Sequence record: PQ010280.1 | Direction: 5' to 3' (one strand) | Source of the DNA: Escherichia phage vB_EcoM_CQ615 | DNA length: 39,709 bases | Shown here: in pieces, positions 1 through 39,709 of the stretch | Position numbering within the stretch: the stretch's first letter is position 1 | How the letters are laid out: each line of letters starts with the position of its first letter | Position numbers and translations under genes: made by a program | Notes under the pieces: generated by a model | Database searches by the model: none | The model's input: the letters and a program-made list of their open reading frames with translations, nothing else | What the model was told of the DNA's origin: nothing

Positions 1-127
1 ACCTAAAGTTCCCCCATAGGGGTACCTAAAGCCCAGCCAATCACCTAAAGTCAACCTTCGGTTGACCTTGAGGGTTCCCTAGGGTTGGGATGACCCTTTG
101 GTTTACCTTTGAGTGTCTCCTTGTCCC
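1..127. repeat. Left copy of the direct terminal repeat (window starts about 14 nt inside it)
   Basis: 1..127 is identical base for base to 39583..39709; T7-type DTR with internal ACCTAAAG motifs. Confidence 0.9.
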
Positions 128-270
128 TATCTGTTCAGTCTCCTAAAGTCACCTCCTAAAGTCCATCATCAAGCCAACGCCTAAAGAATACCCTTAAAGA
201 CCCATCAAGTCAATCCCTATCTTAAAGATATTCTAAAGACCATACCTAAAGACCATACCTAAAGATGCCT
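128..270 (+). repeat. Array of short imperfect CCTAAAG/CTTAAAG repeats next to the left terminal repeat
   Basis: Repeated cctaaag-like heptamers at irregular spacing (e.g. tcctaaagtcacctcctaaagtcc, accatacctaaagaccatacctaaag); same organisation as the T7 left-end repeat region. Confidence 0.6.
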
Positions 271-310
271 TGTTGTTACCTATAAAGAGATTATCTTTAA
301 CCATTGTCTT

Positions 311-333
311 TAATACAACTCACTATAAGGAGA
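311..333 (+). promoter_or_regulatory. Phage RNAP promoter phiOL-like
   Basis: taatacaactcactataaggaga, one mismatch from the T7 23-mer consensus; same position as T7 phiOL. Confidence 0.8.
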
Positions 334-382
334 CTACTTAAAGGCCTTAAAGAGATTAATCAAAATAATTTAAAAAAGAGTA

Positions 383-411
383 TTGACTTAAGGAGTCCTA
401 GGGGTTACTAT
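383..411 (+). promoter_or_regulatory. Early sigma70 promoter A1-like
   Basis: -35 TTGACT (383-388), 17-nt spacer, -10 TACTAT (406-411), preceded by an A-rich tract. Confidence 0.75.
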
Positions 412-509
412 TCATCTCGTCAACGGGACAACGGCCTAAAAGCCACTCCCTGAGATACCGGGGTCAACCGGATAAGTAGACAGCCTGTAAGTCGCACGAA
501 AAACAGGCA

Positions 510-539
510 TTGACAACACGCAGTAACATGCAGTAAGAT
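510..539 (+). promoter_or_regulatory. Early sigma70 promoter A2-like
   Basis: -35 TTGACA (510-515), 18-nt spacer, -10 TAAGAT (534-539). Confidence 0.7.
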
Positions 540-616
540 ACACAGCGTCAACACGGTAGCACGGTGTCTTCTAGGTGACTTAAGCGCACCACGGCACATA
601 AGGTGAAACAAAACGG

Positions 617-645
617 TTGACAACATGCAGTAAACACGGTACGAT
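617..645 (+). promoter_or_regulatory. Early sigma70 promoter A3-like
   Basis: -35 TTGACA (617-622), 17-nt spacer, -10 TACGAT (640-645). Confidence 0.7.
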
Positions 646-763
646 GTACCACAAGCAGTAAGGGTGTAGGGATAGGAACCGAGAAACCTGCCCGCGACCC
701 GCCACGGATAAGGCACTAGCTATGAGTCGAATTCGGTCACTCATCGCATAAAAGAATAACAGG

Positions 764-792
764 TTGACAGCCTCCTTTAAAAGCTGTAAGAT
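764..792 (+). promoter_or_regulatory. Additional consensus-like sigma70 promoter
   Basis: -35 TTGACA (764-769), 17-nt spacer, -10 TAAGAT (787-792); same orientation as the early genes. Confidence 0.5.
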
Positions 793-1000
793 GTACCACA
801 GAAAGACACCGAGTGTCGTAGGTGTAAAAACGCGACATAGTGGATAGATGCCGAAAGCACAAGCGACCACGATAATAAAGAGCTTGTCGGAAATGTAACG
901 CAAGTGACGGCTAACACTGAAACAGCCTCGGCTCGACGAAACTGTAGCTTAAAGTTCTTTAACAATTTGGTAAATAGCTCTTGGGTGCACGAATAGCGGA

Positions 1001-1038
1001 TAACTCAAGGGTATCGCAAGGTGCCCTTTATGATATCC
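1001..1038 (+). promoter_or_regulatory. Putative RNase III processing hairpin (R0.3-like)
   Basis: ctcaagggtatcgcaaggtgccctttatgat; same ctcaagg...ccttt(a)tgat motif family recurs before other gene blocks. Confidence 0.45.
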
Positions 1039-1070
1039 ACTAACATTCACATACAATGAGGTAACACAAG

Positions 1071-1421
1071 ATGGCTATGTCTAACATGACTTATAACAAC
1101 GTTTTCGACCACGCTTACGAAATGCTGAAAGAAAACATCCGTTATGATGACATCCGTGACACTGATGACCTGCACGATGCAGTACACATGGCAGCCGATA
1201 GCGCCGTTCCGCACTATTACAGCGACATTTTCAGCGTAATGGCAAGCGAGGGCATTGACCTTGAGTTCGAAGACTCTGGTCTGATGCCGGACACCAAGGA
1301 CGTAATCCGTATCCTGCAAGCACGTATCTATGAGCAACTCACAATCGACCTTTGGGAAGACGCTGAGGACTTACTGAACGAGTATCTTGAGGAAGTCGAA
1401 GCAGAAGAGGATGAAGAGTAA
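1071..1421 (+). CDS. ocr: Ocr, DNA-mimic anti-restriction protein (gp0.3)
   Basis: 116 aa, [36 protein letters not shown]..., acidic C-terminus; near-identical to T7 gp0.3. Confidence 0.95.
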
Positions 1422-1576
1422 TGGCCAACAACACCACGCAATATGGTCTGACCGCTCAAACTGTACTGTTTTATAGTGACATGGTGCGCTGTGGATTTGA
1501 TTGGTCGCTCGCAATGGAACACCTTAAGGAACTGTATGAAAACAACAAGGCAATAGCCTTGGAGTCTGCTGAGTGA
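1421..1576 (+). CDS. 0.4: gp0.4-like small protein (FtsZ inhibitor in T7)
   Basis: 51 codons, ATG overlaps ocr stop (TAATG); [51 protein letters not shown]; below the ORF-track size cutoff. Confidence 0.75.
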   Translation: MANNTTQYGLTAQTVLFYSDMVRCGFDWSLAMEHLKELYENNKAIALESAE

Positions 1577-1577
1577 T

Positions 1578-1616
1578 AAACTCAAGGTCGCTCCTAGCGA
1601 GTGGCCTTTCATGATT
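1578..1616 (+). promoter_or_regulatory. Putative RNase III site (R0.5-like)
   Basis: ctcaaggtcgctcctagcgagtggcctttcatgatt hairpin motif. Confidence 0.5.
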
Positions 1617-1637
1617 ATCACTTTACTTACGGGAGTA

Positions 1638-1769
1638 ATGTATATGCTTACTATCGGTCTACTCACCGCTCTGGGTCTAGCTGTAGGCGCATCCTTTGGG
1701 AAGTCTTTGGGCGTAGCTGTAGGCTCTTACTTGGTCGCTTGTATCATCACGGGAGCACTGCGCAAATGA
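1638..1769 (+). CDS. 0.5: gp0.5-like small hydrophobic protein
   Basis: 43 aa, MYMLTIGLLTALGLAVGASFGKSLGVAVGSYLVACIITGALRK; SD gggag upstream; predicted single TM helix. Confidence 0.6.
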   Translation: MYMLTIGLLTALGLAVGASFGKSLGVAVGSYLVACIITGALRK

Positions 1770-1906
1770 TGAAACATTACGTTATGCCTATCCACACCAA
1801 GAACGGTGCTACAGTTTGCACACCTGATGGCTTCGCAATGAAACAACGCATTGAGCGCCTTAAGCGCGAACTGCGCATCAACCGCAAGCGTCTTCAACTA
1901 GGCTGA
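1766..1906 (+). CDS. 0.6: gp0.6-like small protein
   Basis: 46 aa, MMKHYVMPIHTKNGATVCTPDGFAMKQRIERLKRELRINRK...; start overlaps the 0.5 stop; the longer track ORF 1601..1906 is an upstream extension of this frame. Confidence 0.65.
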   Translation: MMKHYVMPIHTKNGATVCTPDGFAMKQRIERLKRELRINRKRLQLG

Positions 1907-1931
1907 AATTCTTGTAACTAAAGGCAACTGT

Positions 1932-2386
1932 ATGCTTAATTGCTCCAAAACGTGTATAGCATGTGGTGAGATGAAACCACTGAATATGTACTCGAAAAAT
2001 GCAGCATCGCGAGATGGTCACATCGGTACGTGTAAGAAATGCAAGGCAAAGCAACAAAGGGAACGAAGAGCCAAGGCAAAGGCTTCTGGTGCGCCAACTG
2101 AGAAGGCAATCAAGGATGCCAAGCGTAGACGAAACAATCACCTGAAAATTAGTTACGGTATCGACGAATCAGTGTACAAAAAGATGTACGAAGAACAACA
2201 CGGCGTCTGCGCCATATGTAAACAACCTGAAAGCATTGAGGGTAGGCGACTATGTGTTGACCATTCGCACATGACAGGAGACGTAAGGGTCTTCTGTGCT
2301 CAAACTGCAACAGAGGAATAGGCCTTCTTAAAGACTCACCTGAACTATTACGCAACGCTTTCTATTATTTAACTGGTAAACTCTAA
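1932..2386 (+). pseudogene. Endonuclease VII-family HNH (homing-type) endonuclease, interrupted by a -1 frameshift
   Basis: ATG 1932; CxxC pairs and core motif CAICKQPESIEGRRLCVDHSHMTGDVR in frame, frame lost at the GGG run 2287-2289 (in-frame stop at 2321); the +1 frame continues [32 protein letters not shown] to TAA 2384-2386, completing the HNH/Zn-finger signature. Confidence 0.7.
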
Positions 2387-2399
2387 AGGACACACTGTA

Positions 2400-3479
2400 A
2401 TGAACATTACCGACATCATGAACGCTATCGACGCAATCAAAGCACTGCCAATCTGTGAACTTGATAAGCGTCAAAGTATGCTCATTGATTTGCTGGTCGA
2501 GATGGTCAACAACGAAACGTGTGACGGTGAAATCACCAAGCTGGACAAGCCGCTTGAATATCAGGACTGGTGGACTACCTTAAGGTGCCTGACTACTGAC
2601 GCTGGCTTCACGATGCTCGGTAATGGTCACTTCTCCGCTGCATATAGTCACCCACTGCTGCCTAACAGAGTGATTAAGGTGGGCTTTAAGAAAGAGGATT
2701 CAGGCGCTGCGTATATCGCATTCTGCCGCATGTATCAGGGTCGCGCTGGTATCCCTAACGTCTACGATGTTCAACGCCATGCAGGCTGCTATACGGTGGT
2801 TCTTGATGCCCTGAATGAATGTGAGCGAGACGATAACTATGAGCACGACAAATACGCTGAGATTGCAAGCGACATCATTGACTGCAACTCTGATATGCAC
2901 GATTGGCGTGGCGGATGGGTTGGGGAGTTCGTCGAAACTTGCAAACTAATCCGCAAGTTCTTTGAGGGCATCGCTTCGTTCGACATGCACAGCGGGAACA
3001 TCATGTTCGACGATAATGACGTACCGTACATTACCGACCCTGTGTCATTCTCACAGAAGAAAGATGGTGGCGTGTTCAGCATGGACCCTGAGGAACTCAT
3101 CAAGGAAGTCGAGGAAGTCGCACGACAGAAAGAAATTGACCGCGCCAAGGAACGTAAAGAACGCCATGAGGGACGATTACAAGCGCGTAGAGTCAAACGC
3201 ATTAATCGCAAGGCACGTAAGGCACACCGCGCTAAGCGTGAAAGGATGCTTGCTGCGTGGCGCATGGCTGAGCGTCACGAACGGCGTAACCATGAGGTAG
3301 CTGTAGATGTGCTAGGAAGAACCAATAACGCTATGCTCTGGGCGCACATGTTCGCTGGGGACTTTAAGGCGCTTGAGGAACGAATCGCAGCGCACTGGTT
3401 CCAAGCTGACCGCATGGCTATAGCTAATGGTCTTCCACTAAACATTGATAAGAAACTTGACGCAATGCTAATGGGATGA
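2400..3479 (+). CDS. 0.7: Ser/Thr protein kinase and host transcription shutoff protein (gp0.7)
   Basis: 359 aa, [25 protein letters not shown]..., basic Arg/Lys-rich C-terminal region; near-identical to T7 gp0.7. Confidence 0.93.
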
Positions 3480-3549
3480 TAGTCTTATCTTACAGGTCAT
3501 CTGCGGGTGGCCTGAAATAGATACGATTACTGACCGAAAGAGGTACAAA

Positions 3550-6201
3550 ATGAGCACGATTAACATCGCTAAGAACGATTTCTCTGACATCGAACTGGCT
3601 GCTATCCCGTTCAACACTCTGGCTGACCACTATGGTGAGCGTCTAGCTCGCGAACAGTTGGCCCTTGAGCATGAGTCTTACGAGATGGGCGAGGCACGTT
3701 TCCGCAAGATGTTTGAGCGTCAACTCAAGGCCGGTGAGGTTGCAGACAATGCGGCTGCTAAGCCACTGATTACTACTCTACTGCCCAAGATGGTTACACG
3801 CATCAACGACTGGTTTGAGGAAGTGAAAGCTAAGCGTGGCAAACGTCCAACCGCTTTCCAGTTCCTGCAAGGAATCAAGCCGGAAGCCGTAGCGTATATC
3901 ACCATTAAGACTACTCTTGCTTGCCTAACGAGCGTAGACAATACAACCGTTCAGGCTGTAGCAAGCGCCATCGGACGGGCTATCGAGGAAGAGGCTCGCT
4001 TCGGTCGAATCCGTGACCTAGAAGCTAAGCACTTCAAGAAAAACGTTGAGGAACAACTAAACAAGCGCGTAGGGCACGTCTATAAGAAAGCATTCATGCA
4101 AGTAGTAGAGGCCGATATGCTCTCTAAGGGTCTACTCGGTGGCGAGGCGTGGTCTACATGGCACAAGGAAGATTCCATTCACGTAGGTGTGCGCTGCATT
4201 GAGATGCTCATTGAGTCCACCGGAATGGTTAGCTTGCACCGCCAAAATGCTGGCGTAGTGGGCCAAGACTCTGAGACTATCGAGCTGGCACACGAATACG
4301 CTGAGGCTATCGCAACACGGGCTGGGGCACTGGCGGGTATCTCTCCGATGTATCAGCCTTGCATAGTACCGCCTAAACCTTGGACCGGTGTAACTGGTGG
4401 TGGATACTGGGCCAACGGTCGCCGTCCACTGGTACTGGTGCGTACCCACAGCAAGAAGGCACTGATGCGCTACGAAGATGTTTACATGCCTGAGGTATAC
4501 AAGGCGATCAACATTGCGCAAAACACCGCTTGGAAAATCAACAAGAAAGTCCTAGCGGTCGCCAACGTAATCACCAAGTGGAAGCACTGCCCGGTCGAGG
4601 ACATCCCAGCGATTGAACGTGAAGAACTCCCGATGAAACCGGAAGACATCGACACGAATCCTGAGGCTCTCACTGCATGGAAACGTGCCGCTGCCGCTGT
4701 GTACCGTAAAGACAAGGCTCGCAAGTCTCGCCGCATAAGCCTTGAGTTCATGCTTGAGCAAGCCAATAAGTTCGCTAACCATAAGGCCATCTGGTTCCCT
4801 TACAACATGGACTGGCGCGGTCGTGTTTACGCTGTGTCAATGTTCAACCCGCAAGGTAACGACATGACCAAGGGACTGCTGACACTGGCTAAGGGTAAAC
4901 CAATCGGTAAAGAAGGTTACTACTGGCTGAAAATCCACGGTGCAAACTGTGCGGGTGTCGATAAGGTTCCGTTCCCTGAGCGCATCAAGTTCATTGAGGA
5001 CAACCACGAGAACATCATGGCTTGCGCTAAGTCTCCTCTGGAGAACACTTGGTGGGCTGAGCAAGATTCTCCGTTCTGCTTCCTTGCGTTCTGCTTTGAG
5101 TACGCTGGGGTACAACACCACGGCCTTAGCTACAACTGCTCTCTTCCGCTGGCGTTCGATGGGTCTTGCTCTGGTATTCAGCACTTCTCCGCGATGCTCC
5201 TTGATGAGATAGGTGGTCGTGCGGTTAACCTGCTGCCTAGTGAAACCGTTCAGGACATCTACGGGATTGTCGCTAAGAAAGTCAACGTGATTCTGCAAGA
5301 AGACGTAATCAACGGGACCGACAACGAAGTAGTTACCGTGACTGATGAGAACACTGGCGAAATCTCTGAGAAAGTTAAGCTGGGCACCAAGGCATTGGCT
5401 GGTCAGTGGTTGGCTTACGGTGTTACTCGCAGCGTGACTAAGCGTTCAGTCATGACGCTGGCTTACGGGTCCAAAGAGTTCGGCTTCCGTCAACAAGTGC
5501 TGGAAGATACCATTCAGCCAGCTATTGATTCCGGTAAAGGTCTGATGTTCACTCAACCGAATCAGGCCGCTGGATACATGGCGAAACTGATTTGGGAAGC
5601 TGTGAGCGTCACGGTGGTAGCTGCGGTTGAAGCAATGAACTGGCTTAAGTCTGCCGCTAAGCTGCTGGCTGCTGAGGTCAAAGATAAGAAGACTGGAGAG
5701 ATTCTTCGCAAGCGTTGCGCTGTGCATTGGGTAACTCCTGATGGGTTCCCAGTGTGGCAGGAATACAAGAAGCCAATTCAGACTCGCTTGAACCTGATGT
5801 TCCTCGGTCAGTTCCGCTTACAGCCGACCATTAACACCAACAAAGACAGCGAGATTGATGCACACAAACAGGAGTCCGGTATTGCTCCTAACTTTGTACA
5901 CAGCCAAGATGGTAGCCACCTGCGTAAGACTGTAGTGTGGGCGCATGAGAAGTACGGAATCGAATCATTTGCGTTGATTCACGACTCCTTCGGGACCATT
6001 CCGGCTGACGCTGCCAACCTGTTCAAAGCTGTTCGCGAAACTATGGTTGACACCTATGAGTCTTGCGATGTACTGGCTGACTTCTATGAGCAGTTCGCTG
6101 ACCAGTTACATGAGTCTCAATTGGATAAAATGCCAGCACTTCCGGCTAAAGGTAACTTGAATCTCCAAGACATCCTTAAGTCAGACTTCGCGTTCGCGTA
6201 A
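3550..6201 (+). CDS. 1: Single-subunit DNA-dependent RNA polymerase (gp1)
   Basis: 883 aa, near-identical to T7 RNAP including the specificity loop (QPTINTNKDSEIDAHKQESGIAPNFVHSQDGSH) and C-terminal FAFA; matches the T7-type promoters in the window. Confidence 0.98.
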   Translation: MSTINIAKNDFSDIELAAIPFNTLADHYGERLAREQLALEHESYEMGEARFRKMFERQLKAGEVADNAAAKPLITTLLPKMVTRINDWFEEVKAKRGKRPTAFQFLQGIKPEAVAYITIKTTLACLTSVDNTTVQAVASAIGRAIEEEARFGRIRDLEAKHFKKNVEEQLNKRVGHVYKKAFMQVVEADMLSKGLLGGEAWSTWHKEDSIHVGVRCIEMLIESTGMVSLHRQNAGVVGQDSETIELAHEYAEAIATRAGALAGISPMYQPCIVPPKPWTGVTGGGYWANGRRPLVLVRTHSKKALMRYEDVYMPEVYKAINIAQNTAWKINKKVLAVANVITKWKHCPVEDIPAIEREELPMKPEDIDTNPEALTAWKRAAAAVYRKDKARKSRRISLEFMLEQANKFANHKAIWFPYNMDWRGRVYAVSMFNPQGNDMTKGLLTLAKGKPIGKEGYYWLKIHGANCAGVDKVPFPERIKFIEDNHENIMACAKSPLENTWWAEQDSPFCFLAFCFEYAGVQHHGLSYNCSLPLAFDGSCSGIQHFSAMLLDEIGGRAVNLLPSETVQDIYGIVAKKVNVILQEDVINGTDNEVVTVTDENTGEISEKVKLGTKALAGQWLAYGVTRSVTKRSVMTLAYGSKEFGFRQQVLEDTIQPAIDSGKGLMFTQPNQAAGYMAKLIWEAVSVTVVAAVEAMNWLKSAAKLLAAEVKDKKTGEILRKRCAVHWVTPDGFPVWQEYKKPIQTRLNLMFLGQFRLQPTINTNKDSEIDAHKQESGIAPNFVHSQDGSHLRKTVVWAHEKYGIESFALIHDSFGTIPADAANLFKAVRETMVDTYESCDVLADFYEQFADQLHESQLDKMPALPAKGNLNLQDILKSDFAFA

Positions 6202-6209
6202 CGTCAAAT

Positions 6210-6232
6210 TAATACGACTCACTATAGAGGGG
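6210..6232 (+). promoter_or_regulatory. Phage RNAP promoter phi1.1A
   Basis: taatacgactcactatagagggg. Confidence 0.85.
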
Positions 6233-6236
6233 ACAA

Positions 6237-6276
6237 ACTCAAGGTCATTCGCAAGAGTGGCCTTTATGATTGACCT
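6237..6276 (+). promoter_or_regulatory. Putative RNase III site (R1.1-like)
   Basis: actcaaggtcattcgcaagagtggcctttatgattgacc. Confidence 0.5.
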
Positions 6277-6285
6277 TCTTCCGGT

Positions 6286-6308
6286 TAATACGACTCACTA
6301 TAGGAGAA
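6286..6308 (+). promoter_or_regulatory. Phage RNAP promoter phi1.1B
   Basis: taatacgactcactataggagaa. Confidence 0.85.
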
Positions 6309-6386
6309 CCTTAAGGTTTAACTTTAAGACCCTTAAGTGTTAATTAAAGATTTAAATTAAAGAATTACTAAGAGAGGACTTTAAGT
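6309..6386 (+). other. AT-rich region downstream of phi1.1A/B, candidate primary origin of replication
   Basis: Strongly AT-rich (ttaactttaagacccttaagtgttaattaaagatttaaattaaagaattactaag) just after the paired promoters, as at the T7 primary origin. Confidence 0.45.
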
Positions 6387-6515
6387 ATGCGTAACTTCGA
6401 AAAGATGACCAAACGTTCTACCCGTAATGCTCATGACTTCGAGGCAACTAAAGGTCGCAAGTTGAATAAGACTAAGCGTGACCGTTCCCATAAGCGTAGC
6501 TGGGAGGGTCAGTAA
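6387..6515 (+). CDS. 1.1: gp1.1-like small basic protein
   Basis: 42 aa, MRNFEKMTKRSTRNAHDFEATKGRKLNKTKRDRSHKRSWEGQ. Confidence 0.7.
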   Translation: MRNFEKMTKRSTRNAHDFEATKGRKLNKTKRDRSHKRSWEGQ

Positions 6516-6516
6516 G

Positions 6517-6774
6517 ATGGGACGTTTATACAGTGGGAACTTGAATGACTTCAAGGATGCTTGCAACAGGCTCTACCAGTTAGACTTTGCTGTTATTTGT
6601 GATGAATGGCATGATGCTTACAAACGCCTTGCGTGTATACGTCTACGCGTAGAGGACAGGGCTGGAAATCTGATTGATACCAATACGTTCTGTCACCACG
6701 ATGAAGACGTCTTGTACAATACGTGTACTGACTGGCTGAACCGTATGTACGACCAGTTGAAGGACTGGAAGTAA
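6517..6774 (+). CDS. 1.2: gp1.2, inhibitor of host dGTPase (Dgt)
   Basis: 85 aa from the internal ATG of track ORF 6478..6774; MGRLYSGNL...MYDQLKDWK conserved with T7 gp1.2. Confidence 0.85.
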   Translation: MGRLYSGNLNDFKDACNRLYQLDFAVICDEWHDAYKRLACIRLRVEDRAGNLIDTNTFCHHDEDVLYNTCTDWLNRMYDQLKDWK

Positions 6775-6794
6775 TACGACTCAGTATAGGGACA
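6772..6794 (+). promoter_or_regulatory. Phage RNAP promoter phi1.3
   Basis: taatacgactcagtatagggaca. Confidence 0.8.
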
Positions 6795-6797
6795 ATG

Positions 6798-6830
6798 CTT
6801 AAGGTCGCTCATTGAGTGGCCTTAGTCATT
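6798..6830 (+). promoter_or_regulatory. Putative RNase III site (R1.3-like)
   Basis: cttaaggtcgctcattgagtggccttagtcatt. Confidence 0.5.
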
Positions 6831-6852
6831 TAACCAATAGGAGATAAACATT

Positions 6853-7878
6853 ATGATGAACATTAAGACCAACCCATTCAAAGCCGTGTCTTTCATAGAG
6901 TCTGCCATTAAGAAAGCTCTGGATAACGCTGGGTATCTTATTGCTGACATTAAGTACGATGGTGTGCGTGGTAACATCTGCGTAGACAATACCGCTAACT
7001 GCTGCTGGCTCTCTCGTGTATCCAAACCGATTCCGGCACTGTCTTACCTTAATGGGTTCGACGCACGTTGGCAGCGTCTACTAAAGGATGACCGTTGCTT
7101 CTACCCTGATGGCTTCATGCTGGATTGCGAACTTATGGTCAAGGGAGTGGACTTCAACACTGGCTCCGGCCTTCTGCGGACCAAGTGGCTCAACAAGAAG
7201 AACATGCAGTTCGATATTGGAGGTCCGTATGAATCGTGGGACGTGAGCCTGAAGGGACTTCCTTTCGGTATTGACCCGAACTTACTAACAGTTAAACTCT
7301 ACGCTATCCTTCCGTACCACATTGTGGAATCTGGGGAAGACTGTGATGTCATGACGTTGCTCATGCAGGAACACGTTAAGAACATGCTGCCTCTGCTACA
7401 GGAATACTTTCCTGAAATCGAATGGCAAGCGGCTGAGTCTTACGAGGTTTACGACATGGTAGAACTACAGCAACTGTACGAGAAGAAGCGTGAAGAAGGG
7501 CATGAGGGTCTCATTGTGAAAGACCCGATGTGCATCTACAAGCGCGGTAAGAAGTCCGGCTGGTGGAAACTTAAGCCTCTTGAGGAAGCTGACGGTATCA
7601 TTCAAGGTGTAAACTGGGGAACCGAAGGGCTTGCTAACGAAGGTAAGGTAATTGGATTCAAGGTGCTTCTTGAGACTGGTCGTCTTGTGGATGCCAATAA
7701 CATCTCTCGCGCCTTAATGGATGAATTTACAGCTAACGTTAAAGAACATGGCGAGGACTATTATAATGGCTGGGCTTGCCAGATTGGATTTATGGAGGAA
7801 ACACCAGATGGCTCATTGCGTCACCCGTCCTTCACCTGCTTCCGAGGAACTGAGGACAATCCGAAAGAGAAAGTATAA
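6853..7878 (+). CDS. 1.3: ATP-dependent DNA ligase (gp1.3)
   Basis: 341 aa, MMNIKTNPFKAVSF..., adenylation motif KYDGVRG; T7 ligase-like but shorter (T7: 359 aa) with divergent internal patches. Confidence 0.93.
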   Translation: MMNIKTNPFKAVSFIESAIKKALDNAGYLIADIKYDGVRGNICVDNTANCCWLSRVSKPIPALSYLNGFDARWQRLLKDDRCFYPDGFMLDCELMVKGVDFNTGSGLLRTKWLNKKNMQFDIGGPYESWDVSLKGLPFGIDPNLLTVKLYAILPYHIVESGEDCDVMTLLMQEHVKNMLPLLQEYFPEIEWQAAESYEVYDMVELQQLYEKKREEGHEGLIVKDPMCIYKRGKKSGWWKLKPLEEADGIIQGVNWGTEGLANEGKVIGFKVLLETGRLVDANNISRALMDEFTANVKEHGEDYYNGWACQIGFMEETPDGSLRHPSFTCFRGTEDNPKEKV

Positions 7879-8278
7879 GTATAACCCTGCGGCTCCTTCG
7901 GGAGTCATTTCTGCCTCTGGTAAACCCATAGGGTACAAGCGGAAAGATGGGTATTGGGTTCTTTCTTATGGAGGAAAGCAGTTACTTGCACACAGGGTGG
8001 TCTGGATGCTTAACTTCGGTGCAATACCCGATGGAATGGTGATAGACCACATTAACAGAAACCCTAGCGACAACCGCATAGAGAATCTTCGAGTAGTAAC
8101 TCAATCAGCTAACCTAAGGAATGTAGGCGTCCGGTCTCACTGTAGGAGTGGAGAGAAGTTTATCTCCCTTGATGTGAGAACCGGACGTTTTTCCGTTCGT
8201 ATCAGGAGAAAATCCTATGGAACATATGGTACTCTCGAAGAGGCTATAGCTGTGCGCGATGCTAATACGACTCACTAA
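7808..8278 (+). CDS. HNH endonuclease with AP2-like DNA-binding tail (homing-endonuclease-like); start uncertain
   Basis: Open frame to TAA 8276-8278; HNH core GYWVLSYGGKQLLAHRVVWMLNFGAIPDGMVIDHINRNPSDNRIENLRVVTQSANLRN, then SVRIRRKSYGTYGTLEEAIAVRDAN; the only in-frame ATG before the HNH core with an SD (GGAGGA 7794-7799) is 7808, inside the ligase 3' end; no ATG/GTG/TTG lies between the ligase stop and the core. Confidence 0.55.
   Translation: MAHCVTRPSPASEELRTIRKRKYKYNPAAPSGVISASGKPIGYKRKDGYWVLSYGGKQLLAHRVVWMLNFGAIPDGMVIDHINRNPSDNRIENLRVVTQSANLRNVGVRSHCRSGEKFISLDVRTGRFSVRIRRKSYGTYGTLEEAIAVRDANTTH
7888..7912 (+). terminator. Weak hairpin after the ligase gene (possible early terminator TE analogue)
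   Basis: ggctcc-ttcg-ggagtc: 6-bp stem with one G-U pair and a UUCG tetraloop, followed by auuucu; position matches where T7 places TE. Confidence 0.3.
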
Positions 8279-8286
8279 AGGAGGTA
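8264..8286 (+). promoter_or_regulatory. Phage RNAP promoter phi1.5
   Basis: taatacgactcactaaaggaggt; overlaps the last codons and stop of the upstream HNH ORF. Confidence 0.8.
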
Positions 8287-8292
8287 CACATC

Positions 8293-8382
8293 ATGATGTA
8301 CTTAATGCCATTACTCATTGTCATCATAGGATGCCTTGCGCTCCACTGTAGCGATGACGATATGCCAGATGGTCATGCTTAA
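8293..8382 (+). CDS. 1.5: gp1.5-like small protein
   Basis: 29 aa, MMYLMPLLIVIIGCLALHCSDDDMPDGHA; stop overlaps phi1.6. Confidence 0.6.
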   Translation: MMYLMPLLIVIIGCLALHCSDDDMPDGHA

Positions 8383-8402
8383 TACGACTCACTAAAGGAG
8401 AC
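8380..8402 (+). promoter_or_regulatory. Phage RNAP promoter phi1.6
   Basis: taatacgactcactaaaggagac. Confidence 0.8.
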
Positions 8403-8407
8403 ACTAT

Positions 8408-8668
8408 ATGTTTCGACTTCATTACAACAAAAGCATTAAGAATTTCACGGTTCGCCGTGCTGACCGTTCAATCGTATGTGCGAGCGAGCGCCGAGCTAAG
8501 TTACCTCTTATTGGTAACACAGTTCCTTTGGCACCGAGCGTCCACATCATTATCACCCGTGGTGACTTTGAGAAAGCAGTAGATAAGAAACGTCCGGTTC
8601 TTAGCGTGGCAGTGACCCGCTTCCCGTTCGTCCGTCTGTTACTCAAACGTATCAAGGAGGTGTTCTAA
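8408..8668 (+). CDS. 1.6: gp1.6-like protein
   Basis: 86 aa, [23 protein letters not shown]...; SD aaaggagac upstream. Confidence 0.8.
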
Positions 8669-8995
8669 TGACTATTAACCATAAAGAATATTGTCGCTCC
8701 GTACTTAGCTTTGGGTCGTGCGATTGTGGTGCCACTACGAACCACGTGTCCAACAAACAACAAGACGTAGACGGTGTTCGTACTCCGAGCCATTACATGC
8801 TGTTTGACGACATTGAGGCTATTGAAGTGATTGCCCGTTCGATGACCAGTGAGCAGTTCAAAGGGTACTGCTTCGGGAACGTACTTAAATATCGCCTACG
8901 TGCTGGTAAGAAATCCGAACTGGCTTACTTAGAGAAGGACATGGCGAAAGCTGAGTTCTACGGTGAACTGTACGAGAAACATAAGGATAAGTGCT

Positions 8996-9009
<14 letters not shown>
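8668..9009 (+). CDS. 1.7: gp1.7-like protein (nucleotide kinase family in T7), short form
   Basis: 113 aa; C-terminal about 70 aa (TPSHYMLFDDIEAIEVIARSMT...KYRLRAGKKSELAYLEKD...KHKDKCY) match the T7 gp1.7 C-terminus; N-terminal 45 aa differ; T7 gp1.7 is 196 aa. Confidence 0.75.
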
Positions 9010-9329
<320 letters not shown>

Positions 9330-9332
<3 letters not shown>

Positions 9333-9352
9333 TACGACTCACTATTGGGGGA
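9330..9352 (+). promoter_or_regulatory. Phage RNAP promoter phi2.5
   Basis: taatacgactcactattggggga; variant initiating region. Confidence 0.75.
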
Positions 9353-9398
9353 AGACTCCCTCTGAGAAACTAAACGAAACCTAAAGGAGATTAACATT

Positions 9399-10097
9399 AT
9401 GGCTAAGAAGATTTTCACCTCTGCGCTGGGTACTGCTGAACCTTACGCTTACATCTCTAAGCCGGACTACGGCAACGAAGAGCGTGGCTTTGGGAACCCT
9501 CGCGGTGTCTACAAAGTTGACCTGACTATTCCCAACAAAGACCCGCGCTGCCAACGTATGGTCGATGAAATCGTGAAGTGCCACGAAGAGGCTTATGCTG
9601 CTGCCGTTGAGGAATACGAAGCGAACCCGCCTTCTGTAGCTCGTGGTAAGAAACCACTGAAACCGTATGAAGGCGACATGCCGTTCTTCGATAACGGTGA
9701 CGGTACGACTACCTTTAAGTTCAAATGCTACGCGTCTTTCCAAGACAAGAAGACCAAAGAGACCAAGCACATTAATCTGGTTGTGGTTGACTCCAAAGGT
9801 AAGAAGATGGAAGACGTTCCGATTATCGGTGGTGGCTCTAAACTGAAAGTAAAATACTCGCTGGTTCCGTACAAGTGGAACACCGCTGTAGGCGCGAGCG
9901 TTAAGCTACAACTGGAATCCGTAATGCTGGTCGAACTGGCTACCTTTGGTGGCGGTGAAGATGATTGGGCTGACGAAGTTGAAGAGAACGGCTATGTTGC
10001 CTCTGGTTCTGCCAAAGCGAGCAAACCACGCGACGAAGAAAGCTGGGACGAAGACGACGAAGAGTCCGAGGAAGTAGACGAAGACGGAGACTTCTAA
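9399..10097 (+). CDS. 2.5: Single-stranded DNA-binding protein (gp2.5)
   Basis: 232 aa, MAKKIFTSALGTAEPYAYISKPDYG..., acidic C-terminal tail ending DEDGDF. Confidence 0.95.
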   Translation: MAKKIFTSALGTAEPYAYISKPDYGNEERGFGNPRGVYKVDLTIPNKDPRCQRMVDEIVKCHEEAYAAAVEEYEANPPSVARGKKPLKPYEGDMPFFDNGDGTTTFKFKCYASFQDKKTKETKHINLVVVDSKGKKMEDVPIIGGGSKLKVKYSLVPYKWNTAVGASVKLQLESVMLVELATFGGGEDDWADEVEENGYVASGSAKASKPRDEESWDEDDEESEEVDEDGDF

Positions 10098-10553
10098 GTG
10101 GCTGGCGCATACGCTGCGCGTGGTATCAGAAAGGTCGGGACATTCCGTTCCGGCCTAGAAGATAAGGTCTCTAAGCAGCTAGAGGGTAAGGGTATTAAGT
10201 TCGATTATGAACTGTGGAAAATCCCTTACGTTGTCCCTGCGAGCAACCATGTGTATACTCCAGACTTCCTGCTGCCTAACGGAATCTTTATTGAAACCAA
10301 AGGTTTATGGGAGAGTGACGACCGAAAGAAACACTTATTGATTCGCGAACAGTTTCCTGAACTGGACATCCGTCTGGTGTTCTCAAGCTCACGCACCAAG
10401 CTATACAAAGGGTCTCCGACCAGTTACGGCGAATGGTGTGAGAAGCACGGTATTCTGTTTGCTGACAAATTAATTCCTGTAGAATGGCTCAAAGAACCCA
10501 AAAAGGAGGTGCCATTTGACAAGCTGAAACAATCGAAGGGAGGAAAGAAATAA
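10098..10553 (+). CDS. 3: Endonuclease I, Holliday-junction resolvase (gp3)
   Basis: 151 aa, GTG start right after the 2.5 stop; ...YTPDFLLPNGIFIETKGLWESDDRKKHLLIREQFPELDIRLVF... Confidence 0.93.
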   Translation: MAGAYAARGIRKVGTFRSGLEDKVSKQLEGKGIKFDYELWKIPYVVPASNHVYTPDFLLPNGIFIETKGLWESDDRKKHLLIREQFPELDIRLVFSSSRTKLYKGSPTSYGEWCEKHGILFADKLIPVEWLKEPKKEVPFDKLKQSKGGKK

Positions 10554-11008
10554 TGGCTCGTGTACAGTTTAAACAACGTGAATCCACTGACGCAATCTTT
10601 GTTCACTGCTCGGCTACCAAGCCAAGCCAGAATGTAGGTGTCCGTGAGATTCGTCAGTGGCATAAAGAGCAAGGTTGGCTTGATGTCGGGTATCACTTTA
10701 TCATCAAGCGTGATGGTACTGTAGATGAAGGCCGAGATGAGATGGCTGTAGGTTCTCACGCTAAGGGTTACAACCACAACTCTATTGGTGTCTGCCTTGT
10801 AGGTGGTATCGACGATAAAGGCAAGTTCGACGCTAACTTTACGCCAGCCCAAATGCAATCCCTTCGCTCACTGCTTGTCACACTGCTGGCTAAGTATGAA
10901 GGCGCTGTACTGAAAGCCCATCACGATGTCGCACCCAAGGCTTGCCCTTCGTTCGACCTTAAGCGTTGGTGGGAGAAGAACGAACTGGTCACTTCTGACC
11001 GTGGATAA
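10553..11008 (+). CDS. 3.5: Lysozyme / N-acetylmuramoyl-L-alanine amidase and RNAP inhibitor (gp3.5)
   Basis: 151 aa, MARVQFKQRESTDAIFVHCSATKPSQNVGVREIRQWHKEQGWLDVGYHFIIKRDG...; near-identical to T7 lysozyme. Confidence 0.95.
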   Translation: MARVQFKQRESTDAIFVHCSATKPSQNVGVREIRQWHKEQGWLDVGYHFIIKRDGTVDEGRDEMAVGSHAKGYNHNSIGVCLVGGIDDKGKFDANFTPAQMQSLRSLLVTLLAKYEGAVLKAHHDVAPKACPSFDLKRWWEKNELVTSDRG

Positions 11009-11009
11009 T

Positions 11010-11032
11010 TAATTGAACTCACTAAAGGGAGA
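11010..11032 (+). promoter_or_regulatory. Phage RNAP promoter phi3.8-like
   Basis: taattgaactcactaaagggaga, followed by ccacaacggtttccc leader. Confidence 0.75.
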
Positions 11033-11064
11033 CCACAACGGTTTCCCTTTGTTCGCGTTGTTGA

Positions 11065-12838
<1,774 letters not shown>

Positions 12839-12841
<3 letters not shown>

Positions 12842-12861
12842 TACGACTCACTAAAGGAGAC
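12839..12861 (+). promoter_or_regulatory. Phage RNAP promoter phi4.3
   Basis: taatacgactcactaaaggagac. Confidence 0.8.
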
Positions 12862-12865
12862 ACCC

Positions 12866-13078
12866 ATGTTCAAACTGATTAAGAAATTAGGCCAACTGCT
12901 GGTTCGTATGTACAACGTGGAAGCAAAACGTCTGAACGATGAGGCTCGTAAAGAGGCCACACAGTCACGCGCTCTGGCAATTCGCTCCAACGAACTGGCT
13001 GATAGCGCATCCACTAAAGTTACAGAAGCTGCCCGTGTAGCAAGCCAAGCTCAACAGCTTTCCAAATTCTTTGAGTAA
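12866..13078 (+). CDS. 4.3: gp4.3-like protein
   Basis: 70 aa, MFKLIKKLGQLLVRMYNVEAKRLNDEARKEATQSRA... Confidence 0.7.
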   Translation: MFKLIKKLGQLLVRMYNVEAKRLNDEARKEATQSRALAIRSNELADSASTKVTEAARVASQAQQLSKFFE

Positions 13079-13097
13079 TCAAACAGGAGAAACCATT

Positions 13098-13367
13098 ATG
13101 TCTAACGTAGCTGAAACTATCCGTCTATCCGATACCGCTGACCAGTGGAACCGTCGAGTCCACATCAACGTTCGCAACGGTAAGGCGACTATGGTTTACC
13201 GCTGGAAGGACTCTAAGTCCTCCAAGAATCACACTCAGCGTATGACGTTGACAGATGAGCAAGCACTGCGTCTGGTCAATGCGCTTACCAAAGCTGCCGT
13301 GACAGCGATTCATGAAGCTGGTCGCGTCAATGAAGCTATGGCTATCCTCGACAAGATTGATAGCTAA
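13098..13367 (+). CDS. 4.5: gp4.5-like protein
   Basis: 89 aa from the internal ATG with SD aacaggaga; MSNVAETIRLSDTADQWNRRVHINVRNGKATMVYRWKD... Confidence 0.8.
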   Translation: MSNVAETIRLSDTADQWNRRVHINVRNGKATMVYRWKDSKSSKNHTQRMTLTDEQALRLVNALTKAAVTAIHEAGRVNEAMAILDKIDS

Positions 13368-13408
13368 AGAGTGGTATACTCAAGGTCGCCCAAGTGGTGG
13401 CCTTCATT
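13366..13408 (+). promoter_or_regulatory. Putative RNase III site (R4.7-like)
   Basis: tactcaaggtcgcccaagtggtggccttcatt. Confidence 0.45.
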
Positions 13409-13412
13409 AATA

Positions 13413-13435
13413 CTATTCGACTCACTATAGGAGAT
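13413..13435 (+). promoter_or_regulatory. Phage RNAP promoter phi4.7
   Basis: ctattcgactcactataggagat. Confidence 0.7.
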
Positions 13436-13441
13436 ATTACC

Positions 13442-13849
13442 ATGCGTGACCCTAAAGTTATCCAAGCAGAAATCGCTAAGTTGGAAGCTGAACTGGAGGA
13501 TGTTAAGTACCATGAAGCTAAGACTCGCTCCGCTGTTCATATCTTGAAGAACTTAGGTTGGACTTGGACAAGACAGACTGGCTGGAAGAAACCAGAAGTT
13601 ACCAAGCTGAGCCACAAGGTGTTCGATAAGGACACTATGACCCACATCAAGGCTGGTGATTGGGTTAAGGTTGACATGGGAGTTGTTGGTGGGTACGGCT
13701 ATGTCCGCTCAGTGAGTGGTAAATACGCACAAGTGTCATACATCACTGGCGTTACTCCGCGAGGAGCAATCGTTGCCGACAAGACCAACATGATTCACAC
13801 AGGCTTCTTGACGGTTGTATCGTATGAAGAGATTGTTAAGTCACGATAA
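13442..13849 (+). CDS. 4.7: gp4.7-like protein
   Basis: 135 aa from ATG 13442 (the track ORF extends upstream); MRDPKVIQAEIAKLEAELEDVKYHEAKTRSAV... Confidence 0.8.
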   Translation: MRDPKVIQAEIAKLEAELEDVKYHEAKTRSAVHILKNLGWTWTRQTGWKKPEVTKLSHKVFDKDTMTHIKAGDWVKVDMGVVGGYGYVRSVSGKYAQVSYITGVTPRGAIVADKTNMIHTGFLTVVSYEEIVKSR

Positions 13850-13867
13850 TCAATAGGAGAAATCAAT

Positions 13868-15982
13868 ATGATCGTTTCTGACATCGAAGCTAACGCCCTC
13901 TTAGAGAGCGTCACTAAGTTCCACTGCGGGGTTATCTACGACTACTCCACCGCTGAGTACGTAAGCTACCGTCCGAGTGACTTCGGTGCGTATCTGGATG
14001 CGCTGGAAGCCGAGGTTGCACGAGGCGGTCTTATTGTGTTCCACAACGGTCACAAGTATGACGTTCCCGCATTGACCAAACTGGCAAAGCTACAATTGAA
14101 CCGAGAGTTCCACCTTCCTCGTGAGAACTGTATCGACACCCTTGTGCTGTCACGCTTGATTCACTCTAACCTAAAGGACACCGATATGGGTCTTCTTCGT
14201 TCCGGTAAACTGCCGGGGAAACGATTTGGGTCTCACGCTTTGGAGGCGTGGGGCTATCGCTTAGGTGAAATGAAGGGTGAATACAAAGATGACTTTAAGC
14301 GTATGCTTGAAGAGCAGGGTGAAGAATACATCGACGGAATGGAATGGTGGAACTTCAACGAAGAGATGATGGACTATAACGTTCAGGACGTTGTGGTCAC
14401 TAAGGCTCTCCTTGAGAAGCTACTCTCTGACAAACATTACTTCCCTCCTGAGATTGACTTTACGGACGTAGGTTACACTACGTTCTGGTCAGAATCCCTT
14501 GAGGCCGTTGATGTTGAACATCGCGCTGCATGGCTACTCGCTAAGCAAGAGCGCAATGGATTCCCGTTTGACACAAAAGCAATCGAAGAGTTGTACGTAG
14601 AGTTAGCTGCTAGACGCTCTGAGTTGCTACGTAAATTGACCGAAACGTTTGGCTCGTGGTATCAACCTAAAGGTGGCACCGAAATGTTCTGCCATCCACG
14701 AACAGGTAAGCCGCTGCCTAAATACCCTCGCATTAAGACACCTAAAGTTGGTGGCATCTTTAAGAAGCCTAAGAACAAGGCACAGCGAGAAGGCCGTGAG
14801 CCTTGCGAACTGGATACCCGCGAGTACGTTGCTGGTGCTCCGTATACTCCAGTAGAGCACGTAGTGTTTAACCCTTCGTCTCGTGACCACATCCAGAAGA
14901 AACTCCAAGAGGCAGGATGGGTCCCCACGAAGTACACCGATAAGGGTGCGCCTGTGGTGGACGATGAGGTACTCGAAGGAGTACGTGTAGATGACCCTGA
15001 GAAGCAAGCTGCTATCGACCTCATTAAAGAGTACCTGATGATTCAGAAGCGAATCGGACAGTCTGCTGAGGGAGACAAGGCGTGGCTTCGTTACGTTGCT
15101 GAGGATGGTAAAATTCATGGTTCTGTTAATCCCAACGGCGCTGTTACTGGGCGCGCTACTCACGCTTTCCCTAACCTCGCACAGATACCCGGTGTCCGTT
15201 CTCCTTATGGTGATAAGTGCCGCGCTGCTTTTGGCGCTGAACATCACCTAGACGGTATTACTGGTAAGCCTTGGGTTCAGGCAGGCATCGACGCATCCGG
15301 CCTTGAGTTGCGCTGCTTGGCCCACTTCATGGCTCGCTTTGATAACGGTGAGTACGCTCACGAGATTCTTAACGGTGACATCCACACTAAGAACCAGATG
15401 GCTGCCGAATTGCCTACCCGAGATAACGCTAAGACGTTCATCTATGGGTTCCTTTATGGTGCTGGTGATGAGAAGATTGGACAGATTGTCGGTGCTGGTA
15501 AAGAGCGCGGTAAGGAACTCAAGAAGAAATTCCTTGAGAACACCCCAGCGATTGCCGCACTCCGAGAGTCTATCCAACAAACACTTGTTGAGTCCTCTCA
15601 GTGGGTAGCTGGTGAACAGCAAGTCAAGTGGAAACGTCGGTGGATTAAAGGTCTGGATGGTCGTAAGGTACACGTTCGTAGTCCTCACGCTGCGCTTAAC
15701 ACCCTTCTACAATCTGCTGGTGCGCTTATCTGCAAACTGTGGATTATCAAGACCGAAGAGATGCTCGTAGAGAAAGGCTTGAAGCATGGCTGGGATGGGG
15801 ACTTTGCGTACATGGCATGGGTACATGACGAAATCCAAGTAGGTTGTCGTACCGAAGAGATTGCCCAGGTGGTCATTGAGACCGCACAGGAAGCGATGCG
15901 CTGGGTAGGGGACCACTGGAACTTCCGGTGCCTTCTTGATACCGAAGGTAAGATGGGTCCTAATTGGGCCGTATGTCACTAA
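13868..15982 (+). CDS. 5: DNA polymerase with 3'-5' exonuclease and thioredoxin-binding loop (gp5)
   Basis: 704 aa, [26 protein letters not shown]..., family A pol motifs; T7 gp5 length and sequence. Confidence 0.98.
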
Positions 15983-16001
15983 TTCTATAGGAGAGATAGT
16001 C

Positions 16002-16232
16002 ATGGCTACTTGGAAATATAGGATAGTAGAACTTGAAACCACAGAGGGTACTGTCCTGTATTCGCCACAGTTCAGGCACAAGTGGTTCCCGTTCTGGAGT
16101 CACTTTTGCAGCTATGTAGACGAGCGACGACTTGTGTTTGCCGACATCGAAGATGCTAAACGGTTTCTTAGCGAAACACGCGCTAACGATGAACCAGAAG
16201 TTAAGAAAGTAAGAAAAATCCATTCACTCTAA
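16002..16232 (+). CDS. Hypothetical 76-aa protein in the slot T7 uses for gene 5.3
   Basis: ATG 16002 with SD ataggagagatag; MATWKYRIVELETTEGTVLYSPQFRHKWFPFWSHFCSYVDERRLVFADIEDAKRFLSETRANDEPEVKKVRKIHSL; no HNH motif; no family recognised. Confidence 0.6.
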   Translation: MATWKYRIVELETTEGTVLYSPQFRHKWFPFWSHFCSYVDERRLVFADIEDAKRFLSETRANDEPEVKKVRKIHSL

Positions 16233-16245
16233 AGGAGAAATTATT

Positions 16246-16545
16246 ATGGCTATGACCAAGAAATTTAAAGTGTCCTTCGACGTTACCGCTAAGATGACAT
16301 CTGACGTTCAGGCAATCTTAGAGAAAGATATTCTGCACCTGTGTAAGCAGGTTGGCTCCGGCGCTATTGTTCCTAACGGTAAGCAGAAAGAGATGATTGT
16401 CCAGTTCCTGACGCATGGTATGGAAGGACTGATGACCTTCGTTGTTCGAACAGCTTTCCGTGAGGCTATCAAAGATATGCACGAAGAGTATTCCGATAAG
16501 GACTCCTTCAAGCTATCTCCTGCTACTGTACGGGAGGTGTTCTAA
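16246..16545 (+). CDS. 5.5: gp5.5 (H-NS-binding protein in T7)
   Basis: 99 aa, MAMTKKFKVSFDVTAKMTSDVQAILEKDILHLCKQVG... Confidence 0.9.
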   Translation: MAMTKKFKVSFDVTAKMTSDVQAILEKDILHLCKQVGSGAIVPNGKQKEMIVQFLTHGMEGLMTFVVRTAFREAIKDMHEEYSDKDSFKLSPATVREVF

Positions 16546-16754
16546 TGTCCGACTATCTGAAAGTGCTGCAAGCAATCAAGAGTTGCCCTAAGACTTTCCA
16601 GTCAAACTATGTGCGTAACAATGCGAGCCTCGTAGCGGAGGCCGCTTCCCGTGGTCACATCTCATGTCTGACTACAAGCGGACGCAATGGTGGTGCTTGG
16701 GAAATCACTGCTTCTGGTACTCGCTTTCTGAAACGAATGGGAGGGTGTGTCTGA
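16545..16754 (+). CDS. 5.7: gp5.7-like protein
   Basis: 69 aa, MSDYLKVLQAIKSCPKTFQSNYVRNNASLVAEAASRGHISCLTTSGRNGGAWEITASGTRFLKRMGGCV. Confidence 0.8.
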   Translation: MSDYLKVLQAIKSCPKTFQSNYVRNNASLVAEAASRGHISCLTTSGRNGGAWEITASGTRFLKRMGGCV

Positions 16755-16912
16755 TGGTACGTGACACTGTAACAATTCCTCGTGATGCGTGGAACGATAT
16801 GCAGGGTTATATTGATTCTCTGGAACGTGAGAACGATAGCCTTAAGAACCAACTTATGGAAGCTGACGAGTACGTGGCTGAACTAGAGGAGAAACTTAAT
16901 GGCACTTCTTGA
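16754..16912 (+). CDS. 5.9: gp5.9, RecBCD inhibitor
   Basis: 52 aa from the internal ATG overlapping the 5.7 stop; MVRDTVTIPRDAWNDMQGYIDSLERENDSLKNQLMEADEYVAELEEKLNGTS (acidic). Confidence 0.85.
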   Translation: MVRDTVTIPRDAWNDMQGYIDSLERENDSLKNQLMEADEYVAELEEKLNGTS

Positions 16913-17801
16913 CCTAAAACAATTCTACGAGTTACGTGAAGGCTGTGACGACAAGGGTATCCTCGTTATGGACGGTGACTGGTTGGTATTCCAAGCGATG
17001 AGTGCTGCTGAGTTTGATGCCTCGTGGGAGGAAGAGATTTGGCACCGCTGCTGTGACCACGCTAAGGCACGTCAGATTCTTGAGGATTCCATCAAGTCCT
17101 ATGAGACCCGTAAGAAGGCTTGGGTTGGTGCTCCGATTGTCCTTGCGTTCACAGATAGCGTCAACTGGCGTAAAGAACTGGTGGACCCGAACTACAAGGC
17201 TAACCGTAAGGCCACGAAGAAACCTGTAGGTTACTTTGAGTTCCTTGATGCTCTCTTTGAGCGTGAAGAGTTCTATTGTATTCGTGAGCCGATGCTTGAG
17301 GGCGATGATGTTATGGGAGTGATTGCTTCCAATCCGTCTGCATTCGGTGCCCGTAAAGCTGTAATTATCTCGTGCGATAAGGACTTTAAGACCATCCCTA
17401 ACTGTGACTTCCTGTGGTGTACCACTGGTAACATCCTGACACAGACAGAAGAATCAGCGGACTGGTGGCACCTATTCCAGACAATCAAGGGCGACATCAC
17501 TGATGGTTACTCAGGTATTGCTGGGTGGGGCGATACCGCTGAGGACTTCCTGAATAACCCATTCATTACCGAGCCTAAGACCTCTGTGCTTAAGTCTGGT
17601 AAGAATAAGGGGCAGGAGGTAACTAAGTGGGTTAAACGCGACCCTGAGCCACATGAGACGCTTTGGGACTGCATTAAGTCAATCGGAGCGAAGGCTGGTA
17701 TGACCGAAGAGGATGTTATTAAACAGGGCCAGATGGCTCGCATCCTACGGTTCAACGAGTACAACTTTATTGACAAGGAGATTTACCTGTGGAGACCGTA
17801 G
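16899..17801 (+). CDS. 6: 5'-3' exonuclease (gp6)
   Basis: 300 aa, MALLDLKQFYELREGCDDKGILVMDGDWLVFQAM..., FEN-like. Confidence 0.97.
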   Translation: MALLDLKQFYELREGCDDKGILVMDGDWLVFQAMSAAEFDASWEEEIWHRCCDHAKARQILEDSIKSYETRKKAWVGAPIVLAFTDSVNWRKELVDPNYKANRKATKKPVGYFEFLDALFEREEFYCIREPMLEGDDVMGVIASNPSAFGARKAVIISCDKDFKTIPNCDFLWCTTGNILTQTEESADWWHLFQTIKGDITDGYSGIAGWGDTAEDFLNNPFITEPKTSVLKSGKNKGQEVTKWVKRDPEPHETLWDCIKSIGAKAGMTEEDVIKQGQMARILRFNEYNFIDKEIYLWRP

Positions 17802-17902
17802 CATATATTGGCATTGGTCTTTGTGTTCTCGGAATGGGCCTCATTGCGTGGGGCCTTTGGGACTTAGCCCGAATAATCAAGTCGTTACACGACACTAAGT
17901 GA
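17789..17902 (+). CDS. 6.3: gp6.3-like small membrane protein
   Basis: 37 codons from GTG 17789 (SD aaggag 17775-17780), overlapping the gene 6 end; ...AYIGIGLCVLGMGLIAWGLWDLARIIKSLHDTK. Confidence 0.55.
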   Translation: METVAYIGIGLCVLGMGLIAWGLWDLARIIKSLHDTK

Positions 17903-17963
17903 TAAACTCAAGGTCCCTAAATTAATACGACTCACTATAGGGAGATAGGGGCCTTTATGATTA
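17903..17963 (+). promoter_or_regulatory. Putative RNase III site (R6.5-like) enclosing phi6.5
   Basis: aaactcaaggtccctaaat...ggggcctttatgattatt flanking the promoter. Confidence 0.4.
17923..17945 (+). promoter_or_regulatory. Phage RNAP promoter phi6.5 (class III consensus)
   Basis: taatacgactcactatagggaga. Confidence 0.85.
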
Positions 17964-17999
17964 TTACTTTAAGATTTAACTCTAAGAGGAATCTTTATT

Positions 18000-18254
18000 A
18001 TGCTAACACCTATTAACCATTTACTTAAGAACCCTAATGATATTCCAGACGTGCCTCGCGCAACCGCTGAGTATCTACAGGTTCGATTCAACTACGCGTA
18101 CCTCGAAGCGTCTGGTCATATAGGATTTATGCGTGCTAATGGTTGTAGTGAAGCCCACATCTTGGGTTTCATTCAGGGCCTACAGTATGCCTCTAACATC
18201 ATTGACGAGATTGAGTTACGCAAGGAACAACTAAGAGATGATGGGGAGGATTGA
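18000..18254 (+). CDS. 6.5: gp6.5-like protein
   Basis: 84 aa, [38 protein letters not shown]... Confidence 0.8.
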
Positions 18255-18258
18255 CCTT

Positions 18259-18525
18259 ATGTGTTTCTCACCGAAAGTTAAAGTTCCGAAGGTGGATACC
18301 AATCAGATTCGAGCCGTTGAGCCAGCGCCTCTGACCCAAGAAGTGTCAAGCGTGGAGTTCGGTGGGTCTTCTGATGAGACGGATACCGAAGGCACCGAAG
18401 TGTCTGGACGCAAAGACCTCAAGGTCGAACGCGATGATTCCGTAGCGAAGTCTAAAGCCGCTGGTACTGGCTCCGCTCGTATGAAGTCTTCAATCCGTAA
18501 GTCCGCATTCGGAGGTAAGAAGTAA
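18259..18525 (+). CDS. 6.7: gp6.7-like virion protein
   Basis: 88 aa from the internal ATG; MCFSPKVKVPKVDTNQIRAVEPAPLTQEVSSVEFGGSSDETD... Confidence 0.8.
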   Translation: MCFSPKVKVPKVDTNQIRAVEPAPLTQEVSSVEFGGSSDETDTEGTEVSGRKDLKVERDDSVAKSKAAGTGSARMKSSIRKSAFGGKK

Positions 18526-18926
18526 TGTCTGAGTTCACATGTGTGGAAGCCGAAAGTCGATTCCGTGCAATCCAGTGGACTGTAGAGCACCTTGGGTTGC
18601 CTAAGGGATTCGAAGGACACTTTATTGGCTACAGCCTCTACGTTGACGAAGTTATGGACATGTCTGGTTGCCGTGAAGAGTACATTCTGGACTCTACTGG
18701 AAAACATGTAGCGTACTTCGCGTGGTGCGTAAGCTGTGACATTCACCACAAGGGAGACATTCTGGATGTAACGTCCGTTGTTATTAATCCTGAGGCAGAC
18801 TCTAAGGGCTTACAGCGATTCCTAGCGAAACGCTTTAAGTACCTTGCAGAACTCCACGATTGCGATTGGGTGTCCCGCTGTAAACATGAAGGCGAGACAA
18901 TGCGTGTATACTTTAAGGAGGTATAA
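18525..18926 (+). CDS. 7: gp7-like host-range / virion protein
   Basis: 133 aa, MSEFTCVEAESRFRAIQWTVEHLGLPKGFEGHFIGY... Confidence 0.85.
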   Translation: MSEFTCVEAESRFRAIQWTVEHLGLPKGFEGHFIGYSLYVDEVMDMSGCREEYILDSTGKHVAYFAWCVSCDIHHKGDILDVTSVVINPEADSKGLQRFLAKRFKYLAELHDCDWVSRCKHEGETMRVYFKEV

Positions 18927-18929
18927 GTT

Positions 18930-19232
18930 ATGGGTAAGAAAATTAAGAAGGCCGTGAAGAAAGTCACTAAGTCCGTTAAGAAAGTCGTTAAGGAAGTGGC
19001 TCGTCCGGTTAAACAGGTTGCCAGTGGTCTTGCTGGTGGTGCTGGTGAAGCACAGGTAGTGGAAGTGCCACAAGCTGCTGCAACTCCCGCTGCACAGATT
19101 GTTGACGTACCTGAGAAAGAGGTTTCCACTGAGGATGAAGCACAGACCGAAAGCGGACGTAAGAAAGCTCGCGCTGGTGGTAAGAAGTCCTTGAGTGTGG
19201 CCCGTAGCTCCGGTGGCGGCATCAATATTTAA
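18930..19232 (+). CDS. 7.3: gp7.3-like tail-associated protein
   Basis: 100 aa, Lys/Val-rich MGKKIKKAVKKVTKSVKKVVKEVARPVKQ... Confidence 0.85.
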   Translation: MGKKIKKAVKKVTKSVKKVVKEVARPVKQVASGLAGGAGEAQVVEVPQAAATPAAQIVDVPEKEVSTEDEAQTESGRKKARAGGKKSLSVARSSGGGINI

Positions 19233-19246
19233 TCAGGAGGTGACAC

Positions 19247-20857
19247 ATGGCTGAGAAGCGTACAGGTCTAGCCGAGGAAGGTGCAAAGTCGGTCTATGAG
19301 CGATTAAAGAACGACCGCGCTCCTTATGAGACTCGTGCTCAAAACTGCGCTCAGTACACCATTCCGTCCCTCTTCCCTAAGGACTCCGACAACGCATCTA
19401 CAGACTACACAACTCCGTGGCAAGCTGTGGGTGCTCGCGGTCTCAATAACTTGGCCTCTAAGCTCATGCTGGCTCTCTTCCCGATGCAAACGTGGATGAA
19501 ACTAACCATCTCTGAGTTCGAGGCCAAACAGTTACTGAACGACCCCGATGGACTCGCTAAGGTTGATGAGGGCCTATCAATGGTAGAGCGTATCATCATG
19601 AACTACATTGAGTCTAACAGCTACCGAGTGACTCTCTTTGAGGCTCTCAAGCAGTTAGTCGTTGCTGGCAACGTCCTGCTGTACCTACCGGAACCAGAAG
19701 GGTCGAACTACAATCCCATGAAGCTGTACCGATTGTCTTCTTATGTGGTCCAACGAGACGCATTCGGCAACGTTCTGCAAATGGTGACTCGTGACCAGAT
19801 AGCTTTTGGTGCTCTCCCTGAGGACATCCGTAAGGCTGTAGAAGGTCAAGGTGGTGAGAAGAAAGCCGATGAGACCGTCGACGTGTACACTCACATCTAT
19901 CTGGATGAGGACTCAGGTGAATACCTCCGGTACGAAGAGGTCGAGGGTATGGAAGTTCAAGGCTCCGATGGGTCTTACCCTAAAGAGGCTTGCCCATACA
20001 TCCCGATTCGAATGGTTAGGCTTGACGGTGAATCCTATGGTCGTTCGTACATTGAGGAATACTTAGGTGACTTACGGTCCCTTGAGAATCTCCAAGAGGC
20101 TATCGTCAAGATGTCCATGATTAGCTCTAAGGTTATCGGCTTAGTGAATCCTGCTGGTATCACCCAGCCACGCCGACTGACCAAAGCTCAGACTGGTGAC
20201 TTCGTTACTGGTCGTCCAGAAGACATCTCGTTCCTCCAACTGGAGAAGCAAGCAGACTTTACTGTAGCTAAAGCCGTAAGTGACGCTATCGAGGCTCGCC
20301 TTTCGTTTGCCTTTATGTTGAACTCTGCTGTTCAGCGCACTGGTGAGCGTGTGACCGCCGAAGAGATTCGGTATGTCGCTTCTGAACTTGAAGATACTTT
20401 AGGCGGTGTCTACTCCATCCTTTCTCAAGAATTACAATTGCCTCTGGTACGAGTGCTCTTGAAGCAACTACAAGCCACGCAACAGATTCCTGAGTTACCT
20501 AAGGAAGCCGTAGAGCCAACCATTAGTACAGGTCTGGAAGCAATTGGTCGAGGACAAGACCTTGATAAGCTGGAACGCTGTGTCACTGCGTGGGCTGCTC
20601 TAGCTCCTATGCGCGATGACCCTGACATCAACCTTGCAATGATTAAGTTGCGCATTGCGAACGCTATCGGTATTGACACTTCTGGTATCCTTCTTACAGA
20701 AGAACAGAAGCAACAGAAGATGGCCCAACAGTCTATGCAAATGGGTATGGATAATGGTGCCGCTGCGCTGGCTCAAGGTATGGCTGCACAGGCTACAGCT
20801 TCACCTGAGGCTATGGCTGCTGCTGCTGATTCCGTAGGTCTACAGCCGGGCATTTAA
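19247..20857 (+). CDS. 8: Portal (head-tail connector) protein (gp8)
   Basis: 536 aa, MAEKRTGLAEEGAKSVYERLKNDRAPYETRAQNCAQYTIPSLFP... Confidence 0.97.
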   Translation: MAEKRTGLAEEGAKSVYERLKNDRAPYETRAQNCAQYTIPSLFPKDSDNASTDYTTPWQAVGARGLNNLASKLMLALFPMQTWMKLTISEFEAKQLLNDPDGLAKVDEGLSMVERIIMNYIESNSYRVTLFEALKQLVVAGNVLLYLPEPEGSNYNPMKLYRLSSYVVQRDAFGNVLQMVTRDQIAFGALPEDIRKAVEGQGGEKKADETVDVYTHIYLDEDSGEYLRYEEVEGMEVQGSDGSYPKEACPYIPIRMVRLDGESYGRSYIEEYLGDLRSLENLQEAIVKMSMISSKVIGLVNPAGITQPRRLTKAQTGDFVTGRPEDISFLQLEKQADFTVAKAVSDAIEARLSFAFMLNSAVQRTGERVTAEEIRYVASELEDTLGGVYSILSQELQLPLVRVLLKQLQATQQIPELPKEAVEPTISTGLEAIGRGQDLDKLERCVTAWAALAPMRDDPDINLAMIKLRIANAIGIDTSGILLTEEQKQQKMAQQSMQMGMDNGAAALAQGMAAQATASPEAMAAAADSVGLQPGI

Positions 20858-20877
20858 TACGACTCACTATAGGGAGA
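20855..20877 (+). promoter_or_regulatory. Phage RNAP promoter phi9 (class III)
   Basis: taatacgactcactatagggaga overlapping the gene 8 stop. Confidence 0.85.
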
Positions 20878-20954
20878 CCTCATTTGAAATGAGCGATGAC
20901 AAGAGGTTGGAGTCCTCGGTCTTCCTGTAGTTCAACTTTAAGGAGACAAGAATA

Positions 20955-21878
20955 ATGGCTGAATCTAATGCAGACGTATATGCATCTTTTGGCGTGAACT
21001 CCGCTGTGATGTCTGGTGGTTCCGTTGAGGAACATGAGCAGAATATGCTGGCTCTTGATGTTGCTGCCCGTGATGGCGATGATGCAATCGAGTTAGCGTC
21101 CGACGAAGTGGAAACAGAACGCGACCTGTATGACAACTCTGACCCATTCGGTCAAGAGGATGACGAAGGCCGCATTCAGGTTCGTATTGGTGATGGCTCT
21201 GAGCCAACCGATGTGGACACTGGGGAAGAAGGCTTTGAGGGCGCCGAAGGTTCCGAAGAGTTTACCCCACTGGGTGAGACTCCAGAAGAACTGGTAGCTG
21301 CCTCTGAGCAACTTGGTGAGCACGAAGAGGGCTTCCAAGAGATGATTAACATTGCTGCCGAGCGTGGCATGAGTGCTGAGACCATTGAGGCAATCCAGCG
21401 TGAGTACGAGGAGAACGAAGAGTTGTCCGCTGAGTCCTACGCTAAGCTGGCTGAAATTGGCTACACGAAGGCTTTCATTGACTCGTACATTCGTGGTCAA
21501 GAAGCTCTGGTGGAGCAGTACGTAAACAGTGTCATTGAGTACGCTGGTGGTCGTGAGCGTTTTGATGCGCTGTACAATCACCTTGAGACTCACAACCCTG
21601 AGGCTGCCCAATCGCTGGACAATGCGCTGACCAACCGTGACTTAGCGACCGTTAAGGCTATCATCAACTTGGCTGGCGAGTCTCGTGCTAAGGCGTTCGG
21701 TCGTAAGCCAACTCGTAGTGTGACCAGTCGGGCTATTCCGGCTAAACCTCAGGCTACCAAGCGTGAAGGCTTTGCGGACCGTAGCGAGATGATTAAAGCT
21801 ATGAGCGACCCTCGGTATCGCACAGATGCCAACTATCGTCGTCAAGTCGAACAGAAAGTAATCGATTCGAACTTCTGA
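20955..21878 (+). CDS. 9: Capsid assembly scaffold protein (gp9)
   Basis: 307 aa, highly acidic, MAESNADVYASFGVNSAVMSGGSVEEHEQNMLALDVAARDGDDAIELASDE... Confidence 0.93.
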   Translation: MAESNADVYASFGVNSAVMSGGSVEEHEQNMLALDVAARDGDDAIELASDEVETERDLYDNSDPFGQEDDEGRIQVRIGDGSEPTDVDTGEEGFEGAEGSEEFTPLGETPEELVAASEQLGEHEEGFQEMINIAAERGMSAETIEAIQREYEENEELSAESYAKLAEIGYTKAFIDSYIRGQEALVEQYVNSVIEYAGGRERFDALYNHLETHNPEAAQSLDNALTNRDLATVKAIINLAGESRAKAFGRKPTRSVTSRAIPAKPQATKREGFADRSEMIKAMSDPRYRTDANYRRQVEQKVIDSNF

Positions 21879-21891
21879 TAGACTCTGAAAT

Positions 21892-21914
21892 TAATACGAC
21901 TCACTATAGGGAGA
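21892..21914 (+). promoter_or_regulatory. Phage RNAP promoter phi10 (class III) with gene 10 leader
   Basis: taatacgactcactatagggaga followed by ccacaacggtttccctctagaaat...aagaaggagacatacatATG. Confidence 0.9.
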
Positions 21915-21976
21915 CCACAACGGTTTCCCTCTAGAAATCATTCTTTGTTTAACTTTCTTAAGAAGGAGACATACAT

Positions 21977-23011
21977 ATGGCTAACATGACTGGTGGACAG
22001 CAACTGGGTACTAACCAAGGTAAAGGCGTAAGCGGTGGTGCCGATAAACTGGCGTTGTTCTTGAAGGTATTTGGTGGTGAAGTTCTTACTGCATTCGCTC
22101 GTACCTCCGTGACCACTTCTCGCCACATGGTCCGTTCCATCTCCAGCGGTAAATCTGCTCAGTTCCCTGTTCTGGGTCGTACTCAGGCAGCGTATCTGGC
22201 TCCGGGTGAGAACCTCGACGATAAACGTAAAGACATCAAACACACCGAGAAGGTAATCACCATTGATGGTCTCCTGACGGCTGACGTTCTGATTTACGAT
22301 ATTGAGGACGCGATGAACCACTATGACGTTCGCTCTGAGTATACCTCTCAGTTGGGTGAATCTCTGGCGATGGCTGCTGACGGTGCAGTTCTGGCTGAGA
22401 TTGCCGGTCTGTGCAACTTGGTTGGCACCTCCGATGAGAACATTGCTGGTCTCGGCGCTGCCACTGTGATTGAGACTACTCAGGCCAAGACTGCAATTAC
22501 CGACCAAGTTGCTCTTGGTAAGGAGATTATTGCTGCCCTGACTAAAGCTCGTGCGGCTCTGACCAAGAACTACGTTCCGGCTGCTGACCGTGTGTTCTAC
22601 TGTGACCCAGATAGCTACTCTGCGATTCTGGCAGCACTGATGCCGAACGCTGCAAACTACGCGGCACTGATTGACCCTGAGAAGGGTTCTATCCGCAACG
22701 TTATGGGCTTTGAGGTTGTAGAAGTTCCTCACCTCACCGCTGGTGGAGCTGGAACCTCTCGCGAAGATACCACTGGTCAGAAGCACGCCTTCCCTGCCAC
22801 CAAGAGTGGTAACGACAAGGTAGCTAAAGACAACGTTATCGGCCTGTTCATGCATCGTTCTGCGGTTGGTACTGTTAAGCTGCGTGACTTGGCTCTGGAA
22901 CGTGCTCGTCGAGCTAACTTCCAAGCTGACCAAATCATCGCGAAGTACGCAATGGGCCACGGCGGTCTGCGTCCAGAAGCTGCTGGTGCTGTGGTTTTCA
23001 AGGGGGAGTAA
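21977..23011 (+). CDS. 10A: Major capsid protein 10A
   Basis: 344 aa, MANMTGGQQLGTNQGKGVSGGADKLALFLKVFGGEVLTAFARTSVTTSRHMVRSISSGKSAQFPVLGRT...; near-identical to T7 gp10A. Confidence 0.98.
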   Translation: MANMTGGQQLGTNQGKGVSGGADKLALFLKVFGGEVLTAFARTSVTTSRHMVRSISSGKSAQFPVLGRTQAAYLAPGENLDDKRKDIKHTEKVITIDGLLTADVLIYDIEDAMNHYDVRSEYTSQLGESLAMAADGAVLAEIAGLCNLVGTSDENIAGLGAATVIETTQAKTAITDQVALGKEIIAALTKARAALTKNYVPAADRVFYCDPDSYSAILAALMPNAANYAALIDPEKGSIRNVMGFEVVEVPHLTAGGAGTSREDTTGQKHAFPATKSGNDKVAKDNVIGLFMHRSAVGTVKLRDLALERARRANFQADQIIAKYAMGHGGLRPEAAGAVVFKGE

Positions 23012-23169
23012 TGCTAGGGGTGGCCTCAACGGTCGCTGCTAGTTCCGAAGAGGTGAGTATTACTTCAACAGAAGAAACCTTAACGCCAGCACAGAAGGCT
23101 GCACGTACACGCGCTGCTAACAAAGCCCGAAGGGAAGCAGAGTTGGCTGCTGCTGCCGCTGCTGAGTAA
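21977..23169 (+). CDS. 10B: Minor capsid protein 10B by -1 ribosomal frameshift near the 10A C-terminus
   Basis: Slippery-like GGTTTTC at 22993-22999; the -1 frame is open from there to TAA 23167-23169 and encodes ...MLGVASTVAASSEEVSITSTEETLTPAQKAARTRAANKARREAELAAAAAAE. Confidence 0.6.
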
Positions 23170-23179
23170 TAACTAGCAT

Positions 23180-23220
23180 AACCCCTTGGGGCCTCTAAAC
23201 GGGTCTTGAGGGGTTTTTTG
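23180..23220 (+). terminator. Tphi-type terminator for phage RNAP
   Basis: aaccccttggggcctctaaacgggtcttgaggggttttttg: GC-rich hairpin plus U-run, immediately after gene 10. Confidence 0.9.
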
Positions 23221-23239
23221 CTTTAATAGGAGGAACTAT

Positions 23240-23830
23240 ATGCGCTCATACGATATGAACGTTGAGACTGCCGCTGAGTTATCCGCTGTGAATGACATTC
23301 TGGCATCTATCGGTGAACCTCCGGTATCAACGCTGGAAGGTGACTCTAACGCAGACGTAGCGAACGCTCGGCGTATTCTCAACAAGATTAACCGTCAGAT
23401 TCAGTCTCGTGGCTGGACGTTCAACATTGAGGAAGGCATAACGCTATTACCTGATGTTTACTCCAACCTGATTGTATACAGTGACGACTATTTATCCCTA
23501 ATGGCTACTTCCGGTCAATCCATCTACGTTAACCGAGGTGGCTATGTGTATGACCGAACGAGTCAATCAGACCGCTTTGACTCTGGCATTACCGTGAACA
23601 TTATTCGTCTCCGAGACTACGATGAGATGCCTGAGTGCTTCCGTTACTGGATTGTCACCAAGGCTTCCCGTCAGTTCAACAACCGATTCTTTGGGGCACC
23701 GGAAGTAGAGGGTGTACTCCAAGAAGAGGAAGATGAGGCTCGACGTCTCTGTATGGAGTACGAAGTGGACTACGGTGGGTACAATATGCTGGACGGTGAT
23801 GCATTCACTTCTGGTCTACTGACTCGCTAA
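23240..23830 (+). CDS. 11: Tail tubular protein A (gp11)
   Basis: 196 aa, [35 protein letters not shown]... Confidence 0.95.
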
Positions 23831-23850
23831 TAATCAATAAGGAGGCTCTA

Positions 23851-26241
23851 ATGGCACTCATTAGCCAATCAATCAAGAACTTGAAGGGTGGTATCAGTCA
23901 ACAGCCTGACATCCTTCGTTATCCCGACCAAGGGTCACGCCAAGTTAACGGTTGGTCTTCGGAGACCGAGGGCCTCCAAAAGCGTCCACCTATGGTTTTC
24001 CTTAAGACACTAGGAGGAAGTGGTGACTTAGGACAAGCACCTCTCATTCACCTGATAAACCGTGACGAGTACGAGCGGTACTACGCAGTGTTTACAGGAA
24101 GTACCATCCGAGTTTTCGATTTAGCTGGTAACGAGAAACAAGTGCGTTTCCCTACAGGGGCAGCATATGTACAGACAGCTAACCCAAGGAATGACCTTCG
24201 GATGGTAACAGTTGCCGACTACACGTTTGTCGTTAACAGGAACGTCACTGTAACCGAGTCCACAGAAATTTCAACTGGTGGTAACTTTCGGGATAAAGGT
24301 GACGCGCTTGTTAACGTGCGAGGTGGTCAGTACGGACGAACGTTGAAGGTTCTTATTAATGGAACAGTATATGCATCGTACACAATCCCCAACGGGTCCG
24401 CTCCAGAACACGTCAATAATACCGATGCGCAATGGCTGGCTAACGAGTTGGCTAATCAGCTCAGGAACAACCTAGGACCCCACGGGTGGACATTCAATGT
24501 TGGTCAAGGGTTCATTCATGTAATAGCTCCTGCAAATGGTGAGGTAGCCTACATATCAACCGAGGATGGATACGCAGACCAGCTAATTAACCCTGTCACT
24601 CACTATGCTCAGTCGTTCTCTAAGTTGCCACCAAATGCTCCAGACGGCTACATGGTTAAGATTGTGGGAGATTCCTCAAAGTCCGCTGACCAGTATTACG
24701 TTCAGTATGATTCCAGTCGTAAGGTATGGAAGGAAGTTGTTGGGTGGAACACCAAGCTGCACTACACTCATGATACGATGCCTCACGCTCTCATTAGGGC
24801 CTCTGACGGTAACTTTGAGTTCAAGACCATCTCGTGGAACCCTAGGGTGTGCGGTGATGCTGATACTAACCCGTATCCTTCATTCGTAGGCTCTACGATT
24901 AATGATGTCTTCTTCTTCCGTAACCGTTTAGGATTCCTTAGCGGAGAGAACATCATATTGAGTCGTACTGCAAAATACTTCAACTTCTTCCCAGCGTCGG
25001 TTGCTAACCTAAGTGATGACGACCCTATAGACGTAGCTGTGAGTACCAACCGAATAGCAATCCTTAAGTACGCCGTTCCGTTCTCAGAAGAGTTACTCAT
25101 CTGGTCCGATGAAGCACAATTCGTCCTGACTGCTTCTGGGACTCTCACGTCGAAGTCGGTTGAGTTGAACCTAACGACTCAGTTTGACGTACAGGACCGA
25201 GCGAGACCTTTTGGGATTGGACGCAATGTCTACTTTGCTAGTCCGAGGTCCAGCTTCACGTCCATCCACAGATACTATGCTGTGCAGGACGTAAGTTCCG
25301 TTAAGAACGCTGAGGACATTACAGCACACGTTCCTAACTACATTCCAAATGGTGTGTTTAGTATTTGTGGTAGTGGTACTGAAAACTTCTGTTCTGTACT
25401 ATCTCACGGGGACCCTAGCAAAATCTTCATGTACAAATTCCTTTACCTTAACGAAGAGCTAAGGCAACAGTCATGGTCTCACTGGGACTTTGGGGCAAAC
25501 GTGCAGGTTTTGGCATGTCAGAGCATCAACTCAGATATGTTCATTATTCTACGTAACGAGTTCAATACGTTCCTTGCGAGAGTTTCCTTTACGAAGAACG
25601 CCATTGACTTACAGGGAGAACCCTATCGGGCCTTTATGGATATGAAGATTCGCTACACGATTCCAAGCGGAACGTACAACGATGACACCTACGAAACTTC
25701 CATTCACATACCAACCATTTATGGTGCGAACTTCGGGAGGGGCAAAATCACTGTATTGGAGCCTGATGGTAAGATAACCGTATTTGAGCAACCAACTGCT
25801 GGGTGGAACAATGACCCATGGTTGAGGCTTAGTGGTAACTTAGAGGGACGAACGGTATACATTGGGTTCAACATTAACTTCGTCTATGAGTTCTCTAAGT
25901 TTCTCATCAAGCAGACTGCCGACGATGGGTCAACCTCAACGGAAGACATTGGTCGCTTGCAGTTACGCCGAGCGTGGGTTAACTATGAGGAGTCTGGTAC
26001 GTTTGACATTTATGTTGAGAACCAATCATCCAACTGGAAGTATACTATGGCTGGTGCTCGCTTAGGCTCTAACACTCTGAGGGCTGGGCGATTGAACTTA
26101 GGGACAGGACAATACCGATTCCCTGTGGTTGGTAACGCCAAGTTCAATACCGTGTCTATCTTGTCTGATGAGACTACCCCGCTGAACATCATTGGTTGTG
26201 GCTGGGAAGGTAACTACTTACGGAGAAGTTCCGGTATTTAA
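23851..26241 (+). CDS. 12: Tail tubular protein B (gp12)
   Basis: 796 aa, MALISQSIKNLKGGISQQPDILRYPDQGSRQVNGWSSETEGLQKRPP... Confidence 0.96.
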   Translation: MALISQSIKNLKGGISQQPDILRYPDQGSRQVNGWSSETEGLQKRPPMVFLKTLGGSGDLGQAPLIHLINRDEYERYYAVFTGSTIRVFDLAGNEKQVRFPTGAAYVQTANPRNDLRMVTVADYTFVVNRNVTVTESTEISTGGNFRDKGDALVNVRGGQYGRTLKVLINGTVYASYTIPNGSAPEHVNNTDAQWLANELANQLRNNLGPHGWTFNVGQGFIHVIAPANGEVAYISTEDGYADQLINPVTHYAQSFSKLPPNAPDGYMVKIVGDSSKSADQYYVQYDSSRKVWKEVVGWNTKLHYTHDTMPHALIRASDGNFEFKTISWNPRVCGDADTNPYPSFVGSTINDVFFFRNRLGFLSGENIILSRTAKYFNFFPASVANLSDDDPIDVAVSTNRIAILKYAVPFSEELLIWSDEAQFVLTASGTLTSKSVELNLTTQFDVQDRARPFGIGRNVYFASPRSSFTSIHRYYAVQDVSSVKNAEDITAHVPNYIPNGVFSICGSGTENFCSVLSHGDPSKIFMYKFLYLNEELRQQSWSHWDFGANVQVLACQSINSDMFIILRNEFNTFLARVSFTKNAIDLQGEPYRAFMDMKIRYTIPSGTYNDDTYETSIHIPTIYGANFGRGKITVLEPDGKITVFEQPTAGWNNDPWLRLSGNLEGRTVYIGFNINFVYEFSKFLIKQTADDGSTSTEDIGRLQLRRAWVNYEESGTFDIYVENQSSNWKYTMAGARLGSNTLRAGRLNLGTGQYRFPVVGNAKFNTVSILSDETTPLNIIGCGWEGNYLRRSSGI

Positions 26242-26271
26242 TTAAACGTTCTCCCTGTGGTGGCTCGAAAT

Positions 26272-26294
26272 TAATACGACTCACTATAGGGAGA
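26272..26294 (+). promoter_or_regulatory. Phage RNAP promoter phi13 (class III)
   Basis: taatacgactcactatagggaga. Confidence 0.85.
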
Positions 26295-26321
26295 ACAATA
26301 CGACTACGGGAGGGTTTTCTT

Positions 26322-26738
26322 ATGATGACAATAAGACCTACTAAAAGTACAGACTTTGAGGTATTCACTCCGGCTCACCATGACATTCTTGAAGCTAAGG
26401 CTGCTGGTATTGAGCCGAGTTTCCCAGATGCTTCCGAGTGTGTCACGTTGAGCCTATATGGGTTCCCTCTAGCCATTGGTGGTAATTGTGGGGACCAGTG
26501 CTGGTTCGTTACGAGTGACCAAGTGTGGCGACTTAGTGGAAAAGCTAAGCGAGAGTTCCGTAAGTTAATCATGGAGTATCGCGATAAGATGCTTGAGAAG
26601 TATGATACTCTTTGGAATTACGTGTGGGTAGGCAATACGTCTCACATTCGTTTCCTCAAGACTATCGGTGCGGTATTCCATGAAGAGTACACACGCGATG
26701 GTCAATTTCAATTATTCACAATAACGAAAGGAGGATGA
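26322..26738 (+). CDS. 13: Internal virion protein A (gp13)
   Basis: 138 aa, MMTIRPTKSTDFEVFTPAHHDILEAKAAGIEPSFPDASE... Confidence 0.9.
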   Translation: MMTIRPTKSTDFEVFTPAHHDILEAKAAGIEPSFPDASECVTLSLYGFPLAIGGNCGDQCWFVTSDQVWRLSGKAKREFRKLIMEYRDKMLEKYDTLWNYVWVGNTSHIRFLKTIGAVFHEEYTRDGQFQLFTITKGG

Positions 26739-26742
26739 TTAT

Positions 26743-27333
26743 ATGTGTTGGCCTGCTGCAATACCAATCGCACTAGCTGGTGCTCAGGCTATCGGTAGCC
26801 AGAACGCTCAAGCTAAAATGATAGCTTCACAGACCGCCGCTGGTCGTCGTCAAGCAATAGAACTTATGAAGCAGACGAACATCCAGAATGCTGACCTATC
26901 GCTGCAAGCTCGAAGTAAACTTGAGGAAGCGTCCGCTGAGTTGACCTCACAGAACATGCAGAAGGTCCAAGCTATGGGGTCTATCCGAGCGGCTATCGGA
27001 GAAAGTATGCTTGAAGGTTCCTCAATGGACCGCATTAAGCGAGTCTCAGAAGGTCAGTTCATTCGGGAAGCCAATATGGTCACGGAGAACTACCGTAGAG
27101 ACTACCAAGCAATCTTCGCACAGCAACTTGGTGGTACTCAAAGTGCTGCAAGTCAGATTGACGAAATCTACAAGGGCGAACAGAAACAGAAGAGTAAGCT
27201 ACAGATGGTTCTTGACCCACTGGCTATCATGGGGTCATCTGCTGCTAGTGCTTATGCGTCTGGGGCGTTCGACTCTAAGCCAACCACTAAGGCACCTATT
27301 GTTGCCGCTAAAGGAACCAAGACGGGGAGGTAA
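26743..27333 (+). CDS. 14: Internal core protein B (gp14)
   Basis: 196 aa, MCWPAAIPIALAGAQAIGSQNAQAKMIASQTAAGRRQAIE... Confidence 0.9.
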   Translation: MCWPAAIPIALAGAQAIGSQNAQAKMIASQTAAGRRQAIELMKQTNIQNADLSLQARSKLEEASAELTSQNMQKVQAMGSIRAAIGESMLEGSSMDRIKRVSEGQFIREANMVTENYRRDYQAIFAQQLGGTQSAASQIDEIYKGEQKQKSKLQMVLDPLAIMGSSAASAYASGAFDSKPTTKAPIVAAKGTKTGR

Positions 27334-27339
27334 TGAATT

Positions 27340-29583
27340 ATGAGTAAAATTGAATCTGCCCTTCAAGCGGCACAACCGGGACTCTCTCGGTTACGTGGTG
27401 GCGCTGGCGGTATGGGCTATCGTGCAGCAACCACTCAGGCCGAACAGCCAAAGTCAAGCCTATTGGACACCATTGGTCGGTTCGCTAAGGCTGGTGCCGA
27501 TATGTATACCGCTAAGGAGCAACGAGCGCGAGACCTAGCTGACGAACGCTCTAACGAGATTATCCGTAAGCTGACACCTGAGCAACGCCGAGAGGCCCTC
27601 AACAACGGGACCCTTCTGTATCAGGATGACCCATACGCTATGGAAGCACTCCGAGTCAAGACTGGGCGTAACGCTGCGTACCTTGTTGACGACGACGTTA
27701 TGCAGAAGGTCAAAGAAGGCGTCTTCCGTACTCGTGAAGAGATGGAACAGTATCGCCATAGTCGTCTTCAAGAGGGCGCTAAGGCTTACGCTGAGCAGTT
27801 CGGGATTGACCCTGAGGACGTTGATTATCAGCGTGGTTTCAACGGGGACATCACTGAGCGTAACATCTCACTGTATGGCGCACACGATAACTTCTTGAGC
27901 CAACAAGCTCAGAAGGGTGCCATCATGAACAGCCGAGTGGAACTCAACGGTGTCCTTCAAGACCCTGATATGCTTCGCCGCCCAGACTCTGCTGACTTCT
28001 TTGAGAAGTACATCGACAATGGTCTGGTTACTGGGGCAATCCCATCTGATGCTCAAGCCACACAGCTTATAAGCCAAGCGTTCAGTGACGCTTCTAGCCG
28101 TGCTGGTGGTGCGGACTTCCTGATGCGAGTCGGGGACAAGAAGGTAACACTTAACGGAGCCACTACGACTTACCGAGAGTTGATGGGTGAGGAACAGTGG
28201 AATGCTCTAATGGTGACAGCACAACGCTCTCAGTTTGAGACTGACGCTAAGCTGAACGAGCAGTATCGCTTGAAGATTAACTCTGCGCTGAACCAAGAGG
28301 ACCCTCGTACTGCGTGGGAGATGCTTCAAGGTATCAAGGCTGAACTAGATAAGGTCCAACCTGATGAGCAGATGACACCACAACGTGAGTGGCTAATCTC
28401 CGCACAGGAACAAGTTCAGAATCAGATGAATGCATGGACGAAAGCTCAGGCCAAGGCTCTGGACGATTCCATGAAGTCAATGAACAAACTTGACGTAATC
28501 GACAAGCAATTCCAGAAGCGAATCAACGGTGAGTGGGTCTCAACGGATTTTAAGGATATGCCAGTCAACGAGAACACTGGTGAGTTCAAGCATAGCGATA
28601 TGGTTAACTACGCCAATAAGAAGCTCGCTGAGATTGACCGTATGGATATTCCAGATGGCGCTAAGGACGCTATGAAGCTGAAGTACCTTCAAGCGGACTC
28701 TAAGGACGGTGCATTCCGTACAGCAATCGGGACTATGGTAACAGATGCTGGTCAAGAGTGGTCTGCCGCTGTGATTAACGGTAAGTTACCGGACAATACC
28801 CCAGCTTTGGATGCTCTACGTAGAATCCGTAATGCCGACCCTCAGTTGATTGCTGCGCTATACCCAGACCAAGCTGAGTTATTCCTGACGATGGACATGA
28901 TGGACAAGCAAGGTCTCGACCCTCAGCTTCTTCTTGATGCCGACCGACTGACTGTTAAGCGGTCCAAAGAGCAACGCTTTGAGGACGATAAAGCATTTGA
29001 GTCTGCACTGAATGCGTCTAAGGCTCCTGAGATTGCCCGTATGCCAGCGTCACTGCGCGAATCTGCACGTAAGATTTATGACTCAGTTAAGTATCGCTCA
29101 GGGAACGAAAGCATGGCTATGGAGCAGATGACCAAGTTCCTTAAGGAATCTACCTACACGTTCACTGGTGACGATGTTGACGGTGATACTATTGGTGTAA
29201 TTCCGAAGAACATGATGCAAGTCAACTCTGACCCGAAATCATGGGAGCAAGGTCGTGATATTCTGGAGGAAGCACGTAAGGGAATCATTGCGAGCAACCC
29301 TTGGATAACCAATAAGCAACTGACCATGTATTCACAAGGTGACTCCATTTACCTTATGGATACCACTGGTCAAGTTCGAGTCCGATACGACAAAGAGTTA
29401 CTCTCGAAGGTCTGGAGTGAGAACCAGAAGAAACTCGAAGAGAAGGCTCGCGAGAAGGCTCTGGCTGATGTTAACAAGCGAGCACCTATAGTTGCCGCTA
29501 AGAAGGCCCGTGAAGCTGCTGCTAAACGAGTCCGAGAGAAACGTAAACAGACTCCTAAGTTCATCTATGGACGTAAGGAGTAA
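27340..29583 (+). CDS. 15: Internal core protein C (gp15)
   Basis: 747 aa, MSKIESALQAAQPGLSRLRGGAGGMGYRAATTQAEQP... Confidence 0.95.
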   Translation: MSKIESALQAAQPGLSRLRGGAGGMGYRAATTQAEQPKSSLLDTIGRFAKAGADMYTAKEQRARDLADERSNEIIRKLTPEQRREALNNGTLLYQDDPYAMEALRVKTGRNAAYLVDDDVMQKVKEGVFRTREEMEQYRHSRLQEGAKAYAEQFGIDPEDVDYQRGFNGDITERNISLYGAHDNFLSQQAQKGAIMNSRVELNGVLQDPDMLRRPDSADFFEKYIDNGLVTGAIPSDAQATQLISQAFSDASSRAGGADFLMRVGDKKVTLNGATTTYRELMGEEQWNALMVTAQRSQFETDAKLNEQYRLKINSALNQEDPRTAWEMLQGIKAELDKVQPDEQMTPQREWLISAQEQVQNQMNAWTKAQAKALDDSMKSMNKLDVIDKQFQKRINGEWVSTDFKDMPVNENTGEFKHSDMVNYANKKLAEIDRMDIPDGAKDAMKLKYLQADSKDGAFRTAIGTMVTDAGQEWSAAVINGKLPDNTPALDALRRIRNADPQLIAALYPDQAELFLTMDMMDKQGLDPQLLLDADRLTVKRSKEQRFEDDKAFESALNASKAPEIARMPASLRESARKIYDSVKYRSGNESMAMEQMTKFLKESTYTFTGDDVDGDTIGVIPKNMMQVNSDPKSWEQGRDILEEARKGIIASNPWITNKQLTMYSQGDSIYLMDTTGQVRVRYDKELLSKVWSENQKKLEEKAREKALADVNKRAPIVAAKKAREAAAKRVREKRKQTPKFIYGRKE

Positions 29584-29609
29584 CTAAAGGCTACATAAGG
29601 AGGCCCTAA

Positions 29610-32600
29610 ATGGATAAGTACGATAAGAACGTACCAAGTGATTATGATGGTCTGTTCCAAAAGGCGGCTGATGCCAACGGGGTCTCTTATGACCTTTTAC
29701 GTAAAGTCGCTTGGACGGAATCACGCTTTGTACCCACAGCAAAATCTAAGACTGGACCATTAGGTATGATGCAGTTCACCAAGGCAACCGCTAAGGCCCT
29801 TGGTCTGCGAGTCACCGATGGTCCAGATGACGACCGACTGAACCCTGAGTTAGCTATCAACGCTGCTGCTAAGCACCTTGCAGGTCTGGTTGGTAAATTC
29901 GATGGTGATGAACTCAAAGCTGCCCTTGCGTATAACCAAGGCGAGGGACGCTTGGGCAATCCTCAACTTGAGGCGTACTCAAAGGGAGACTTCGCGTCCA
30001 TCTCTGAGGAGGGGCGTAATTACATGCGTAGCCTTCTGGATGTTGCTAAGTCACCTATGGCTGGACAGTTGGAAACTTTTGGAGGTATCACCCCAAAGGG
30101 TAAAGGCATTCCGGCTGAGGTAGGATTGGATGGAATTGGTCATAAGCAGAAGGTGACACAGGAACTACCTGAGTCCACAAGTTTTGACGTTAAGGGTATC
30201 GAACAGGAGGCTCCGGCGAAACCATTCGCCAAGGACTTTTGGGAGACCCACGGAGAAACGCTTGACGAATACAACAGTCGTTCAACCTTCTTCGGATTCA
30301 AAAATGCTGCCGAAGCTGAACTCTCCAACTCAGTCGCTGGGATGGCTTTCCGTGCTGGTCGTCTCGATAATGGTTTTGACGTGTTTAAAGACACCATTAC
30401 GCCGACTCGCTGGAACTCTCACATCTGGACTCCAGAAGAGTTAGAGAAGATTAGAACAGAGGTTAAGAACCCTGCGTACATCAACGTGGTAACTGGTGGT
30501 TCCCCTGAGAATCTTGACGACCTCATTAAGCTGGCTAACGAGAACTTTGAGAATGACTCACTCGCTGCCGAAGCTGGTCTAGGTGCAAAACTGAGTGCTG
30601 GTATTATTGGTGCTGGCGTGGACCCTCTTAGCTATGTCCCTATGGTCGGTGTCACTGGTAAGGGCTTTAAGTTAATCAATAAGGCTCTTGTAGTTGGTGC
30701 AGAAAGTGCTGCTCTGAACGTTGCATCCGAAGGTCTCCGTACCTCCGTAGCTGGTGGTGACGCAGACTACGCTGGTGCGGCCTTAGGTGGCTTTGTGTTT
30801 GGCGCTGGTATGTCTGCAATCAGTGACGCTGTAGCTGCTGGACTGAAACGCAGTAAACCAGAAGCTGAGTTCGACAATGAGTTCATCGGCCCTATGATGC
30901 GAATGGAAGCCCGTGAGACAGCACGCAACGCCAACTCTGCTGACCTCTCTCGGATGAACACTGAGAACATGAAGTTTGAAGGTGAACATAATGGTGTCCC
31001 TTATGAGGACTTATCAACCGAGAAAGGTGCCGTGGTGTTACATGATGGCTCCGTTCTAAGTGCAAGCAACCCAATCAACCCTAAGACCCTCAAAGAGTTC
31101 TCTGAGGTTGACCCTGAGAAGGCTGCGCGAGGAATCCAGCTTGCTGGGTTCACCGAGATTGGCTTGAAGACCTTGGGGTCTGATAATGCTGATATTCGTA
31201 GAGTGGCTATCGACCTTGTTCGCTCTCCTACTGGTATGCAGTCTGGTGCCTCCGGTAAGTTCGGTGCAACAGCTTCTGACATCCATGAGAGACTTCATGG
31301 TACTGACCAACGTACCTATAATGACCTGTACAAAGCTATGTCTGACGCTATGAAAGACCCTGAGTTCTCTACTGGCGGTGCTAAGATGTCCCGTGAAGAA
31401 ACTCGCTACACTATCTATCGTAGAGCGGCACTGGCTATTGAGCGCCCAGAGTTGCAGAAGGTACTTACTCCGTCTGAGAGAATAGTCATGGACATTATTA
31501 AGCGTCACTTTGACACCAAGCGTGAACTCATGGAGAATCCTGCAATCTTCGGCAATACGAAGGCTGTTAGTATTTTCCCTGAGAGTCGCCACAAAGGGAC
31601 TTACGTTCCTCATGTTTACGACCGTCATGCTAAAGCACTGATGATTCAACGCTACGGTGCCGAAGGTTTACAGGAAGGTATTGCTCGTTCGTGGATGAAC
31701 AGCTACGTCTCCAGACCTGAGGTCAAGGCCAGAGTCGATGAGATGCTTAAGGAAGTACACGGGGTGAAGGAAGTAACGCCAGAGATGGTAGAGAAGTATG
31801 CTATGGATAAGGCTTATGGTATCTCCCATTCCGACCAGTTCACCAACAGTTCCATCATTGAAGAGAACATTGAGGGCTTAGTAGGTATCGAGAACAACTC
31901 ATTCCTTGAGGCACGTAACTTGTTTGATTCGGACCTATCCATCACTATGCCAGACGGACAGCAATTCTCGGTGAACGACCTAAGGGACTTCGATATGTTC
32001 CGCATCATGCCAGCGTATGACCGCCGTATTAATGGTGACATCGCCATCATGGGGTCTACTGGTAAAACCACTAAGGAACTTAAGGATGAGATTTTGGCTC
32101 TCAAGGCGAAAGCTGAGGGTGACGGTAAGAAGACTGGCGAGGTTCATGCTCTAATGGATACCGTTAAGATTCTTACTGGTCGTGCTCGACGCAATCAGGA
32201 CACTGTGTGGGAAACCTCACTGCGTTCCATCAATGACCTAGGGTTCTTCGCTAAGAACGCCTACATGGGTGCTCAGAACCTTACGGAGATTGCTGGTATG
32301 ATTGCCACGGGCAACGTTCGTGCTCTAGGCCACGGTATCCCAATTCTGCGTGATACACTCTACAAGTCTAAACCAGTTTCCGCTAAGGAACTCAAGGAAC
32401 TCCATGCGTCTCTGTTCGGTAAGGAGGTGGACCAGTTGATTCGCCCTAAACGTGCTGACATTGTGCAGCGCCTAAGGGAAGCAACTGATACTGGACCTGC
32501 TGTGGCTAACATCGTAGGGACCTTGAAGTATTCCACACAGGAACTGGCTGCTCGCTCTCCGTGGACTAAGATGCTGAACGGGACCACTAACTACCTTCTG

Positions 32601-33566
32601 GATGCGGCACGTCAAGGTATGCTAGGGGACGTTATTAGTGCCACCCTAACAGGTAAGACTACCCGCTGGGAGAAAGAAGGATTCCTTCGTGGCGCCTCCG
32701 TAACTCCTGAGCAGATGGCTGGCATCAAGTCTCTCATCAAGGAACATATGGTACGTGGTGAGGACGGGAAGTTTACCGTCAAGGACAAGCAAGCGTTCTC
32801 TATGGACCCACGGGCTATGGACTTATGGCGACTTGCTGACAAGGTAGCTGATGAGGCAATGCTGCGTCCACACAAGGTGTCCTTACAGGATTCCCATGCG
32901 TTCGGAGCATTAGGTAAAATGGTTATGCAGTTTAAGTCTTTCACTATCAAGTCACTTAACTCTAAGTTCCTGCTAACCTTCTACGATGGGTACAAGAACA
33001 ACCGAGCGATTGACGCTGCGTTGACTGGTATCATCTCTATGGGTCTCGCTGGGGGTTACTACGCTATGGCTGCACACGTCAAAGCATATGGGATGCCTAA
33101 GGAAAAACGTAGGGAGTACTTGGAGAGAGCACTGGACCCAACCATGATTGCCCACGCTTCGTTGTCTCGTAGTTCTCAATTGGGTGCTCCTTTGGCTATG
33201 GCTGACCTAGTTGGCGGTGTTTTAGGGTTCGAGTCCTCCAAGATGGCTCGCTCTACGATTCTACCTAAGGACACCATGAAGGAACGTGACCCAAACAAAC
33301 CGTACACCTCTAGAGAGGTAATGGGCGCTATGGGTTCAAACCTTCTGGAACAGATGCCTTCTGCTGGCTTTGTGGCTAACGTAGGGGCTACCTTAATGAA
33401 TGCTGCTGGCGTGGTAAACTCGCCTAACAAAGCAACTGAGCAGGACTTCATGACTGGCTTGATGAACTCTACCAAGGAGTTAGTACCTAACGACCCTCTT
33501 ACTCAACAGCTTGTGATTAAGATTTATGAGGCCAATGGTGTTAACTTGAGGGAACGTAGGAAATAA
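29610..33566 (+). CDS. 16: Internal core protein D with N-terminal lytic transglycosylase domain (gp16)
   Basis: 1318 aa; N-terminal SLT-like motif (VAWTESRFVPTAKSKTGPLGMMQFTKATAKALG). Confidence 0.96.
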   Translation: MDKYDKNVPSDYDGLFQKAADANGVSYDLLRKVAWTESRFVPTAKSKTGPLGMMQFTKATAKALGLRVTDGPDDDRLNPELAINAAAKHLAGLVGKFDGDELKAALAYNQGEGRLGNPQLEAYSKGDFASISEEGRNYMRSLLDVAKSPMAGQLETFGGITPKGKGIPAEVGLDGIGHKQKVTQELPESTSFDVKGIEQEAPAKPFAKDFWETHGETLDEYNSRSTFFGFKNAAEAELSNSVAGMAFRAGRLDNGFDVFKDTITPTRWNSHIWTPEELEKIRTEVKNPAYINVVTGGSPENLDDLIKLANENFENDSLAAEAGLGAKLSAGIIGAGVDPLSYVPMVGVTGKGFKLINKALVVGAESAALNVASEGLRTSVAGGDADYAGAALGGFVFGAGMSAISDAVAAGLKRSKPEAEFDNEFIGPMMRMEARETARNANSADLSRMNTENMKFEGEHNGVPYEDLSTEKGAVVLHDGSVLSASNPINPKTLKEFSEVDPEKAARGIQLAGFTEIGLKTLGSDNADIRRVAIDLVRSPTGMQSGASGKFGATASDIHERLHGTDQRTYNDLYKAMSDAMKDPEFSTGGAKMSREETRYTIYRRAALAIERPELQKVLTPSERIVMDIIKRHFDTKRELMENPAIFGNTKAVSIFPESRHKGTYVPHVYDRHAKALMIQRYGAEGLQEGIARSWMNSYVSRPEVKARVDEMLKEVHGVKEVTPEMVEKYAMDKAYGISHSDQFTNSSIIEENIEGLVGIENNSFLEARNLFDSDLSITMPDGQQFSVNDLRDFDMFRIMPAYDRRINGDIAIMGSTGKTTKELKDEILALKAKAEGDGKKTGEVHALMDTVKILTGRARRNQDTVWETSLRSINDLGFFAKNAYMGAQNLTEIAGMIATGNVRALGHGIPILRDTLYKSKPVSAKELKELHASLFGKEVDQLIRPKRADIVQRLREATDTGPAVANIVGTLKYSTQELAARSPWTKMLNGTTNYLLDAARQGMLGDVISATLTGKTTRWEKEGFLRGASVTPEQMAGIKSLIKEHMVRGEDGKFTVKDKQAFSMDPRAMDLWRLADKVADEAMLRPHKVSLQDSHAFGALGKMVMQFKSFTIKSLNSKFLLTFYDGYKNNRAIDAALTGIISMGLAGGYYAMAAHVKAYGMPKEKRREYLERALDPTMIAHASLSRSSQLGAPLAMADLVGGVLGFESSKMARSTILPKDTMKERDPNKPYTSREVMGAMGSNLLEQMPSAGFVANVGATLMNAAGVVNSPNKATEQDFMTGLMNSTKELVPNDPLTQQLVIKIYEANGVNLRERRK

Positions 33567-33586
33567 TACGACTCACTATAGGGAGA
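33564..33586 (+). promoter_or_regulatory. Phage RNAP promoter phi17 (class III)
   Basis: taatacgactcactatagggaga overlapping the gene 16 stop. Confidence 0.85.
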
Positions 33587-33638
33587 GGCGAAGGAATCTT
33601 CTCCCTGTAGTCTCTTAGATTTACTTTAAGGAGGTCAA

Positions 33639-35300
33639 ATGGCTAACGTAATTAAGACCGTTTTGACTTACCAGTTAGATGGCTCCACTCGTGATTTTAA
33701 TATCCCGTTTGAGTATCTAGCCCGTAAGTTCGTAGTGGTGACTCTTATTGGTGTAGACCGTAAGGTCCTCACGATTAATACAGACTATCGCTTTGCTACA
33801 CGTACTACCATCTCTCTGACCAAGGCTTGGGGTCCAGCCGATGGCTACACGACCATCGAGTTGCGTCGAGTAACCTCCACGACCGACCGATTGGTTGACT
33901 TTACGGACGGCTCAATCCTCCGTGCGTATGACCTTAACGTCGCTCAGATTCAAACGATGCACGTAGCGGAAGAGGCCCGTGACCTGACTGCTGATACCAT
34001 CGGTGTCAATAATGATGGTCACTTGGATGCCCGTGGTCGTCGAATTGTGAACCTTGCTAACGCCGTGGATGACCGTGATGCTGTTCCGCTGGGGCAACTC
34101 AAGACCATGAACCAGAACTCGTGGCAGGCGCGTAATGAGGCCCTACAGTTCCGTAATGAGGCTGAGACTTTCAGAAATCAAGCGGAGGGCTTTAAGAACG
34201 AGTCTAGCACTAACGCTACGAACACTAATCAGTGGCGTAATGAGGCTAAGGGGTTCCGTGATGAAGCAGAGCAGTTCAAGAATACGGCTGGTCAATATGC
34301 TACATCTGCTGGGAACTCTGCTACTGCCGCACATCAATCTGAGGTGAACGCTGCTAACTCCGCAACTGCTTCCGCTAACTCTGCTACTCTGGCAGAACAG
34401 CAAGCAGACCGCGCCGAGCGTGAGGCTGATAAACTTGGTAACTGGAATGGACTTGCTGGTGCTGTAGATAGTGTTCAGGGTGATAGTGTATTCTGGAAAG
34501 GAAGCGGCTATTGGGTCGGAGGTCCCGTATACCAACTACAAACGAACCACGCGTTTAGGTTCCGTATGGGTCTTTGGGAAGAAGGCGACTTCCTTAAGTC
34601 TGACTTCGCTATGGACAGACCGGACGGCATAGGGTTCATAGAGTATGCAGCGGACAAGACTGGGCAACATTGTCACCAGATTCGACTTAATCAGTTAACA
34701 ATAGCTGGCGGTGTGTTAGAGTCAGATGCTGATGATCGCATAGCTCACGCTTTCGCTGACCAGTACAACACTAAAGCTCCTTTCTTCCAACAGATTCGTG
34801 CACAATCTACAAGCTCATATCACCCAATAATAAAGCAACGAACTTACCAATCTGGACGGTGGGCAGGATGCTGGTCTATCGGTACATTGCTGACTGGAAC
34901 GAGTCCGTCATTCCACATACATATGAAAGACGAAGGGATAGATGGGAAACTTTGGACGTTCAATACCAATGGAGACTTCCGCGCCCCTGGGGAGATTTGG
35001 GCCGATGGTGGACGTGTGGTTGTACAGAATGGCTCTTTTAACCCTGCTGGTAGAGTGTGGGGTACTGCGTATGATTCCGGATACCTTGACGACTGGGTTC
35101 GAAGACATTTCATAGGGGATGTATACCTAGGTCCTCATGTGTGGCAACAACAAACTGGAGGTTATCAGGACATTATAGCACCATCTGGGCATGTGCAAAC
35201 AGGTACAACCGCTAGTAATGGAGCCGTTGCGGGTATCTTTGTAAGACCGGTATGGCTTGGTTTCCATAACGGCACAAAAAGAATCATTGCGTCGCAGTAA
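33639..35300 (+). CDS. 17: Tail fiber protein (gp17) with a non-T7 distal (receptor-binding) half
   Basis: 553 aa; N-terminal about 270 aa (MANVIKTVLTYQLDGSTRDFNIPFEYLARKFVVVTLIG...; repeat region FRNEAETFRNQAEGFKNE) match T7 gp17; from about residue 272 (nt 34455) the sequence diverges (GSGYWVGGPVYQLQ...GIFVRPVWLGFHNGTKRIIASQ). Confidence 0.93.
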   Translation: MANVIKTVLTYQLDGSTRDFNIPFEYLARKFVVVTLIGVDRKVLTINTDYRFATRTTISLTKAWGPADGYTTIELRRVTSTTDRLVDFTDGSILRAYDLNVAQIQTMHVAEEARDLTADTIGVNNDGHLDARGRRIVNLANAVDDRDAVPLGQLKTMNQNSWQARNEALQFRNEAETFRNQAEGFKNESSTNATNTNQWRNEAKGFRDEAEQFKNTAGQYATSAGNSATAAHQSEVNAANSATASANSATLAEQQADRAEREADKLGNWNGLAGAVDSVQGDSVFWKGSGYWVGGPVYQLQTNHAFRFRMGLWEEGDFLKSDFAMDRPDGIGFIEYAADKTGQHCHQIRLNQLTIAGGVLESDADDRIAHAFADQYNTKAPFFQQIRAQSTSSYHPIIKQRTYQSGRWAGCWSIGTLLTGTSPSFHIHMKDEGIDGKLWTFNTNGDFRAPGEIWADGGRVVVQNGSFNPAGRVWGTAYDSGYLDDWVRRHFIGDVYLGPHVWQQQTGGYQDIIAPSGHVQTGTTASNGAVAGIFVRPVWLGFHNGTKRIIASQ

Positions 35301-35309
35301 GGAGGAACA

Positions 35310-35687
35310 ATGCGAGTATTTACTAACTGGAAGTGGACCGAAGGGTCTTACTTTGGAAAACCCATCTATGAGATTCGCGACAACAGTAACGTTGATTGGT
35401 ACACCTTAATGGATGAACTAGATGAGCGCCAAGAAACATGGGTGGTAGGTATTGGGCCTAGAGGAGACGTTATGTGGTTCACTGATGGACCCGTGTCTGG
35501 ACTGTACGTGCCTGTAGATGGAGGGACCGTTGTAGTAACTGATTCTTTCGAGTTCTCTGACAACTGGCGAGGGTGTACATGGGACGGTAAGAAATTCCAC
35601 GCACCAGAAGAAGCCCAGAAGCGAACTAAGGAGGACATTGAGCAGGACTTACTGAAACTCATGGCTGAGTTGAAGGGTCTAGAATAA
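35310..35687 (+). CDS. Hypothetical 125-aa protein between tail fiber and holin; candidate fiber-associated factor
   Basis: ATG 35310 with strong SD (taaggagg) overlapping the gene 17 stop; MRVFTNWKWTEGSYFGKPIYEIRDNSNVDWY...DNWRGCTWDGKKFHAPEEAQKRTKEDIEQDLLKLMAELKGLE; no gene sits here in canonical T7. Confidence 0.65.
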   Translation: MRVFTNWKWTEGSYFGKPIYEIRDNSNVDWYTLMDELDERQETWVVGIGPRGDVMWFTDGPVSGLYVPVDGGTVVVTDSFEFSDNWRGCTWDGKKFHAPEEAQKRTKEDIEQDLLKLMAELKGLE

Positions 35688-35708
35688 TTATAACAAGGAA
35701 AGGCGTGT

Positions 35709-35724
35709 GGTCCACGGATGGACC
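35709..35724 (+). promoter_or_regulatory. Short hairpin upstream of the holin gene
   Basis: ggtcca-cgga-tggacc: perfect 6-bp inverted repeat in the 17.5 leader. Confidence 0.35.
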
Positions 35725-35743
35725 CTTTAAGGGAGGACGCTAC

Positions 35744-35947
35744 ATGCTGTCTTTAGATTTTAACAATGAGTTAGTCAAGGCTGCACCTATTGTTGGCACA
35801 GGTGTGGCTGATGGCGCTGCGAGGCTTTTCTTCGGGCTGAGTCTTAATGAGTGGTTCTATGTTGCCGCTATCGCCTATACAGTGGTTCAGATTGGTGCCA
35901 AGGTAGTCGATAAGATGATTGACTGGAAGAAAGCTAATAAGGAGTGA
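35744..35947 (+). CDS. 17.5: Class II holin (gp17.5)
   Basis: 67 aa from the internal ATG with SD aagggagg; MLSLDFNNELVKAAPIVGTGVADGAARLFFGLSLNEWFYVAAIAYTVVQIGAKVVDKMIDWKKANKE. Confidence 0.85.
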   Translation: MLSLDFNNELVKAAPIVGTGVADGAARLFFGLSLNEWFYVAAIAYTVVQIGAKVVDKMIDWKKANKE

Positions 35948-35952
35948 TGCAT

Positions 35953-36222
35953 ATGGAAAAAGATAAGAGCCTTATCACGTTCTTAGAGATGTTGGACACT
36001 GCTATGGCGCAACGTATGCTTGCAGACCTTTCGGACCCTGAGCGGCGTTCTCCACAACTCTACAACGCCATCAACAAACTGTTAGACCGCCATAAGTTCC
36101 AGATTGGTAAGCTGCAACCAGATGAGCACATCTTGGGCGGTCTCGCTGGTGCTCTGGATGAGTACAAGTCTAAAGTTGGAGACGATGGTCTCACTGATGA
36201 CGATATTTACACTTTACAGTGA
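35953..36222 (+). CDS. 18: Terminase small subunit (gp18)
   Basis: 89 aa from the ATG after SD aaggag; MEKDKSLITFLEMLDTAMAQRMLADLSDPERRSPQLYNAINKLLDRHKFQIGKLQPDEHILGG... Confidence 0.85.
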   Translation: MEKDKSLITFLEMLDTAMAQRMLADLSDPERRSPQLYNAINKLLDRHKFQIGKLQPDEHILGGLAGALDEYKSKVGDDGLTDDDIYTLQ

Positions 36223-36262
36223 TATACTCAAGGCCACTATAGATAGTGGTCTTCATGGATGT
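36221..36262 (+). promoter_or_regulatory. Putative RNase III site (R18.5-like)
   Basis: gatatactcaaggccactatagatagtggtcttcatggatg hairpin. Confidence 0.45.
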
Positions 36263-36316
36263 CATTGTCTACACGAGATGCTCCTACGTGAAATCTGAAA
36301 TTTAACGGGAGGCATT

Positions 36317-36763
36317 ATGCTGCAATTTTTACGTAAGCTGGTCCCTTGGGTTCTCGCTGGGATGCTATTCGGATGGGGATGGCACCTTGGGGCAGACTCA
36401 ATGGACGCCAAGTGGAAACAGGAGGTACAGAATGAGTACGTTAAGAGAGTTGAGGCTACAGCGAGCACTCAAAGAGCAATCAATGAAATATCGGCTAAGT
36501 ATCAAGAAGACCTTGCCGCGTTGGAAGGGAGCACTGATAGGATTATTTCTGATTTGCGTAGCGACAATAAGCGGCTGCGTGTCAGAGTCAAAACTACCGG
36601 AACCTCCGATGGTAAGTGTGGATTCGAGCCTGATGGTCGAGCCGAACTTGACGACCGAGATGCTAAAAGTATTCTCGCAGTGACCCAACGGGGTGACGCT
36701 TGGATTCGTGCCCTACAGGACACTATACTAGAGCTACAGAATAAGCAGGAGGTTAAACAATGA
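36317..36763 (+). CDS. 18.5: i-spanin (Rz-like, gp18.5)
   Basis: 148 aa, N-terminal TM ([25 protein letters not shown]) plus coiled-coil periplasmic domain. Confidence 0.88.
36432..36683 (+). CDS. 18.7: o-spanin (Rz1-like lipoprotein, gp18.7), embedded in 18.5 in the +1 frame
   Basis: 83 aa from the internal ATG; lipobox-like [10 protein letters not shown] and proline-rich stretch; [59 protein letters not shown]... Confidence 0.75.
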   Translation: MSTLRELRLQRALKEQSMKYRLSIKKTLPRWKGALIGLFLICVATISGCVSESKLPEPPMVSVDSSLMVEPNLTTEMLKVFSQ

Positions 36764-38532
36764 GGAAAGGTGTATCCGCTCAGTCCAATCGTAATGCGCT
36801 CGTTGTGGCGCAACTAAAGGGCGACTTCGTGGCGTTCCTGTTCGTCTTATGGAAGGCGTTAAACCTACCAGTGCCTACTAAGTGTCAAATTGACATGGCT
36901 AAGGTACTGGCGAATGGGGACAACAAGAAGTTCATCTTACAGGCTTTCCGTGGTATCGGTAAGTCGTTCATCACTTGTGCGTTCGTTGTGTGGTCATTAT
37001 GGAGGGACCCTCAGTTGAAGATACTTATCGTATCAGCTTCTAAAGAACGTGCAGACGCTAACTCCATATTCATCAAGAACATCATCGACCTGCTACCGTT
37101 TCTCAGTGAGTTGAAGCCGAGACCCGGACAGCGTGACTCTGTGATTAGTTTTGATGTTGGCCCTGCTAGTCCTGACCACTCTCCTAGTGTGAAATCAGTA
37201 GGTATCACTGGTCAGTTAACTGGTAGTCGTGCTGATATTATCATTGCGGATGACGTTGAGATTCCGTCTAACAGTGCGACTATGGGTGCCCGTGAGAAGC
37301 TATGGACTCTAGTTCAGGAGTTCGCTGCGTTGCTTAAACCGCTGCCTACGTCTCGTGTTATCTACCTTGGTACTCCTCAGACTGAGATGACTCTGTATAA
37401 GGAACTGGAAGATAACCGTGGGTATACAACCATTATCTGGCCTGCTCTGTACCCAAGGACTCGTGAGGAGAACCTCTACTACTCTCAGCGTCTGGCTCCA
37501 ATGCTCCGTGCGGAGTACGATGAGAACCCTGAGGCACTCGCTGGGACTCCTACGGACCCTGTGCGCTTCGACCGTGATGACCTACGTGAGCGTGAGTTGG
37601 AATATGGTAAGGCTGGCTTTACGTTGCAGTTCATGCTTAACCCGAACCTGAGTGATGCCGAGAAGTACCCTCTGAGGCTCCGTGACGCTATCGTAGCGGC
37701 CTTAGACTTAGAGAAGGCCCCGATGCATTACCAGTGGCTTCCGAACCGTCAGAACATCATTGAGGACCTTCCTAACGTTGGCCTTAAGGGTGATGACCTT
37801 CATACATACCATGAGTGCTCAAATAACTCTGGTCAGTATCAACAGAAGATTCTGGTCATTGACCCTAGTGGTCGCGGTAAGGATGAAACAGGTTACGCTG
37901 TACTGTATACCCTAAACGGTTACATCTACCTCATGGAAGCTGGTGGTTTCCGTGATGGCTACTCCGATAAGACCCTTGAGTTGCTCGCTAAGAAAGCTAA
38001 GCAATGGGGAGTCCAGACGGTTGTCTACGAGAGTAACTTCGGTGACGGTATGTTTGGTAAGGTATTCAGTCCTATCCTTCTTAAACACCACAACTGTGCG
38101 ATGGAAGAGATTCGTGCCCGTGGTATGAAGGAGATGCGCATTTGTGATACCCTTGAGCCAGTCATGCAGACTCACCGCCTTGTCATTCGAGATGAGGTCA
38201 TTCGGGCAGACTATCAGTCCGCTCGTGACATAGACGGTAAGCATGACGTTAAGTATTCGCTGTTCTACCAGATGACCCGTATCACTCGTGAGAAGGGTGC
38301 TCTGGCTCATGATGACCGATTGGATGCCCTTGCGTTAGGCATTGAGTACCTCCGTGAGTCCATGCAATTAGATTCCGTTAAGGTCGAAGGTGAAGTGCTT
38401 ACTGACTTCCTTGAGGAACACATGATGCGTCCTACGGTTGCTGCTACGCATATCATTGAGATGTCTGTAGGAGGAGTTGATGTGTACTCTGAGGACGATG
38501 AGGGTTACGGTACGTCTTTCATTGAGTGGTGA
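36760..38532 (+). CDS. 19: Terminase large subunit (gp19)
   Basis: 590 aa; ATPase Walker A-like region (FRGIGKSF), nuclease domain; near-identical to T7 gp19 after the first residues. Confidence 0.97.
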
Positions 38533-38569
38533 TTTATGAGGCCAAGGAAGGCCGCTTTAAGGAGGTAAT

Positions 38570-39013
38570 ATGATAAGCAAGAAGAAGTATGTTGTCGATA
38601 AGGAGACTGGTTGCTGGAACTTTAAGGGATGTAAGACTAAGACTGGTTATGGTCGTATTCGCGTGAATGGAGTCCATTGGATGGCCCACAGGTATTCCCT
38701 GAGTTGTCATCTAGGCAGACCGATAGCTGACGAAATGGTTGTGATGCACATGTGTGATAACCCCTCATGTGTTAACCCTGAGCACCTTAAGGAAGGGACT
38801 CAGAAGGAAAACATAGAGGACTGCATATCAAAAGGTCGCGCAACTAAGGCCACAGGTAAACGCGATGCGTCGAAGAGAGACCCTAGCGAGGAACGTAAGG
38901 CTATAGTTATTCGTAGATACCATAAAGGCTGGACCGCAACGTCCATAGCGAGATACCATAAGCTCTCTGTGGCGTGGGTCAAGAGGGTCATTGAGGATTA
39001 CCTAAGTGATTGA
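38570..39013 (+). CDS. HNH endonuclease with C-terminal helix-turn-helix, directly downstream of the terminase
   Basis: ATG 38570 with SD aaggagg; 147 aa; GCWNFKGCKTKTGYGRIRVNGVHWMAHRYS...MHMCDNPSCVNPEHLKEGTQKENIEDC (classic HNH), then basic linker and HTH-like RRYHKGWTATSIARYHKLSVAWVKRVI. Confidence 0.8.
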   Translation: MISKKKYVVDKETGCWNFKGCKTKTGYGRIRVNGVHWMAHRYSLSCHLGRPIADEMVVMHMCDNPSCVNPEHLKEGTQKENIEDCISKGRATKATGKRDASKRDPSEERKAIVIRRYHKGWTATSIARYHKLSVAWVKRVIEDYLSD

Positions 39014-39064
39014 TATTTGAAATTAGTGATACAGGTCTAAGTGTATGATTACAGACCATTATTC

Positions 39065-39087
39065 TAATTCGACTCACTATAGGGAGA
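39065..39087 (+). promoter_or_regulatory. Phage RNAP promoter phiOR-like
   Basis: taattcgactcactatagggaga (one mismatch from consensus). Confidence 0.75.
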
Positions 39088-39178
39088 AGCCTACCTAAAG
39101 ATTACTATAAGACTTAAAGTTGCCTATAAGGTAGGTTGTTATTATTGTTAATACAACCAACATAAAGGGAGGAGACTC

Positions 39179-39328
39179 ATGTTCCGCTTATTGTTGAACC
39201 TACTGCGGCATAGAGTCACCTATCGCTTTCTTGTGGTACTTTGTGCTGCCCTTGGGTACGCATCTCTTAATGGAGACCTCAGTTCACTGGAGTCTACCGT
39301 TTGCTCTTTACTCACTTGTAGTGATTAA
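39179..39328 (+). CDS. 19.5: gp19.5-like small membrane protein
   Basis: 49 aa, SD aaagggaggag; MFRLLLNLLRHRVTYRFLVVLCAALGYASLNGDLSSLESTVCSLLTCSD. Confidence 0.75.
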   Translation: MFRLLLNLLRHRVTYRFLVVLCAALGYASLNGDLSSLESTVCSLLTCSD

Positions 39329-39399
39329 GGTATTCCTGACCGACTGACGGCTCACCGAGGGATTCGTAGGTATGATTACATCACACCAACTCATCCCTA

Positions 39400-39582
39400 T
39401 ATAGTCAAGTCCTAAGGTATACCCATAAAGAGCCTCTAATGGTCTATCCTAAGGTCTATACCTAAAGATAGGCCATCCTATCAGTGTCACCTAAAGAGGG
39501 TCTTAGAGAGGGCCTAGGGAGTTCCTAGAGGGTCCTTTAAAATATACCATAAAAATCTGAGTGACTATCTCACAATGTACGG
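39400..39582 (+). repeat. Right-end array of short CCTAAAG/CCTAAGG-type repeats preceding the terminal repeat
   Basis: agtcctaaggtatacc...atcctaaggtctatacctaaagataggcc...gtcacctaaagaggg; mirrors the left-end array. Confidence 0.5.
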
Positions 39583-39709
39583 ACCTAAAGTTCCCCCATA
39601 GGGGTACCTAAAGCCCAGCCAATCACCTAAAGTCAACCTTCGGTTGACCTTGAGGGTTCCCTAGGGTTGGGATGACCCTTTGGTTTACCTTTGAGTGTCT
39701 CCTTGTCCC
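39583..39709. repeat. Right copy of the direct terminal repeat (runs to the window end)
   Basis: Identical to 1..127; upstream 39569-39582 (tctcacaatgtacgg) resembles the start of the T7 terminal repeat, so the true repeat is probably about 141 nt or more. Confidence 0.9.

Follow-up and report, generated by a model that had tools for sequence, protein, structure and literature searches.

The 147-amino-acid open reading frame (ORF) that follows the large terminase gene of this phage is very probably a free-standing gene for a predicted HNH (His-Me finger) homing endonuclease. We assign it to the 'gene 19.4' lineage, a selfish and mobile gene lodged in T7-like phages in the spacer between the terminase gene and phiOR, a promoter and origin required by T7 for the processing of concatemers. 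[quoted passage not shown]

Locus and cassette anatomy

The window, by which we mean the whole stretch of 39,709 nt analysed here, is a complete T7-like genome (Teseptimavirus) with about 92–94% identity to phages C5 and N30 across the first 25 kb. The ORF and its surroundings comprise the following features.

36760..38532, + strand: gene 19, large terminase subunit, 590 aa, defined as an ORF; upstream neighbour, outside the mobile cassette
38539..39156, + strand: divergent cassette of 618 nt in place of 230 nt of T7 (T7 39138–39367); holds the HNH gene and the spacer, phiOR variant and leader that go with it
38540..38553, + strand: small stem-loop GGCCAAGGAAGGCC, then CTTTAAG, from local alignments to carrier-free alleles of several genera
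38559–38566, + strand: strong Shine-Dalgarno sequence of the HNH gene, AAGGAGGT, read off the sequence
38570..39013, + strand: HNH homing-endonuclease-like ORF, 147 aa, ATG start, orthologue of phage 13a gene 19.4
38684..38812, + strand: HNH_3/His-Me finger nuclease core, aa 39–81, from Pfam, a 49-sequence alignment, AlphaFold and Foldseek
38879..39004, + strand: C-terminal helix-turn-helix, aa 104–145, presumed DNA-recognition domain, from Pfam HTH_23 and the model helices
39014..39064, + strand: spacer of 51 nt from the HNH stop codon to the promoter, from a local alignment to another T7-like locus (L018)
39065..39087, + strand: phiOR-equivalent T7-class promoter TAATTCGACTCACTATAGGGAGA, one mismatch to the consensus
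39179..39328, + strand: gene 19.5, 49 aa, downstream neighbour; backbone homology is back from its Shine-Dalgarno sequence, 39157 onward

The product of gene 19 matches the Pfam family Terminase-T7_RNaseH-like (PF22530, E 5.7e-40) as well as Terminase_6N, and shares 99% amino acid identity with T7-group terminases. Its TGA stop codon (38530–38532) is separated by 37 nt from the ATG of the HNH gene. The first-pass annotation had described a 147-aa HNH and helix-turn-helix ORF just past the terminase gene with a strong Shine-Dalgarno sequence of its own; the ORF, the peptide motifs ETGCWNFKGCKTKTGYGRIRVNG and HMCDNPSCVNPEHLKEGTQKENIEDC within it, the ribosome-binding sequence and the Pfam domains given below confirm this description. 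It was likewise correct that T7 has no protein gene between gene 19 and phiOR, as no gene is annotated in the T7 interval from gene 19 to gene 19.5, and that the region is remodelled relative to T7, measuring 618 nt here as against 230 nt.

Homology between the window and T7 runs at about 91% through gene 19, ends right after TGATTTATG (window 38538) and restarts at CCAACATAAAGGGAGGAG (window 39157) in the ribosome-binding region of gene 19.5. Both breakpoints of the cassette are sharp, the one immediately past TGATTTATG and the other immediately before CCAACATAAAGG. The change looks like an allele replacement that kept some residual homology rather than a clean insertion, since the collections searched hold no 'empty' version of the window-type spacer: neither a search of GenBank phages nor an exact-pattern scan of IMG/VR returned the same phiOR variant without the HNH gene. 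In these two collections, every genome with the right-hand part of the cassette has the HNH gene as well.

At the left end of the cassette, the stem-loop GGCCAAGGAAGGCC corresponds to GACCACGGATGGTC..CTTTAAG of T7 and is a remnant of a conserved post-terminase element, while the preceding T7 element, GCATTAGGACTGCATAGGGATGCACT, is missing from the left flank of the window. Carrier-free T7-like phages of several genera have conserved weak stem-loops past the terminase stop codon (ATGCA..TGCAT, then GACCACGGATGGTC or GGCCACGGAAGGCC; T7 locus L001 1955–2015, L039 4253–4300, L027 4259–4325), of which the window keeps only the second (38540–38553). The folding energies of these stem-loops are about those of shuffled sequence in T7 and in the window (z = 0.07 and –0.66, respectively) and modestly lower in two other lineages.

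Part of the spacer downstream of the HNH gene (39014..39064) has homology to the spacer that precedes the promoter in other T7-like lineages (CTAAGT..TGATTAC). This homology was taken from local alignments; a three-way MAFFT alignment placed pieces of the T7 spacer spuriously inside the ORF. A promoter scan of the window returned 11 promoter-like sites where none is expected by chance; the stretch from phi17 (33564) to the HNH ORF is free of T7-type promoters. In phage 13a, phiOR is annotated at the site equivalent to window 39065–39087, and the leader that follows this promoter in the window is closer to the leaders of other T7-like lineages than to that of T7. The single mismatch is an A-to-T change at the fifth base (TAATTCGACTCAC...), whereas the five class III-type promoters of the window have the exact consensus. 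As a further observation on this interval, TAGTGACTACTCT occurs about 11 times in tandem in the stretch from phiOR to gene 19.5 of a Yep-phi-like Berlinvirus (L035, about 4900–5040), as against one or two copies in its relatives.

An intact nuclease under purifying selection

The ORF encodes an intact predicted nuclease fused to a helix-turn-helix domain. The HNH assignment made on first pass is borne out by a significant match to the Pfam profile HNH_3 (PF13392) at aa 39–81, with E 6.2e-8 and 32.6 bits against a cut-off of 24.8. HTH_23 matches at aa 104–145 (E 2.7e-6; 27.4 bits, cut-off 24.6), and the zinc-loop family zf-His_Me_endon scores 23.7 bits, slightly under its cut-off of 27. PF01844 was not among the Pfam matches at E ≤ 1. 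The protein also matches PHROG 6254, 'HNH endonuclease', from end to end (E 2.9e-59), while NCBIfam returned sub-threshold, irrelevant matches only. Across an alignment of 49 homologues, C15, H60, C62, C67, N69, H72 and N81 are invariant. H60, N69 and N81 among them provide the conserved catalytic histidine and metal-binding asparagines of HNH nucleases.

The AlphaFold model has a pLDDT of 88.6 with a pTM of only 0.57, and the relative placement of its domains is uncertain. Within the nuclease core, strands 57–60 and 73–76 followed by helix 78–87 form the expected ββα-metal fold. The C-terminal domain is built from three helices (105–118, 123–130 and 134–146), and a low-confidence linker (aa 90–104) joins the two parts in the model. 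Whereas a phmmer search against PDB sequences gave no match at E ≤ 1, Foldseek placed I-HmuI (1u3e) first among solved structures with a probability of 1.00 and a borderline E of 1.2e-3, followed by I-PpoI. Across carriers, dN/dS is about 0.09 in the HNH gene, compared with about 0.03 in the terminase gene, which indicates that the protein is maintained by selection.

Distribution and mobility

About 30 Teseptimavirus records have this gene annotated in the identical position. When window 36760–39709 was used as query, 29 phage records each covered at least 80% of it and hence include the ORF, whereas T7, C5, YpP-R and 04922B were matched only in two pieces, with 78–79% coverage. Phage 13a lists the gene as 'gene 19.4' (YP_002003987.1) and JeanTinguely as 'putative homing endonuclease'; HZ2R8, CICC 80001, N30, IME390, 3A_8767 and pO111 carry it under 'HNH endonuclease' or 'putative homing endonuclease'. 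At the protein level, identity is 69% to 13a and 93–98% to the other annotated carriers, reaching 98% in pO111. The novelty implied by the first-pass annotation therefore falls away, with the gene already deposited as gene 19.4 or HNH endonuclease in many genomes. It is known at the annotation level, and the window holds one more copy of an annotated, experimentally uncharacterised lineage of T7-like homing endonucleases; literature searches for gp19.4 and gene 19.4 returned nothing relevant. For new biology, the gene as such matters little.

Its pattern of occurrence is more telling. The gene is absent from T7, C5, YpP-R, 04922B, WW2 and many more phages. The closest relatives in IMG/VR and GenBank are split evenly, with eight carriers and eight non-carriers, so the gene is not the universal backbone gene that had been held open on first pass; where present, it always lies between gene 19 and phiOR. 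C5, without the gene, and N30, with it, are equally near the window across the first 25 kb. Presence or absence of the gene is thus independent of backbone relatedness.

Further afield, a threshold of E ≤ 1e-20 yields 106 phage records with a homologue, and all among those listed are T7-like phages. More distant homologues sit straight after the terminase gene in Berlinvirus (two of roughly ten genomes), in Pektosvirus MA1A and in Pantoea phage Bubbas. In T7-like phages of Klebsiella, an unrelated HNH_3 lineage occupies the same gap about 10 nt past the terminase stop codon. Its 144-aa gene has a canonical DHINRN..N motif (locus L050, 4262–4696) and recurs in five further loci (L043, L060, L066, L070 and L078). 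As at least two unrelated HNH lineages have settled there, we regard the gap between gene 19 and phiOR as a hot spot.

Evidence for mobility comes from phages HZ2R8 and HZP2, which differ at a single position from –100 to +600 around the ATG (about 700 nt) but at 2–17 positions per 100 nt elsewhere in gene 19. Synonymous divergence between the two follows the same course: dS reaches 0.27 in the terminase gene but is 0 in the HNH gene. This pattern is the mark of a recent transfer of the cassette between diverged backbones with a short co-conversion tract. The flanks are mosaic in general, and neither the last 300 nt of gene 19 nor gene 19.5 has a carrier-linked substitution. Because a phiOR variant and the 3' end of gene 19 move with the cassette, the region should be treated as recombinant in phylogenies and in the engineering of T7-like genomes. 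Homing and marker exclusion could be measured simply in T7-like phages with pairs of a carrier and a non-carrier, such as N30 and C5 or HZ2R8 and T7.

Two T7 proteins, gp7.7 (E 2e-17) and gp2.8 (E 3e-17), are paralogues of the HNH protein. The T7 accessory nuclease genes 2.8, 3.8, 5.3 (PD-(D/E)XK) and 7.7 are all missing from the window at their T7 positions, with junctions at 10101/10122, 11060/11257, 15969/16229 and 19241/19247. Such reshuffling of nuclease positions, here between T7 and the window, is what homing endonuclease genes typically show. The 5.3 slot of the window is taken by an unrelated ORF of 98 aa (15936–16232) with no Pfam match. Elsewhere, a second HNH_3 ORF of 185 aa (7721–8278, + strand; Pfam E 1.6e-20) encodes a relative of T7 gp3.8 with an AP2-like tail. 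As annotated, it begins within the 3' end of the ligase gene (6853–7878), at a place where T7 has no gene.

Proposed homing, alternatives and known systems

The first-pass annotation had proposed the conserved terminase gene as the target of homing, which finds no support, as none of the substitutions in the last 300 nt of gene 19 goes with carriage. The alleles do differ in the spacer from the gene 19 stop codon to phiOR. In carrier-free genomes of several genera, a conserved element ATGCA..TGCAT..GCACT follows the terminase stop codon, and the carrier alleles of Teseptimavirus, Berlinvirus and Pektosvirus that we inspected lack it at that place; GCACT-like fragments recur downstream of the HNH gene in some lineages. 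Both the lack of this element in the inspected carrier alleles and the absence of carrier-specific changes in gene 19 are suggestive of a putative target that lies in the spacer and not within the coding sequence of the terminase.

On this basis, a homing cycle can be sketched. The HNH gene would probably be transcribed late, on read-through mRNA of gene 19, since no T7-type promoter intervenes after phi17, and its own Shine-Dalgarno sequence would serve for its translation. In a mixed infection, the helix-turn-helix domain might bind a site in the spacer between gene 19 and phiOR of a carrier-free genome, which the HNH core would then nick or cut. Repair of the break by the T7 recombination machinery, using the carrier genome, would copy the cassette into the recipient, and adjacent markers, namely the phiOR variant and the last ~100 nt of gene 19, would be copied with it. 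The carrier genome itself would be immune through its replaced spacer.

Other roles for the protein have to be weighed against homing. As the first-pass annotation considered, it could be a functional partner of the terminase that aids concatemer cutting in packaging, like HK97 gp74 of the cos-type siphophages. The terminase gene directly adjoins the HNH gene in at least four T7-like lineages, co-transcription with gene 19 is probable as no promoter lies between the two, and the same idea has been raised for a homing endonuclease gene upstream of the terminase gene of Hafnia phage Ca (PMC8861465). However, the gene is missing from T7 and from about half of the closest relatives. Moreover, the terminase is of the T7 type (PF22530/Terminase_6N only) and not Terminase_1, to which HNH dependence is specific according to Kala et al. 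2014 as quoted in PMC8861465, and the HNH protein combines HNH_3 with a helix-turn-helix in place of a PF01844 match. Its closest T7 paralogues, gp7.7 and gp2.8, are encoded far from the terminase, and the unrelated HNH gene in the same gap of Klebsiella phages fits a mobile-gene hot spot better than a conserved partnership. A packaging partnership is thus largely refuted by distribution, and we consider it highly improbable. A regulator of the neighbouring phiOR promoter or replication origin, acting through the helix-turn-helix with an inactive nuclease, would be in keeping with a helix-turn-helix score above the Pfam cut-off and with the presence, 51 nt downstream of the gene, of a co-travelling phiOR variant. 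Yet the catalytic and zinc-ligand positions are all invariant across the 49 homologues, the same gene family adjoins an unchanged phiOR region in Berlinvirus, and T7 needs no such factor, which together leave a regulatory role extremely unlikely. An intron-encoded endonuclease of the I-HmuI or I-TslI type is excluded: the ORF is intergenic, genes 19 and 19.5 are intact, and an Rfam search of 36700–39709 gave no intron or other match at E ≤ 1.

A gene of homing-endonuclease origin might also be kept mainly for phage benefit, by attenuating a break-sensing host defence or by excluding competing T7-like phages. The purifying selection described above is consistent with such a benefit, as are the effects of other phage HNH proteins on the GAPS4 defence: T7 gp3.8 and an HNH protein of a BASEL phage are reported to blunt GAPS4 independently of catalysis, and T7 without three homing endonucleases is reported to lose competitions when GAPS4 is present (2025 preprint, 10.1101/2025.09.07.674715). 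However, the proteins of that preprint did not include gp19.4, no sequence feature bears on benefit, and an active homing element would be expected to be under purifying selection as well. We judge phage benefit unlikely to be the main reason for the retention of the gene, and it would be compatible with homing rather than an alternative to it. In a related vein, the nuclease might be more than a selfish passenger and favour carriers in mixed infections: it could cut competing genomes at a site critical for packaging or, as the preprint reports for T7 gp3.8, blunt a break-sensing defence. This doubtful idea stems from the constant proximity of the nuclease to the terminase gene and, in Teseptimavirus, from the phiOR variant that comes with it.

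Regarded as a free-standing homing endonuclease, the window protein can be placed among several known systems. HK97 gp74-type HNH proteins are likewise members of the HNH superfamily encoded beside terminase genes. They differ in their Pfam family, in the terminase family that they accompany and in cos packaging, whereas the window phage has direct terminal repeats. Whereas gp74 is essential and universal in its group (PMC8861465), the window gene is sporadic.

Comparison with I-HmuI of Bacillus phage SPO1 (PDB 1u3e) reveals a shared plan, in which a His-Me finger nuclease is followed by helical and helix-turn-helix DNA-binding parts. However, I-HmuI is encoded inside a group I intron and the window ORF is intergenic. 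The window protein further has an additional zinc-type Cys/His site, formed by C15, C62, C67 and H72, which we take to match that of I-PpoI in kind and residue spacing.

T7 gp7.7 and gp2.8 have the same HNH_3/zinc-loop core, with 35–44% identity across about 80–110 aa, and are likewise dispensable and sporadic. Unlike the window protein, neither has a Pfam helix-turn-helix match at E ≤ 0.01, and their genes lie elsewhere, between genes 7.3 and 8 for gp7.7 and between genes 2.5 and 3 for gp2.8. Phage 13a gene 19.4 and its counterparts in the other annotated carriers share with the window gene their position, length class, domain order and phiOR-containing right flank, and differ from it by point changes only, with small insertions in the inter-domain linker in the case of 13a.
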